Part shown: piece after piece, positions 1 through 64,000 of the stretch
How positions within the stretch are numbered: position 1 is the first letter of the stretch
How the letters are laid out: every line of letters begins with the position of its first letter
Assembly: GCA_965218095.1 (NCBI GenBank)
Contig: OZ244587.1
Location: forward strand, 5,120,001 to 5,184,000
Direction of reading: 5' to 3'
Source of the DNA: Candidatus Poribacteria bacterium
Lineage (GTDB): Bacteria; Poribacteria; WGA-4E; PCPOR2b
Length of the DNA: 64,000 nt
Position numbers and translations under genes: made by a program
The notes under the pieces: model-generated
What the model was told of the DNA's origin: nothing
What the model saw: the letters and a program-made list of their open reading frames with translations, nothing else
Database searches by the model: none

Positions 1-336
1 GAGCCAACCGATCAATCACGTCTGGGTCGTTGTAGATTTTTGCCAGCACCAGGTCAAGCGTAAAAAATCGACGAATTGAAGGCAGAAGGGCGGCCGTTTT
101 CGAAGTTATTGCAGCAAATCGCTTCCATCTACAATCAATCGCTGACCGCGTATCATCCGCCAATCGACGATAGACCAGTTTTTCTGTCGAATGGCGTTTT
201 TTCACCCTCCGAAACAACGCCATCAAGTTCAAATTTTCCACCGGAAGAGTTGAAAATACATGGCCTATCTGGTCCCCACGCCTAATCTTTATGCCATCAA
301 TCTTGTGCGTATGACCCCAACTTTGAGTGTTAGCGT

Positions 337-366
337 TTGAAATTTTCTTCGGTTTCCTGTTACAAT
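337..366 (+). promoter_or_regulatory. Putative sigma70 promoter of MFS gene
   Basis: TTGAAA-18 bp-TACAAT upstream of 473. Confidence 0.4.
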
Positions 367-472
367 AATTGGGTTAAAACACAGAAACTTCTCGGCCAGA
401 TGATTCAGAGGATACCGATTAAAGAGCCCGCCTATCTTCAAGCGGATCACTCCCACCAAACCGGTATAAAAT

Positions 473-1690
473 ATGAAAAGGACTCACCCATCCGAATTAG
501 TTCATAAGACACAGGCGCCTCCATATCAACCCGAGCGGCTTACGATTTGGTCGTTCTACGGCGGCACATTCTTCTATTGGGGGGCGCTATATGTCTACTC
601 GCCGATTCTATCCGTATATGCGCAGTCGCTGGGCGCCTCGTTCACGACGGTCGGCATGGTTGTGGGCGCGTACGGCTTTGTGCAAATGTTTCTCCGAATT
701 CCGTTAGGGATTTGGTCGGACCGGTTGGGACGCCGCCTGCCCTTTCTTTATGCTGGTCACTTCTTCAACCTCGTCGGGTGTTTGGGGCTGGCGATGGCGC
801 CAACGCCGATGTATCTAGTGGTGTTCCGTGGCGTCCTCGGTATTAGCGCCGCCACATGGGTCGCGTTCACTGTCCTTTTCGCTAGCTACTTTCCGCCCGA
901 TCAAAGCCCCAGGGCAATGGGCGTGGTCACGGCCATCAATGGCATATCGCTCATTGTCGTCAATGGGCTGGGCGGTCAGATGGCTCAGATGTGGGGAATG
1001 ACCGCCACGTTCTACGCCGGCGCCGGTCTGGCGGCTACCGGCCTCGCAGCGACGGTGCCTATCAAGGAACATCGGGTGGATCGGAAGGCGCCCACGCTTC
1101 GACAGATACGGCGGATCATAACGCACCCAGCGCTGATGATTGTCGCATCCATCACAGCCCTCAACAACTATGCATTCTGGTCAACCACATTTAGCTTTAT
1201 TCCGCTCTACGCGGCGAATCTGGGGGCAAGCAAATTGGTGCTTGGCGTCATTGGCGTGATTGCTCTAGCGCCCTACACCTTAACCGCTTTGGTGAACCAT
1301 CGCTTTGCCAATCGCCTGGGCGAAAATCGTGCGGTCTTTATGGGGATGCTTGTGATGGCGGCGATGATGTTTGTTGTCCCCCTAATCAACAATATACCGC
1401 TCTTGGCGATTTCCCAGGGTTTTAGCGGATTTGGGCGAGGGATGGTATATCCCCTGCTCATGGGACTGAGTATCCGGGAGATATCTGGTGAAGACCGAGC
1501 GACAGCGATGGGTGTATATCAGGCGATCTATGCAATAGGCATGTTCTTGGGGCCGACAACTGCGGGCGCTGTTGCCGATGCCGTGGGACTTGCTGGGTTC
1601 TTCATCATCGCAGGCACGGTCTCAGTTATCGCCGCAGTGTCCGCTTTGATCCTGCTTGAACGGTGTGGCCGTCAATCGATCCAGTCCTGA
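473..1690 (+). CDS. MFS transporter
   Basis: About 12 hydrophobic helices; MFS motif A GIWSDRLGRR. Confidence 0.9.
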   Translation: MKRTHPSELVHKTQAPPYQPERLTIWSFYGGTFFYWGALYVYSPILSVYAQSLGASFTTVGMVVGAYGFVQMFLRIPLGIWSDRLGRRLPFLYAGHFFNLVGCLGLAMAPTPMYLVVFRGVLGISAATWVAFTVLFASYFPPDQSPRAMGVVTAINGISLIVVNGLGGQMAQMWGMTATFYAGAGLAATGLAATVPIKEHRVDRKAPTLRQIRRIITHPALMIVASITALNNYAFWSTTFSFIPLYAANLGASKLVLGVIGVIALAPYTLTALVNHRFANRLGENRAVFMGMLVMAAMMFVVPLINNIPLLAISQGFSGFGRGMVYPLLMGLSIREISGEDRATAMGVYQAIYAIGMFLGPTTAGAVADAVGLAGFFIIAGTVSVIAAVSALILLERCGRQSIQS

Positions 1691-2041
1691 GCGAGATCTG
1701 TCGAGAAGAAGAAGCAGCGATGCACAGTGGCAGATGATCTGCAGGGAGTGTATCCCGAGCTTCGATCGGGACGGGTACTGTTAGTTCATTTCAGGGATTC
1801 GTTGTTCGCGACAAGTCTGTAAGTATGTCGTATCCAATTCAACCCATCCTTTAATGGTTTCGGCGAGTTCTTGATTCAAAACCTTCATGACTTACTCCTT
1901 CCATTTTCTCAAATTTAACTTTAACCCATGGCTGAAGTGGTTGCACCCTTGTAAGGGTTGCGCTGCTCATAATTCCCGTTCGGCAAGGTATTTACCTCCT
2001 ATGGCGAAGTCGTATCGCGGATTTCGTATCTACGCATCAAA

Positions 2042-3958
2042 TCATAGCTCCAACTCTTCCAAACTTTCCAGGGAACCAACCACTGTAACCCAATCTCCAA
2101 TCTGTAGCCGGGTGTAGCCATGGGTGATCATCAGGTGCCCGCCGCGGCGAACTGACAGAATCAGTATGTCCGTCGGCAAGCGCAAATTTCGCACCGCCAC
2201 GCCATCCAGATTGGGATTACGGACTTCCAAATCAATAATATCGTGGTTCTCCTCCATTCCCAGTAACAGCGATACCGATGATGGCGCACGCACAAAATGA
2301 TCCAGCAAACTAATAACTGCTGTGGAAGGTCTGACGATAAAGGCATCCAGTTCACGGAAACGATCGTAATTGGCAAGATCATTCAAGCACACAACGAGGT
2401 TTTCCGCTCCAAGATGCTGATATGCTAACTCACAAATCTGGTAATTTTCTTCATCGGAAAGCATAGCGACAATGGCGCCGGCTTCTCCAGCGCCAAACTC
2501 CCGTAATTCGTCCAACGACAAACCGGGCATCGGCTGAATATCAACATACGGATTGGCCACATTTTTCATATCTCTCGTTTGTCTATATGCCACCTTTACC
2601 TCCCAGTCATGTGAGTGCAACTGCCGAGCCAACGCCAGTGATTGGTTGTCTGAACCAAAAATAACGGCGCTGTGTATCCGGTCAGGCTCCGATTTCTTCG
2701 CGCGAGGGCGCGCCTCCTTTACCAGAAAAATTGCCCACTTAAAAAAGGCAGGACCGACAATCTGATTCAGCACGATGACTGAAATCATCATGGTGGCAAA
2801 AGCTAAGCCCCACACCGGAAACTCTACAGCGACTTGCTTTGCCAGTCCTAATCCAACGCCAGCCTGCGTGATATAAGCCATCCAACTGACTCTGTTGTGC
2901 GCCATCGTATCTCCAGCTAGGACACCACCCGCAAAAGAGCCGATGAATATTCCTCCCAAACGAACCGCAAACAGTGCGAGGGTAATTGGCCAAATATCCG
3001 CCAAGATATCCAAAGTGAGAGAAGCACCGGTCAGTGTGAAAAAGGCAATATAAACCAGCGGTCCAACGTCGTGTAGAATCTTCAAAAACTCATCGCGAGA
3101 GTTAGTGGAGTTAATCAACCAAAAACTCCCAATCATACAAACGAGCAAGGGTTCTAACAGCACTTCAAAGGGCAATTTGTCATGGGTTAAATGACGAATC
3201 CATGCAGATAAGGCAAAAACAGCATAGCCTGTCAGTAAAATCCCCCCGGTCTTTACGACGCTATTTATGCGGCTTGACAGGATCAGTTGTAGGATTTTTC
3301 CAACGACATATCCTATTGCCAATGACACCACCAACTCGACGAATAGCAAGATGATAAAAGTTAGATTAAAGCGAAGGCCCGTTAAAAGGGCATCCGCGAC
3401 AAAAGAGTTCATGGAAAACAGGATGATGACCACAACATCCATAACCACAGTAACGCCCATTGCTGTTTGTGTAAATGGACCTTTTGCACGGAGTTCCTTT
3501 ATAACGGCTACGGCCGAGGACGGAGAACGCGCTACCAGAATCGCACCCGCAAGAATAGAAATGGCAATTCGACTTGCAACAGGCAGTCCCTGCATAAAAG
3601 GAATAAACTCCGCCAACATAAAAACGGTCAAGCTGCCCCAGGTAAAGGTGCTTGCGACAAGTCCAATCGTTACAAATTTAATACTTCTCAATCGACTTCT
3701 TAGCTCCTTCAAGTACAGCTCACTTCCAGCGGCGAAAGCAATAAATGCCAGCGATAGTTCATCCACAAAACGTAGGCTTGCCGTGGCCTCGACTGAAATC
3801 ATGTCGAATATAAAGGGTCCCGTTACGATTCCAGTAAAAAGGAAGCCGCTAATCAAGGGTAGTTTGAATTTGGCGAAGAATTGTCCAATCTGTTTTGAGG
3901 CAAGCGCGATGACCGCAAAACTGACAACAAAAATGAATATGTTTTGATAGTTTGTCAT
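2042..3958 (-). CDS. Cation:proton antiporter with C-terminal TrkA-N/TrkA-C (RCK) domains
   Basis: N-terminal multi-TM CPA-like domain; C-terminal RCK_C pattern LRLPTDILILSVRRGG..GDWVTVVG. Confidence 0.85.
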   Translation of the reverse strand: MTNYQNIFIFVVSFAVIALASKQIGQFFAKFKLPLISGFLFTGIVTGPFIFDMISVEATASLRFVDELSLAFIAFAAGSELYLKELRSRLRSIKFVTIGLVASTFTWGSLTVFMLAEFIPFMQGLPVASRIAISILAGAILVARSPSSAVAVIKELRAKGPFTQTAMGVTVVMDVVVIILFSMNSFVADALLTGLRFNLTFIILLFVELVVSLAIGYVVGKILQLILSSRINSVVKTGGILLTGYAVFALSAWIRHLTHDKLPFEVLLEPLLVCMIGSFWLINSTNSRDEFLKILHDVGPLVYIAFFTLTGASLTLDILADIWPITLALFAVRLGGIFIGSFAGGVLAGDTMAHNRVSWMAYITQAGVGLGLAKQVAVEFPVWGLAFATMMISVIVLNQIVGPAFFKWAIFLVKEARPRAKKSEPDRIHSAVIFGSDNQSLALARQLHSHDWEVKVAYRQTRDMKNVANPYVDIQPMPGLSLDELREFGAGEAGAIVAMLSDEENYQICELAYQHLGAENLVVCLNDLANYDRFRELDAFIVRPSTAVISLLDHFVRAPSSVSLLLGMEENHDIIDLEVRNPNLDGVAVRNLRLPTDILILSVRRGGHLMITHGYTRLQIGDWVTVVGSLESLEELEL

Positions 3959-3992
3959 AGTAATCTCAGCCTTAATAGTAATCTCAGCCTTA
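3957..3992. repeat. 18-bp tandem duplication over antiporter RBS
   Basis: ATAGTAATCTCAGCCTTA twice, exact. Confidence 0.9.
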
Positions 3993-4035
3993 CCTGAATG
4001 GGATTAAATTACAGGGTACTTACCTATATCTCGCT

Positions 4036-4878
4036 TCACGGGGGAAGGAGTTTGACCGGTTTAATCTTCAGCTCTTCCGTCAGGTAACCGGCTTTGACAT
4101 CCGGCGAATGCTCGAAAATGAGCAACCAGTTTTCCTCTCGCGCCTGTTTCAGCACCTGTTCCTTGTTTTCCATCGTGGTCAAAGGATACAGATCATATCC
4201 CATAACGTAGTGTGTTTTCAGGTGCGAAGGCGTCGGTACGAGGTCTGCCAGAAAACACGCGGTCAGGCCACCCGAACGCACCATGACAACCTGATGGTTT
4301 GCCGTGTGTCCTGACGCGAGCATCACCGCGATGCCGGGTGCAATTTCCTCATCATCATCAGTGAGGACGACCTGCCCTCGCTTTTCGAGCGGGTCCCAGG
4401 TGTGCGGTAGATAACTGGGCTTACTACGGGGATCTGGTCGCTTGGCATACATTAGTTCGTCTTGATTGATGTAATAAAGTGCATTCGGAAATGTGGGCTT
4501 TAGTTCTCCGTTACTACCTTGTAAACAGTTCCCACCGCAATGGTCGAAATGCAGGTGCGTTAGAATGACTTTGGTGATATCCGCCACCCGCACATCCACA
4601 GCCGCGAGGCTTCTCAGAAGGTCGGTCTCAGACTTGTCTACATCAGACAGGAACGCGAATTTTTCATCGTAAACAGTCCCAATGCCGGTGTCTACCAGGA
4701 TGGCTTCTCCAGGCGTCCGGATTAGCAGACAGTTCAGCCCCAGCAGGATGCGGTTGCGATCATCGGCGGGATTCGTCCGCTCCCACAGCACCTTCGGTAT
4801 TGTGCCGAACATCGCCCCGCCGTCCAGACGGAACGTGCCGTCACTTACTACAAAAAGTTCAAATTCACCAAATTGCAT
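4036..4878 (-). CDS. MBL-fold metallo-hydrolase
   Basis: THLHFDH, GHT and LDGGAMFG motifs; likely start MQFGEF at 4878. Confidence 0.9.
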   Translation of the reverse strand: MQFGEFELFVVSDGTFRLDGGAMFGTIPKVLWERTNPADDRNRILLGLNCLLIRTPGEAILVDTGIGTVYDEKFAFLSDVDKSETDLLRSLAAVDVRVADITKVILTHLHFDHCGGNCLQGSNGELKPTFPNALYYINQDELMYAKRPDPRSKPSYLPHTWDPLEKRGQVVLTDDDEEIAPGIAVMLASGHTANHQVVMVRSGGLTACFLADLVPTPSHLKTHYVMGYDLYPLTTMENKEQVLKQAREENWLLIFEHSPDVKAGYLTEELKIKPVKLLPP

Positions 4879-5214
4879 ATAACATCTTTCGATAAATTTG
4901 CAAACCGGGGTGTTCTGTCTCTTGTATCTTGAATCCGGTATTTTGTTTACAAAATGCAGGATTATTTGCGTATTTTTATTGGTCAGGAAGATGGTAGACA
5001 CTGAACTGCTCCCGATGGATTGGCAAATCCATCGGTTATGAGCCGATTACAGGCGTATATCATCCTGATTGACCATTACAATTATTTGCATATTTGCACA
5101 TTTTATACCATTTGGACCTCCAGATGCAACGATTTTGTGGTAACATAAAGGTGGTATTTCGCCGAAATCTCTAAATTCCCACTCTCGAATAGCTTCTTTT
5201 TAATTTCTAAAACC

Positions 5215-6172
5215 ATGTGGCCAAACGCTCCATTATTTCCTCAACAGGCATCGACAATCGCAGGGAGTGTCGATGCGATATACTTCTTTTTAATCGCGAT
5301 CGCTATCTTTTTCACTGTGATCATTTTTTTATTGGTGTTTATCTTTGCAATCAAGTACCGCCGAAAATCTGAATCAGAGATGCCACAGCAAATTGAAGGC
5401 TCAACCCACCCTCGAAGTTCTCTGGACTGTGATTCCGCTCGGCATCGGATTGACATCGTTTGCCTGGGGAGCAAGTCTATATTTCAAGACATATCGTCCG
5501 CTGACGGATGCGTTGGAAATCGCCGTAATCGGCAAGCAGTGGATGTGGAAACTACAACATCCAACCGGGCGGCGAGAAATCAACGAATTACATATCCCTG
5601 TGGGCCAACCGATCAAACTCAGAATGGCATCAGAAGATGTAATTCACAGTTTCTATGTGCCGGCCTTTCGGGTGAAGCGGGATGTGTTACCGGGACGTTA
5701 TAGCACCACATGGTTCGAGGCGACCCGGATCGGTGAATATCATTTATTCTGCGCGGAATATTGCGGCACCGAACATTCCCTCATGATTGGTCGGGTAATC
5801 ATCATGGAGCGAGCCGATTACCAGAAATGGTTAAGTGGTGAGGGAGGGAATGTGGGCGTGTCGGTCGTTGCAGCGGGTGAGAGCCGTTTTCAGCAACTCG
5901 GGTGCAATACCTGTCACAAAGCCGAATCGGGAGCGCGTGGTCCCGCACTTGCTGGACTTGTCGGAAAATCGGTGCAATTGCAGAACAGTGAAACGGTCAT
6001 TGCTGACGAGGCTTACATCCGCGAATCAATTCTCAAGCCAAATGCGAAGCTGGTGTCTGGATACAAGCCGATTATGCCGACCTATCAAGGACAGATCAGC
6101 GAAGAAGGGGTGTTACAAATCATTACTTACATGAAGTCCCTTGTCACAGACGGGAGCGGGAGGCCAAACTGA
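5215..6172 (+). pseudogene. coxB: Cytochrome c oxidase subunit II with fused cytochrome c, frameshifted
   Basis: ORF 5215 gives N-terminal TM part; frame of ORF 5345 gives LEVLWT, DVIHSF, Cu[13 protein letters not shown] and CNTCH; one extra C near 5405. Confidence 0.85.
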
Positions 6173-6309
6173 TGTGTACAGAAACTGTTGACACTCACGG
6201 AAATCAGAATACGACTGATGAGAAGCGGGAACATTATTTGAACACAAGCTATACAGTAAAATCATGGTTTCTGACCATCAATCACAAACGTATCGCGATC
6301 TTGTATCTA
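6172..6309 (+). pseudogene. coxA: Cytochrome c oxidase subunit I, 5' fragment truncated by IS
   Basis: Translates MCTETVD..SWFLTINHKRIAILYL (subunit I T-x-HKxI motif); no continuation after the IS. Confidence 0.8.
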
Positions 6310-7129
6310 GGTTCTGTTGACATTTGAGTATAAGGTTGTGGCATAATAGAAGAATGATGCCAATAACCTTACCCGATGACCAATGGAAAAAGATATACTC
6401 GTTTCTTCTAACTTGTCCCAACATCTATGTTGGCAACGAAGCGACAACACGCCGCTTTATCGAAGCTGTTCTCTGGGCGACCCGTAGCGGTGCTCAATGG
6501 CGGATTCTGCCAGACACCTATGGTAAATCGAACACCCTCTATAAGCGTTTTGCTCGGTGGTGCGACAAAGGTATCTTCACACAGATGCACCCCCACTTCG
6601 CCTCTGACCCCGATATCGAGTCGCTTATTGTGGACAGTACAATCATTCGAGCGCACCCGTCTGCGGCGGGTGCCGAAAAAAAAAGGGTGGCACTGAAAAC
6701 CAAGCGTTAGGCTGCTCTCGCGGGGGATTCAGTACAAAAATTCACATCACCGTTGACGGCCTGGGTAATCCCCTAAGAATACATCTGACACCCGGTCAAA
6801 GAAACGACATAGCGGAAGCAGAAGCGTTGATACTTGGATATAAAAGCGAGTATGTGATTGGAGACAAGGGATATGACTCCGACAATTTTATCGCGGTTAT
6901 TGAGGCGAATGGAGCGATTGCGGTGATACCGCCCAAAAGTCATCGTGTGGATCAAAGAGATTACGACAAACATCTGTACAAAGAGAGACATCGGGTTGAA
7001 TGTTTCATTAACAAGATAAAATGGTATCGCCGCATCTTCTCTCGGTTCGAGAAGTTATCTATCCGTTATTTTGGATTTCTTAGCTTTGTCGCCACTCTTA
7101 TATGGCTCCCTTGAAATGTCAACAGAACC
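6310..7129 (+). mobile_element. IS5-family insertion sequence, about 820 bp
   Basis: Terminal IRs GGTTCTGTTGACATTT / AAATGTCAACAGAACC in CTAG context (TA duplication); two transposase ORFs. Confidence 0.9.
6354..7114 (+). CDS. IS5 transposase, two ORFs probably joined by -1 frameshift
   Basis: GAQWRILP, VDSTIIRAH, GDKGYDS, ERHRVECFINKIK; A9-G tract at 6676-6685. Confidence 0.85.
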
Positions 7130-7320
7130 TAGTCTAATGTCTCACTATCATAAATTCGCCACACCCCATCCACTTTTCGCATCCTAACCAGTTCGTCGTG
7201 TGCCCGAACATCCCTAATCTCCATCCCCGGTATCTCCGGCATCTCCGGCGATAGCCCTTTCAATTCAAAGTGGAATTCATCACCAACATATTCGCTGTTC
7301 AAAGGGAATCTTTCTATTGC

Positions 7321-10300
7321 TCATGCCCAATCCTCACACAACACCTCGGCTTGTTCTAAGACAGTTTCGGTGGCTTTGGCTTGTTTGTCGGGTGGGTAGC
7401 CGTATTTGCGAAGAATGCGCTTCACCATCACCCGTAGCTTAGCACGGACGCTCTCCCTTAGTGTCCAGTCGATGGTCACATTCCGCCGAACAGTTTCGAC
7501 GAGTTCAACCGCGATGGTTCGCAGTGTTTCACTACCCAACACCTCGACCGCGCTATCGTTGACCTCAAGGGCGTCGTAGAATGCCAACTCATCGTCTGAA
7601 AGCCCTAGTTCCTCGCCACGTTCTTGCGCCTGACGCATCTCTTTTGCGATTTCGATCAGTACCTCGATTACCTGTGATGCTTCAACCGTACGGTTCTGAT
7701 AAGCGCGGATCGAGCGTTCTAGCATTTCTGCAAACGAACGCCCCTGCACGACATTCTTCCGTGAGTGGGTTCTGATCTCATCGTTGAGGAGTTTTTCCAA
7801 AAGTTCAACCGCCACGTTTTTATGCGGCAAGTCACGCACTTCGACGAGAAATTCGTCGGAGAGAATCGAGACATCGGGCTTTTCCAGCCCCGCAGCGGCG
7901 AAAATGTCAACCACGCCTTCAGAAACCACCGCTCTGGATATCAACTGCTTTATTGCCTGCTCTGTCGCTTCAGACTGGGCTTCTTCCGTAGCAGTCGGTT
8001 TTGCCAAAACACTTCTCACCGCTTGAAAAAAGGCGACATCGTCACGAATTTCAATCGTTTTCTCGTGCGGCACTGCCAGCGCAAACGCTTTGGAGAGCGC
8101 GGTAACCGTTTCCAGTAGACGGACTTTGCCATCCTTCTGTTTCAAGATGTGCTCTTGAGCTGGTGGTAGCAGTTTGAGGCGATCTGTGGCGTTGCCAGCG
8201 ATCCACGACGACCAATCGAAACTGTAAAACAGTCCACAGCAGATTTCGTGCTTTTCTTGCATTACCGCAACAGCTTCTGCTTTGTTAATGGCGGTACTCC
8301 CTTTTCCACCGTTTTCGGTGTAGTTTGCCAGTGCCCGTTTCAGGTGGTAAGCGAGCCCGATGTAGTCCACAATCAAACCGCCCGGCTTGTCGGCGAACAC
8401 CCGATTGACGCGGGCAATGGCTTGCATCAGTCCATGTCCACGCATCGGCTTGTCCACATACATGGTGTGAAGGCTTGGCGCGTCAAACCCTGTTAGCCAC
8501 ATATCACGGACAATTACCACTTTCAACGGGTCTTTGGGGTTTTTGAATCGTACCGCCATCTCTTCTCGCCGAGCCTTGTTGCGGATATGCGGTTGCCACG
8601 ACGCATCATCATCAGACGAGCCTGTCATCACAACTTTGATCGCCCCCTGCTTGTCATCATCATTGTGCCACTCTGGACGACGTTTGACAAGCGCGTTGTA
8701 AAGGTCAACGCAGATACGGCGGCTCATGCAGACGCTCATCGCCTTACCCTCCATTGCTTCCAGCCGTTCTTCAAAGTGTGTGACAATATCATCGGCGATG
8801 AGCCCTAACCGCTTTTCCGTTCCCACCAACGCCTCAAGTTGAGCCCATTTGGTCTTGAGTTTCTCTTTGCGTGCGACCTCCTCCCCTTCGGTCGCTTCCT
8901 CAAATTCCGGGTCAACGAGGGGCTTTTCGTTCTCATCCAATTCAATTCTGGCGAGACGACTTTCGTAGTAAATCGGAACTGTGGCGCCGTCCTCAACCGC
9001 ACGTTGTATATCGTAGACGCTGATGTAATTTCCAAAAACCGCACGGGTGTTGCGGTCGGTCGCCTCAATCGGTGTGCCGGTAAAACCGATAAAAGAGGCG
9101 TTGGGGAGTGCGTCTCGCATGTGACGGGCAAATCCGCTAATAAAGTCGTACTGGCTGCGGTGTGCCTCGTCCGCAATAACCACAATGTTCCGCCGATTGG
9201 ATAGTAGGGGAAAACGGATTTCATCGCCTTCTGGAAAAAACTTCTGGACTGTGGTAAAGACCACCCCGCCCGATGCGACTTTCAGAAGTTCGCGCAGGTG
9301 TCTCCTGTCTCTTGCTTGTACCGGTGTTTGTCGCAAAAGTTGATTACACCGCGCAAATGTGCCGAATAGTTGCTCATCTAGGTCATTTCGATCGGTGATA
9401 ACGACCAGTGTTGGGTTTTCCATCTGTGGATGCTGGGCGATGCTGCCTGTGTAAAAGACCATAGTCAGACTCTTGCCCGAACCTTGTGTATGCCATACGA
9501 CGCCGCATTGTTTGTCCCCTTCAGGGCGCGATGCTTTTACAGTGGTATCGACCGCCGTTTTCACGGCGTGGAATTGGTGATAACCGGCAATCTTTTTAGC
9601 AATCGTCTCGCCTTCAGTTTCTTCAAAGACGATGAAGTGTTTAAGGTAGCTCAAAAAGCGTCCCTGCTCAAAGATACCCTTAATCAACACCTCTAGTTCT
9701 AATTCAGTTGAGGGCGCCTCATCCTCTCCCTTGATTGTCCTCCACGGCATGAACCATTCGTGATCAGCGGTCAGGGAGCCGATGCGCGCCTCTAATCCGT
9801 CAGAAATGACGAGCGTCTCGTTATAGATGAACAGCGAAGGAATTTCCTGCTTGTAGGTACAGATTTGGCGAAATGCGGTTAGGATGGTGGCTTTTTCGTC
9901 GGTCGGGTTTTTGAGTTCAATCACGGCTAAGGGCAGCCCGTTGATAAACAACACGATATCCGGGCGGCGTTCGCTGTTCTCTACCACTGTGAACTGGTTG
10001 ACCGTCAACCAATCATTGCTTTCAGGCGTATCAAAATCAACCAACCGCACGCGCTTACCGCGTATCGTACCGTCCGGCTGTCGAGCCTCAACCTCTATCC
10101 CATCGACCAGCATCAAGTGAAATGCGCGGTTGTTCTGGGTCAATGCAGGAGAATCTGGGTGAAGGACTTTTCGGATCGCTTCCTCTTGTGCTTCGGCGGG
10201 TATGTTTGGATTCAGGCGGGAAACCGCATCCCGAAAACGGCGTTTTAAGATTACCTCACTGTACGTGGAGCGTTCCGCATCGGGAGTCTCCGGGGCGATG

Positions 10301-10392
10301 TCGGGACCATGTAAAACGGTATAACCCAGGCCAGCGAGCCAATCAAGTGCGACTTCTTCGATATCGGATTCGTAAATTGGATTGAGATTCAT
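7321..10392 (-). CDS. hsdR: Type I restriction endonuclease subunit R
   Basis: [18 protein letters not shown] nuclease motif, [24 protein letters not shown]. Confidence 0.97.
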
Positions 10393-10428
10393 GTTATCCC
10401 CTCAAGGGGTATCGTATCAATCAGGTTC

Positions 10429-11043
10429 CTATTGACTTCTCAAGCCGCCTTCTCCCACGCACGCTTTGAGTCCCTCGACAAACACCTGAAAACTTTTCGA
10501 TTTGTTCCGGTTCGGTTTCATGTGTTGAGCGATTTTTCGTGCTACCTTAGTTTTGTGTAACCGCTTTGGATAATATCGTCTCAGCGCACGCCATAGTGCT
10601 TCAGATGTACCGTTCTCAATTGCATCAGGATCCTGATATTGGGCGTTTCTTGAAACTCTAGGGTAAGCGTCTCGCAAAGCCTCAATATCTCCAAAGAACC
10701 ACGCCTCTAATTCTTCAATTGCCAATCGATTGACCACTTGAAAATCCCCTTCTTGGGACGCGCTAGATTTCGTCACAAACCCCGCAGCACACGCTATTGC
10801 TTCTAACTGTGCCTTCAGTTGGAAACAATCTTCGCGATCCTCATCAATAAGGACCATAATTCGACGATTATCGGCTATCGGTGGGTTGAATCCTTTCAAG
10901 AGTGTCGGCAAGTTCTTAAGCAAATCGGGTTTGCCTTGAGAGACATGGAAAGTGCAATCCACATCATCAGAAAGAATCTTAGGCAAAATGATTTTTAATA
11001 CCACTTCAGCAGAGCGTTCCTCCAGGAGAAATTCAATCTGCAT
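10429..11043 (-). CDS. DUF4276-family TOPRIM-like protein, partner of ABC ATPase
   Basis: IEFLLEERS, VLIDEDREDC, EELEAWFFGD; start overlaps ATPase 3' end. Confidence 0.8.
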   Translation of the reverse strand: MQIEFLLEERSAEVVLKIILPKILSDDVDCTFHVSQGKPDLLKNLPTLLKGFNPPIADNRRIMVLIDEDREDCFQLKAQLEAIACAAGFVTKSSASQEGDFQVVNRLAIEELEAWFFGDIEALRDAYPRVSRNAQYQDPDAIENGTSEALWRALRRYYPKRLHKTKVARKIAQHMKPNRNKSKSFQVFVEGLKACVGEGGLRSQ

Positions 11044-12703
11044 TCCCACCTCGCTTTGGACCGCCCGCATTAGTCAGCGGATCTCCAACTTCAAAGTAAC
11101 CTTCCATCCAGAGTTGCCCCAACTTCGCACCCGCATCTAGGAAATCATTGATTCCCCGCATCTCTGACGTACGTTTGCAGACCGTAAACCCCTGCTTATC
11201 TCGGTAAAGTACCCACACCTCCTCGGAGCGCAGTTCGTTAACAAAATGGGGAGAATGGGTGGTAATCATCAGTTGAGACAACCCCAATGCCTCACTGTAC
11301 TCCTCCACTAAACCGTTCAGCAGGCGCGGATGGAGGTAATTTTCAGGTTCCTCAATGCCGATTAGTTGGGGAGGTTCTGGGGCATATAGCAAGGTCAAGT
11401 ACGACAGCATCTTTAACATACCATCGGAGGCAAACTTCGCCGAGATAGGTTTTTCAAACGGCGCATCCTTAATCTTTAACAGAAGACGTCCGTCCATCAC
11501 CAGTTCTGTGTCCACCTCTTCCAAGCATGGAACCCATTCCGACAGTATCAAAAGAATTTTTTCCAAACGCTCTGGGTATCGTTCCTTTAGATACTGGATA
11601 ACATTGGGCAGGTTGTCTCCCGTTTTGGATAACCTTTCTTGCGGGCCCGCTTCTGCAATGCCCCGTGTAGCATCGGCGGAAAGATCAGAAAAGTGCCAAC
11701 CTGTAACGAAGCGATAAAGGGCACTCACACGGGGATGGAGTGCTGATTGCCCAAATCTGCTGACAGCGAGCGTTGACAAATCATTAAGTTGTTCATTGAT
11801 TTGCTTGTCTTCCTCATCCGGTATTTCACCAGCGGTAATGTGCCCTTTGCCCTCCTGAAAATCGAGGAAGCGAAACGGTCTTCCCCGACTACCGCGCCGC
11901 CATCGCAGCCACTCGGCTTTAACACACGGTCCTTTTGTATCTTCATCAATGGTCAGATGGTAGGTGATGAGTGGTGTCTTGGGTTTCTCGCGATATTTTA
12001 ACTCAAATTCAATCGGTCCATCACTGCCGCGCGTCCTTAACTCCTTAAAACGTTCCCTTTTTGCCCATGCAGAACGCAGCCCGTCCGTGAAACATTCTGT
12101 GAGAAATGCAAAGACATCGAACAGCGTTGACTTCCCGCTGCCGTTTGGCCCCAAAAAGACAGACAGTGGTGTGATTCCTTTTAATTCTACATCTCGTAGG
12201 GCACGATAGTTCCTTACACGTAATGACTCAATGTGTGGGATAAGCAGCTTCTGTACAACTAGCACTGGGAGACATTCGCGGAGCAGCTCATTAAATTTTT
12301 CATCAAATTGATCTTCAGCCGGAAGGTCTATATAAACTTGTGTTCCTAAAAATGATGGCGTTTTATCTTCCCCCAGCGCCTGACGGATTATGGGAATGAA
12401 TTTGTTGTTTCCCACATCTTCGACAAGTTTCCTAGTTACAATCATTGGCTCGTAGCCAACGCCACCTTCACCGGCGTTTGCCTTTCTCACGTAGCTATCT
12501 GTACAAATGACCAGTACCCTGTCGGAGTCTCTGATGCCACGCTCCATGAATTGTGCTAAATCATCGCCCAGACGGAGGTGCCACTGGTCAAGTATAACCT
12601 CAACTCCCTTGCGATGAAGCTTTGCACTGAGTTCTGATACCCACTGCTTATGTTCTGGCGTATCATGAGAATATGAGATGAACACCTTGGGATGCTCCGC
12701 CAT
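11033..12703 (-). CDS. SEFIR/TIR domain fused to ABC-type (AAA_21-like) ATPase
   Basis: KVFISYSHD..GGVGYE; then GPNGSGKST, SDG signature, IEEPE, TTHS. Confidence 0.88.
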   Translation of the reverse strand: MAEHPKVFISYSHDTPEHKQWVSELSAKLHRKGVEVILDQWHLRLGDDLAQFMERGIRDSDRVLVICTDSYVRKANAGEGGVGYEPMIVTRKLVEDVGNNKFIPIIRQALGEDKTPSFLGTQVYIDLPAEDQFDEKFNELLRECLPVLVVQKLLIPHIESLRVRNYRALRDVELKGITPLSVFLGPNGSGKSTLFDVFAFLTECFTDGLRSAWAKRERFKELRTRGSDGPIEFELKYREKPKTPLITYHLTIDEDTKGPCVKAEWLRWRRGSRGRPFRFLDFQEGKGHITAGEIPDEEDKQINEQLNDLSTLAVSRFGQSALHPRVSALYRFVTGWHFSDLSADATRGIAEAGPQERLSKTGDNLPNVIQYLKERYPERLEKILLILSEWVPCLEEVDTELVMDGRLLLKIKDAPFEKPISAKFASDGMLKMLSYLTLLYAPEPPQLIGIEEPENYLHPRLLNGLVEEYSEALGLSQLMITTHSPHFVNELRSEEVWVLYRDKQGFTVCKRTSEMRGINDFLDAGAKLGQLWMEGYFEVGDPLTNAGGPKRGGNAD

Positions 12704-12887
12704 CTCCTACCTCCAATTTCATGCGAATATGAAACATCGCACAAATCTAAATACTGTTAAAAAAATCGATGAAGTCAAACAACGCGAATCTCTCCTGACG
12801 ACAGTTCGACAGCAGAACGTCTCCGATTTGGGAGAGTGCAAGATTGTTCAAACGGTTTTAACCAATCAGTAACTTCAGTAACTGAGG

Positions 12888-14411
12888 TTACACCCCCTCA
12901 AAGAAATTCTGATAGATATCAGAAAGATTCTGGTGAGCTATCGGATTAAATCCATACGCCTGTAACTCCTTATCGGCTAAGTGAATCCAATTTTCCCATA
13001 AGTGCTCGATTTGCTGACGTGTGACATTTAAGCTGATCCATAATTCCATAAGTGCTTCCGGATTACGACGAAGTAGAACAGTCGCACGCTGGGTTATATC
13101 GTTCCCTTCGTAAAGAAAAGTCAACGGGACTGTAAAGTAATATTCAGAACTTGTGTTTAAGGTGTCCTGTCGACCTGAAGCGATTAACGTCGTTAATTCA
13201 TGGATATTTAGTGCCATATAATATGCCACCAATGAAGTCTGATAGTCCAATTCATTACCAAATATGGGAGCCAACCAATCCCATTTTTCGTATGCCTTCG
13301 TTAAATACTTCCAACCTTCTAGACAATTACCACCACGAGTGCCACTAAGTAATTCGGAGTACCCTCTAAGTTGACTTGTTTTCCATACAGGAAGGGATTT
13401 TCTACCATCTGCAACAGGGATTTTAACTCGTGCAAGGCTTAGGGCGAGATCTAGCTGATTTGTGCTCAGGCTGAGACCCCCGTGCAGACTGTGATAGACA
13501 TACCCTAGTGCAAAAGATATGTTTTGCCAGTCTACGTACACGGAACGATTCCAACTTGCAATATTCAGCAGGTCATCGAGAATGGGCTTCTGATCTCTAA
13601 ACTGTTCCCTACTAGATTCAACTCCCACTAAAGCAACAGAAATTAAGGGTGAGATAATTTCAACCGCTGTATCCACAACCCGAACCAACTGTTCTTTGCT
13701 TTCTGGTCGCTGACCCTCCAACTCATTTTGTCGCCATTGTACCAAGGAATTGAATACACTTGGCTTAATTCTTTTGACGAGTTGTCGCCATCCAAGTACG
13801 TCCCCCGCACGGGCGAGCTTGATCGCAGCTAAGTAAGCTTCGGATGCAGATCCAACCTGCGCCGGGATTTCAGGCAGTTGAGTGCCTGACCCTTCAATAG
13901 GCGGTGCTTCTTGTCCAGAGGGAAGTTTAGCGAATGGGTTTTTTCCCAAAGGGGGTTTCTCTATAACTGGCACTCGATGGAGTTCATGAATCAACTTATC
14001 AAATTCCGATTCAAATTGACTGTCATTCCTGAAGTCAATATAAACTCGCGTTCCTAAAAATGTTGGTGTCTTTTCCTTTCCTGATGCCTGACGGATTACA
14101 GGAATGAATTTATCAGTTCCTAAATCCTGAACAAGCTGCGCGGTTACAATCATTCGCTCATAGCCAACGCCACCTTCACCGGCACTCGCCTTCCTCACGT
14201 ACTGTTCCGTGCAAACGACTAGTACCCTATCGGAGTCTACAATACCGCGCTCCATGAATTGTGTTACATCATCGCCCGGACCGAGGTCCCATTGGTCGAG
14301 TATCGCATCAACTCCATTGTGGCGAAGTTTTGCACCGAGTTCTGATACCCACCGCTTGTGTTCTGGAGAATCGTGAGAATATGAAATGAATACCTTAGGG
14401 TGTTCTGCCAT
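12888..14411 (-). CDS. SEFIR/TIR domain protein with unrecognised, probably helical C-terminal region
   Basis: N-terminal KVFISYSHDS..GGVGYE..KFIPV; about 330-aa unrecognised C-terminus. Confidence 0.85.
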   Translation of the reverse strand: MAEHPKVFISYSHDSPEHKRWVSELGAKLRHNGVDAILDQWDLGPGDDVTQFMERGIVDSDRVLVVCTEQYVRKASAGEGGVGYERMIVTAQLVQDLGTDKFIPVIRQASGKEKTPTFLGTRVYIDFRNDSQFESEFDKLIHELHRVPVIEKPPLGKNPFAKLPSGQEAPPIEGSGTQLPEIPAQVGSASEAYLAAIKLARAGDVLGWRQLVKRIKPSVFNSLVQWRQNELEGQRPESKEQLVRVVDTAVEIISPLISVALVGVESSREQFRDQKPILDDLLNIASWNRSVYVDWQNISFALGYVYHSLHGGLSLSTNQLDLALSLARVKIPVADGRKSLPVWKTSQLRGYSELLSGTRGGNCLEGWKYLTKAYEKWDWLAPIFGNELDYQTSLVAYYMALNIHELTTLIASGRQDTLNTSSEYYFTVPLTFLYEGNDITQRATVLLRRNPEALMELWISLNVTRQQIEHLWENWIHLADKELQAYGFNPIAHQNLSDIYQNFFEGV

Positions 14412-15675
14412 CTTTTACCTCCAATCTCTCATCTACATCGTCCACACGAATTTCCCCGAACAGCAACTTCGGCAGCAGCACGTCCCGGATTTGCGATAGA
14501 GTGTGGGATTGTTGATTATTAGCAGCTCGTTTTTTATCAAGTATGGAAACTTTTTCATAAAACCGTTTGGCGATATCAAGCGGCGGAAAAACAAATTCAA
14601 CAGCGGAAAGCAATTGAGCATTCGCATTAGGTTGTGCAGAGCCACCTATACAACCTGCCACATAATTATCGTATACTGGCGAAGCCATGAACTCCCCAAC
14701 CAGACGAGCCATGCTTAAATCATGAAATTGAATTCTCACAAGGTAGGAAGCAAAAACGGCATCAGGTGGATCAACAATATAGATGTTCGCGCCCGTTGTG
14801 GCTCCAGTCCGCGCTACGAGTATGTCTCCTTCCTGAAGTCGGTATTTCTCATGATTTTTTTCAGTAATATGACAAAATGGTACGCTTGCCCAATTAAGCC
14901 TTTTATTAGAAATGTCAGTGATTCTTAGGAACTTTGGTCCGACAGGTTTTTCAGATGCACTCTGTGTAAATCCATATTGGATTCGTGATACTTGATTTTT
15001 TACTTGGTCAACTTCCCACCCCTTCGGGATTTTTCCCACCGGCGAATCTTGGAATGCTGACGGGAACAGGGCAGCAGTTTCAGCGTCCATACCAGCGGGT
15101 TGGCGTCCATCCATCTTTGCCCGCACCGGGTCAAAGTCCACAAACCACGACTTGAAAATCGCCCGCGCCATCGCTTCCAGTGTCTCATTCATCTGTCGGT
15201 TGAGTTTGATTTTGTCGTCAAGCGTGCCGAGGATGTAGGCGATGGCATATTGTGCAGCTTCGCCGAAGTTCGGGTAAGGGATCGCGGCGAGTTGCGACGC
15301 AGAGATACTAGGAAATGTTGACCCTGTCGCTTGTGCGAGCAATGCGGGAAGTTGAAACTCAATCACCGCGCGAACGAACGGCTGGAGTTCATCTATCCAC
15401 CGGTGACGAAAAGCTGCTATACCACGTCCAATCGCATATTTTTGATCCGCCCAATTCATGCGGCCCGTGGTTGAACCCCGGACGCAAAAGAGAAGGTCTC
15501 CTGGATTTGCGATCTTACGCGCATCAGTGGTAAACTGAACGGGCGTGGGATGGTAAGGGCCAAATTCAGTTGGACCGTTCAGTAGTGGAATCCCTATATC
15601 TCCTGAAACTGTATTGCCTAGTGGCGACTGCCCCATCACAATATCTACGAAGTCAGCTATGGTTTTACTCGCCAT
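14395..15675 (-). CDS. hsdS: Type I R-M specificity subunit
   Basis: Two TRDs; conserved spacer LDDKIKLNRQMNETLEAMARAIFKSWFVDF, IPKGWEV, LLPKLL. Confidence 0.95.
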   Translation of the reverse strand: MASKTIADFVDIVMGQSPLGNTVSGDIGIPLLNGPTEFGPYHPTPVQFTTDARKIANPGDLLFCVRGSTTGRMNWADQKYAIGRGIAAFRHRWIDELQPFVRAVIEFQLPALLAQATGSTFPSISASQLAAIPYPNFGEAAQYAIAYILGTLDDKIKLNRQMNETLEAMARAIFKSWFVDFDPVRAKMDGRQPAGMDAETAALFPSAFQDSPVGKIPKGWEVDQVKNQVSRIQYGFTQSASEKPVGPKFLRITDISNKRLNWASVPFCHITEKNHEKYRLQEGDILVARTGATTGANIYIVDPPDAVFASYLVRIQFHDLSMARLVGEFMASPVYDNYVAGCIGGSAQPNANAQLLSAVEFVFPPLDIAKRFYEKVSILDKKRAANNQQSHTLSQIRDVLLPKLLFGEIRVDDVDERLEVKDGRTP

Positions 15676-15780
15676 TTTCTAACTCCCGCGAATTTGCTCA
15701 AATTGACTGCTCTCTTTAACGGATGCCAATTTCTGTATCACCGCACATTCCTCCACTGCTCTCTTCTTTGGCAGTTTGCT

Positions 15781-16020
15781 TCATTGACGGCGGAAAACCA
15801 AGGCTTCTACAATTTGGGCATCGTCAGTTATTTCTTTCTCTGACCCGTGAAAATCGTTGTGTTGGCCCTCCCAGTCGTAGATTTGGGTGTCCAGTTGTAT
15901 CTTTATGACGGAAATCCGTTCTAGCGACAGGTCGTCATAGCCATCCTCATAGCCATTGACAACGACCCGCAAATCATCCGGATATTTTCTGAGGAGTTCA
16001 ACCAACGCTTTTATCGTCAT
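15781..16020 (-). CDS. Small acidic hypothetical protein, 79 aa
   Basis: ATGA overlap with upstream gene; [21 protein letters not shown]. Confidence 0.7.
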   Translation of the reverse strand: MTIKALVELLRKYPDDLRVVVNGYEDGYDDLSLERISVIKIQLDTQIYDWEGQHNDFHGSEKEITDDAQIVEALVFRRQ

Positions 16021-17771
16021 TTTCCATCTCCTTTGGAATAAGGGCGATACTCCACTAGCGCCGACCTACCGATGATTGCGACGATGCGCGCTACCAGTTC
16101 CCTTCCATCGGCATCAGTGAGACGCAAATCCTCACCGGGCATGAAATGAACTGGCTGCGGTTGGCCCTCGTTGATGGCGATGTTGGAGGCGTAGAGGTAG
16201 GTCCGGTCATGGGTATCGCGAATGGGATTCAAACGCCCCGACAAGCCCGGAAGGTAGCCGGTCTCCTCCGGAAAGAGCACGGATCCGCCATCTGGCAGGC
16301 TTTGCATTTCAATTGCAAGTGCCCCCTGCGCTGGCACCCAGTCGTGTTTAAGGTGTGCGGCGAAGCCGGTAGCGGCCGCGAACACCGTCATGGGAAGGTG
16401 CGTGGAATACAGATTGACTTGTGCCTCGCCATTCTCGTCGGTGGTTGTTTGTTTCCATGTCTTATTGGGAAACAGTGCCAACAACTTGACCCCCGGCACA
16501 GGGAGGCCGCGGTGATGGCACATGATGACAGTGGTTGCCGGTGTCGCATCCGTGGGAGCGGCAGGAATTGTGAGAACAAGGTCTGAATCATCAATAAGCT
16601 GGTATTCTGGGATTTTTCCACTCAAGGCTTCCGTTTCACGAAGGATGATTGGCACACCGTCCCCACGCCGCTCCATGAAAAATTGCCGATCTCCCGAACC
16701 CCGGACCTCCCCGACAGGTATTCGTCCGAAGATTGAAGCAAGTGCTTCGTTTCGAGTTGATTGGCGGACATCCATGCTGTCGATCGTTAGGTTGTTTGGC
16801 AACCCACCGGGAGAGTTTATTTCAAGGCGATCCGCGAACATTGAGAGTCGAATCCGGCTGCCACGAATTGAGTAGTCGCGGTGGGCAACGGCGTTGACAA
16901 TCGCTTCAAACAGTGCTGTCTCACTGTATTGTGGCAAGTCGGTCCGAGCGGGATTCTTGTAAGCACCGACGCGCATGTTGCGGACCGCAAAGGCAACTGC
17001 CTCAGTAATTTGTCGGTTCAACGGTCCAGTAATTGTCTGGGCATCTATCTGATCGGAGGCACGATCGTTGCCTCGGTAACAGGTCGCGGTGATGCAAGCG
17101 TTGGGAAGCCATTCTTCGGGCGAGCGACTGCACAACAGCACTCCCGCCACCGTAGCCCGCGTTGTCCCATTTTCGTCGTTAGCCAGAAGCCCCATCCTTT
17201 CCAGCGCAGATTCAGGATCGGCAGCACCTACGGTACTCAATAAAGGCTTCCAAAGAGATTCATCTAGGGATCCAAATCCAGTTCCCTCAACCGGCTGTTT
17301 ATCAAACCAGAGGAATCGTGCCTGCCCGCGCTGCTGTGCCAGACGCAGCCGCTCATTGCTCGTCATCCGACGTTTTGAGCTGCCGACCCGATGGTAGCTG
17401 CCGCCGGGACTGTCGTGCTGAGTGTGACCTTGCGGTACTTCAACCAATAGGAATGATGCCCCTTCCTTTAGTTCTCTACGAAGGATGGTAAGGCGGATTG
17501 GGGGGGCAATCTTGTCAGTGCAAACTTCCACTAAAAGCCGCTCCAGTCCGTCCATCTGCTCGCGTGACATACCTTGCACATCGCCACTGTCGGTCACACC
17601 ACATAGCACCACACCGCCGTCTGTATTGGCAAAGGCAGCGAGTTCATCTACCAGATCGCCGCGACGGGGACTCCTAGGAACATTACCAACAAACTCAATC
17701 TCCTTGAATTCCCAGTGGCTGTCCTCGCCGAGGCGCATTTGGCGTTTGATTTCTTCGTCACTGAAATTCAT
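16017..17771 (-). CDS. Schlafen/AlbA_2 + HATPase_c_4 protein with beta-rich C-terminal extension
   Basis: [19 protein letters not shown]; [30 protein letters not shown]. Confidence 0.85.
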
Positions 17772-19591
17772 GAATTATCTCCAATCCCAACTATCTCCAA
17801 ATTCTCACCGATCGCCGCATCCAACCGCCGCGCCTCCGCCATCTGCTCGGTCAGTTTCTTGGTTAAATGTGCCATCGTTTCCTCAAACGCTTCGTTGTCG
17901 TCCTCCTGAACCACTGTCCCAACGTAGCGGCCAGGGGTCAAGACGTGGCTATGCTTGCGTACTTCCTCTAGGGTTGTGCTTTTGCAGAAGCCGGGCACAT
18001 CGGCATATTCGCCCGCACCCTCATCGCCGCGCCAAGCCTGATAGGTATTAGCAATGCGCGTTATATCTTCATCTGTTAATTCCCGATGAACGCGATCAAT
18101 CATCACGCCGAGCGTGCGAGCGTCTATGAACAGGATTTCGCCGCTACGGTCGCGGAAAGGCAGACGGTTTTGGGCAGGCACAAGACCTGCCCCTACATTT
18201 GGTTCGTCCTCTGTAGGGGCAACCCTTGTGGTTGCCCTGTTGGGCACGGTTGCCGCATTTTCCGCCCTACCGGCCGGGGGTTGGGCAGGCACAAGACCTG
18301 CCCCTACATTTGGTTCGTCCTCTATAGGGGCAACCCTTGTGGTTGCCCTATTCACCGGGGTTGCCCTCATGCCGGATCCGTGGCGGTTGCGGGCGATAAA
18401 CCAGAGGCAAACGGGAATCTGTGTGGAATAGAAAAGCTGTCCGGGCAACGCCACCATGCAATCCACCAAATCGGCTTCGACGATGTTCTTGCGAATCTCG
18501 CCTTCAGTAGATGTATTAGAACTCATCGAACCGTTTGCCAACACAAAACCAGCGGCGCCGTTTGGCGCGAGGTGATGGATAAAGTGCTGTACCCAAGCGA
18601 AGTTGGCGTTTCCTACGGATGGCGCACCGTAAACCCAACGTCTATCTTGACGCAACCGGTCACCGCCCCAGTCGCTGTCATTAAAGGGTGGATTGGCGAG
18701 GACATAGTCCGCTTTCAAGTCTGGATGCAGGTCGTGGTGGAAGCTATCAGCATGTTCCTGTCCGAGATTGGCTTCAATGCTACGAATTGCGAGGTTCATC
18801 AGTGCCAACTGTCGTGTGGTCGGGTTCGACTCCTGCCCGTAGACGACAATATCGTCGCGCTTTCCGCCGTGTGCTTCAACGAAAGTTTCACTCTGAACAA
18901 ACATGCCGCTAGAACCACAGCACGGGTCGTAAACCCGCCCCTTGTATGGCGCGAGCATCTCAACGAGCACCCGCACCACACAGCGGGGGGTGTAGAACTG
19001 TCCGCCCCTTTTGCCCTCCGCACTCGCGAATTCTGAAAGGAAGTATTCGTAGACCCTGCCCAATATATCCTTTGAGCGGTTCGCTTCCTCTCCCAAACCG
19101 ATTGTACCGATCAGGTCAATCAGTTCGCCAAGTCGTTGCTTGTCAAGCCCCGGACGCGCATAGTTTTTAGGAAGAACCCCTTTCAGACGCGAGTTTTCCC
19201 CCTCAATCGCAATCATCGCGTTATCAACCAACGTCCCAATTTCCGGTCGCTTGGCATTCGCTTGCAGATAAGCCCAGCGGGCTTTCTCCGGGACGTAGAA
19301 GATGTTGTCTGCTAGATATTCATCTCGGTCCTCGGTGATCTGGTAGCGGGCAGCTTTCTCTTTAATGTAGTATTCACTGTGAGGATCGGCAGATTCTTTG
19401 AACAGCCAATCGCGTTTTTCCTCGAAAGCGTCTGAAATATACTTGAGGAAGATTAACCCCAACACCACATGCTTATATTCGGCGGCATCAAGGTTGTTAC
19501 GGAGTTTGTCCGCTGCTTGGTATAGGGTTGCTTCAAAGCCGAGCGTCGCCCCGTTTTCATTCGATTTTGTGTCTCGTTTCTTTTTTGCCAT
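17768..19591 (-). CDS. hsdM: Type I R-M N6-adenine methyltransferase with internal repeat insertion
   Basis: [26 protein letters not shown]; start 19591 (ORF track 19609). Confidence 0.97.
18172..18348. repeat. Four REP-like GTAG palindromes (two doublets, 111-bp period) inside hsdM
   Basis: GGGCAGGCACAAGACCTGCCCCTAC at 18172 and 18283; (G/A)TAGGGGCAACCCTTGTGGTTGCCC at 18213 and 18324. Confidence 0.9.
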
Positions 19592-19639
19592 AGTCTTTTT
19601 TATCAGCATCCGCTTTACGCTTGTTTATTCTAGTGATTC

Positions 19640-19763
19640 GTCAGAAACCGAGTTTTTGACAACTCACACCCACAATTTCAGCCCAAATCGGCTCAATTGA
19701 GAGCTCGTGGGCGACCGTCAATGAAAAACTCGGTTTCTCTCCAATAGGTCCGAACTTGGGTTA
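19640..19763. repeat. MITE-like element with AGAAACCGAGTTTTT inverted repeats
   Basis: 15-bp IR at 19643 and 19724-19738, then AACTTGGGTTA; same layout at 26669-26823. Confidence 0.7.
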
Positions 19764-19879
19764 TTATTAAAAAGAAATACCACCCAAAACGGGTGAATCC
19801 AAAACTCATGATAACCTATCTTACGGAGATTTTCAAGCCCGTTTTAAAAAACGCTTTGAAAGACCTGATACTCACGACC

Positions 19880-20240
19880 ATAGCCATCCTACAAGTTCCG
19901 TGAAAACAACTGAAAAAGGGGGCCCTCGCGGCTATGACGCTGGGAACGAATCGATTTGTGGATTGGGGATAGGAACTTTTGCACGCTTGGTTTCATGTTT
20001 GGGATTAGTGAGCGGTTGGGCAAGTTTCTCCTGCGTCAACATGGTAATGTCCAGGGTACTTTACTGGGTAAACGCAAATTTAAGGGACAGACCAACACAG
20101 AAAAGGTCTACCAACAGGATTTACGTCTCAAGTGTCAAGAGAATGGCAAATCTTTGATTGTCCGTCGAATTACCGTCGAACTCCACCGACCGACGCGTAA
20201 TGAAACGGTCCTCCATTTATTGACATCCTTGGGTTCTTGG
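19880..20240 (+). mobile_element. Chimeric IS remnant (IS5-type plus IS4-type transposase fragments)
   Basis: SVKTTEKGGPRGYDAG (IS5), then WIGDRNFCTLGF..RQH..RRITVELHRPTR (IS4). Confidence 0.7.
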
Positions 20241-20414
20241 GTTATCCTTATTAAGGGTTGAGAACCTCACTCATCTCCTGTTCCAGTCACGGTTACACCG
20301 CCTTAGACCCTGGCTGTGGCGAAGAATCCCGGTGATGGCGCCCTGGCGATGCTTTGCCCCACTCAGGATTTTACAATTAACTTGACTTTAGATGAATTAA
20401 GGGAGTATTTTCTG

Positions 20415-23291
20415 ATGCACAACAAGGGACACTTTATCTCAACTTCTGTTTTCACAGTTCTTTCGACCTTAATGTTAGGCATTTCCACACCTGCCTTTTC
20501 CCAGAATCTGAACCAAGAAGCAGCATCCAGCTTTACACTTCAACTTCTCCACACGGCAGACATAGAGAGCGGCATCGAGGCACTTGAAAATGCCCCACGC
20601 TTCTCATCGGTATTGAATGCGCTCAAAATTGAGGTTGAGAATACAGTTATCATCGGAGCAGGGGATACCTACATCCCCGGGGCATTTTTCGCAGCGGGCA
20701 ATGACCCAAGCCTTCGCGACGTTTTGGGGCGTGAGGGGTCGGGGCGTGCGGATATTCTGATGCTCAATGCGATGGGATTTATGGCGTCAGCACTCGGCAA
20801 CCATGAATTTGACCTAGGCACTGCCACACTCGCTGGGTTGATTCAGAATGATAGTAGAGGCTACGTCGGCACAGCGTTCCCATTCCTAAGTGCGAACTTG
20901 GATTTCAGCCTCGATAGCAACCTTGCCGATCTTGTTGTTGATGCCGGGCAGGAGGCAAGTACGGTTCCAAACAGTATCAGCAAGAGCGTGGTTATCACGA
21001 CTGCTTCGGGCGAAAAGATTGGGGTTGTTGGCGTAACCACACCACGGCTCGGAAGTATATCTTCACCGGGCGATGTCGGGATTGCACCGGAAAACCCGGA
21101 TGATATTGTGGCATTGGCAGCAATCATCCAAGAAGCCGTTGATGGGTTGACAGCAACCGGAGTGAACAAAATTATTGTCACCGGTCACCTTCTGCAAATT
21201 CGCATTGATGAGGCGGTAGCGCCCCAGTTGCGCGACGTTGACATTATCATTGCGGGTGGCTCAAACACACTGCTCGCGGATGAGGCAGACCGTCTGCACG
21301 ATGGTGACACCGTTGCCCGGCCTTATCCTATTCTGACAAATTCCGCCGCGAATGAACCGATTGCAATTGTCGGCACAGATGGTGATTACAAGTACGTCGG
21401 TCGATTAGTCGTCAGTTTTGACGAGGCAGGTGTCCTGATACCGGAATCGATTGACCCTGAAGTGAGCGGCGCCTTCGTTACGGACGAACAGGGCGTTGCG
21501 GATACCGGCAACGTCGAACCAGAGCCGCGTGTCATTGAAATTACCGAAGCGATTCGGAACGTGGTTGTCGCGAAGGACAGCAATACCTTTGGGCAGACAA
21601 GCGTCTATCTGAATGGAACCAGGGGTTCGGTTCGCACAGAGGAAACGAACCTCGGCAACTTAACCGCTGATGCCAACTTAGACGTGGCACGGCGGGTTGA
21701 CCCGACGGTGGTTGTCTCGCTGAAAAATGGCGGCGGCATCCGAGCCTCTATTGGTGTCACTGTCGGTGGACAGGCACTTCCACCGCCTGCGAATCCGTTG
21801 GTCGGCAAGGCCGCTGGTCAAATTTCGCAGATTGATATCGAAAATGCGCTCCGATTCAACAACGGATTGAGTCTATTAACACTCACAGCCGCGCAACTCC
21901 TTGAGGTCATCGAACACGCTGTCGCTGAATCAGAACTGGGTGTGAGCCCCGGGCACGGGCAGTTTGCTCAGGTCGCTGGATTTGCCTTCAGTTTCGACAT
22001 CTCGCAACCCGCGGGTTCAAGGGTCAAGTCGCTCGTCATCACCGATGCCGGTGGCAACCCGATTGACATCATCGCACAGAATAGCGAACTGGTCAGCGAT
22101 GCGAATCGGACGTTCCGCATGGTCACGCTTGATTTCCTTGCAGATGGCGGTGACGACTATCCTTATCCGAATTTCCCGAATACCGACCGCGTAGATATCC
22201 CCGCAGTGATAACGGAGGAACAGTCGGGTGGCAAAGCGACTTTTGTTTCACCCGGTACGGAACAGGATGCCCTCGCAGAATATGTCGCGGCGAACTTCTC
22301 GATAACATCGTTTATGGATGCCGATGTGGGGCCCGAAAGCGATCAACGCATTCAAAATCTCGCATTTCGTGCCGATAGCTTGATTGTACCGGCGACAACC
22401 GCAAGCGCATTTGACACACAACTCAGCGCGGGTTTGAACATGATCAGTTTACCCCTGATGCCCGACGAACCTTACACAGCGCGTTCCTTCATGGAAAAAC
22501 TCGGCGCGACGGTCATCATTGAGTACAATCCATCGGTTGGCAGTTTTATCGGATTTACGGCAAATTCTTCCGGCGACGGTTTCCCTGTCGAAGGCGGGAA
22601 GGGCTACATTATCAACGTTACCGAATCGAAGGTTGTCAGATTCACCGGTCGTGCATGGCAAAACACACCGACGACAATCTCAGCCGCGCCTACACCGGCT
22701 CAGATTCCCAAGGTGTGGGCGTTTGTCCTTCACGCTTGGCTTGAAGGGGTCGAGAATGTGACGCTGACCGTCTACAACGGACACACCAGAGTTGCCGGAG
22801 CCGTTGATGCGAATAGGTCGCACGCTGTTTGGGCAGACATAAGCCGCCGGGCGGTTGTTTCTGTCGGCGATACGCTGACGATTGAAGTGCGTGACGCAAG
22901 TGGTGAATTGATTCGCACGCTGCATCACGAAATTAACGTGATAGACATCCGTCGGGCGTTCACGGAATTGCGACTGACGCCAGACGACCTGAAACCGAGA
23001 CGGACCGCACTGCTCACCAATTATCCAAACCCGTTTAATCCGGAAACGTGGATGCCGTATCAGTTGGCGAATGACACTGATGTTGCGATTCGCATCTACG
23101 CCCCGACAGGAGAACTCGTTCGGCATCTTGACCTTGGATTTCAGAGCGCAGGATATTATATTGGAAAGTCACGCGCCGCCTACTGGGATGGTCGTAACGA
23201 TTTTGGCGAACGGCTGGCTTCGGGTGTTTATTTCTACCAGTTAATCACCCCTGAATCGACGGGGACCCGGAAGATGGTTATTGTGAAGTAG
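20415..23291 (+). CDS. Secreted 5'-nucleotidase/metallophosphoesterase with C-terminal sorting-like module
   Basis: Signal peptide; HTAD, GD, GNHEFD, RTEETNLGNL, NGGGIR; C-terminal NYPNPFNPETW..WDGRN..SGVYFYQL. Confidence 0.88.
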   Translation: MHNKGHFISTSVFTVLSTLMLGISTPAFSQNLNQEAASSFTLQLLHTADIESGIEALENAPRFSSVLNALKIEVENTVIIGAGDTYIPGAFFAAGNDPSLRDVLGREGSGRADILMLNAMGFMASALGNHEFDLGTATLAGLIQNDSRGYVGTAFPFLSANLDFSLDSNLADLVVDAGQEASTVPNSISKSVVITTASGEKIGVVGVTTPRLGSISSPGDVGIAPENPDDIVALAAIIQEAVDGLTATGVNKIIVTGHLLQIRIDEAVAPQLRDVDIIIAGGSNTLLADEADRLHDGDTVARPYPILTNSAANEPIAIVGTDGDYKYVGRLVVSFDEAGVLIPESIDPEVSGAFVTDEQGVADTGNVEPEPRVIEITEAIRNVVVAKDSNTFGQTSVYLNGTRGSVRTEETNLGNLTADANLDVARRVDPTVVVSLKNGGGIRASIGVTVGGQALPPPANPLVGKAAGQISQIDIENALRFNNGLSLLTLTAAQLLEVIEHAVAESELGVSPGHGQFAQVAGFAFSFDISQPAGSRVKSLVITDAGGNPIDIIAQNSELVSDANRTFRMVTLDFLADGGDDYPYPNFPNTDRVDIPAVITEEQSGGKATFVSPGTEQDALAEYVAANFSITSFMDADVGPESDQRIQNLAFRADSLIVPATTASAFDTQLSAGLNMISLPLMPDEPYTARSFMEKLGATVIIEYNPSVGSFIGFTANSSGDGFPVEGGKGYIINVTESKVVRFTGRAWQNTPTTISAAPTPAQIPKVWAFVLHAWLEGVENVTLTVYNGHTRVAGAVDANRSHAVWADISRRAVVSVGDTLTIEVRDASGELIRTLHHEINVIDIRRAFTELRLTPDDLKPRRTALLTNYPNPFNPETWMPYQLANDTDVAIRIYAPTGELVRHLDLGFQSAGYYIGKSRAAYWDGRNDFGERLASGVYFYQLITPESTGTRKMVIVK

Positions 23292-23621
23292 GCATCGCTC
23301 CGATAATAATTCAATACCCCTAGGAAACTTGTGAACGACTGAATATCTAGGTGCATCAGTTTCGGGAGGTAAATTACGTTATTTATCTGCCAAAGTTGAC
23401 GCATCCGGCACGTAATCCTTCCCATTCCAAACATACGTAGTTTGACCAACGAGTAAATCATCCGGTTTAATGTTGCCGGCCAAAAGTGCCCTCGCTTCCG
23501 ATAATTTTCAAGTGCTCATCCCACTTCATGTTGTTACAAACCCCTCCTACAAGAGGTTGAGATTTTCATAAATGTTTGGTATACTCGAGGCTATCTCATA
23601 AACAATGAAGATAAAAAAAAA

Positions 23622-23650
23622 TTGGCAGAAAATGAAATATATGTTAAAAT
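23622..23650 (+). promoter_or_regulatory. Putative sigma70 promoter upstream of TBDR
   Basis: TTGGCA-17-TAAAAT with extended -10 TG. Confidence 0.55.
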
Positions 23651-23666
23651 AAGGAGGTAATTGACT

Positions 23667-23720
23667 ATGTCAAGGTTGAAACAGATACTCGCGGTCACCC
23701 TCGTGGTGAACGCGAGCTAA
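23667..23720 (+). other. 17-aa sORF, diverged copy of the 5' end of gene 26837
   Basis: TAAGGAGGT RBS + MSRLKQILAVTLVVNAS vs MSTLKRILAVILVAIA. Confidence 0.6.
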
Positions 23721-23768
23721 ATTGGTTGAAAACATTTTTCAAAAACAAAGGAGGAAATATTCCCTGTT

Positions 23769-26666
23769 ATGAAACACAAATCGAGTTTTAAACCCCTTAC
23801 CCTCGCGCTCGGTATCGCGGCAGTGCTTTTGATGAGCGTCGCACTCGCGACCCTGGCGCAGGAATCAACCGAAGAAGAGATGGCATCTACGGAAGAAGAT
23901 ATGGCATCTGAGGAACAAGTCATCGAGCTCGAAGAACAGGTCGTGATCGGTTCAAGAGCGCGACCCCGTTCTGTCATTGATTCAGCAGTGCCGATTGACA
24001 CCATTCGCGGTGAGGATTTCCTCAAGCAAGGTGTCACGGATTTACAAGACCTGTTTAGAAATTTGATACCTTCTTACAACGTCAACATCCAGCCAATCAG
24101 CGACGCGGGGACAGTTGTTCGGCCTGCGAATTTACGAGGGCTGGCGCCCGACCACACGTTGGTGCTTGTCAACAATAAGCGGCGTCACCGTGCGGCGGTG
24201 ATTCACTGGCTAGGAAATGGGTTGGCTGATGGCGCACAAGGGCCTGACCTGTCTGCCATCCCGGCGATCGCGCTGAAACAGGTGGAGGTACTCCGGGACG
24301 GTGCATCGGCTCAATACGGTTCCGATGCCATTGCAGGTGTGATGAATTTCCAACTCAAAGATAGCCATGAGGGCGGTTCCTTTGAATTCAAGCCCGGCAT
24401 TTTTCAGTATGGGGATGGTCGCCAATACGGGGTCGCCGGTAATATCGGTTTGGGTAGCCAGGAAACTTGGGCCAACCTGAGCTTAGAATACGGCGGCGCA
24501 GACCCGACTATCCGTTCGGTACAGCGCGCTGATGCGCTAGCGCTAGTTGATGCTGGCAATGACCGTGTGAGAGACCCAGCGCAAATTTGGGGACAACCTA
24601 TTGTAGAAGGAGACCTCAAATTCTTCGCCAACTATGGAAGTGTCCTTACAGATAACATTGATTTCTATGGACACGCCAACTATGCCAGCAAACGGGTCGA
24701 AGGCGGGTTCTATTTCCGAAATCCCAACACGCGGGGTGCTGTGTTTGGCCGTAAGGTAGATTATCCTAATGATGGCAATACGGACGATGACGAGTTCTAT
24801 TTACTCGTTGGGAATTTGTCAGGCTTACCAGAAGGAGCCGATAAAGATGCTGATGATATTCAGTTAGCCCACCCTAAGACTGGTGCATTGGTTCCCAGAA
24901 CGCCCACGCCGGGCCTGGAAGGTGAAGCCAAAGACAAAGAAGACGCAGAGATTGCCAAGGAAAGGAAAGAGATTCAGAACGGAGTCCCAGCGGATCCGGC
25001 TCAATTGCAAGCAGTCCTTGATGACCCGAATTTATTCTCGTTCAGGGAGATGTTTCCGGGCGGATTCACACCAAGATTTGGGGCAAACGCAGTGGACAGC
25101 TCCGTTCTGGTCGGGGTCAAAGGCGCCGCTTTGGAATCAATGCTGACCTCAGGGTTAGGATGGGATTTGAGTGCCTATTTTGGACGGCATCATGCGGATT
25201 TCTTTATCTTCAACACCGTCAATGCCTCTCTAGGTCCCGATACGCCGACCGATTTCGATCCGGGTGACTACATCCAGACCGATTATAACCTGAACTTTGA
25301 TGTAACGCACGAACTTAGCGATATGCTGTTCTTTGCTTCGGGTTTAGAATATCGGAACGAGGGTTTTGAAGTGGCAGAGGGGCAGCGAGAATCGTATCAA
25401 ATCGGTCCTTTGGCAACCCAAGGCTTCAGTGCCGCCTCTAATGGATTTTCAGGCTTCAGCCAAATTGCTGCTGGCGAATGGAATCGCGCCAACGTTGCGG
25501 CTTATTTGGAAAGTGAAGTCAGGCCGCTCAAACACTGGCTGGTCGGTCTTGCTGTGCGTGGTGAAGACTTTGAAGATTTCGGACAGACCTTCAATTACAA
25601 GGTCGCCACCAACATCGGCGTTACGGACTTTCTTGAGGATGCCGGTATGATTGCCAACGATGAGATGATCCTGAAATTCCGTGGCAGTTATAGCACTGGA
25701 TTTAGGGCGCCGACTCCCGGGCAGCAAAATACCTTCAACGTTACGACCGAATTCAATTTCGCGAAAAACGATTTGGTCAATAACGGAACGATTCCTTCCA
25801 CTAATCCCGCTGTTGCGGTGGTAACAGGTAAGGAAGATAACGCGCTTGATCCGGAAACATCAAAGAACATTACCAGCGGTTTCACCTTTGAAGTGAGGGA
25901 CATAAACCTCACCGTAGATCTGTTTGATATTCGGATGAAGGACCGGTTAGCCCTATCTCAAGACTTTGAACTGGAGGAGGGCCAAAAGGACGACCTGATT
26001 AAAGCCGGTGTAACCAGCGCGGCGAATTTACAGGAATTCCGATTCTTTACCAATGACTTCGATACAACAACCCAAGGTATTGATGTGGTCCTCACGGTCC
26101 CCGTACCGAATGGCGATGTCACTGCGGTGTATAACAATACAAGCACCAGCGTCATTCACAACGATCAACGACCCAAGTGGTTGGAAGAACTCAAGAAACT
26201 GGGCATTGAGGAAGATCAACTGAGCGATGATGACTTCTTCACGGCGATTCAGGACAAAGCCCCGAAAAGCGATGAGGAGACACGGATTATCAAGTTGCGG
26301 GGTTGGGTCCAGGGTGTGGATGCCCGTATCCGCGAATTGGAAGAGAATTTACCGAAAAATCGCGCCAGTCTCACGGTAACACAATCCATAATCAGCCAAT
26401 GGAGTGTGCTGGGTCGCGCCAGTTATTTCGGCGACTGGTACGATTCTGAGGATGGTGAAACGTACACCAGCAAGGTGCTTTTCGACGCGGAAACGAGTTA
26501 CATGGCGGCTTCCGGCATAATCATCACGCTCGGTGTCCAGAATCTCCTCAACACCTACCCCGATGAAAATCCGAAGTCGGGTAATATTGGCAACCAATAC
26601 GGTCAATTTAGCCCATTTGGCTTTAACGGCGCGTACTGGTATGCTAAAGTCGGTTACAGTTTTTAG
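23769..26666 (+). CDS. TonB-dependent receptor
   Basis: Signal peptide, LEEQVVIGSR TonB box, plug VEVLRDGASAQYGSDAIAGV, terminal YSF. Confidence 0.93.
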   Translation: MKHKSSFKPLTLALGIAAVLLMSVALATLAQESTEEEMASTEEDMASEEQVIELEEQVVIGSRARPRSVIDSAVPIDTIRGEDFLKQGVTDLQDLFRNLIPSYNVNIQPISDAGTVVRPANLRGLAPDHTLVLVNNKRRHRAAVIHWLGNGLADGAQGPDLSAIPAIALKQVEVLRDGASAQYGSDAIAGVMNFQLKDSHEGGSFEFKPGIFQYGDGRQYGVAGNIGLGSQETWANLSLEYGGADPTIRSVQRADALALVDAGNDRVRDPAQIWGQPIVEGDLKFFANYGSVLTDNIDFYGHANYASKRVEGGFYFRNPNTRGAVFGRKVDYPNDGNTDDDEFYLLVGNLSGLPEGADKDADDIQLAHPKTGALVPRTPTPGLEGEAKDKEDAEIAKERKEIQNGVPADPAQLQAVLDDPNLFSFREMFPGGFTPRFGANAVDSSVLVGVKGAALESMLTSGLGWDLSAYFGRHHADFFIFNTVNASLGPDTPTDFDPGDYIQTDYNLNFDVTHELSDMLFFASGLEYRNEGFEVAEGQRESYQIGPLATQGFSAASNGFSGFSQIAAGEWNRANVAAYLESEVRPLKHWLVGLAVRGEDFEDFGQTFNYKVATNIGVTDFLEDAGMIANDEMILKFRGSYSTGFRAPTPGQQNTFNVTTEFNFAKNDLVNNGTIPSTNPAVAVVTGKEDNALDPETSKNITSGFTFEVRDINLTVDLFDIRMKDRLALSQDFELEEGQKDDLIKAGVTSAANLQEFRFFTNDFDTTTQGIDVVLTVPVPNGDVTAVYNNTSTSVIHNDQRPKWLEELKKLGIEEDQLSDDDFFTAIQDKAPKSDEETRIIKLRGWVQGVDARIRELEENLPKNRASLTVTQSIISQWSVLGRASYFGDWYDSEDGETYTSKVLFDAETSYMAASGIIITLGVQNLLNTYPDENPKSGNIGNQYGQFSPFGFNGAYWYAKVGYSF

Positions 26667-26668
26667 TA

Positions 26669-26823
26669 TAACGCAAGTTGCTAGTTGATAAAGCAAGCGT
26701 CAGAAACCGAGTTTTTTATAGATTAGGAACACGATTTAGGGAAAAATACAACTGATTTTCCCTAAATCAGACAATCTGAAAGTGAAAAACTCGGTTTCTC
26801 TATGATACTAGCAACTCAGGTTA
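26669..26823. repeat. MITE-like element, TAACnnnAGTTGCTAGT ends
   Basis: Imperfect terminal IR plus internal AGAAACCGAGTTTTT IR at 26702 and 26785-26799. Confidence 0.75.
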
Positions 26824-26836
26824 GTATAAGGAGGTA

Positions 26837-27286
26837 ATGGCGATGTCAACGCTGAAACGGATACTCGCGGTCATCCTCGTAGCGATCGCCATTGTGGTGG
26901 CAGTCAACTGGATGATTACGCCGGTCTACCACGATGGGTCTGCAGAATATCCAGTATGGAAGGTTGTGAACTGGTTCATGGCGTTTGCCGTGATAGTGTC
27001 CCTGCTCGTGAATTTCACTCGGAAACGTGCCCTCGGAAATGGAAGGGCTGACAGTCCGATAACGCGGGAGTACTTGGAAGCCAACCTAGCATTCTACGCC
27101 TCGCTCCTGTTGGTTCCCTGGTTTTTCACAAATTTTTTCACCTACGACCTGTTTCCTAACAACATGCCTGCTGTTGCCATGGAATCTAAGGATGTCTGGT
27201 GGGAGTTCATTGATGGGTTGTTCATGTTAGTTGCCGGAACAACCGGCTGCCATCTATGGCGCGATGCGTCCGAACCCGTGACTTAA
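26837..27286 (+). CDS. Membrane protein, about 4 TM
   Basis: Strong RBS; four hydrophobic segments. Confidence 0.8.
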   Translation: MAMSTLKRILAVILVAIAIVVAVNWMITPVYHDGSAEYPVWKVVNWFMAFAVIVSLLVNFTRKRALGNGRADSPITREYLEANLAFYASLLLVPWFFTNFFTYDLFPNNMPAVAMESKDVWWEFIDGLFMLVAGTTGCHLWRDASEPVT

Positions 27287-27519
27287 ACGAATCCGATTTC
27301 GTCGGCAAGTTTGCTGGGAGCATGGCGGAGTTGGTCTTGATGGGCAACAAAGTATTTGCTCCGACTTCCGCCGTGCCCTTTTCGATTCGTCGCACCGCGC
27401 AAAACGTCACGCGCCAGTCATTACCGGTAACAGTAGACTAATTTGTGCTTTTTTGTCATACCCAGTTTTGGGGATTTATTTAACCGGATTATGCGGAAAA
27501 AATTCCGTCTAATAACAAA

Positions 27520-27831
27520 ATTGCCACTGTATTGCCGTCGAGCGGGTTCAATTTTGGACGAATAGTTCTTGTCAACGACGGTATCATCAAACAACAGATA
27601 CCCGTTTTTTGAAAAACAGATGTCATCTTTGACATTTTCCCAGACTTGTCTGGGAGGAATTGTCTCGTTTCTGAGGTATCGGTTGATTGGGTCGTGACTC
27701 CACTTTTGGGTATGCTTAGCGAAGTAAGTCTGTGTATAGTTGCAATAATCCAGTTGAAGCTCACAATGGTTTGCAGTTAAGGTTGTCATAAGTCATATTA
27801 TGCCATAATTGCGCAAATTGCGTAAGTCCTA
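27520..27831 (-). mobile_element. IS701-family left end and N-terminal transposase fragment
   Basis: IR TAGGACTTACGCA; SHDPINRYL..LLFDDTVVDK..RRQYSGN. Confidence 0.8.
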
Positions 27832-27842
27832 AGGAGAAAAAA

Positions 27843-28361
27843 ATGTTTCAATAAGTAATCCCCCGTTCGTTTTTGTGGTTAGTTAGCATTTGGGCAGTTC
27901 TTACTATCGGAATCATCGGCTGTGGTGGTGACGATGATGATAATGAGTGGGTCGGCACATGGGCCATCGAAACCATTGATGGTCAGAGTTTTGAACAAGG
28001 TTTTGCAGAAGAGTTTGGAGATGTCATAGAACTCTCCATTACTGCCAACGAGTGGACATTTGATAGTGATGGAACAATGGAAATGGAATTCGGGATGAAG
28101 TTTGAAGTGAAAGAGCAGGGCTTAGATGTTTCAGGGGAAGGTTCAATGAAAATGACGGGGACTTACGTCCTATCTGGCTCTAGCTTTACACTCACACCTA
28201 CAGAAGTAGAAGGGACCGGTTTATTTGAAGGAGAAGTAGGAGAAGTAGGAACAGTCGGTCCTACAGACGAAGACACCGGTACATGGTCTAGACAAGGGAA
28301 TACCCTCACACTAAACACAGCGAGCGATGATGGCGGAACCATCGTCCTCAAAAAGAAATAG
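27843..28361 (+). CDS. Lipoprotein (beta-barrel/lipocalin-like); RBS-proximal ATG followed by early stop, alternative TTG at 27873
   Basis: Lipobox IIGC-GG, WVGTW motif; ATG TTT CAA TAA at 27843. Confidence 0.7.
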
Positions 28362-29090
28362 GACTTACGCAAGAGTGATAGGAATAGCAGGTGAAAGCAA
28401 TTGCTGAGACAGATAATCGTCAAGCAGTGACTGCTTGAGTTGGTAAATCATCTTGCCCGTCTGACGGGCGACACGATTGAGGTGAACCCAGACTAACAGC
28501 GCACAGCCGATATGATTTCTTACCGCCCGCTGCTTCCGACATTGACAACTTTCAAGCTCCGTCACCTGTTTGACTTGCCGATGAAATTGCTCAATCTTGA
28601 AACGAATGGAACAGTGCTTTTGAGTTTCACTCGTCGAATCTTGAGTTAGGTCGTTGGTCACGACATATTCCGTGTGCCCGGTAGAAAGTACAAGCCGGAA
28701 CAACTTCACTCTATGCCCCTTGGGGAAATTCTTTAGATGTACCCATTTCCCATAAACCTGTTCGGCCTCATTGAAGTGGAGGGTATCCACGCGTCGGTGC
28801 GGGTGTTGGGCATCTGAATCGTCAACAAGCCGATTGCTCTTGAATAGTAGACCTTTTCAAGTTGTTCAATATAACGAAGCACGTAACGGGAGGCATACCA
28901 ACTGTTGACTAAAACGGTTGTAAAGGGCAGGTGCTTGGCATAACAGGCATCGCGTAACATCTCAAGTTGCTTTGAATCCCGATCTGATCGGGGTAGATGG
29001 TCAATTTTACTTTTGCCATCTCGGTCAGGGTCATAGATACGGTAATCGACAATCCAATAAGCATCGATATCTGGATTGACATACACCATC
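28359..29090 (-). mobile_element. IS701-family C-terminal transposase fragment (frameshifted) and right end
   Basis: VYVNP..DYRIYDPDRDGKSK, SWYAS, KIEQFHR..CQCRK..RNH; IR TGCGTAAGTCCTA on minus strand. Confidence 0.82.
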
Positions 29091-29169
29091 TTAAGAGCCT
29101 GTCCAGTTTTGGGGAGTATTATACCCTCACCAGAGTACCTCTTCTGAAACATCAATCTGAAAGGAAAAA

Positions 29170-30357
29170 ATGCGAATTAACTCTATGTTTCACAAAACCC
29201 CTTATCTCCTTTTTTTTGTGGCTCTGATTTTTATGCATTTCGTGCATGAAGGATATCCTCAAATACGAACCAAACAGAATGTTTCCCTTGAAGAGCAGCA
29301 GGAGGGAAGATCGCTAATAGTCTGGGGGTCTACACTATACGGGCTTTCTTTGTATGGACCGGGAACAGCTATTTTACTTGATATTGAATCAGAACGGCAA
29401 ATAGTTGGATTGGAACTCTTAATTGGCGGTGGTTCTTTTATAGGTGCTCTTGAAGTCACAAAAAGTCATCGACTCGGCGCGGGACGATCCAATTTAATCT
29501 TATCGGGCAGTATGGCGGGCACCCTATATGGGGCCGGAGTGCCTGTGTTATTTGAATCAGAGAACGAAAAGGCTTATACGGCCTGTATGATGTTCGCTAC
29601 GCCAATAGGAGGATTGCTTGCTCATAAGTTGAGTTCTCACAGATGGTTTGAAAAGGGTGAATCATACCTAATTTCAAATGGTGGACTGGTGGGCGGGTTG
29701 TACGGGATTGCAATTCCATATCTCGTCAATATCGAAGATTTTGAAGATTGGACGCAAGCCAAAATCTATGTTGCGTCCGCGATGATCGGTGTACCTGTTG
29801 GAGTGTGGACGACAACAAAATTAATTTACAACAAGCCGATTAGCGAGGGGCGGTCATCTCTAATCTCTTTTGGGGGGCTTATTGGTAGTGCCTATGCAAA
29901 TGGAATTACCTTCCTAGCGGATGCGGAGTCACCACGAGTCTATGTATTAGCCTCCATGCTTGGCTTACCGGTAGGAACATATCTCGGCTATCAATTGACT
30001 GCTGGAGATGAGTATACACCCGGCCGGGCAGCTTTGATACAATTGGGCGCACTTGCAGGTGCCCTATTCAGCAATGGAGTTGTTCTACTGGCCAATCCGG
30101 AAGGCGATATAAGCGATAAATCTTATACTGTGGCAAATATACTTGGGTCAGCCGTGGGAATTTGGTTTGCACACAATTCTACACGAGGTTGGGGTGAAAA
30201 AACTCCGTTTGCGAGAACCAATCTCATTCCTCCATCGGAAAAAGTTACGATTTCGTTACCTTCAATCAATGAATGGTTGACCTACGGCTTCATGACGCTC
30301 CGCAAGCCAACTTTTACGGCTGATTTTCCTGTGGAATTGGTGCGGGTCTCATTCTAA
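29170..30357 (+). CDS. Glycine-rich polytopic membrane protein
   Basis: Signal-like N-terminus; repeated GxxxG helical hairpins. Confidence 0.8.
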   Translation: MRINSMFHKTPYLLFFVALIFMHFVHEGYPQIRTKQNVSLEEQQEGRSLIVWGSTLYGLSLYGPGTAILLDIESERQIVGLELLIGGGSFIGALEVTKSHRLGAGRSNLILSGSMAGTLYGAGVPVLFESENEKAYTACMMFATPIGGLLAHKLSSHRWFEKGESYLISNGGLVGGLYGIAIPYLVNIEDFEDWTQAKIYVASAMIGVPVGVWTTTKLIYNKPISEGRSSLISFGGLIGSAYANGITFLADAESPRVYVLASMLGLPVGTYLGYQLTAGDEYTPGRAALIQLGALAGALFSNGVVLLANPEGDISDKSYTVANILGSAVGIWFAHNSTRGWGEKTPFARTNLIPPSEKVTISLPSINEWLTYGFMTLRKPTFTADFPVELVRVSF

Positions 30358-30688
30358 CAGAACTTACGCTATGACTCATTTCTGAGCATTTTGCACAAGA
30401 AGGCCCTCGGAAAATTACTCTGAAATTTTAGTGACTATCTTAACACAAATTGCACATGTCGCCCCCAAGGGCTATGCTGGTTCATTGGTGTAATTAACGA
30501 ACTCTTGAACTCAATGGGTTGATGGGACGGAGGTTACGGCATACGGAGTATGTCTACTACTAGCAACTTGCGTTATAATAGTCACTGTCAGGGTAACACA
30601 TGTTATAATCCTTTCTTGCTTGGGAGTTAGATAAGATTATAATCGTTATCCTGACTTAATTCTATTTATGAGCACTCCTCAAATAACT

Positions 30689-31797
30689 GAGGGGTGTGCA
30701 TAAATATAGTTGACATAATCAAGCCAAAAGGGTTTCCTATTGTTATCATAGCAAAAGGAGCCCCAATATGGTACAAAGACCAATGTTGGCTGATTATGTC
30801 ACTCTTATTATGCAACTCTTTGAGCAGTTTATGCAACACCGTATTGACAAACCAGGTGTCACACACGCAAAACCATTGACATATTCAACCACCTCGTTTA
30901 TCATTTTCTTCATGTTGATGCAGTTTCACGGCATCTATGGCTTCAAAACGCAATGGCGGTGGCTAATCAATCACCCAGAAGTGTTACAAATGCTGGGGTG
31001 GCAACAGCCCCCTCATCGAACCACGATTGCACGTCGCTATAAGGCATTATATGAAGTGATAGAGGCATTTGTATTGTTTATCGGTCAGTATGCCACTGAC
31101 TTGTCCCAACAATTCAACTTGGCTCATCTGGTAGCCGACAAAAGTTTATTTAAGGCACGAGGACCCGTCTGGCATCAAACTGACCGCAAAGCAGGAAAAG
31201 CACCTAAACATCTACGCAACCTCGACACCGATGCCACGTGGAGCAAGAGTGGTTATCATGGCTGGGTCTATGGCTACGGACTTCACATTATCTGCACACA
31301 AGGTGCGTTCCCAACACTGATAACTGTGCACCGTGCGTCGGTCTCCGAAAGTTGGGCGATAGATGCTAAAGCGTCTGAGATTCTGACACAACTTTCACCG
31401 CAGACACTCACTGCCGATGATGCCTATACCCAAGCAGACCGTATCCGTCGTTGGGCGAAGGCACAAGTCGCTTTGATTACCCCGGCACTTAGATGGACAA
31501 AGGGACGGTTTGCCAAGGCGTATCATCGATTTATCAACCAACCCAAGCAGCGTCTCTGTTTAAGCAAACGTCGCAGTTCGGTTGAACCGTTGTTTGACTT
31601 GATTGCTAAAGTGATAGGCACCACTCCTCAACAGAAGCAGTTACCGGTCAAGGGGTTTTTCAATGTACGCTGTTGTTTAGCTATCGGGGTGTTATCAGTG
31701 CAAGTGGCTATGATTGCCAATGCCATATGGAAGTTACCTGCTCGCAATATCTCTCATATGGCGGCTGTTTTCCAATGAACTACTATGCACACCCCTC
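30689..31797 (+). mobile_element. Intact IS of 1109 bp, DDE transposase (IS982/IS5-like)
   Basis: IR GAGGGGTGTGCATA / TATGCACACCCCTC; 8-bp direct repeat AAATAACT on both sides. Confidence 0.9.
30768..31778 (+). CDS. DDE transposase
   Basis: PHRTTIARR, ADKS, DTDATW..GWVYGYGLH, ADDAY, RRSSVEPLF. Confidence 0.88.
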   Translation: MVQRPMLADYVTLIMQLFEQFMQHRIDKPGVTHAKPLTYSTTSFIIFFMLMQFHGIYGFKTQWRWLINHPEVLQMLGWQQPPHRTTIARRYKALYEVIEAFVLFIGQYATDLSQQFNLAHLVADKSLFKARGPVWHQTDRKAGKAPKHLRNLDTDATWSKSGYHGWVYGYGLHIICTQGAFPTLITVHRASVSESWAIDAKASEILTQLSPQTLTADDAYTQADRIRRWAKAQVALITPALRWTKGRFAKAYHRFINQPKQRLCLSKRRSSVEPLFDLIAKVIGTTPQQKQLPVKGFFNVRCCLAIGVLSVQVAMIANAIWKLPARNISHMAAVFQ

Positions 31798-31813
31798 AAA
31801 TAACTATGTACTC

Positions 31814-31850
31814 AAAAAAACACCGGCAGAGATCTTGCTGGTGTTTTTTT
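31814..31850. terminator. Bidirectional intrinsic terminator
   Basis: A7-CACCGGCA..TGCTGGTG-T7. Confidence 0.7.
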
Positions 31851-31881
31851 ATTGAATCAAGCCCCTTGCCAATTAGCCATC

Positions 31882-32069
31882 CTAAATCAGGGTGAGAATG
31901 AGGTTGTAATTTTCGTCAAGGTGCAGTTCTGTACCGGACGGTATAAACGTTGTCGAATCGATTTCTTCGATAATCGCCGGTCCCGAAAACTGTATCTGCC
32001 GAAATTGCGACTAGGTCTGTAAAAGTGCCACCGACCGGTATCAATACCGATTGTACTGGGCACGTGCAC
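31882..32069 (-). pseudogene. Internally deleted hydantoinase/oxoprolinase subunit A
   Basis: AGGAGG RBS; IGIDTG/GTFTDLVAI joined to GPAIIEEIDSTTFIP..LDENYNLIL-stop. Confidence 0.7.
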
Positions 32070-32195
32070 TTCCCTCCTGTGTTCCCTCAATAGTTATAGC
32101 TGTTTCTCAACGATGGGTGATAAATCACCTGACTACAAGGCCCGATTCCTTTGTGTCGGAACAACACTTACTCAATCGAGGTTCCTCGGTTGGGT

Positions 32196-32223
32196 GTAGG
32201 GAACAACGATCGTTGTTCCCTAC
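32196..32223. repeat. Perfect 28-bp GTAG-type palindrome
   Basis: GTAGGGAACAACGA-TCGTTGTTCCCTAC. Confidence 0.9.
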
Positions 32224-32324
32224 GGGCTGCGTAAGTCTTAATAAGTCCTACTTGCTTAGATTATAATATAATTGGTCTACTTCCAAAATTAATACTTTGG
32301 CGTCGAGATATGCAGCCCGACCGA

Positions 32325-34781
32325 CTACATCCCAAACCAATACCGACATTTCACGAGGAAGATATTCGACCCGGCATCGGTGAAGCTCGTTCTCAAGCGA
32401 TGCAACGGACGAAATTTGAGGTCTGCTTCTTCAACACGCGCTAAAGCGGCTTCCCGCGATTGGGACCAAACCAAAAACAGTGTACTTCCGGGGCGGAATT
32501 CCCAGCGAAGCACGGTGTTGCCCCGCAAAGACCGCCGATGGAAGTCACGGTTCTTGTTCAGCAGATACGGTTTGAACTGATACGACTTCGGTTCGACCAA
32601 CTCCTTGAAGTTTGTATAATCTCCGATGGTAATGAAGGGTTGCACGTAGAACTGAAGGCTCAACGTCGGGGTAAAACTGATGTTTGCACGGGTAGTGAAG
32701 TCAAGCGTTCGGCCCGTTAACTCCCCATAGACGTAGTGTTTTTCGATCTGCCCGTTGACCTTCTCTTCAACCATTTCTACCCACTGTGCATCCTTCACCT
32801 GATAGGCATAACTTGGCCCAACGCTCAAACCAATGTTGGATGTTGGCCGAATACGAAGGAGAAGGCCTACATCGTAGTCATACGAACGCCTATCGTCATC
32901 CCAGGCGAAAACGGGATTCAACTCCAGCCGAATCATTTTGCGGCTGTCGGTAGAGAGTTGTGTATAAATCCACCAGCCTGCGGGATTTTTAATCAGCGTT
33001 CCGCCACGCCTAATGTCATCATCACTAAATGATTCCAAGACGCGTCCAACCCATAGGTCATAATCCCAATAGTTCTTGAAGCGGCCGTCTGTCCATATCT
33101 CGGAGTAGCTGCTGATATTGACCCTGTCATAATTCCACTGTCGCCAGCCATAGAGCCCCAAAACGACGCGTCGGAAAATGCTAAACGGTTTCTCCTTCCG
33201 CACCGTGAGGTCGTAACCCCACTCTAGCATGTCGGCGCGATGACGGAAGCCAAGGTCGTTCACCTCCAGGTCCGGTGAGAGCACCCTAAAACTGCTCCCC
33301 CCTCTCAACCACCCGCCCCGTTTGTCAAACTCAAAGTGTGCAAGGTAGCCCGACTTGCGTGCATCCAACTTTCCCTCCTGACTTGCCGCCACCGTGCCGG
33401 TTACTTGAAATTGCTCTTTCGCAAACTTCAAATCCCAATCAACTCCGCCGACATAAGCGGCGTTGGAATTTCGTCGATTCACGGCAGTCGTTATCAGTCC
33501 GACGCGGGAATTCCCTTTCAGCACATCCTGATTGATTCGACCGATAAAGTAGTTGGTTAACGGTTCAATGAGGTGCTCGCGTTGGATTTTCTTCCCGTTG
33601 ACCTCCTCCTCAATCTGTGCATACTCCGGTGTGGTGACTGCCTCCATGATACCAAAATGGGTGTTGCCTTGAGTTTTCCCTACAATTTTGACGGCACCGA
33701 GAATCGTTGTGGCTTCGGGACGGCTCCGTTCGGTGGCACCGTTGGGAAGCTCGAAATGCCCCGGCCGCCGCCCGATCCGCCGGGAGTAAAAGAAACTGTA
33801 GTCCCCGTTTTCAAAGATTTTCGCACCTTTCACAAAGAAGGGGCGGCGTTCATCAAAATACTCCTCATAAGCCGAGAGATTTAAACTCGCAGGGTCTGCC
33901 TCCACCTGTCCAAAATCGGGGTTAATCGTGGCATTGAGCGAAATCCCAGAGCTAATCCCATATTGAACATCGGTTCCAACATTGCCCCACAACTCGGTTT
34001 CATCATTGAGGCGTGTGCGTCCCATCGCGTAAGGCAACAATTCCAAATGACGTGACGGATGAATATCTTTGATGCCGGTGAGGTCGCCAAAGCGAGACAC
34101 CCAGCTGGGTTCACCACGCTTGACCAAACGCCAGTGAGCCTGCTCTTTTCTGCGACTGATGTACCGCTCTACCTGTAGCCCCCAAGTGTATTCATCTTTG
34201 GGGGAAAAGCGCAACACATGAAACGGGATTTTATATTCTGCCGCCCAACCATTTTCGTGAATCTCGGTCTTAACTTCCCACACACCGTCCCATGTGTCGT
34301 CCCACCAACCACCATCGGGAGCGATACCTTCTGTCACCGAGCCAGAAGGGTAGACAGTAAACCAGAAACCGCTTTGCCGGTTGTAATGCGGGTCAAGGCT
34401 AATGGTGATTTTATCCGATTCAACATAATTGTCTCGCCTGACCAGCCGGGAGACAATTTTATCGGGTTCACTGTCATAGCACATGGCCGCAAAATAGATG
34501 GCCTCGTCATCGTAGGCGATTTGGAACGTGGTGCGTTCCGTTGCCGGTTTTCCTTCATCCGGGTCGCGCTGGCGAAAACCTTCGTGGAGCGGCGCGCTTT
34601 TCCATATCTCGTCGTCCAAAACGCCATCCAACTGCGGCGGTACACCGTTAATTCGGATGGCGGTCGCGGTTCTGTGGGGCGAGTTTGCCTCGCCTGCAGC
34701 CTGTATGTCGCCTGGAGGTTGAACTGCTAAAAAGATGGCAAGAAACGCCCAAACAACCCAAAAGTCGAAGTCAATTTTCAC
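32325..34781 (-). CDS. CBM9-like + DUF5916 outer-membrane protein
   Basis: LDGVLDDEIW, AYDDEAIY, EYKIPF..LRF, NPDFGQVEAD, ERRPFF, YSRRIG; GTG start. Confidence 0.85.
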   Translation of the reverse strand: MKIDFDFWVVWAFLAIFLAVQPPGDIQAAGEANSPHRTATAIRINGVPPQLDGVLDDEIWKSAPLHEGFRQRDPDEGKPATERTTFQIAYDDEAIYFAAMCYDSEPDKIVSRLVRRDNYVESDKITISLDPHYNRQSGFWFTVYPSGSVTEGIAPDGGWWDDTWDGVWEVKTEIHENGWAAEYKIPFHVLRFSPKDEYTWGLQVERYISRRKEQAHWRLVKRGEPSWVSRFGDLTGIKDIHPSRHLELLPYAMGRTRLNDETELWGNVGTDVQYGISSGISLNATINPDFGQVEADPASLNLSAYEEYFDERRPFFVKGAKIFENGDYSFFYSRRIGRRPGHFELPNGATERSRPEATTILGAVKIVGKTQGNTHFGIMEAVTTPEYAQIEEEVNGKKIQREHLIEPLTNYFIGRINQDVLKGNSRVGLITTAVNRRNSNAAYVGGVDWDLKFAKEQFQVTGTVAASQEGKLDARKSGYLAHFEFDKRGGWLRGGSSFRVLSPDLEVNDLGFRHRADMLEWGYDLTVRKEKPFSIFRRVVLGLYGWRQWNYDRVNISSYSEIWTDGRFKNYWDYDLWVGRVLESFSDDDIRRGGTLIKNPAGWWIYTQLSTDSRKMIRLELNPVFAWDDDRRSYDYDVGLLLRIRPTSNIGLSVGPSYAYQVKDAQWVEMVEEKVNGQIEKHYVYGELTGRTLDFTTRANISFTPTLSLQFYVQPFITIGDYTNFKELVEPKSYQFKPYLLNKNRDFHRRSLRGNTVLRWEFRPGSTLFLVWSQSREAALARVEEADLKFRPLHRLRTSFTDAGSNIFLVKCRYWFGM

Positions 34782-35462
34782 AGGTTTTTCCTCTCTCCTT
34801 TGCGTTGTTATTTGTCCATTGAAACCCCGTGTCCGCGATAGAATTCAGATTTTTCTCGATTCGCGCCTGCGCCTAAACGCTATGGTCAAATGCTAGCATA
34901 AGAAAGAGATGATTCTAACAAACAGTTAGAGCTGATGTGAGATTTTCGGTTTTATTAATGTTTGAGGGTTGTGGCGGGTTCCATCACTCACGAGAGAATT
35001 TGGAATGGATGCGTGTCAAGCGTTTTATGCAGACCAATTCGTCCGAGGGTATACAGTCCCTACTTTTCCAACACAATAATGACGGTATCGGTATCTCGGC
35101 AAACAACACGGAAGCCGTAAACAAAACACACAAAATGACGTGTTTAATTCTGCCCGACATCTTTGTTACTTCCAAGCGTTAAATCTTCAGACATCGACTT
35201 TCTAAGTATAGATCGGACAACTTAGAATGTCTCGCCCCGACCGCACCGAAAAGATGCTTGATATAATCTGCAGTAGTACGTACAATAAGTGCATGATTCA
35301 AGCTGGCAAGGCATTGAACAAGTTTGGCATGCGGAGCCAAAACACGGCATGGGTGTTTTCTCTGCTCGCGCTGACGGATTGATGATTTTTCAAGTTGGGT
35401 GCGTTCTTCGCACCATTCAATACACATGAGGTTAAACCAAACAATGAAGGAGATACAAACCG

Positions 35463-37292
35463 ATGAAAACACCAGTTTTTCGTTTTACCTTTCTTATGGC
35501 GATGTGCCTTACTCTCGCATCAGTGGATGGAAACATGCTGCTGTGGGCTCTCCCTGAGTCACCTGAACCTACTGTGGACTATATTTTCGAGACGATTGAG
35601 GTTCCCGGTGTTGATTTTCTGGAGTTGACTTCAAGCAATGACCTTGGGCATTACACGGGTAACACCCGTAGCCCTGATGGCGAGAAAATCATCGGCTTCA
35701 CGCTGATTGACGGGGTCTTTTCCACTTATGATGTCCCCGATTCCCTCAAAACTGTTTTCTATGGACTCAACAACGCAGGACAGGCTGTGGGTTACTACGA
35801 TGATCCGGACAAGGTCTCTCACGGCATAATCGTGCAAGATGGTGAGTTGACACAATTCGATTTTCCGGGAGCAGCCGAAACGCTAATCTTTGGGGTTAGT
35901 GAAACGGGGGTACTTGCTGGTAATATTGTTGATGCCGCTGGTGTCAGTCACGGTTTTATGGGCGATGCGCAGATCGATGTACCCGGGGCGAGGACAACTT
36001 ATGCCGACCATGTGAACGCTGGGGGCATCTTAGTTGGGAGTTACATAAATGCCGATGGGATACATCACGGATACATGCGCCATGCCGACGGTAGCTTTAC
36101 CACTTTCGAGTTTCCCGGTATGCTGTCGAACCTAGAGTACCTTTACGTGAACGCCATCAACGATGCCGGCGTCATTGTGTTCAGAGCCAAAGAGTTTGAC
36201 GATGTTGAGCGTTCTTATGTCCTCCTGCCGAACTGTGAGCTGATGGAGTTGCGATTCCCCGGCAGTGTTAATACGGTGGCACGGGATATTGATGCGCAAG
36301 GGCAGGTCGTCGGTTACTATGACACGCCGGACGGACAAAGACATGGATTTATTGCCAGCCCCCTTACCGGTGAGGGTGTGGAAGATTTTAGCAACGTTTA
36401 CTTAGCGTCCCTCTCTAAAGGTTTGAACATGCTCTCAGTTCCCCTAAAACCAGCGACACCGATGACCGCCCGTTCCTTAGCGAAGATGATTGGTGCGACA
36501 ACGGTAATTACGCTCGATAGCGTGAATCAAAAATTTGTTGGCTGGACGCCGGACGCGCCAGACGACGGATTTCCGATCGAAGGCGCGAAAGGCTACATCG
36601 TCAATGTCCCCCAGCCACGACAGGTCGCCTTTGTGGGTGCACCGTGGACGAATCAACCGCAAGTCGCTGCGGCACCGAGCACGACATCGACCGACGGCGC
36701 TTGGGCGTTCGTTGTCAGCGGACGCTTAGAAAGCGCGCGGAACTTTGATGGCTATCTGGTCACGGTGCGAAACCTATACACCAATGCTATCATGACGGGC
36801 CATGTACGAGACGGCTACTTCGCCATAGCGACTGCCGATCTCTCCCGTCAGAGCGTTGTGCAAGTTGGTGATTCCCTAGAAGTAACCGTCACCGATGCAA
36901 CCGGGGAGATTGCTTCGGAGGAGTTCAGTTTCACAATAATACCCAACGATCTTGCAAACACGGTTCTGTCAGTAACACTTGATGGCGTTGGCAGACCGAA
37001 GCAGAGTCTCCTGTTGCAGAACTATCCCAACCCGTTCAACCCCGAAACGTGGATTCCGTATCACCTTTCGGAGGCAGCTCCTGTGACCCTATCAATTTAC
37101 GACACGACCGGACGACTTGTCCGAACGCTTTCGCTAGGATTCCAGTCAGCAGGCTTCTATCAAAGTTGGGCACGTGCCGCCTATTGGGATGGGCGTAATG
37201 CAATGGGCGAGCGGGTTTCAAGCGGGATCTATTTCTACCAATTGTCCACCCCATCTTTCCATCAGATGAAGCGGATGGTTATTCTGAAGTAG
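35463..37292 (+). CDS. Secreted beta-repeat (HAF-like) protein with C-terminal sorting-like module
   Basis: Repeats GLNNAGQAVGYY..HG..FDFPG; C-terminal about 290 aa homologous to 20415 protein. Confidence 0.85.
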   Translation: MKTPVFRFTFLMAMCLTLASVDGNMLLWALPESPEPTVDYIFETIEVPGVDFLELTSSNDLGHYTGNTRSPDGEKIIGFTLIDGVFSTYDVPDSLKTVFYGLNNAGQAVGYYDDPDKVSHGIIVQDGELTQFDFPGAAETLIFGVSETGVLAGNIVDAAGVSHGFMGDAQIDVPGARTTYADHVNAGGILVGSYINADGIHHGYMRHADGSFTTFEFPGMLSNLEYLYVNAINDAGVIVFRAKEFDDVERSYVLLPNCELMELRFPGSVNTVARDIDAQGQVVGYYDTPDGQRHGFIASPLTGEGVEDFSNVYLASLSKGLNMLSVPLKPATPMTARSLAKMIGATTVITLDSVNQKFVGWTPDAPDDGFPIEGAKGYIVNVPQPRQVAFVGAPWTNQPQVAAAPSTTSTDGAWAFVVSGRLESARNFDGYLVTVRNLYTNAIMTGHVRDGYFAIATADLSRQSVVQVGDSLEVTVTDATGEIASEEFSFTIIPNDLANTVLSVTLDGVGRPKQSLLLQNYPNPFNPETWIPYHLSEAAPVTLSIYDTTGRLVRTLSLGFQSAGFYQSWARAAYWDGRNAMGERVSSGIYFYQLSTPSFHQMKRMVILK

Positions 37293-37429
37293 CCTTGGAT
37301 TGATTATTGAAACAATCATCAATCGGAAGGCGGAATGACGCTACCAAGTGCGAGTGAAACTATAGGAATGGGGGAGTAAATTCGTAAATTTCATCGGCCT
37401 TGCCTTTCGTCGCGATTTCGTAAAGGTTA

Positions 37430-37555
37430 TCACAACGCGGATTTGTGTGTCAAGAAAATTTGACTTTCCGCACGAAGTTCGGCGATGGCTTGCGTCGCAT
37501 ATTTGACAACTTCTTCTTCGCTGACACCTTTGTTCTTCTCATGGACTCTGTCCAT
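37430..37555 (-). pseudogene. Possible antitoxin C-terminal remnant
   Basis: EKNKGVSEEEVVKYATQAIAELRA resembles antitoxin tails; weak. Confidence 0.3.
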
Positions 37556-37633
37556 CACCGCCAATAATTTTTGCAAAGCTGTCGATGCACAAGAGGTTGA
37601 GGGGTAACCCGCCAATTCAATAGTCCGTCTGGA

Positions 37634-38065
37634 TTAGTTATCCTCGCCTCGATACGGGTTCAGTTTTTCATCAAGGCTATACTTACCTGCTCCAATCAGG
37701 ATGAAACTCAGAAAAACGATTCCATCTTCGATGGCGTGCGACGCGCCCCCCAAACCTTCTCCTCGACTCAGGTGGCTGGCAGCGGCAACCATCATAGTTA
37801 TTGCCAAAAGGGTACAAGCCGGTCTGAAAAATAGACCGAGGATAAGGCAGATGCCTCCAATAAACTCTGAAATCGCAGCCATGAGTCCCCAAAATGTTGG
37901 AATGAACCCAATACCAAGGACTGCCATCGCCATGCCGATCTGTTCCCATTTCTCTGGTCCGCCAAACAGTTTGGGCGCACCGTGAAAGAGGAACATGCAC
38001 CCAAGTCCGATACGGAGAATTAAGAGACCGGTGTGTCTATGTTTATTCAAAAATGTTAAAACCAT
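37634..38065 (-). CDS. DoxX family membrane protein
   Basis: LILRIGLG..HGAPKL, EFIGG..LGLFFR, GAGKYSLD. Confidence 0.92.
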   Translation of the reverse strand: MVLTFLNKHRHTGLLILRIGLGCMFLFHGAPKLFGGPEKWEQIGMAMAVLGIGFIPTFWGLMAAISEFIGGICLILGLFFRPACTLLAITMMVAAASHLSRGEGLGGASHAIEDGIVFLSFILIGAGKYSLDEKLNPYRGEDN

Positions 38066-38343
38066 TTTCTTGATCTTCCTTTCACATTTTCAGAAATGAT
38101 AGGCGATCCAGCGGAAATAATCAAGGAAAAAATGAGTGTCGCCACTGATGCTCTACTTCGCACGCTGTATTGTGGATTTCTGCCACAAACGTCAATCGGT
38201 TTGGCGTTGTCCAAACGAGGTCTGATGCGCTGAGTTGAGGTTTCAGGCGCTAGATCGCTGGATGGCGGTATTTGTTGATGTACTCCTCCGTCAGGACGTT
38301 TTCATTGTTGATATAGGAAGGCTCGTTTTCGTACATAATTTGA

Positions 38344-38372
38344 TTGACCATCAGTAGCAGGCTCGGTACAAT
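38344..38372 (+). promoter_or_regulatory. Putative sigma70 promoter
   Basis: TTGACC-17-TACAAT. Confidence 0.55.
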
Positions 38373-38435
38373 ACATCGTGAAACGTGATGCGTAAAAGGT
38401 TCTTCTTACGTTTTACTCATTATTCTTCTGGAGGC

Positions 38436-39623
38436 ATGACCATGAATATTAATGAAATTCAACGCTTTCTCACAGAAAACCAACTTGACGGGTGGTTATT
38501 GTACGATTTCCGCGGATTGAATCCAATTGCGCGAAGCGTTGCTGGAATCACGGCTTCCGGCATTACACGGCGCTGGTTCTGCTACATTCAATTGCAGGGT
38601 GAACCGGTATGGCTTGTCCACCGGATTGAGCTCTCCCATTTTTCCGATGTTATCGGCGAAGTAAAGGCCTACACCAGTTGGCGTGAACTGCACCGTGAAA
38701 TGGAAACGTTGTTGGCAAACAGCAGTAAGATTGCGATGGAGTATTCTCCCGATGCCGCTAACCCTTATGTTTCAAGGGTGGATGCAGGCACAATCGAGAT
38801 GGTTCGTTCCTTTGGAGTTGAAGTGGTCTCCTCCGCAGATCTGGTGCAGCTCATTGAGGCGCGTTGGACAGCCGATCAACTTGCCGGACATCAGGAATCA
38901 GCGCGTTTGGTCCTGGAGACTAAAGATCTCGCTTTTGGGTGGATCGGGGAGCGACTGCGCGATGGCAATATGGTCACAGAGTATGATGTGCAACGCTTTA
39001 TCATGGAACGCTTTGACGCCATGGATTTAACGCTGGGACACCCACCAATTGTGGCAGTCAACGCGAACAGCGGCAATCCACACTATTCGCCGACGGCAGC
39101 ACAACATCAGCCTATCCAGCGGGGAGATTTCGTTTTAATCGATCTGTGGGCAAAACAGAAATTAGCGGACGCCGTTTATGCAGATACAACCTGGGTTGCA
39201 TACGCCGGCAAGACTGCTCCTGAACGTTATGTGGAGATATTCGAGATTGTTCGTGATGCCCGCGATCGCGCCGTTACGTTCATCCGCGAAACCCTTGCGT
39301 CGGGAGACAAGGTTTATGGCTACGCCGTTGATGATGTGGTGCGAAATTATATTACGGAGAAGGGATACGGCGAGTTTTTCATCCACCGGACCGGGCATAA
39401 TATCGGGATGGAGATACACGGAAATGGCGTCAATATCGACAATTTGGAAACAAAAGATGAACGCGCCTTAATCCGCGGCATCTGCTTCTCGATCGAGCCG
39501 GGGATCTATCTTCCTCAATTCGGTGTCAGGAGCGAGATTGACGTTTTTTTAGCTCATCTAGCGCCAGACGGCGTAATAGTGACAACCGTCCCCGCTCAAA
39601 ATGAGGTCTTGACGCTGCTGTAA
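38436..39623 (+). CDS. M24 Xaa-Pro peptidase family protein
   Basis: IDLW, ADTT, HRTGH, EIH, SIEPGIY, RSEID. Confidence 0.92.
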   Translation: MTMNINEIQRFLTENQLDGWLLYDFRGLNPIARSVAGITASGITRRWFCYIQLQGEPVWLVHRIELSHFSDVIGEVKAYTSWRELHREMETLLANSSKIAMEYSPDAANPYVSRVDAGTIEMVRSFGVEVVSSADLVQLIEARWTADQLAGHQESARLVLETKDLAFGWIGERLRDGNMVTEYDVQRFIMERFDAMDLTLGHPPIVAVNANSGNPHYSPTAAQHQPIQRGDFVLIDLWAKQKLADAVYADTTWVAYAGKTAPERYVEIFEIVRDARDRAVTFIRETLASGDKVYGYAVDDVVRNYITEKGYGEFFIHRTGHNIGMEIHGNGVNIDNLETKDERALIRGICFSIEPGIYLPQFGVRSEIDVFLAHLAPDGVIVTTVPAQNEVLTLL

Positions 39624-40311
39624 CTTTGTAGTTTCGCTTTTTAAGATCGGCCAGCACGTTGTTGAAAAGCACCTGCGCGTTAATTATCCACTGCAACGCA
39701 TCCAGGTTCCCCTCTTCAACCAGCCCTGCAACACCGAGCCGATAAATAACATACCGTTTGTCATCACGGATTTTTTGTTCAGGTACGAGTGTTCTGCCGG
39801 GCTTATCTTCGGCTACTCCATCAATTTCAAAGAGCCAGAAGAAGTAATCTTCATTATGCCCGAGGTACCCAATCTCGACGTCAAGTCGGTGATTGGCTGT
39901 CCCCGGCAAAAGCGAGAGCCCAAAGTTTCGATTCAAAATCTGGGGATAGATCGCGCTCAGGAAGATCTGCTCGAACCCAACCGGCTGATTTGCGCTGTTG
40001 AGTAGCTCCAATAATTCGTGTCGTTCCTCCATCCGCTTCAGTTTAAGACAGGTCAGCGCGAAAACTTCATCGCGCAATATTCGCACTTCAGGCGGGGCGT
40101 TTTGGTCCAACGGTATCAGGCGTCTGGTGAGGCGTTTAATACGTCGTCGCTTCAGGGAAATATTCCAGAGTATCCAGCGCTGGAGCCGATTCCATGTTTC
40201 TCCATCGAACACCTGTTGGAGGGAGGTCTGCCTCAGTTTCTGGAGGACTTGCCTCAATCGGTTTTCTGTAGAATCAAGTTCGTTCTGCACACATTCCCCC
40301 GGATTTTGCAC
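39526..40311 (-). CDS. Hypothetical protein with possible Vsr/DUF559-like nuclease motif
   Basis: HRLDVEI..LFEIDG..RDD; overlaps peptidase 3' end by 98 bp. Confidence 0.5.
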   Translation of the reverse strand: MQNPGECVQNELDSTENRLRQVLQKLRQTSLQQVFDGETWNRLQRWILWNISLKRRRIKRLTRRLIPLDQNAPPEVRILRDEVFALTCLKLKRMEERHELLELLNSANQPVGFEQIFLSAIYPQILNRNFGLSLLPGTANHRLDVEIGYLGHNEDYFFWLFEIDGVAEDKPGRTLVPEQKIRDDKRYVIYRLGVAGLVEEGNLDALQWIINAQVLFNNVLADLKKRNYKVTAASRPHFERGRLSLLRRLALDELKKRQSRS

Positions 40312-40341
40312 TTGAAAATTTTAACGGAGATATGCTAAAAT
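40312..40341 (+). promoter_or_regulatory. tRNA promoter
   Basis: TTGAAA-18-TAAAAT with extended -10. Confidence 0.55.
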
Positions 40342-40354
40342 AGGGAAGCCTTTT

Positions 40355-40438
40355 GCCGGAGTGGTGAAATTGGTAGACGCGCTGGACTCAAAATCCAGTG
40401 AGCTTCGGCTCGTGTCGGTTCGAGTCCGACCTCCGGCA
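40355..40438 (+). tRNA. tRNA-Leu(CAA)
   Basis: GCCGGAG/CTCCGGC acceptor stem, CTGGA-CTCAAAA-TCCAG anticodon arm, long variable arm, GGTTCGAGTCC; no encoded CCA. Confidence 0.97.
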
Positions 40439-40444
40439 TTTGTC

Positions 40445-40481
40445 AGCCATATAGTCAAGTTGAGGCTATATGGTTTTTTTT
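40445..40481 (+). terminator. Intrinsic terminator after tRNA
   Basis: AGCCATATAGTC..GGCTATATGG followed by T-tract. Confidence 0.7.
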
Positions 40482-40506
40482 GTATTGGTCAGGAAGATGG
40501 TATACA

Positions 40507-40680
40507 TTATCCCCCGCAAAGGTAGGTCACATCAAGCTCTCGTCCTCCCGGCTGCAAACGTTCGGACTGAATTTCCGCCAGCATCGTCAATTGCGTTGTT
40601 GGGAGTTGGTGAAAGATCGACGCATGATGTACGCCCATCCCACTACACCTAATCACACCAACTTTGAATTTGCTCACCAT
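40507..40680 (-). pseudogene. Gfo/Idh/MocA oxidoreductase 5' remnant
   Basis: GAGG RBS; MVSKFKVGVIRCSGMGVHHA degenerate Rossmann start; 57 aa. Confidence 0.55.
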
Positions 40681-40705
40681 TGTTTACCTCTGTCTTAACC
40701 TTCCA

Positions 40706-41977
40706 TTATTTTTGAAACTCAGTCACAACCTGTCTTAATCGCTGCTTGAAGGCTCCTCGATTTTTTGTAATTTCAAGCTCGATTGCTAACACAAAGATTT
40801 GTAATTCTTCTGATTTGGATTTCGTGTTTGCCAATTTCTGCGCATCTTTTTTGGTCGTCACAATCAAATCGGCGCAAGCCTGACTCGCTTGAGTTCTGAT
40901 CTGGCTGAGATCTGCTGGCATGTATTGATGATGATCGGGAAACGCCAACAACTCAACACACTGTGGCTCATATCGTCGGAGCGTTTCAGCGAAGGCTTCG
41001 GGGTTACCGATGCCGCACACGGCAAGCAGGCGTTGCCCATTCAATAGATCTAGCGGAAGTTTCTCATCGGTCCCCAATCGATACAGCTTCGTGGGTTGAT
41101 GGCGGCTCTCAAAGATTTGTTCCCCTGGTACGAATTGTTGAAGCGTGACCGGATCTGTCGCGAAATCGGTTCGAGTCAGCAGGACGATATCTGCTCGCTT
41201 CAAGGCGGATCTGGGTTCTCGGAGCGTTCCTGCTGGCAGCAATTTTCCCGTCCCAAAAGGCTGCGTGCTGTCAACCGTGACGATATCCAAATCTCGTGCC
41301 AATCCCCGGTGCTGAAATCCATCATCCAGGATAAGAGCGTATTGATGAACTAAAGCAGGCACGGCGGGAGCCTTGCCCTCCCTTCCCCGGTTGGGAGCAT
41401 CAGGGAGGGTGAGGCTCCTGCTGAACCCTTTTTCTTGCCCGTATTCCAAAAGTCGAATCGCCTCAAACCCTGCGACATAACGATCCTTCCCGATTACCAC
41501 CGGAATACCCGGTAACTCCCGCGCGATCATCGCGGCTTCATCGCCGCTTTCTGTCACCGGCGTTAAGATCCTCCTGCCATTGGATACAATCGCTGTTGAA
41601 GGGCTACCTTTGCGTCGATAGCCACGCAGGAGAACGGCCACATGAAATCCTTCGCTTTGCAGATACCTGGCGATCCAAATCACCATTGGCGTTTTGCCTG
41701 TGCCGCCAGCGACGATATTCCCGACGCTGATCACTGCACACGGGAGACATCTGGGGCATCGGATTCGCAGATCGTAAAGCCAACTGCGCAGTGCCACCAA
41801 CGCGCCGTAAATCCAACTCGGCGGCGTCAGCATCCCCCGAATGAAAGTGGGTAGTTTCCCCTTGTGACGCCGTGTAATGACGTTGTACACGGCATGTGAA
41901 ACGTGAAACGTGAAACGTGAGGCGTGATCAATGAACCAATGGACTAATGAACCCATGAACTTCTTCCCTTTCATCAC
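40706..41977 (-). CDS. lpxK: Tetraacyldisaccharide 4'-kinase
   Basis: SVGNIVAGGTGKTP, GDE, LDDGFQH, LPAGTLRE, FPDHH. Confidence 0.95.
   Translation of the reverse strand: MMKGKKFMGSLVHWFIDHASRFTFHVSHAVYNVITRRHKGKLPTFIRGMLTPPSWIYGALVALRSWLYDLRIRCPRCLPCAVISVGNIVAGGTGKTPMVIWIARYLQSEGFHVAVLLRGYRRKGSPSTAIVSNGRRILTPVTESGDEAAMIARELPGIPVVIGKDRYVAGFEAIRLLEYGQEKGFSRSLTLPDAPNRGREGKAPAVPALVHQYALILDDGFQHRGLARDLDIVTVDSTQPFGTGKLLPAGTLREPRSALKRADIVLLTRTDFATDPVTLQQFVPGEQIFESRHQPTKLYRLGTDEKLPLDLLNGQRLLAVCGIGNPEAFAETLRRYEPQCVELLAFPDHHQYMPADLSQIRTQASQACADLIVTTKKDAQKLANTKSKSEELQIFVLAIELEITKNRGAFKQRLRQVVTEFQK
41358..41427. repeat. Palindromic element inserted in frame in lpxK
   Basis: GGCACGGCGGGAGCCTTGCCCTCCC..GGGAGGGTGAGGCTCCTGCTGAACC imperfect IR. 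Confidence 0.8.
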
Positions 41978-43098
41978 ATTTCACAAGCAAAATGGCTGAG
42001 TATCAACCGTGCTGTCCGTTCAACTGCTCCGGGGCATCCAAGTTGTTGATACACCTTGCGAAGCTCCGCTTGCTGTGCTTCTCGCTCCTTTGCATCCTGC
42101 AATAACCGGAGTGTGATCGGGGTCATGCGGTCTGCTTTTACTTGGTTTTGAAGTAACTCTGGAACAATCTCGCGCCCTGCGATAACGTTGGGCAAACCGC
42201 TGAACTCCAGCTTGACAAGCGTTTTGAGGATTCGCCACGACAGCGGCAACATCTTATAGACCACGATCATCGGCGTGCCCAAGCAAGCGGCTTCAAGGGT
42301 CGCTGTCCCTGACGCGATTAGCATGAGATCTGATGCTCGCATTGCTTCATATACTGCCTCGCTCACAACTTTGACACACGGCATCTCTGGCAAACAAGTT
42401 GGATCAATACCCGGCGCAAGCGGCAGGACAAATTGGCAGTCGGGTAAAGTTTGACGAAGCTGGCCCACGACCTCCAACATCACCGGAAGTAAGCTTTCAA
42501 CTTCTCGGCGGCGACTGCCGGGCATTAGCCCGAGTACATATCCATCTTCGCGTAAACCCAGTTCACGACGGGCTTCGACGCAACTGAGATCGGTTCGGGC
42601 AAAGTCCAACAGCGGGTGTCCCACGAACTTGACATTTGCGCCAGCATTCCGGTAAAATTCCGCTTCAAAAGGGAAGATTGACGTAACAACGGTCGTCGTT
42701 TTGGCAATCTTCTTTGCACGGCTACCACGCCACGCCCATGCTTTCGGAGGAATATAGTAGATGACGGGAATCCCCTGGTGATAGGCGAAACGCGCCAACG
42801 GCATGTTGAAATCCGCGAAATCAACCAGAACCACGGCATCGGGGCGCTTCGCACGAATCAGATGTTTGAGGTGTTTTCGCTTTTTCAGAAAAGTAGGGAT
42901 GGTGGTAATTACCTCGCCGATTCCCATCACCGCAGAGTCGCGGATATGATAGATCAGATTGACCTCCGCTGTCGCCATCAAATCGCCCCCCATGCCAAAG
43001 AGATCGACACCGGGTGCAAGTTCTTTGAGTTTTGCTGCTACACGAGAGGCCTGGAGATCGCCGGAAGGTTCGCCGGCGATAATCATAATCTTTGGCAT
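41974..43098 (-). CDS. lpxB: Lipid-A-disaccharide synthase
   Basis: AGEPSGD, WAWR, FVGHPL, PGSRRRE, SGTATLE. Confidence 0.96.
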   Translation of the reverse strand: MPKIMIIAGEPSGDLQASRVAAKLKELAPGVDLFGMGGDLMATAEVNLIYHIRDSAVMGIGEVITTIPTFLKKRKHLKHLIRAKRPDAVVLVDFADFNMPLARFAYHQGIPVIYYIPPKAWAWRGSRAKKIAKTTTVVTSIFPFEAEFYRNAGANVKFVGHPLLDFARTDLSCVEARRELGLREDGYVLGLMPGSRRREVESLLPVMLEVVGQLRQTLPDCQFVLPLAPGIDPTCLPEMPCVKVVSEAVYEAMRASDLMLIASGTATLEAACLGTPMIVVYKMLPLSWRILKTLVKLEFSGLPNVIAGREIVPELLQNQVKADRMTPITLRLLQDAKEREAQQAELRKVYQQLGCPGAVERTARLILSHFACEM

Positions 43099-43190
43099 AA
43101 CCTTACCCTGTTTATTAACTGACAAACCGCGATTTATACTGTATTATAGAGAGCTTTGACTGTTGAGTAATTTTCAAAAAGAAAGTAATG

Positions 43191-43250
43191 GTTTGTAGTG
43201 AGGCGATTCATCGCCGTCCCAAACGCGCAATGAATTGCGCTACTACAAAC
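43191..43250. repeat. REP doublet (REPIN-like)
   Basis: GTTTGTAGTGAGGCGATTCATCGCC..GCGCAATGAATTGCGCTACTACAAAC. Confidence 0.8.
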
Positions 43251-43353
43251 GGAATGTATAGTTAAGTGTCTCTATTATACGATGGTAATCGGTAGCAGGT
43301 CAAGCTTCGCTTTGCAAAGCCAGAAATTTAAAATCTTGTCGAAAGGGGAAATC

Positions 43354-43818
43354 ATGATCAGGAAATATCAGCCATCTGACCTTGAAACGTTGCGGCAGAT
43401 TACCGCTATCTGTTTTGAGGGCGTTTCAATCGATAAGAACATCGAAGACAAATTCGGTGTTATCGCTGGGGTGGATTGGAAGCAGCGCAAAATGCCACAC
43501 ATTAACGATGATGTGGAAGTGAATCCCAATGGCGTATTCGTCGCAGAGATCACCGGAGAGATCACTGGTTACATCACAACCCGGATCGATCACTGGACGA
43601 AAATTGGCGGCATTCCGAACCTCTCTGTACACCCCAACTTCCAACAACGCGGATTAGGCACGCGCCTCATTGAGACAGCGTTGACGTATCTCAAAGCAGA
43701 GGGGATGCTTTACGTAAGGATCGAGACATTGGCGCAGAATGAGATTGGAACCACGTTTTATCCCAAGATGGGCTTTGTCGAAGTCGCCCGGCAGATTCAC
43801 TATATTCGTCCGTTGTGA
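43354..43818 (+). CDS. GNAT N-acetyltransferase
   Basis: VHPNFQQRGLG acetyl-CoA motif; FYPKMGF. Confidence 0.9.
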   Translation: MIRKYQPSDLETLRQITAICFEGVSIDKNIEDKFGVIAGVDWKQRKMPHINDDVEVNPNGVFVAEITGEITGYITTRIDHWTKIGGIPNLSVHPNFQQRGLGTRLIETALTYLKAEGMLYVRIETLAQNEIGTTFYPKMGFVEVARQIHYIRPL

Positions 43819-43831
43819 CCCAGAAAAGGAA

Positions 43832-43860
43832 TTGACTTAACCGAAGATTTGGGATAAAAT
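43832..43860 (+). promoter_or_regulatory. Putative sucD promoter
   Basis: TTGACT-17-TAAAAT. Confidence 0.6.
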
Positions 43861-43905
43861 CGGGATTGGCACTTCAATAAACAATTGGTGAAGGAGTTAC
43901 ATCAA

Positions 43906-44781
43906 ATGAGCATTTTTGTGAATAAAAATACAAAAGTGGTCGTTCAAGGAATTACTGGTCGTTCAGGCCGATTTCATACGCAACAGTGCGTCGCTTACGG
44001 CACAAAAATCGTCGCTGGCGTAACACCCGGCAGAGGCGGTTCCGATGTCGACGGCATCCCGGTCTACGATACCGTTGCTGAAGCGGCTGCAGCGACGGGG
44101 GCAGATGCGTCCGTAATCTTTGTGCCCGCCAGGTTTGCCGCGGATTCGATCATGGAAGCCACCGATGCAGAGCTCAGGTTAGTCGTCTGCATCACAGAAG
44201 GCATTTCTGTCCTTGATATGGTCAAAGCCAAACGTTTCCTGGAGGGAAGACCAACTTGCCTGATTGGACCAAACTGCCCCGGCGTTATCACGCCCGGCGA
44301 GTGCAAAATCGGGATTATGCCCGGCTACATTCATCAGCTTGGAAAGATCGGCATTGTCTCTCGTAGTGGGACGTTGACGTATGAGGCCGTGGATCAGGTG
44401 ACCAAACTCGGTCTTGGGCAATCCACCTGCATCGGCATCGGCGGCGATCCGGTCATCGGCACAAATTTTGTTGACGTGCTAGAGATGTTTGAAGCGGACC
44501 CAGATACGGAAGCGGTGATCATGATCGGCGAAATTGGTGGGACAGCAGAGGAGGAGGCAGCTAAATTCGTGAAGGAAAACATGACCCAACCCGTCGTCAG
44601 CTTTATCGCCGGGCAAACGGCTCCACCGGGAAAGCGGATGGGGCATGCTGGAGCGATTATCTCCGGTGGGCACGGCACGGCGGCTAAGAAGATCGAGGCG
44701 TTGAAAGCGGCTGGTATCGCTGTCGCCGAAAGCCCCGCGACGATTGGGGAAACGCTGGTGAAAGCACTTGAGAATCGGTAG
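43906..44781 (+). CDS. sucD: Succinyl-CoA ligase alpha subunit
   Basis: [27 protein letters not shown]. Confidence 0.97.
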
Positions 44782-44843
44782 AACAATGAATGAGAACCGG
44801 AAACAAATGATTGTCACAGTTGATTCGCGAGGTTTAATAGGTT

Positions 44844-44982
44844 CAGGACTTACGCAATTACGATAAGAAACCGGCGTGTTTTCTGTATCTGGCATCATAT
44901 ATCCTGTGCTGTGTTGAATTCAAGATTCAGGAGACAGCAAGGATTTGAGGAGAACCTGCAACATTCAAATGCGTAAATCCTG
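44844..44982. mobile_element. MITE with IS701-type ends
   Basis: CAGGACTTACGCA..TGCGTAAATCCTG; matches IR at 27819 and 28359. Confidence 0.75.
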
Positions 44983-44987
44983 CGGTT

Positions 44988-46037
44988 CTAAAGCGGTAAT
45001 TCGACCATTCGTCCTTCTTTGCTGGATGTGTAGATGGCAAGGATAATTTCTACCGCTTTGCGTCCTTCACGCCCATTGACGAGGTGAGGCGTCCCGTTCT
45101 CAATAGTGTTGATGAGATCTTGCATTTGTCGGCGGTGGTTTTCATGGCTAATCGCACGCGGATCTGCGGCGCCGCCACCACCGGATCTCCTCTGCGCAAA
45201 TTGCTGATGAATTTCGGCATCTTCAGGAAGTTCCGGAGCAAACTCCCATTTGATAATATCCTCTTCTTCAAGAATCACAGTGCCGTTGCTCCCAGAGATT
45301 TCGGTCCTCTTCAGCATGCCGGGATAGGCAGTTGTTGTCCCTTCAATTACGCCTAACGCACCGTTTTCAAACCGAAGCGCCGCAACGGCGACATCTTCGA
45401 CCTCTATCCGTTCATGCGCCATTGTGTCGGTAAATGCTTGTACTGCTTTCACGGGGCCCATAAAATACTGGAGGAGATCGATTGCGTGGATTGACTGATT
45501 CATCAATGCGCCACCGCCGTCAAGCTCCCAGGTGCCTCGCCAACCACCACTGTCGTAGTATTCCTGTGTGCGATACCACTTGATGTAGGCGTCACCCAAG
45601 GTCAACACTCCGAAACGACCACTGTCGATCGTTTTCTTAACCAACTGGCTTCCCTCGGTAAATCGCGAGTTAAAGATGGCACATAAACGCACGTCTGCTT
45701 TGTCACACGCTTGAATGATGTCATCGCAACGGTCTAGAGTAATCTCAAGCGGCTTTTCAACGACGACATGTTTCCCCGCTCTTGCCGCAGCGACCGCCGG
45801 GGCTCTATGAGCCCCGCTGGGTGTGCACACGCAAATGATGTCGAGATCTTTGCGCTTCAACATTTCATTGTAATCGGGATACCAATCCACGTTGTAACGA
45901 TCCGCAACTCGCCTCGCGTTGTCTCCGTTTCTTGAGCTGACCGAGACCAATTTTCCACCTTCAAGCTCTGCAATCGCCGCCGAGTGAAAATCAGCAATCA
46001 TCCCGCAGCCGATAATCCCAAAATCGTAAGTTTTCAT
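44988..46037 (-). CDS. Gfo/Idh/MocA family oxidoreductase
   Basis: GCGMIA, CTPSGAH, VEKP, GGGALMNQSIH. Confidence 0.93.
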   Translation of the reverse strand: MKTYDFGIIGCGMIADFHSAAIAELEGGKLVSVSSRNGDNARRVADRYNVDWYPDYNEMLKRKDLDIICVCTPSGAHRAPAVAAARAGKHVVVEKPLEITLDRCDDIIQACDKADVRLCAIFNSRFTEGSQLVKKTIDSGRFGVLTLGDAYIKWYRTQEYYDSGGWRGTWELDGGGALMNQSIHAIDLLQYFMGPVKAVQAFTDTMAHERIEVEDVAVAALRFENGALGVIEGTTTAYPGMLKRTEISGSNGTVILEEEDIIKWEFAPELPEDAEIHQQFAQRRSGGGGAADPRAISHENHRRQMQDLINTIENGTPHLVNGREGRKAVEIILAIYTSSKEGRMVELPL

Positions 46038-46076
46038 AAAATGATGACTCCTTGTTCGTTGGGATTTCTTTCTCAT

Positions 46077-46226
46077 TCAACTTAATTCAAGTTCAGCCAA
46101 AGAAGAAGCGATTATTAATCTTTTAGCCAGATCCGATAGTTTAGCCTCGGATCCGATTTTCTGAATCCGATCGACAACTTCCTGTGGCAAGGGTCCGAAT
46201 TTGGCTTGCAACTGTTGGGATAACAT
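46077..46226 (-). other. Stand-alone DUF4351/Rpn C-terminal-like mini-ORF, 49 aa
   Basis: MLSQQLQAKFGPLPQEVVDRIQKIGSEAKLSDLAKRLIIASSLAELELS; GAGG upstream. Confidence 0.6.
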
Positions 46227-46412
46227 CTTCTGCCTCTAATTCAATATTGTCTGAAAGCCCAAAGCGATCTTGGTAACGATTATCCTCCAGCTTGGTTCTC
46301 AGGAATTTTTGGTGCTCAACTCTTTCCTTCTGCAAGCTGTTTTCCTCATTGGGATTTTTGTTGTTGCTTAGTTTAGCACAGATCTCAGTCACTTGCAAAC
46401 GAGAATTTTGGG

Positions 46413-46441
46413 TTGGCACATGGAGGCTCCTCTGGTATAAT
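46413..46441 (+). promoter_or_regulatory. Putative promoter of TPR genes
   Basis: TTGGCA-17-TATAAT. Confidence 0.55.
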
Positions 46442-46470
46442 CTCGATTATCTATAGCGTAAGGAGATCAC

Positions 46471-46785
46471 ATGGACACCTCAAAAGAAGAATTATACAAA
46501 GAATTCCTGAAAGACAATCCCGATAACCCGATGGTCCATTTTTCGTTGGGTTTGCTGTATCTCGACGAAAATCGACTTGAAGAAGTAATCGAAGAATTCA
46601 AAACGACGATTAAGCTGCAACCGGACTATATGGCGGCTTTTTGGAAACTCGCAAACGCCTATGAGGAAATCCAAGAGATCGACAAAGCCCTCGAAACTTA
46701 TGAGCAAACCTTGCACCTTGCACAGCAAAACGATGATAGCAATATGATCGAAGATGTACAGGAGCGGTTAGAATTCCTCAAATGA
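46471..46785 (+). CDS. TPR protein
   Basis: HFSLGLLY..PDYMAAFWKLANAY TPR pattern; AAGGAG RBS. Confidence 0.88.
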   Translation: MDTSKEELYKEFLKDNPDNPMVHFSLGLLYLDENRLEEVIEEFKTTIKLQPDYMAAFWKLANAYEEIQEIDKALETYEQTLHLAQQNDDSNMIEDVQERLEFLK

Positions 46786-47354
46786 TAAGAAAAGTAAGCA
46801 TGGCCTTTTGCCTCATGGTAACGCTTGTGTTTATCTGGATCTGGCACCATCAGAGTCAGTTTAACGACCATTCGCGCAAAGCCCTTTTTCATCTGAGAAA
46901 TGGCGAATTAGATCCAGCGATCAAAGCGTATACCAAAGCCATCAAGCAAAAAAAGCGCACGATTTTTTTTACCCAAGAGCCATCGGCATACAATAATCTG
47001 GGTCAAGCCTATCTGCGTAAAGCAGAATACGATCAGGCAATCACTGCTTTCCAAAAAGTGCTTGAAATGAAACCGGATGCGATGGAGGCTTATATCAATT
47101 TGGCGACAGCTTACCTGAAGCAGAATTTGCCGGACAAAGCAGTCAAATTTTGTGAGAAGGCAATTCAGATTACCCCGAATGTCGCGCTGATCCGCTATAA
47201 CCTCGCCTGCGCCTATGCCCTCAAAGATGAAAACGAGAAATCTATTGATTCCCTCAAACGGGCAATCGCCCTTGATGAGAGAATGAAGGCGTTTGCAAGA
47301 GAGGAAAGCGCGTTTGATCATCTCCGGTCACATCCCGTATTTTCCGCTGAATAA
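46782..47354 (+). CDS. Membrane-anchored TPR protein
   Basis: N-terminal TM; AYNNLG, AYINLA, YNLACAY. Confidence 0.88.
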   Translation: MIRKVSMAFCLMVTLVFIWIWHHQSQFNDHSRKALFHLRNGELDPAIKAYTKAIKQKKRTIFFTQEPSAYNNLGQAYLRKAEYDQAITAFQKVLEMKPDAMEAYINLATAYLKQNLPDKAVKFCEKAIQITPNVALIRYNLACAYALKDENEKSIDSLKRAIALDERMKAFAREESAFDHLRSHPVFSAE

Positions 47355-48161
47355 ATTCTGTACCATCCCGCTTAATTGTCCACATCCGCGGGGCGGGGTC
47401 GCCAGAGTATGCAATCAGATCCGGGGGTTTGGGGTGAAATTGCGGGTGAATGATCGTTTGATTTTCTGAAGAACTCATACCGATGCCATCACCCCTTTTT
47501 TAACTGGGAATACTGTTGTATCTCAGTTGCTTTTGATCGTCGTGTTCCACACTTCTTTCATAAAGTGAATGGGTATCCGAAGCGGAAATTTTGGGCCATA
47601 AATTATTTCCTTTCCTTTCTTTATTTTACCACATCTTTAGGTTTTACTCAATATGACTTCGAAGTGTGAATCACCCGTCCACCCGAGCCGTCCGTCGCTG
47701 TGACGGTGATATACGACTTGCTGGCTCGCTTCATCGCTGTAACGATGTGCTTTTCATCACCACTGAGGCTGCACTCACCGAGTCCGCCACCGTCGAATTC
47801 TTCCAGTGTCCGTTCCTCCAGCGATTCAAGAGGGATAGCTTTGATCGCCTCTCGCCGCGTAGAAAAAAGTTCCCGTCCATCTTTCGAGATAATCCCTGAA
47901 TATCCGTGAACCCCATCAGCATCGGTCAGTTGGACAATCTTCCCATTGGGGAATTCGAGTTTGTAAAAATCCAGCTTTCCGGATCGGTAAGATGTAAAGA
48001 CGATCTGCCCTTGATCGGGCGTGAAGGATGGGGTGAGAAAATAGGGGTTGTGGTTAATCGAGGGATGATCGGTGAGTTGGTAGATATGGGTGCCAGTCTG
48101 GCTATTCTTCAAATTCACAAAGTTCCGACGGGTGGGTTGAGCCTTTTGCGTATTGCGCCAT
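47355..48161 (-). pseudogene. Oligogalacturonate lyase/TolB-like beta-propeller, fragmented
   Basis: MAQYAKG start, QLTD..NPYF..FTPD, later IIHPQFHP..RMWTIKRDGT; frameshift, insertion, truncation. Confidence 0.65.
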
Positions 48162-48286
48162 TGCTGCCTCCTTTTTGCAGAAGTGTGGCAAGCGAAACGG
48201 GAGATTTTTCTCACCAGATTTCGCTTGATTTCGGGTCGTGTTCGTGATAAGATGAAATAGTTTCAAGAGAGGAGATTGGACTTTAG

Positions 48287-50011
48287 ATGAAACTCTCACC
48301 GATCGACGGGGCAATCATTGTTGGCTATATTCTCTTTGCGCTTGGACTTGGCATTTACTATTCCAAACGTGCCGGGAGGAATATCAACGAATTCTTCATC
48401 TCGGGACGAAACTTGCCGTGGTGGCTCGCAGGCACATCAATGGTTGCAACGACGTTTGCTGCGGATACGCCGTTGGCTGTCACGGGGCTCGTTGTCAACG
48501 ACGGTATTGCGGGGAATTGGCTCTGGTGGAATATGGTTCTGAGCGGGATGTTGGCGACCTTCCTGTTTTCGCGCCTCTGGCGGCGAGCAGGAATTATCAC
48601 CGACATTGAACTGACGGAGTTACGTTACTCCGGCAGACCTGCAAGTGTTTTGCGCGGGGCTCGCGCCCTTTACATTGGGTTGCCGATCAACTGCATCACC
48701 ATGGGGTGGGTCATCCTCGCCATGCAGAAGATTATCGTGCTGACCTTCGATCTGCCGGATACCGGGGCATCAAAAATTCTCGCAGTCCTTGCGTGTATGC
48801 TGATTGCAGGTGTTTATTGTGCGCTTTCCGGCTTTTGGGGCGTTGTCATGACAGATCTCATCCAGTTTAGCATGGCAATGATCGGTTCTATCGCGTTAGC
48901 AATTATTGCCGTGGCCAAGATTGGTGGAATTAGCGCACTAAAGACAAAGCTGGTACAGACACATGGAGCAGACCATACAATTCTGAATTTCTTGCCGGAT
49001 CTGAGTGCCGGGGAGATGGCGATATTGACGTTTGGCGTTTACCTCGGCGTACAGTGGTGGGCCTCCAATGGGGTGGACGGGAGCGGCTACATCGCCCAGC
49101 GGATGTTCGCAGCGAAGGATGAGCGAAATACGCTGCTCGCCACGCTATGGTTCAATATCGCCCACTATACGTTGCGACCCTGGCCATGGATTCTCGTCGC
49201 CCTGGTGTCGATGGTCGTTCACCCCGGTCTTGAGGATGCGGAGGCGGGCTATCCGATGTTGATGCTCGAATACCTGCCCGTTGGGTTGCTGGGGCTAGTG
49301 ATGACGGCATTTCTTGCGGCGTTTATGTCGACGATTGACACCCATCTCAACTGGGGGGCGTCCTATCTCGTCAACGACTTCTACAAACGCTTCTTCAGAC
49401 CGGAGGCTGACGACCGTCACTACGTGATCGTGTCGCGCATTTCGGTGGTGCTGATCATGGTCGTTGCAGGCGTGACCAGTCTGTTCATGAATTCGATTGC
49501 CGGCGCATGGAAATTCCTCATTGCCCTCAACGCAGGTATCGGACTTGTACAGATTCTGCGGTGGTACTGGTGGCGGATCAATGCCTGGTCGGAGATCGCC
49601 GCGATGTTTGCTTCAGCGATTGTGTCGGCGGTTGTGTTTACCTTGCCTCAGACAAAGGATCACTTCGCGTATCAGATGTTGATCATCGTGCCGATTTCGA
49701 CGCTGGCTTGGCTGATAACGACCCTAGCTACCGCTCCTGTTTCAGAGGACACGTTAATCGCATTTTATAATCGCGTGCATCCCAGTGGTGGATGGTGGGG
49801 GCGGATTGCCAGCCGTGCAAACGTCAAACCGATCTCGGAAGACGGCACGCCGGCACTGATAAACTGGCTGCTGGGTTCGATCTTTGTGTATTGCACACTG
49901 TTTGCATTCGGCAAATTGATTTTGGGCTTCTATGGCGCGGGATTAACTTTTCTGCTGATTGCGCTGGTGTCGGGTGGCTTGGTTTACCGGGGATTGCCGA
50001 TTCGCTTATGA
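48287..50011 (+). CDS. Sodium:solute symporter
   Basis: GRNLPWWLAGTSMVATTF, AQRMFAAK, AAFMST. Confidence 0.93.
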   Translation: MKLSPIDGAIIVGYILFALGLGIYYSKRAGRNINEFFISGRNLPWWLAGTSMVATTFAADTPLAVTGLVVNDGIAGNWLWWNMVLSGMLATFLFSRLWRRAGIITDIELTELRYSGRPASVLRGARALYIGLPINCITMGWVILAMQKIIVLTFDLPDTGASKILAVLACMLIAGVYCALSGFWGVVMTDLIQFSMAMIGSIALAIIAVAKIGGISALKTKLVQTHGADHTILNFLPDLSAGEMAILTFGVYLGVQWWASNGVDGSGYIAQRMFAAKDERNTLLATLWFNIAHYTLRPWPWILVALVSMVVHPGLEDAEAGYPMLMLEYLPVGLLGLVMTAFLAAFMSTIDTHLNWGASYLVNDFYKRFFRPEADDRHYVIVSRISVVLIMVVAGVTSLFMNSIAGAWKFLIALNAGIGLVQILRWYWWRINAWSEIAAMFASAIVSAVVFTLPQTKDHFAYQMLIIVPISTLAWLITTLATAPVSEDTLIAFYNRVHPSGGWWGRIASRANVKPISEDGTPALINWLLGSIFVYCTLFAFGKLILGFYGAGLTFLLIALVSGGLVYRGLPIRL

Positions 50012-50030
50012 AAGGCTTGGGAAACCATCA

Positions 50031-50228
50031 ATGACACGGAACAAAAACACGTCAATCCTGGATTGGCAACACCTTCGACCAAAGGTCACAGCAGAACTAT
50101 TCCAAGAAATCACCCATCGGATTGTTGAGCAATTCCACCCAGAGAAAGTCACTCTCTTTGGTTCTTATGCGTATGGTAATCCGACACCACACAAGGTGGA
50201 ATCCAGAAGGGTAGAAATATGCAAATGA
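50031..50228 (+). pseudogene. MNT nucleotidyltransferase fragment
   Basis: HPEKVTLFGSYAYGNP; stops before DxD motif. Confidence 0.6.
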
Positions 50229-50400
50229 GCAAGTGAGCAAATGACTGGAGAAAGAACAAAAAGTCTTGCCAATCTCCTCAACGGATTCAAAGAGGCTACC
50301 ATCAAGGTAGCATCTACTGATTCTCGACTCCCTTTGTAAATTTCTACCAGCAGGGAGTGATTGAAGATTTGATGAAAGAAACTAATGAAGCAGGTTAAAA

Positions 50401-50904
50401 ATGCCAGAGACGATTTTCGATCTTTCAGCCAAAAAAATAATGCCATTCACGCTGATCTACCTGAAATCTGGCGATGAGGTACTGCTGCTCAAAAGGTCGC
50501 CTGACAAAGAGATGCACGCTGGCGAGTGGCTTGGTCTGGGCGGAAAAGTGGAGCCGGGCGAAGAATTTGTAGCGTCGGCCATCAGAGAGTTTGCAGAGGA
50601 GTCGGGACTGACAATCGGAAATCCAACACTTCGTGGCACGTTCTCCTGGATCGGCGAGACGACGGCAGGGGCTTTGTACCTTTTCGTTGCAACGGAATAC
50701 GAGGGCAATCTCCTGAAGGGAACCGATGAAGGGGTTTTGGGTTGGCACAATATTAACGATCTCAATGGCTTGGAGGGTTTTGCCGAGCATCAAAAACTGT
50801 TCTTGCCAAAGATCCTGCGCGATGATGACTACTTCTATTGCGGCATGGGGCTCTTCGATGCGGAAAGTATGGTTCAATACGCCGATAGTAATCAGTATTT
50901 TTAG
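50401..50904 (+). CDS. NUDIX hydrolase (MutT-like)
   Basis: Nudix box GGKVEPGE..AIREFAEESGL. Confidence 0.9.
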   Translation: MPETIFDLSAKKIMPFTLIYLKSGDEVLLLKRSPDKEMHAGEWLGLGGKVEPGEEFVASAIREFAEESGLTIGNPTLRGTFSWIGETTAGALYLFVATEYEGNLLKGTDEGVLGWHNINDLNGLEGFAEHQKLFLPKILRDDDYFYCGMGLFDAESMVQYADSNQYF

Positions 50905-50917
50905 ATCGAGGTAGGGC

Positions 50918-51238
50918 ATGAAACACAACAAATTGGTTAGGGACAAGATCCCCAGCATCATTAAGAAACATGGTGATAAATCTATCACCCAGATATTGAG
51001 TCCCGATGCATACCGAAGGGAACTGTGGAGAAAGTTGGGTGAAGAAGTCGCTGAATTTGGAGTGTCAAACCAAATCGAAGAGTTAGCGGACATTCTTGAA
51101 GTGGTCTACGCCTTAGCCGCTGTCGAAGGTGTTAGTCAATCCCAGCTTGAAGAGATGAGAAGGAAAAAACGAGAGGAAAGAGGCGGATTTGACCGGCGAA
51201 TCTTCCTTGTTGAAACGAATTCAGCAGATAAGCCATAA
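50918..51238 (+). CDS. MazG-like NTP pyrophosphohydrolase
   Basis: KLVRDKIP, EEVAE, EELADILEV, RGGF. Confidence 0.88.
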   Translation: MKHNKLVRDKIPSIIKKHGDKSITQILSPDAYRRELWRKLGEEVAEFGVSNQIEELADILEVVYALAAVEGVSQSQLEEMRRKKREERGGFDRRIFLVETNSADKP

Positions 51239-51266
51239 TCCTTTGATTCAAGGAGAACAGAAAGTC

Positions 51267-52004
51267 GTGAAAATCGTAGGAATTATCCCCGCACGTTACG
51301 CATCAAGTCGATTTGAGGGAAAGGCGTTGGTGGACATTTTGGGAAAACCGATGGTGCAGCGTGTCTATGAGCGAGCCTCCCGCGCTAAAACGCTTGATGA
51401 GGTCATTGTTGCAACCGACGACCAGCGCATCTACGATGCGGTCGCCGGATTCGGCGGGAAAGCCGTCATGACATCGCCGGACTGCTCCACGGGGACCGAA
51501 AGGGTGGCGGCGGTCGCGGAAACGCTGGATTGCGATGTCGTTGCCAATATTCAGGGCGATGAACCGTTGCTGGAGCCGGTGGTCCTCGATCAGATGATTC
51601 AACCGTTCCTTGATGATCCGGACGTGCAAATCAGCACACTGAAACAGCGCGTCGATAATGAAGCGGATTATCAAGACCCTAACGTCGTGAAGGTTGCGAC
51701 CGATCTTGAGGGCTTCGCGCTGTATTTTTCGAGGGGGTCAATTCCCGGTAATCTCGCAAATGACTGGATTCCAGCCAACCCAATCTATCGGCATGTCGGG
51801 TTGTACGCCTACCGCAGAGAACGGCTGCTTGCGTTCACCCAATGGGAGCGGACGCCGCATGAGATCGCCGAAGGGTTGGAGCAGTTGCGTTTCCTCGAAC
51901 ACGGCGTTCGCATCTGCGTTGTTGAAACAGAGCATTTGTTGATTGGCGTCGATGTGCCGGCAGATTTGGAGCGCGTGCTTGAAATCTTGAGATCGCGGCA
52001 GTAG
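51267..52004 (+). CDS. kdsB: Kdo cytidylyltransferase
   Basis: IPARYASSRFEGK, GTER, NIQGDEP, EGLEQLR. Confidence 0.96.
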   Translation: MKIVGIIPARYASSRFEGKALVDILGKPMVQRVYERASRAKTLDEVIVATDDQRIYDAVAGFGGKAVMTSPDCSTGTERVAAVAETLDCDVVANIQGDEPLLEPVVLDQMIQPFLDDPDVQISTLKQRVDNEADYQDPNVVKVATDLEGFALYFSRGSIPGNLANDWIPANPIYRHVGLYAYRRERLLAFTQWERTPHEIAEGLEQLRFLEHGVRICVVETEHLLIGVDVPADLERVLEILRSRQ

Positions 52005-52076
52005 ATTACGTTTTACGCATTACGAAATACGCAATGCATGGTTTGCGTATTTTTTACAGAAGGAGTTACTATTGAG

Positions 52077-53726
52077 ATGACAAAATATATATTTGTAACC
52101 GGAGGGGTAATCTCCGGCATCGGAAAGGGAATAACGACGGCATCGCTAGGCCGCTTGCTGGTCGATCGAGGATTCCGTGTAATCGTTGTCAAAATCGACC
52201 CTTACCTCAACTTAGATGCCGGTACGATGAATCCGTTTGAACATGGTGAGGTATTTGTGACGCAGGATGGCACCGAAACCGATCTCGATCTCGGTAATTA
52301 CGAGCGATTTCTGGGCCTCAATCTCAATCGAAACTCTTATATTACCTCGGGTTCGGTCTACAATGCGGTCATCGCCAAAGAACGACGCGGGGATTATTTG
52401 GGTGGGACTGTGCAGCTTATCCCGCACATCACCGATGAGATCAAGGAGCGCATCTACCAACTTGGGCGCGACAGTGATGCGGAAGTAGTCATTACGGAGA
52501 TTGGCGGGACCATTGGGGATTTTGAGACACCCCCCTTTGTAGAGGCTATCCGACAGATGGCAGTGGAGGTTGGCCGCGAAAATACGCTGTTTATCCATGT
52601 GTCGCTAATCTATACCCTTCCCAGTGGAGAAAGCAAGAGCAAACCGACTCAACATAGCATCCGTACGCTACAAGAGTATGGTATCCAACCCGATCTCCTG
52701 ATTTGCCGCACAAGCCAGCCGATGGGAGAGGGAATACGGCAGAAGATCTCGCTCCTCTGTGGGTTTCAGAAGGAGTACATCGTCGAAGGACTTGACACCG
52801 ATCTAGTTGATGAGATTCCACTGAACTTCGAGCGACAGGGCATGGCACATCTGGTGATAAAGCGACTTAGGTTGGAAGAGCGTCCACCCAATGACACTAA
52901 ATGGACAGAAATGGTTCATAAGTTGAAGCACCCAAAACACCAGATACAGATCGCAATCGTTGGTAAGTATGTACAGGGATCTGATACCTATCTCAGTGTG
53001 AAGGAAGCACTCAAGCATGGTGGAATTGCCAATGAGTCCGCTGTAAACGTCAGGTGGATAGACTCTGAGACGTTAGGAGACCATCAAAATCTGGAGGCGC
53101 AGTTCGAGGGGGTTGATGGAATTCTCGTCCCCGGTGGTTTTGGCTACCGTGGCATCGAAGGGATGATTGTTGCTGCCCGTTATGCGCGTGAAAACAAAAT
53201 CCCATTTCTGGGATTATGCCTCGGCATGCAATGCATGGTGATCGAGTTTGCGCGACACGTCGCAGATCTGAAAAACGCAAATAGTTCTGAGTTTGATGAG
53301 AAAACGCCTCATCCGGTGATCGATCTGCTGTTAGATCAACGGAAAAAGTCAGAGCTCGGCGGAACCATGCGGCTCGGTCTCTACCCCTGCGTCCTCGAAG
53401 AAAACACAAACAGCCATGAAGCATATCAGCAGCCAATCATCTTAGAACGGCATCGTCATCGATATGAGTTAAATAACCGTTATCGGGATGGACTCGAATC
53501 GGATGGATTGTGTTTTAGCGGCTTATCACCCGATAAGAGTCTGGTTGAAGTCGCTGAAGTTGTTGATCACCCCTGGATGGTCGGTTCGCAGTTCCACCCC
53601 GAATTTCAGTCCAAACCCCTTGAACCGCACCCACTGTTCCGTAATTTTATTCAAGCTGCTTTGCGCTATCAACAGCAGCAATCTGATGGAGAGAATAGTC
53701 ATGCCGATTCCGGATCATCTGAGTGA
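52077..53726 (+). CDS. pyrG: CTP synthase
   Basis: TGGVISGIGKG, GLCLGMQ, RHRHRYE, QFHPE. Confidence 0.98.
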   Translation: MTKYIFVTGGVISGIGKGITTASLGRLLVDRGFRVIVVKIDPYLNLDAGTMNPFEHGEVFVTQDGTETDLDLGNYERFLGLNLNRNSYITSGSVYNAVIAKERRGDYLGGTVQLIPHITDEIKERIYQLGRDSDAEVVITEIGGTIGDFETPPFVEAIRQMAVEVGRENTLFIHVSLIYTLPSGESKSKPTQHSIRTLQEYGIQPDLLICRTSQPMGEGIRQKISLLCGFQKEYIVEGLDTDLVDEIPLNFERQGMAHLVIKRLRLEERPPNDTKWTEMVHKLKHPKHQIQIAIVGKYVQGSDTYLSVKEALKHGGIANESAVNVRWIDSETLGDHQNLEAQFEGVDGILVPGGFGYRGIEGMIVAARYARENKIPFLGLCLGMQCMVIEFARHVADLKNANSSEFDEKTPHPVIDLLLDQRKKSELGGTMRLGLYPCVLEENTNSHEAYQQPIILERHRHRYELNNRYRDGLESDGLCFSGLSPDKSLVEVAEVVDHPWMVGSQFHPEFQSKPLEPHPLFRNFIQAALRYQQQQSDGENSHADSGSSE

Positions 53727-53848
53727 AGAAATTGACGATATGGACGGGAAGGAAAGGAAGGAGGGGAGAAAGGGAAGGAAGTTCAGGAGTCTCATGGGTT
53801 CATTACGCATTACGTTTTACGCATCACGTTTCAGAATTGGAGGTCAAT

Positions 53849-55108
53849 ATGTCAAAAAACTATGCAAATATGTATTCACGCGCCTGGTATGGTGACGAAG
53901 AAATGACGCTGACGTTCCCTGAAGGTTGGGAAGTCACAATGATTGCTCCGGAGGACGCACCCAAATTGTCAGATGCGGGGATTGAAGCGGCATTCGGTCA
54001 ACCCATTGGCACACCACGCATCGCAGAAATGGCGCGGGGCAAGAGCAGCGCCGCCATCATCGTCGATGATCTGAGCCGTCCCACGCCCGCCGCAACGGTG
54101 ATTCCTTTTCTACTCCGCGAACTCTCACAAGCAGGCCTCCCCAAAAACGAGATTCGCTTTGTTGTCGGCGGTGGTTCACATCGCCCCCTGACTGATGAGG
54201 AGGCGGCGAAAAAAGTTGGTCCCGACGTCGCGGCGGAGTACGAAATGACAAGCCACGACTTTATGAGTGGCGATCTCCGAGCGTTGGGAAGTCTCGACAG
54301 TGGTCTGCCGATCTATATCAACCGCGTCGTTGCGGACGCCGATTTCAAGATTTGCTTGGGCGGCATCTATCCGCACGGAGCTGTGGGATTCGGCGGAGGG
54401 GCGAAGCTAATTCTGCCGGGCGTTGTGGGCTTCGCCACGATGTTCTATTTCCACAGTTTCCATCCGGGACGCGGACATGCGGTGATTGAAAGGCAGGGCG
54501 ATGAACTCGACCATCGAGATGCCTCGGAAGCCGTTGCGGAAGTGATTGGCCTGGACGTCATTGTGAACGTTGTCCTCAACAGCAGACGCGAGGTGGTTGG
54601 CCTATTCGTGGGTGATTTCGTAAAAGCGCACCGGACGGGGGCACACTTCGCTCTAGCAACCTACGGGACGAAGATTCCAGAGGAGGTGCGTCAGGCAACG
54701 GATGTGGTTGTGTTAAACTGCTATCCACTCGACTCGGATCCGATCCAGACCGGAAAGTCGTTTTGGGCAATTCAGTATTTCGATAACGCCTACACGATTG
54801 CCGTCAACCCCGCAAGCGATGGCATTTGCTATCATGGGCTTTTCGACCAGCTAGATTACGCACGTTTCCTCAAGCAGAGAGCGGAGAAGGCACCAATGGA
54901 ATTGCCCCCGCCAAAAGTCGGAACGCCAGATCAGCTCCTCGTTTGGTCGGAGCACTTTCCCGTTGATGAGTTTTACAAGAAGCACTCGAACGACATCCTC
55001 TTCCGTGAGTGGGATACACTTATCAATATGCTCGCAGAAAAGCTGCCCCAAAACGCAAAGGTGACTGCATTCCCATGTGCTGGTATTCAGGTGTTGGCGG
55101 AGGAGTAG
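53849..55108 (+). CDS. LarA/DUF2088 lactate racemase-like protein
   Basis: IVDDLSRPTP, GSHR, PH..GFGGGAKLILPG. Confidence 0.85.
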   Translation: MSKNYANMYSRAWYGDEEMTLTFPEGWEVTMIAPEDAPKLSDAGIEAAFGQPIGTPRIAEMARGKSSAAIIVDDLSRPTPAATVIPFLLRELSQAGLPKNEIRFVVGGGSHRPLTDEEAAKKVGPDVAAEYEMTSHDFMSGDLRALGSLDSGLPIYINRVVADADFKICLGGIYPHGAVGFGGGAKLILPGVVGFATMFYFHSFHPGRGHAVIERQGDELDHRDASEAVAEVIGLDVIVNVVLNSRREVVGLFVGDFVKAHRTGAHFALATYGTKIPEEVRQATDVVVLNCYPLDSDPIQTGKSFWAIQYFDNAYTIAVNPASDGICYHGLFDQLDYARFLKQRAEKAPMELPPPKVGTPDQLLVWSEHFPVDEFYKKHSNDILFREWDTLINMLAEKLPQNAKVTAFPCAGIQVLAEE

Positions 55109-55397
55109 TTAAGGCATAAAACCTATGCAAGAATGCGATTTGCCATCAAGCGGTAGAACAGGCTGCTTTGGAAAGTCCGGTTTAAGTGGCGTCAAATGCA
55201 GAGAGACATCAAACGCAAAATCACTGATCTGCTCAGAGAGCGCTGTGCTTGATTATCGGAGGATTCATCGATATGAACGAGCTAGCTGTTAATCGGTTAA
55301 AAAAGGACATTGAAAAATATGTCATTGAGAGATTGAAAGAAATCTATTGGGGGTTTCCAGCTTCGGCTGCCTTCGTAAAAAAAGGGATGGAGAACTG

Positions 55398-55934
55398 ATG
55401 CCCACTACTAATCATGTTTCACGTTTTACGTTTCACGTTTCACGCCTCAACACCCTCCTCGGACATATCGAAACAGCATTACTATGCCTCATCATTTTGT
55501 TGGTGATTGGCATGGCACTCTTGAAGATTGTTCTACGTTACCTTTTTCACACAGGCATCCTGTGGAATGACGTGATGCTTCAGCACTTCACGCTGTGGTT
55601 AGCGTTTTTGGGCGCGGCGCTTGCCACCTGTGAAAAACGCCATATCAGCATTGATGTTCTCATGCGCCTTTTGCCACCCCGCTTCGTTCAACTCGCCACC
55701 ATCGTCATTGACGCAATCAGCCTTGCTGTCGTTAGCATTCTTGCTAATGCCAGCATCGAATTTTTACGCGACGAGCAGGTGAGCGAGGCCACGTTGGTCG
55801 GGAGCGTACCGCTATGGTGGGCGAAGATCATTATTCCGCTTGGGTTCATCCTGATAGTCTTTCATTTTGTGATTCACATTGTAATGGGTATCGTCAGCCA
55901 GATTAAAGGAGAAGCGACATCGTGGGAGCGTTGA
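55398..55934 (+). CDS. dctQ: TRAP transporter small permease
   Basis: 4 TM; LWLAFLGA..HISID. Confidence 0.88.
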   Translation: MPTTNHVSRFTFHVSRLNTLLGHIETALLCLIILLVIGMALLKIVLRYLFHTGILWNDVMLQHFTLWLAFLGAALATCEKRHISIDVLMRLLPPRFVQLATIVIDAISLAVVSILANASIEFLRDEQVSEATLVGSVPLWWAKIIIPLGFILIVFHFVIHIVMGIVSQIKGEATSWER

Positions 55935-57214
55935 TCGGTTTGGGCTTGATTATATTCGCACTCTTTGGAGGAGCGTTGTTTGTCCTGCTCGGTGCGGCGG
56001 CGATCATCGGTTACGCCACCGCCGGCGATCCGGTTTCGAGCATTATCATCGATCTAAATCGCCTGACGAAAAACCCGACAATCATGATCATCCCGCTGTT
56101 CACCTTCGCGGGATATGTGATGGCGGAAAGCCGAGCTCCCAAACGCCTTATTGTTCTTGCACAGACAGGCGTTGGCTGGCTGCCGGGCGGTATTGCCATG
56201 GTTGTGTTAGTGACATGCGCGTTCTTTACAACGTTCACCGGCGCTTCAGGTGTGACGATCATCGCGCTAGGTGGCTTGCTCTACCCAATCCTCCGTCAGA
56301 GCTACAATGAGCGATTCTCACTCGGCTTAATCACAGCATCGGGCAGCCTCGGACTCCTTTTTCCACCAAGTATTCCGCTCATCCTCTACGCGATCATTGC
56401 ACAAACGCCGATTGATCAGATGTTCATCGCAGGGATTATCCCCGGCTTTCTCCTGATGCTGATTCTTGCGGGTTACTGCTCTGGATGGAGCGCCTTCAAA
56501 CGAATTGAACACACGCCTTTTGATTTTAAGGCGTTTTGGCGGGCGTTGTGGGACGCGAAGTGGGAAGCAATTTTACCGTTCATTGTGTTTGCTTGCATTA
56601 TATCGGGCGTCGTGACAATCGATGAAGCGGCGGCATTGACGGCGATCTATCTGCTGATTGTCGAAGTCCTCATTCATCATGACATCAGCGTGAGAGACCT
56701 GCCGAAGATCGTGCGAGAAAGCATGCTGCTCGTCGGCGCGATTTTGATCATTCTCGGGGTTGCACTCGGATTGACGAACTACCTCGTCACAATCGAACTG
56801 CCGATGATCGTGCTTGACTGGATTCAAGCGCACGCGCAAAACAAAATCATCACCCTGATCGGATTAAATATCTTCTTGTTAGCTGTCGGTTGCTTGATGG
56901 ATATCTTCTCGGCGATCATTGTTGTCGTTCCGCTGCTGATTCCGATTGCAGAGGAATTCGGTATTGACAAAGCGCATCTCGGCGTGATCGTTTTGACCAA
57001 CCTTGAAATTGGCTACTTAACCCCGCCTGTCGGTATGAACCTCTTTATCTCAAGCCTTAAGTTTGATAAATCTGTCGTTTCGCTATATCGGTCTGTGCTC
57101 CTTTTCATTGGGCTGTTGCTAATCGCACTTCTGTTAATCACTTACATTCCAGAACTCAGTCTCTGGTTACCACGCTTGTTGAGGAAAACGTCTACACCTC
57201 TGCTGTTGGAGTAG
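55922..57214 (+). CDS. dctM: TRAP transporter large permease
   Basis: IPLF, LGLLFPPSIP, GYLTPPVGMNLF. Confidence 0.92.
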   Translation: MGALIGLGLIIFALFGGALFVLLGAAAIIGYATAGDPVSSIIIDLNRLTKNPTIMIIPLFTFAGYVMAESRAPKRLIVLAQTGVGWLPGGIAMVVLVTCAFFTTFTGASGVTIIALGGLLYPILRQSYNERFSLGLITASGSLGLLFPPSIPLILYAIIAQTPIDQMFIAGIIPGFLLMLILAGYCSGWSAFKRIEHTPFDFKAFWRALWDAKWEAILPFIVFACIISGVVTIDEAAALTAIYLLIVEVLIHHDISVRDLPKIVRESMLLVGAILIILGVALGLTNYLVTIELPMIVLDWIQAHAQNKIITLIGLNIFLLAVGCLMDIFSAIIVVVPLLIPIAEEFGIDKAHLGVIVLTNLEIGYLTPPVGMNLFISSLKFDKSVVSLYRSVLLFIGLLLIALLLITYIPELSLWLPRLLRKTSTPLLLE

Positions 57215-57411
57215 AGTATGGTCGCGCATATCTTCCGACCCCGATAGACGGGATGCCAGCAGCTACGCCCAAGCTGCGCTCAACTTGCGTGGGGAGATGT
57301 AGTGTGGGGTTGGTTGCTTAGCAAATCGGTTCATTCCGATGATCGTGCTATATCCCATCCGAGCACCCTTCCTCCTGCTAAAGAGCATGAAGTCGTCAAA
57401 GTGAGGGTAAA

Positions 57412-58596
57412 ATGACATCGAAATCGAAACCAGCCGGCTGGTCAACCAAAGCTATCCACGCCGGCGAAGCAACCCTTCCCAAAACAGGACCACTCATCCC
57501 GCCCATTTACCAGAACAGCACTTTCCGATTCGATACAGCAGGGGCATGCGTCACCGCATTCACAGACGAAGATTCGGGCTACGTCTATACCCGCTGGGGC
57601 AACCCCACCCAAACCGTGTTGCAGGAAAAAATCGCAGCGTTGGAGGGCGGTGAAGCGGCGCTCGCAACGGCGTCAGGAATGGCAGCTATGAGCACCGCGT
57701 TGTTGACGCTGCTTGCATCTGGCGATCATGTCGTGGCGATGGATTCGCTCTACTCCGCTGCGTACAATATCTTTAACGAGGATCTGCGTCGCATGGGCAT
57801 CGAAACGACGTTTGTGGATGCAACTGACGTGAGTAAAATCGAGCGGGCGATTCAACCGAATACCAAAGTTATCTATATCGAAAGCCCCACCAACCCAACG
57901 CTGAAGTTAGTTGACATCGCCGCTTGCGCGGAGATCGCGACGGCGCACGAGGTCACCTCCATGATTGATAACACCTTTGCGACGCCGTGTGGACAGCAGC
58001 CGATTGCGCTTGGGATTGATGTCGCCGTCCACAGTATGACCAAGTATCTCAGCGGAAACGGTACGGTTGTCGCGGGCGTCATCGTTGGATCGAAGAGGTT
58101 CATTGATCGCGCAAAGAAAAGGACGTTGCGAAACTTTGGTGGCGTAATCAGTCCATTCAACGCATGGCTGACGCTGCACGGCGTCGCTACATTGCCGTTG
58201 CGGTTCGAGCGTCACTGCGCCAACGCCCGCGTGATCTCAGAGTTTCTGGAAAGCCATCCGGCGGCTGAATGGGTGTGCTACCCCGGTCTGCCAAGTCACC
58301 CACAGCACGCGCTCGCCAAACGTCAGATGAACGACTTCGGCGGGATGATTTCGTTTGAGCTCAAAGGTGGGTTAGAGGCGGGAGAACGGCTGGTGAATCG
58401 GATCGAGATCTGCTCCCTAGCCGTGAGCTTGGGCGATGTGCGGACGTTGATCTGCCACCCCGCTTCGACAACGCACTCGGAGGTTTCACCGGAAGCCCGA
58501 AGACGCGCCGGAATCACTGATGGGCTTGTCCGGGTGTCCGTGGGCTTGGAGGATGCAGTGGATATTATTGCAGACGTCGATCAGGCGTTAGCGTAA
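57412..58596 (+). CDS. PLP-dependent trans-sulfuration enzyme (Met gamma-lyase/cystathionine gamma-synthase family)
   Basis: YTRWGNPT, SGMAA, ESPTNP, DNTF, SMTKY, HPASTTH, RVSVGLE. Confidence 0.92.
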   Translation: MTSKSKPAGWSTKAIHAGEATLPKTGPLIPPIYQNSTFRFDTAGACVTAFTDEDSGYVYTRWGNPTQTVLQEKIAALEGGEAALATASGMAAMSTALLTLLASGDHVVAMDSLYSAAYNIFNEDLRRMGIETTFVDATDVSKIERAIQPNTKVIYIESPTNPTLKLVDIAACAEIATAHEVTSMIDNTFATPCGQQPIALGIDVAVHSMTKYLSGNGTVVAGVIVGSKRFIDRAKKRTLRNFGGVISPFNAWLTLHGVATLPLRFERHCANARVISEFLESHPAAEWVCYPGLPSHPQHALAKRQMNDFGGMISFELKGGLEAGERLVNRIEICSLAVSLGDVRTLICHPASTTHSEVSPEARRRAGITDGLVRVSVGLEDAVDIIADVDQALA

Positions 58597-58791
58597 GAGC
58601 ATGCGTGAGAAGTCAAACGAAGGATTCGTTTCACGTTTTACGCAATACACAGTACGCAATAGCTTTTCCCACCGGCATCGCGGCTTCCTGAATTACTTCA
58701 ACAGATACGATCCCGGGATAAACTGTATCCTCCCCTCGAAGGAGGAAAACGCAGAGGGATGGTCTGGGGAGCAAGAGTTTCTGTAGACGTG

Positions 58792-60426
58792 CTAGAATGA
58801 TTTTGAGAACGCCCCTTCTTCCCGCGTAATGACTTCAAGAAGCGCAGGTTTCCCGGACTCCATCTCCGTCTGAGCACGGTGGATGGCAGGGATAATGTCC
58901 GCTGGATTCTCGACTTTCTCGCTATAGCCCCCCAACCCCTCGGCGACCTTCACATAATCTCCAGAGAGGAACTTTGTCCGGAAGCGTTCTGTTGCGACGG
59001 GCATGTGTTTCTCGTAGCCGCCGAGGGCGGAGTTGTTGAGGATAATCGTCAGGATGGGAATGCGCTCTCGCGCAGCGGTTTCAAAGTCCATTCCCGCCAT
59101 ACCGAAGGCGGCATCTCCCATGATGTTGACGGCGAGTTTTTCTGGCGCAGCCAGCTTCGCCCCCATGATCAATCCAAGCCCATATCCCAACTGTGTGGAC
59201 TTGCCCCAACCGATGTATCCACGTGGCGTAATCGCTTCGTAGAAGGGGAGCATCTGGTCGCGTGGATTCCCCGAATCGTGGGTGGCGATTGTCTGCGTCC
59301 GATCGACCGCCTGCGTCAAGTCCCAGATAACCCGATAAGGATTGATCGGAATTTCGTCCGAGGTCAACTTCGGCATCCACTCTGCCAGCCATTTTTCCTT
59401 CACAGCTTTGATTTCCTGCATGACTGCGCCCCTGCTTCGTTCGCTTCCACCAAGCTGTTTCTTCGCTTCATCTATCAGTTGCCTGAGAACGATCTTAGCA
59501 TCGCCGATAATCGCGTAATCAGCGGCGTAATCTTTGTTGATGTCAAGTCCGTCGATCGAGTTGTGGGCCATCAGCTTTCCGTTGGAGATGGGGGTGGACA
59601 TCACCGACTTTGAAAAACTGCACCCAAGCCCAAAAACGAGGTCAGCTTTCTCAAAAAAATACTTGACCATTCCGGTACCGGTATGTCCGCCCACCCCGAT
59701 CGACAGTGGATGATTTTCAGGGAACGCGCTTTTGCCAGCCATCGTTGTCATCACTGGGACCTGCACCAACTCGGCAAATTCGAGCAATTCATCCGTCGCA
59801 CATGCATAAAGGACACCCTGTCCCGCGTGGAGGATTGGACATTCCACATCAAGTAGGGCTTTCACCGAGGCTTCGATGTCGCTGGGGTTACCGGCTGATT
59901 TAGTTCGCTCGGGCGGTTTGTAGTCGAAGTTGTCGTCAATCTCTTCATCGGAGACATCGGTCGGGATTTCGAGCATCACCGGTCCTGGGTGTCCCGTTCG
60001 AAGCAGGCTAAATGCCCGGCGCATCATGTCTGGAATTCGATCTGCGAAGTTAACCTGCGCGAGCCATTTTGTGACACCGCCGTAGTTTTTGACCGCCTCG
60101 AAATGCGTGGGAATCCCGTGGGTGCGACGAGCGACCCCGCCGGGTAGCATCAGAATTGGAACGGAGTCCGAAAACGCTTGCGCGACCCCTCCGAAAGCGT
60201 TTTCGCTGCCGGGCCCCGACTGTACACATGCGACACCCAATCGTTCTCCATTGGAGATGCGGCTGAAACCATCTGCCATATTGATCAGTGTCCGTTCCGT
60301 GCGAGTCATGATGGGTCGGATGCCGACGCTCGCACAAGCGTCAATGAGGCTGTTGGCTGGAAAGCAAAATAGATACTCAACGCCTTCGGTCTTCAAAATT
60401 TTTGCAACTGCGTCAATGCCTTGCAT
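58792..60426 (-). CDS. ThDP-dependent enzyme (acetolactate synthase-like)
   Basis: RTER..MADG, GPG, GDAA..NN motif. Confidence 0.9.
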   Translation of the reverse strand: MQGIDAVAKILKTEGVEYLFCFPANSLIDACASVGIRPIMTRTERTLINMADGFSRISNGERLGVACVQSGPGSENAFGGVAQAFSDSVPILMLPGGVARRTHGIPTHFEAVKNYGGVTKWLAQVNFADRIPDMMRRAFSLLRTGHPGPVMLEIPTDVSDEEIDDNFDYKPPERTKSAGNPSDIEASVKALLDVECPILHAGQGVLYACATDELLEFAELVQVPVMTTMAGKSAFPENHPLSIGVGGHTGTGMVKYFFEKADLVFGLGCSFSKSVMSTPISNGKLMAHNSIDGLDINKDYAADYAIIGDAKIVLRQLIDEAKKQLGGSERSRGAVMQEIKAVKEKWLAEWMPKLTSDEIPINPYRVIWDLTQAVDRTQTIATHDSGNPRDQMLPFYEAITPRGYIGWGKSTQLGYGLGLIMGAKLAAPEKLAVNIMGDAAFGMAGMDFETAARERIPILTIILNNSALGGYEKHMPVATERFRTKFLSGDYVKVAEGLGGYSEKVENPADIIPAIHRAQTEMESGKPALLEVITREEGAFSKSF

Positions 60427-60747
60427 AGATAATCTCCTTGTGTAATCTGTTGCAGGTTTGCTCATTAACAAAACTGTTGTGAAATGCTCCTTAACGATTT
60501 CAGTGTCCGTGACTTCGTCTTCAAGGCATTGTACGCCATAGTGTATTATCACGTCAAGCCTAAAATTCCATTCAACGAGACGCTAGGTTTGGAATGCGCA
60601 CCCAACAAAAAAGCCCCATGCAACCGAAGTGTTGATCTGCGAATTTGTGAGGTTGACTTGGAGCATGTCGTATGATACACCGATTGAAAGCAGCGAGACA
60701 AAGGTTTATTCATGAAAGCGAGAAACAGGTATCACAGGAGCGAACAA

Positions 60748-61590
60748 ATGGACAAAGTGAAAATCGCGTTGATCGGCACAGGGAATCGGGGAACAAGTAC
60801 CTATACCCGATTATTTCCAAGCTCAAAGATGACCTTGAGCTGATTGCTGTCTGCGATCCACGGGAAGAAGCAGTCAAAGCGCAGGGCAGGAAATACGATG
60901 TGTCTGCATACAAGGATACAGCCGAGATGTTGGAGAAAACCAGGCCAGATATCTGTGCAATCGTGATCACGCCGAGCAATAACCACATCGTGGGGTTGCT
61001 GTGTTCAGAGCATGACGTCAGTTACTGCACGGAAACACCGATCGACACCGATTCCGGGTAGTCAGACAAGATGATCCAGTCCGCGAAGCAGCACGGTACC
61101 AAGCTCGAAGTCAACGAAAACTACTATCGGGCGCCATCGGAACGGATCAAAAGGGAGATGATCCTCGCCGGTGTGTTTGGAAAAGTCAACGCTGCCTACA
61201 ACGAATTTCGTGGACACGGTTATCACAGAATCGGCTTAATCCACATGTTGGCTTCGACAATGAACCGGTTCGAGTCTTCGGCTTCCGCAAGAGTCACTAG
61301 GTACAGAAGCACGTCTAGCGCAAAGGTCAGCTGAAGCGCGGCACTGAGGATTGGCAGCACGGCGTCCTCAACTTCAGCAACTTATCTTACGGTTCACCGC
61401 TTCGAGGCTTCAACGGCGCCAAGTTCTACGCTGAACGGAGCATGTGTTCCCGGAGGAAGCCGTTATCTTGAACGATACCACTGACGGACAGCGTACAATG
61501 GTCGCAAAGATCGGGAGATCGATGTCGCGATCGGGGTCGAATGATGGGGAGCCGGTCACGTTTCCATTTGAATACGAAAAGCGGTAGCGA
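60748..61590 (+). pseudogene. Gfo/Idh/MocA oxidoreductase, multiply disrupted
   Basis: MDKVKIALIGTGNRG, then other frames AVCD..CTETP-stop..ENYYR; 3' end approximate. Confidence 0.75.
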
Positions 61591-61687
61591 AGAGAGATGC
61601 GTATTGCGTAAGAGGTAAAAGTAGTCACTAACAGTGACCTATTCAGCCATAAGAAGCGGAGCGATGGATAAACTATCTATCTTGCCT

Positions 61688-63241
61688 TTATGACGAAAGA
61701 CGGGCTTCAATCACAGTCGGCTGATTTTTGGTTTGCGCATCTCTCACTGCTGTTTCCAACTGATCGATTTTGTCTACACGAAATCCACGGACACCCAGCG
61801 ATTCGGCAAATTTCACGAAATCCGGCTTTTCGTTTAAACCCTGATTATTGATGATTGTTAGAACATTCAGTCCATATTTCACCGCTGTCGTTAGTTCCAC
61901 TCCAGAGGTTAAAAATCCCGCTGTATCCGTGATGGCGACAGCCGGCTGGTCCGGATACGCAAACTTTGCACCGAGTGCCGCGGGCAAGGCATACCCCACT
62001 GTCGGCAGATCACAGGCATGTAAAAAAGATCGTGGGAGCGCCACATCGAGATCGGATAGCAGCAGGTCAACCAGGTATGGCCCCTCGGCCGCTAGAATCG
62101 TCTGCTTTTCCAGCACGTCTTGCAAAATCTGCACAATCTTCAGATCCCCTTCCCGTATATATTGAGGAAGATACAGTTGACGCTCAAAGTTTCCCCATTG
62201 ACTTCTCCCATTCTCTTCTTGTGCGCTGATAGTTCGGACAAGCTGCTCAAGCGCAATTTTAGCATCGGCAACAATGCCGACCTGCACAGGATAGTTCTTT
62301 CCAATCTCTTTTTCATCTATGTCGATTTGTATAAGATGTTTCGGCAGGGACAGCTTCCAATCCCCCGTTGTTCGTTGGGACAAACTACATCCCACCGATA
62401 AAACGGCGTCCGCTTTGTCCACGCCGGCTGAAATTGAATGCTCCGGATCGGCGACGAATGGCTGCCAGGTCAGCCCGGCGTAAAGCGGATGGTCTGATGG
62501 AAACACTCCCTTACTCATTGGGGTAATCAGAATTGGAGCGTTTAGGATTTCAGCGATCTGCATCAACTCCGGACCTGCCCGTGCTGACACGACCCCGCCC
62601 CCTGCGATAATGAGCGGGTATTTTGCCTTGCCTAAGATCTCGGCAGCGAGTACGTTGAGGCGCTGTGCGCCGGGGATGTGTCGCATCGGAGGCGCCTTGA
62701 ATAACGAAGGTGCCCCCAACTCTGCTTCTACGATATCAATAGGAATTTCAAGATGGATGGGGCTTGGTCTGCCGGTTGCCATAACTCTAAATGCACGAAC
62801 AATCATCTTCGAGATTTCGTCTGGATTTTTGATACAGATGTTCCACTTCGTAATCGGTTTGAACAGCTTCAGCACATCCACATAATCAGAATACTCCTTC
62901 GGTTTGCCATTATTTGCGTTGGCGGAAAGCCCTGCTGAAGGCACCTGAACGGTGATCAGCAGTAATGGTATGCCATCGGTATACGCGGTTGCGATGCCGG
63001 CAACTGTGCTGATCGGTGTTTGTCCTCTTGGAGTGATGCAGACACCGACTTTGCCCGTTGCACGTGCATAGCCATCTGCTATCAGCCCAGCCCCCTGGCT
63101 TGTTTGCGCCGCGCGGTAACGTATCTTGGGCGACCGGCTGAGTGCATTAAAAATGCTGGTATCCTGATCGGCCAGCACACCAAAGACGAAATCTATATCA
63201 TGTTGTTCGAGTAACTTTACAATGAGTTCGCCACCCGTCAT
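61688..63241 (-). CDS. ThDP-enzyme fold protein with degenerate catalytic motifs
   Basis: ADGYARATGKVG, GRPSPIHLEIP, IQIDID, GYALPAALG; lacks conserved Glu and GDG. Confidence 0.85.
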   Translation of the reverse strand: MTGGELIVKLLEQHDIDFVFGVLADQDTSIFNALSRSPKIRYRAAQTSQGAGLIADGYARATGKVGVCITPRGQTPISTVAGIATAYTDGIPLLLITVQVPSAGLSANANNGKPKEYSDYVDVLKLFKPITKWNICIKNPDEISKMIVRAFRVMATGRPSPIHLEIPIDIVEAELGAPSLFKAPPMRHIPGAQRLNVLAAEILGKAKYPLIIAGGGVVSARAGPELMQIAEILNAPILITPMSKGVFPSDHPLYAGLTWQPFVADPEHSISAGVDKADAVLSVGCSLSQRTTGDWKLSLPKHLIQIDIDEKEIGKNYPVQVGIVADAKIALEQLVRTISAQEENGRSQWGNFERQLYLPQYIREGDLKIVQILQDVLEKQTILAAEGPYLVDLLLSDLDVALPRSFLHACDLPTVGYALPAALGAKFAYPDQPAVAITDTAGFLTSGVELTTAVKYGLNVLTIINNQGLNEKPDFVKFAESLGVRGFRVDKIDQLETAVRDAQTKNQPTVIEARLSS

Positions 63242-63809
63242 TGATGTTTTCGACCTCCTGATACGTGGTGCGTGAAACGTAATGTGGAAGATGTAATGCG
63301 TGGTGGAGTTTTTTCGTTTCGATCCCGTCTACGATTATGCGCCTGCACTCGGGCAAATAGGATTACGCTAGAGATGGAACGACAAATTGAATGTCCAAAC
63401 CCCACCTTAAAGGGCAAGGGATTCAGTCTACCCACTGTTACGTGCGGAATAGCGCAGGGTTTCAGTTTAATTGTGGATCTCTTGGCACACTGACTCTGCC
63501 TGACAAAATTTGAGGCAATTACCGGATCAACTTTCAGACAAAAGGTGGGGCATTGATACCTATCCACTCTACAGTGTGGATGAATGGCTACCCAACGAAC
63601 ATGGGTTCAGCGTGATTGCGATCAGAGAAGGGGATCTTCGGATTGCGTTTTTCTGCATCAAGGAGTCGGCATCAAGGTGGTGTTCCACATAATTGCTCAG
63701 GTAATCATCGGCATGAAGCACAGGTAGAAAGCATACTTCGAAGTGAGTTGCTAACGATAGAAATTCCCTGCGTTTTAGAAAGTTGTTGAATTTTGATCCA
63801 AGACAGTCG

Positions 63810-63838
63810 TTGACATAAAAAACAAACCGTGCTATAAT
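63810..63838 (+). promoter_or_regulatory. Consensus sigma70 promoter for a gene starting near 63996
   Basis: TTGACA-17-TATAAT with extended -10 TG; AAGGAG and ATG at window edge. Confidence 0.75.
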
Positions 63839-64000
63839 CTCTGCATTCTAAACTGAAAGTTGTGTGTGTTGCGGAATACTGCTGAAGAACTGGGAGTCCC
63901 ATTTTGATGTGGTTTCCGGAGGGATTTAGCAGTCCAACCATATAAATCAGGTTACATGGACATTCTATTTATTAAGGAAGGAGTGTTGATACAAAATGAA

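What the first reader, a model, noticed from the sequence alone, without database searches (positions are those of the whole stretch)
10429..12703. SEFIR/TIR domain grafted onto an ABC-ATPase + DUF4276 (TOPRIM-like) two-gene module
Seen: a 556-aa ORF with a complete SEFIR/TIR domain (putative catalytic Glu85 in GGVGYE) fused to an intact ABC ATPase (Walker A/B, signature, H-loop), overlapping a DUF4276 gene with E and DxD motifs. Known: ABC-ATPase plus TOPRIM pairs (PARIS, AbiL/RloAB, OLD) sense phage and release a toxic nuclease, and bacterial TIR/SEFIR domains deplete NAD+ on oligomerisation. Inference: a dual-effector defence unit in which ATPase assembly also switches on an NADase or docks to the neighbouring SEFIR protein. 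I do not recognise this architecture as a named system.
Basis: partly seen in the sequence, partly recalled or inferred. Interest (0 to 1): 0.85.

Follow-up and report, generated by a model that had tools for sequence, protein, structure and literature searches.

The report
SEFIR domain fused to HEC-01 ATPase
A sponge-symbiont bacterium carries, inside a restriction-modification operon, a known candidate phage-defence pair (ABC ATPase plus TOPRIM-like nuclease) whose ATPase has gained a copy of the NAD-destroying SEFIR domain of the neighbouring defence gene, a fusion that is real and conserved but whose function is untested.

Summary
ORF 11033-12703 (-) is one 556-aa reading frame: a complete SEFIR/TIR domain, about 5 linker residues, then an intact ABC ATPase. 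It overlaps a DUF4276 gene (10429-11070).

The parts are already catalogued. The ATPase/DUF4276 pair is PADLOC's candidate system HEC-01. The upstream 507-aa gene is a bSEFIR. All three sit between hsdS and hsdR of a type I R-M operon.

The fusion itself turned up in none of my literature searches. It is no artefact:
- 30 of 176 Poribacteria species genomes carry it, and no other phylum showed it.
- 119 of the 120 best database clusters carry both domains.
- dN/dS of the fused SEFIR is 0.20.
- Glu85 is kept in 29 of 30 genomes.
- The fused SEFIR domains form one lineage, separate from the bSEFIR domains.
- An intact bSEFIR lies directly upstream in 26 of 30 loci and DUF4276 downstream in 28 of 30.

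Best reading: the SEFIR domain came from a duplicated bSEFIR gene and serves as an NADase effector, or as a docking domain for bSEFIR, driven by ATPase assembly. The TOPRIM-like partner is a second effector.

Verdict: new variant of a known kind, moderate interest.

The parts
17768..19609 (-). hsdM, type I R-M methyltransferase (613 aa); first gene of the co-directional array
   Evidence: Pfam N6_Mtase 5e-101, HsdM_N 6.5e-26
16017..17771 (-). Embedded 584-aa AlbA_2 (Schlafen-like) + HATPase_c_4 protein; overlaps hsdM by 4 nt
   Evidence: Pfam SLFN_AlbA_2 7.1e-19, HATPase_c_4 1e-19. Present in many of the related Poribacteria operons
15781..16020 (-). Small 79-aa ORF with no family match
   Evidence: No Pfam, PADLOC or NCBIfam hit. 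Homologues at 62-85% identity in related loci
14395..15675 (-). hsdS specificity subunit (426 aa); its 3' end overlaps the bSEFIR start by 17 nt
   Evidence: Pfam Methylase_S 1.6e-14, two stretches; coordinates
12888..14411 (-). bSEFIR-type gene (507 aa): N-terminal SEFIR domain (residues 1-150) plus a C-terminal domain with no family match
   Evidence: PADLOC bSEFIR 3.5e-79; Pfam TIR_2 1.8e-25, SEFIR 5.3e-16. dN/dS 0.09 for the SEFIR part and 0.27 for the C-domain
12704..12887 (-). 184-nt spacer between bSEFIR and the fusion gene. About 17 nt before the ATG (ATTGGAGGTA..AGATG) repeat the sequence before the bSEFIR ATG, which there is the 3' end of hsdS
   Evidence: DNA alignment; sequence
12254..12703 (-). 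SEFIR domain of the fusion protein (residues 1-150). Asp39 at 12587-12589; Glu85 at 12449-12451
   Evidence: Pfam TIR_2/SEFIR; PADLOC bSEFIR 6.1e-67 on residues 1-145; 5y8e 8.8e-28. 68% aa identity and about 80% nt identity (my reading of the alignment) to the neighbour's SEFIR. Coordinates
12239..12253 (-). Fusion junction / linker (residues 151-155)
   Evidence: Paralogue homology ends at residue 152. ABC homology begins at 155-157. A contig of run X5 bridges 11987-12454
11033..12238 (-). ABC ATPase part of the fusion (HEC-01A; residues 156-556 plus stop). Walker A K191, signature S426-D427-G428, E451-E452, H483
   Evidence: PADLOC HEC-01A 3.5e-156 on residues 156-541; Pfam AAA_21 9.8e-26; these residues invariant in 19 of 19 sequences
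10429..11070 (-). DUF4276 / HEC-01B TOPRIM-like gene (213 aa; likely real start Met10 at 11041-11043). E17/E18 at 11017-11022; D76-x-D78 at 10837-10845
   Evidence: Pfam DUF4276 1.3e-26; PADLOC HEC-01B 1.4e-74; acidic residues invariant in 38 of 38
7321..10392 (-). hsdR restriction subunit (1023 aa); last gene of the array
   Evidence: Pfam T1RH-like_C 2.6e-135, SWI2_SNF2 3e-81, HSDR_N 1.2e-50

Best explanation
This is a Poribacteria-specific three-gene defence module nested between hsdS and hsdR of a type I R-M operon. It consists of a bSEFIR gene, a SEFIR-HEC-01A fusion (SEFIR domain plus ABC ATPase) and HEC-01B (the DUF4276 TOPRIM-like nuclease).

Shown: the parts belong to catalogued families. 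The fused SEFIR domain is a paralogue of the neighbour's SEFIR domain. All fused copies form one lineage. The fused domain is under purifying selection and keeps Glu85.

Inferred mechanism: the ATPase dimerises and binds HEC-01B, as the related MAD3-MAD4 pair does in a 2:2 complex. A phage cue, possibly an attack on the R-M system as in PARIS, drives ATP-dependent assembly. Assembly brings the N-terminal SEFIR domains together, alone or with bSEFIR, so that they hydrolyse NAD+. The TOPRIM-like partner cuts nucleic acid. The outcome is abortive infection with two effectors.
For: Family assignment.

Conservation of the fusion:
- 119 of the 120 best clusters listed carry SEFIR/TIR_2 plus AAA_21/AAA_15, at 69-100% identity.
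- 30 of 176 Poribacteria species genomes carry a full-length fusion with no internal stops.
- In GTDB species genomes, only 5 of the 80 kept loci match from residue 1, and all 5 are Poribacteria.

Single lineage: 30 fused and 32 bSEFIR SEFIR domains separate at one branch, SH-aLRT 98.

Selection: median dN/dS is 0.198 for the fused SEFIR and 0.118 for the ABC part.

Key residues: Glu85 is kept in 29 of 30 fused and 32 of 32 bSEFIR domains. It aligns to Glu in the B. cereus SEFIR and to Ile in the human Act1 SEFIR.

Linkage: an intact bSEFIR lies directly upstream in 26 of 30 loci and DUF4276 downstream in 28 of 30. In L120 and L128 no R-M gene matched within +/-9 kb of the triad.

Intermediate forms: tandem bSEFIR pairs occur in L112 and L143. 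An analogous REC-ABC fusion at the same junction occurs in L140.

Literature:
- SEFIR depletes NAD+.
- SEFIR-SEFIR contact is needed for bSEFIR defence.
- MAD3-MAD4 is a 2:2 ATPase/DNA-cleaving complex.
- PARIS senses an anti-restriction protein.
Against: There are no functional data for this module.

The only HEC-01 tested gave no protection against the phages tried in E. coli.

The catalytic role of Glu85 is not demonstrated by any search. Glu79 is equally conserved in this set.

The fused SEFIR evolves about twice as fast as the bSEFIR one (dN/dS 0.20 against 0.09). Its 41-50 loop is much less conserved (0.54 against 0.88). This fits a changed or relaxed role.

On the ABC tree, fused and unfused forms are interspersed. 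A single fused clade is rejected (AU p 6.5e-5), so the domain has been lost or swapped repeatedly. It is therefore dispensable for the HEC-01 core.

RNA contigs covered the bSEFIR 5' end but next to nothing of the fusion gene, so there is no evidence of expression.
Confidence: 0.5

Rival explanations
1. Adaptor model. The fused SEFIR domain is mainly a docking module. Once the ABC ATPase is triggered, its SEFIR domains nucleate assembly of the neighbouring bSEFIR protein through heterotypic SEFIR-SEFIR contacts, and bSEFIR is the NADase that matters. The ATPase would then be a second sensor wired to bSEFIR, much as IL-17R recruits Act1.
For: An intact bSEFIR lies directly upstream in 26 of 30 fusion loci. 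These two are the only SEFIR domains in the genome. The bSEFIR SEFIR domain is the more constrained one (dN/dS 0.09 against 0.20).

Asp39 lies in the ILDQW motif. It may correspond to the D40 needed for SEFIR-SEFIR contact in Bacillus bSEFIR, though that correspondence is not verified. Asp39 is replaced in 3 of the 4 loci lacking an intact bSEFIR and in 1 of the 26 that have one.

Eukaryotic SEFIR domains signal by heterotypic contact.
Against: Glu85 is kept in 29 of 30 fused domains. A pure adaptor would not need it: human Act1 has Ile at that position.

The fusion persists as an intact ORF in 4 loci without an intact bSEFIR: L123, L127, L138 and L139.

The Asp39 pattern rests on at most two independent events. 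L127 and L138 are sisters, and so are L123 and L133.

bSEFIR also occurs next to unfused ATPases (L141, L142, L143), so proximity alone may reflect a shared insertion hotspot.
Confidence: 0.25
2. Neutral by-product. The fusion is an accident of a deletion in a crowded insertion hotspot. The SEFIR domain is a passenger with no role, and the unit works as plain HEC-01.
For: The hsdS-ABC gap is a hotspot. It holds bSEFIR, tandem bSEFIRs or a GHKL-ATPase/REC pair in different genomes. One genome has a REC-ABC chimera at the same junction, and another has hsdS and the ATPase in one frame. The SEFIR domain has been lost several times.
Against: dN/dS of the fused SEFIR is 0.198 over 426 pairs, at a median dS of about 1.0. 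There are no stops in 30 of 30 genomes. Many core residues are kept, including Glu85. The fusion is spread over two families and four genera.
Confidence: 0.06
3. Host-interaction factor. As a 'eukaryote-like' SEFIR protein of a sponge symbiont, it interferes with host immune signalling rather than with phages.
For: SEFIR is an animal immune signalling domain. The carriers are titled Candidatus Poribacteria, and runs labelled sponge or marine metagenome share words with the locus. That Poribacteria are sponge symbionts is recalled, not tested.
Against: The gene is nested in a type I R-M operon and is translationally coupled to a TOPRIM-like nuclease. It is fused to a cytoplasmic ABC ATPase of a defence family. 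Its closest solved relative is a bacterial SEFIR. I did not run a signal-peptide predictor.
Confidence: 0.03
4. Assembly or annotation artefact: two genes wrongly joined.
For: None was found.
Against: The same uninterrupted frame is seen in 30 of 176 species genomes, several of them single-contig assemblies, and in 119 of the 120 listed protein clusters. A contig from a run of another study bridges the junction.
Confidence: 0.01

Closest known systems
HEC-01 (PADLOC 'Hma-embedded candidate 01': HEC-01A ABC ATPase + HEC-01B TOPRIM-like DUF4276; Payne et al., bioRxiv 10.1101/2024.01.29.577857; passages read)
   Same: Both genes hit the HEC-01 profiles (3.5e-156 and 1.4e-74). They are adjacent and overlapping, and embedded in another defence system (here type I R-M). 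The E and DxD metal site is kept.
   Different: The ATPase carries an extra 150-residue N-terminal SEFIR domain, and a bSEFIR gene is usually upstream. The paper's text does not mention SEFIR. The HEC-01 tested there gave no protection, so even the core is a candidate, not a proven system.
bSEFIR single-gene defence system (Millman et al. 2022 preprint, passages read; NAD+ depletion stated in the papers)
   Same: The N-terminal SEFIR domain hits the PADLOC bSEFIR profile (6.1e-67) and the B. cereus SEFIR structure. The neighbouring 507-aa gene has the bSEFIR layout.
   Different: In the fusion, the bSEFIR C-terminal domain is replaced by an ABC ATPase that has its own nuclease partner.
MAD3-MAD4 module of the MADS system (NAR 2026, PMC13662399; abstract, introduction, section on the MAD4 site and discussion read)
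   Same: A P-loop/ABC-type ATPase with a separate DUF4276-type TOPRIM-like protein, shown there to form a 2:2 complex with ATPase and DNA-cleaving activity. This is the best experimental model for the core pair. MAD4 is called a DUF4276 homologue in PMC12065111.
   Different: The NCBIfam MAD3 score is 115 bits against a cut-off of 420, so this is not an equivalog. No MADS operon is seen here. MAD3 has no SEFIR domain in the figure legend read. No solved MAD3/MAD4 chain matched by sequence.
PARIS (AriA ABC ATPase + AriB DUF4435 TOPRIM; Nature 2024, PMC11464382; passages read)
   Same: An ABC ATPase paired in trans with a TOPRIM nuclease, and functionally tied to restriction systems (it senses the anti-restriction protein Ocr).
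   Different: AriA profiles score far lower (6.6e-27) than HEC-01A. The nuclease is DUF4276, not DUF4435. PARIS has no TIR/SEFIR domain.
TIR-domain effector fusions of defence sensors (TIR-SAVED, TIR retron RT, Thoeris; named by the weak PADLOC/NCBIfam hits; the general design logic is recalled)
   Same: An NADase-type STIR-clan domain attached to a sensor or oligomerising module.
   Different: Here the partner is an OLD/HEC-01-type ABC ATPase that already has a nuclease effector. Searches found this combination only in this family.

Membership tests
HEC-01 (PADLOC candidate system) | ABC ATPase matching a HEC-01A profile | tested here: met
   PDLC04182 HEC-01A 3.5e-156, residues 156-541 on profile 2-404 of 406
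HEC-01 (PADLOC candidate system) | Adjacent TOPRIM-like HEC-01B (DUF4276) with E and DxD metal-site residues | tested here: met
   PDLC04202 HEC-01B 1.4e-74; Pfam DUF4276 1.3e-26; E17, E18, D76, D78 invariant in 38 of 38; the genes overlap
HEC-01 (PADLOC candidate system) | Embedded within another multi-gene defence system | tested here: met
   Lies between hsdS and hsdR of a type I R-M operon. hsdR, whole or partial, follows in 21 of 29 related fusion loci
HEC-01 (PADLOC candidate system) | Protects against phage | not testable with these tools
   The published HEC-01 gave no protection against the phages tested
bSEFIR (single-gene NAD+-depleting system) | N-terminal SEFIR domain | tested here: met
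   PADLOC bSEFIR 6.1e-67 on residues 1-145; 5y8e 8.8e-28. By Pfam bit score TIR_2 (86.9) exceeds SEFIR (55.0). Millman's 'SEFIR stronger than TIR' rule used HHsearch and was not reproduced
bSEFIR (single-gene NAD+-depleting system) | Stand-alone protein with the bSEFIR C-terminal domain | tested here: not met
   For the fusion protein, the C-terminal part is an ABC ATPase and homology to the neighbour ends at residue 152. The neighbour at 12888-14411 does meet this: the bSEFIR profile covers residues 1-281
bSEFIR (single-gene NAD+-depleting system) | NADase activity dependent on a catalytic Glu and on SEFIR-SEFIR contact | not testable with these tools
   Glu85 kept in 29 of 30 and Asp39 in 26 of 30 fused copies.
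PARIS (AriA/AriB) | AriB-type DUF4435 TOPRIM partner | tested here: not met
   The partner is DUF4276 and has no DUF4435 hit. AriA profiles reach only 6.6e-27, against HEC-01A at 3.5e-156
MADS MAD3/MAD4 | MAD3 equivalog score | tested here: not met
   NF047739 scores 115.1 bits against a cut-off of 420; PADLOC mad3 6.1e-21
Type I restriction-modification (host operon) | hsdM, hsdS and hsdR genes in one array | tested here: met
   Pfam N6_Mtase 5e-101, Methylase_S 1.6e-14, HSDR_N 1.2e-50 and T1RH-like_C 2.6e-135

The most novel reading that the evidence does not exclude
The fused SEFIR domain is a signalling adaptor. A restriction-embedded ABC-ATPase/TOPRIM guard senses interference with the type I R-M complex. 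Through heterotypic SEFIR-SEFIR contact it then nucleates the neighbouring bSEFIR into an NADase assembly. This would be a prokaryotic counterpart of IL-17R-Act1 signalling, joining two sensors (the ATPase and the bSEFIR C-domain) and two effectors (NADase and nuclease) in one three-gene module.
Probability: 0.2. Interest if true: 0.75.

Novelty: new variant of a known kind. Interest (0 to 1): 0.5.

Why it matters
HEC-01-type ATPase/DUF4276 pairs are among the most common genes found embedded in other defence systems. Yet the one tested showed no phenotype, and nothing I read identifies what triggers them.

A natural version whose ATPase carries an NADase-type domain offers a built-in readout, an NAD+ drop, for when the ATPase fires. 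It also offers a natural series for dissecting what the added domain contributes: unfused, fused with bSEFIR, fused without bSEFIR, and REC-fused.

It further documents how defence modules are rewired in place. Duplication plus deletion in an insertion hotspot inside an R-M operon moved an effector domain from one system onto the sensor of another.

If the two SEFIR domains do co-assemble, it would be a bacterial case of SEFIR-SEFIR signalling between different proteins.

Tried and rejected

Literature.
- The published version of Millman et al. was not held, so only the preprint was read. The residue mutated there is D40, and its equivalence to Asp39 here is my guess from the ILDQW/ILDRW motif.
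- 'bSEFIR' as a search word found 0 papers.
- 'Poribacteria' + 'SEFIR' found 0.
- 'SEFIR' + 'ABC ATPase' found only the Millman preprint.
- The Poribacteria defence search gave two papers; from their titles and abstract starts I judged them unrelated and did not open them.
- Supplementary tables of the HEC and Millman papers, which may list domain fusions, were not seen.

Solved structures. No PDB chain matched DUF4276 by sequence or by profile. No MAD3-like chain was seen.

More distant fusions. I searched the 50%-identity representatives with residues 1-300 for more distant SEFIR/TIR-HEC-01A fusions. Of the 150 best hits out of 10,495, only P0241, P0242 and P0361 span the junction, and all three are fragments. 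P0241 and P0242 are 66-69% identical to the query; P0361 is 58% identical. Four further candidates (P0295, P0308, P0310, P0346) have no ATPase domain. Hits below the top 150 were not seen, so this is not proof of absence.

Expression. The RNA runs X9 and X11 gave contigs on 13972-14388 (the bSEFIR 5' end) but next to nothing on the fusion gene. Contigs cannot show absence, and DNA carry-over cannot be excluded, so nothing is concluded.

Other attempts.
- The promoter/terminator scan found fewer sites than the shuffled controls.
- The careful SEFIR tree did not finish, so the quick tree is used.
- PARIS and MADS membership were considered and rejected.
- Asp39 loss against bSEFIR loss (3 of 4 against 1 of 26) was considered as co-evolution evidence, but it reduces to about two independent events.
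Full report
WHAT IS THERE

The finding lies in a 12.3-kb array of eight co-directional minus-strand genes with short gaps or overlaps:
- hsdM, 17768-19609
- an AlbA_2/HATPase_c_4 gene, 16017-17771
- a 79-aa ORF, 15781-16020
- hsdS, 14395-15675
- a 507-aa SEFIR protein, 12888-14411
- the 556-aa ORF of the finding, 11033-12703
- a 213-aa DUF4276 gene, 10429-11070
- hsdR, 7321-10392

Pfam confirms the three type I R-M subunits. The 556-aa ORF has TIR_2 (2e-24, full profile), SEFIR (1.5e-14) and AAA_21 (9.8e-26, full profile). The N-terminal domain matches the crystal structure of the B. cereus SEFIR domain, at 8.8e-28 and 5.5e-34 with a profile.

The ATPase motifs are present and invariant in a 19-sequence family alignment: Walker A K191, signature S426-D427-G428, E451-E452 and H483. 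In DUF4276, E17, E18 and D76-x-D78 are invariant in 38 of 38 sequences.

Paralogue homology ends at residue 152 and ATPase homology begins at residue 155-157, so the junction is at about nt 12236-12253.

WHAT THE PARTS ARE CALLED

Against PADLOC-DB:
- The ATPase part hits HEC-01A at 3.5e-156.
- The DUF4276 gene hits HEC-01B at 1.4e-74.
- The N-terminal 145 residues hit bSEFIR at 6.1e-67.
- The upstream 507-aa protein hits bSEFIR at 3.5e-79.

HEC-01 is one of the 'Hma-embedded candidates' of Payne et al. (bioRxiv 2024; passages read). It is an ABC ATPase with a TOPRIM-like partner, found nested in other defence systems. In that paper it gave no protection against the phages tried in E. coli.

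DUF4276 has been placed in the Toprim superfamily, and its homologue MAD4 belongs to the MADS system (PMC12065111). MAD3-MAD4 was recently shown to form a 2:2 complex with ATPase and DNA-cleaving activity (PMC13662399). Here the NCBIfam MAD3 model scores 115 bits against a cut-off of 420. The pair is therefore a relative, not a member. PARIS is more distant still: AriA scores 6.6e-27, and its partner is DUF4435 rather than DUF4276.

bSEFIR is an experimentally supported single-gene system (Millman preprint). It is stated to deplete NAD+ through its N-terminal SEFIR domain.

IS THE FUSION REAL AND CONSERVED?

Yes.
- In the 5.8-billion-protein collection, 119 of the 120 best clusters listed carry both SEFIR/TIR_2 and AAA_21/AAA_15. 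Identity is 69-100% and most are 551-559 aa long. The exception, P0054, is a 470-aa protein without the SEFIR annotation.
- Among GTDB species genomes, 510 stretches encode a relative and 80 were kept. Only 5 of those 80 match from residue 1, and all 5 are titled Poribacteria. The other 75 come from Poribacteria, cyanobacteria, Methanothrix, Chloroflexota and others, and start at residue 113-156. These are ordinary unfused HEC-01A.
- Across the phylum, 30 of 176 species genomes, the window's own included, have the full-length frame without stops. Six are in family f1 and 24 in family f4 (13 in genus g17 and 11 in g18).
- A search of 50%-identity representatives with residues 1-300 found junction-spanning hits only as three fragments: P0241 and P0242 (66-69% identity) and P0361 (58%). 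That is 3 of the 150 best out of 10,495 hits. Four other candidates lacked an ATPase domain.
- A 468-nt contig from a run of a different study bridges 11987-12454, with 46 differences.

WHERE IT CAME FROM

The two SEFIR domains in the window are 68% identical in protein. By my reading of the DNA alignment they are about 80% identical in DNA. The similarity includes about 17 nt before the ATG, which at the bSEFIR gene is the 3' end of hsdS.

A tree of 62 SEFIR domains puts the 30 fused and 32 bSEFIR domains on opposite sides of one branch, with SH-aLRT 98. This is the quick tree, because the careful search did not finish. The fused domain therefore arose once and has not been homogenised with its neighbour since.

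On a tree of 59 ATPase parts, the Poribacteria sequences form one clade (support 100). Inside it, fused and unfused forms are interspersed. Parsimony needs 5 changes, and well-supported branches force at least 2. An AU test rejects a single fused clade (p 6.5e-5). I had seen the tree before running that test. Together these results mean one gain followed by repeated loss or lateral replacement.

The gap between hsdS and the ATPase gene is a hotspot. Different genomes hold:
- nothing (L009, L011-L014, L145, L146)
- one bSEFIR before an unfused ATPase (L141, L142)
- two tandem bSEFIRs (L143; L112 has two plus the fusion)
- a GHKL-ATPase plus a REC-domain gene (L143)
- in L140, a REC-like domain (Response_reg 27.4 bits, below the 30.2 cut-off) fused to the ATPase at the same junction

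A tandem bSEFIR duplication followed by a deletion into the ATPase start is thus a plausible route, with its intermediates observed. This route is inference.

IS THE ADDED DOMAIN FUNCTIONAL?

Median pairwise dN/dS (NG86, pairs with dS between 0.05 and 2):

| Region | dN/dS | Pairs |
|---|---|---|
| Fused SEFIR | 0.198 | 426 |
| ATPase part | 0.118 | 425 |
| bSEFIR SEFIR domain | 0.092 | 322 |
| bSEFIR C-domain | 0.269 | 322 |

The fused domain is under purifying selection, but about twice as relaxed as its paralogue.

Glu85 is kept in 29 of 30 fused domains (Asp in L123) and in 32 of 32 bSEFIR domains. It aligns with Glu in the B. cereus SEFIR (GGVGTE). In the profile alignment it aligns with Ile in the SEFIR domain of human Act1, a non-enzymatic adaptor. 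This supports a catalytic role but does not prove one. Glu79 is equally conserved in this set, though it is Arg in the B. cereus protein.

Residues 41-50 are far less conserved in the fused copies (0.54 against 0.88). Asp39 is replaced in 4 of 30 fused copies and in 0 of 32 bSEFIR copies.

LINKAGE

Of the 29 other fusion loci:
- 25 have an intact bSEFIR immediately upstream.
- 3 (L127, L138, L139) have only the bSEFIR C-domain. It is split into two frames in L127. tblastn found no SEFIR segment upstream in any of the three.
- 1 (L123) has none.
- DUF4276 follows in 27 of 29. It is absent in L123 and truncated in L125.

With the window included, the counts are 26 of 30 for bSEFIR and 28 of 30 for DUF4276.

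hsdR, whole or partial, follows in 21 of 29. In L120 and L128 the three genes stand without any matched R-M gene within +/-9 kb (blastp, E <= 1e-5, ORFs of 60 aa or more). The triad can therefore travel on its own.

The window's genome has only these two SEFIR domains.

Asp39 is replaced in 3 of the 4 loci without an intact bSEFIR and in 1 of the 26 with one. This reduces to about two independent events, because L127/L138 and L123/L133 are sister pairs.

HOW IT MOST LIKELY WORKS (INFERRED)

By analogy with MAD3-MAD4 and PARIS, the ATPase dimer holds the TOPRIM-like partner. A trigger, perhaps linked to the state of the R-M complex in which the module is nested, changes its assembly.

The SEFIR domain is tied to the first strand of the ATPase by about 5 residues. 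It would then be brought next to other SEFIR domains and become an active NADase, with or without bSEFIR. I put about 0.5 on this reading. I put about 0.25 on the variant in which the fused domain mainly recruits bSEFIR.

The passenger-domain, host-interaction and artefact readings are unlikely, for the reasons given under the rival explanations.

VERDICT

The components are catalogued (HEC-01, bSEFIR, type I R-M). The fusion and the conserved triad are a lineage-specific new variant that I did not find in print (searches; the HEC paper text; supplements not seen).

Interest is moderate. It is still more than routine, because the fusion supplies a natural handle on an uncharacterised and very common embedded ATPase-nuclease pair.

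Noticed in passing
L144:8992-11553 (-) (genome G154); also L013:1-1515; compare L145 and L146: hsdS and the HEC-01A ATPase are read as one 853-aa ORF in G154, with no stop between them. In G096 and G170 the two genes are in the same frame, separated by a single TAG. This Rosetta-stone-like hint suggests the ATPase may work physically with the R-M specificity subunit. It could also be a sequencing error.
   Followed up: partly
L140:8530-10200 (+) (genome G022); L143:5629-8945: A REC (response-regulator receiver-like) domain is fused to the HEC-01A ATPase at the same junction as the SEFIR domain, and the product is also 556 aa. In L143 the same REC domain heads a separate 362-aa gene that follows a 743-aa GHKL/HATPase_c_3 protein. 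This looks like another two-gene cassette embedded in the same hotspot.
   Followed up: partly
L138:8722-9771 (-); L139:7828-8880 (+); L127:7789-8873: Upstream of three fusion genes there is an ORF holding only the bSEFIR C-terminal domain and no SEFIR domain. It is about 350 aa and intact in L138 and L139, and split in L127. It may be a decaying remnant or a free-standing sensor subunit.
   Followed up: partly
window:17768-19609 (-), HsdM residues about 416-484: This HsdM is 613 aa, against 534-538 aa in most related loci. The relatives align to residues 1-415 and 485-613 only. The extra segment contains a near-duplicate peptide (two copies of ...[23 protein letters not shown]...), which looks like an in-frame insertion of repeated DNA.
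   Followed up: no
window:16017-17771 (-) and 15781-16020 (-): A 584-aa AlbA_2 (Schlafen-like) + HATPase_c_4 protein and a conserved 79-aa ORF with no family match sit between hsdM and hsdS. They recur in many Poribacteria operons. The larger protein has weak PADLOC hits to pAgo-associated proteins (5.8e-16).
   Followed up: no
window:6324-7114 (+): Two short ORFs carry IS4/IS5-family transposase domains (DUF4096, DDE_Tnp_1_2). They are a broken or frameshifted IS element directly downstream of hsdR. The genes on the far side of hsdM are housekeeping (5'-nucleotidase, TonB-dependent receptor).
   Followed up: partly
G000:C1:3714089-3714379, 763527-764072, 5463087-5463356, 6208803-6209066 (outside the window): The genome has four further DUF4276 matches besides the one in the window. 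Some are short or carry stops, so other HEC-01-like loci or remnants exist.
   Followed up: no
proteins P0256, P0288, P0290, P0308, P0328: SEFIR domains 50-66% identical to this one occur at internal positions of quite different proteins: a TPR + pentapeptide-repeat protein of 880 aa, a LexA-DNA-binding fusion of 586 aa, and others. This SEFIR subtype is therefore a widely shuffled module.
   Followed up: partly
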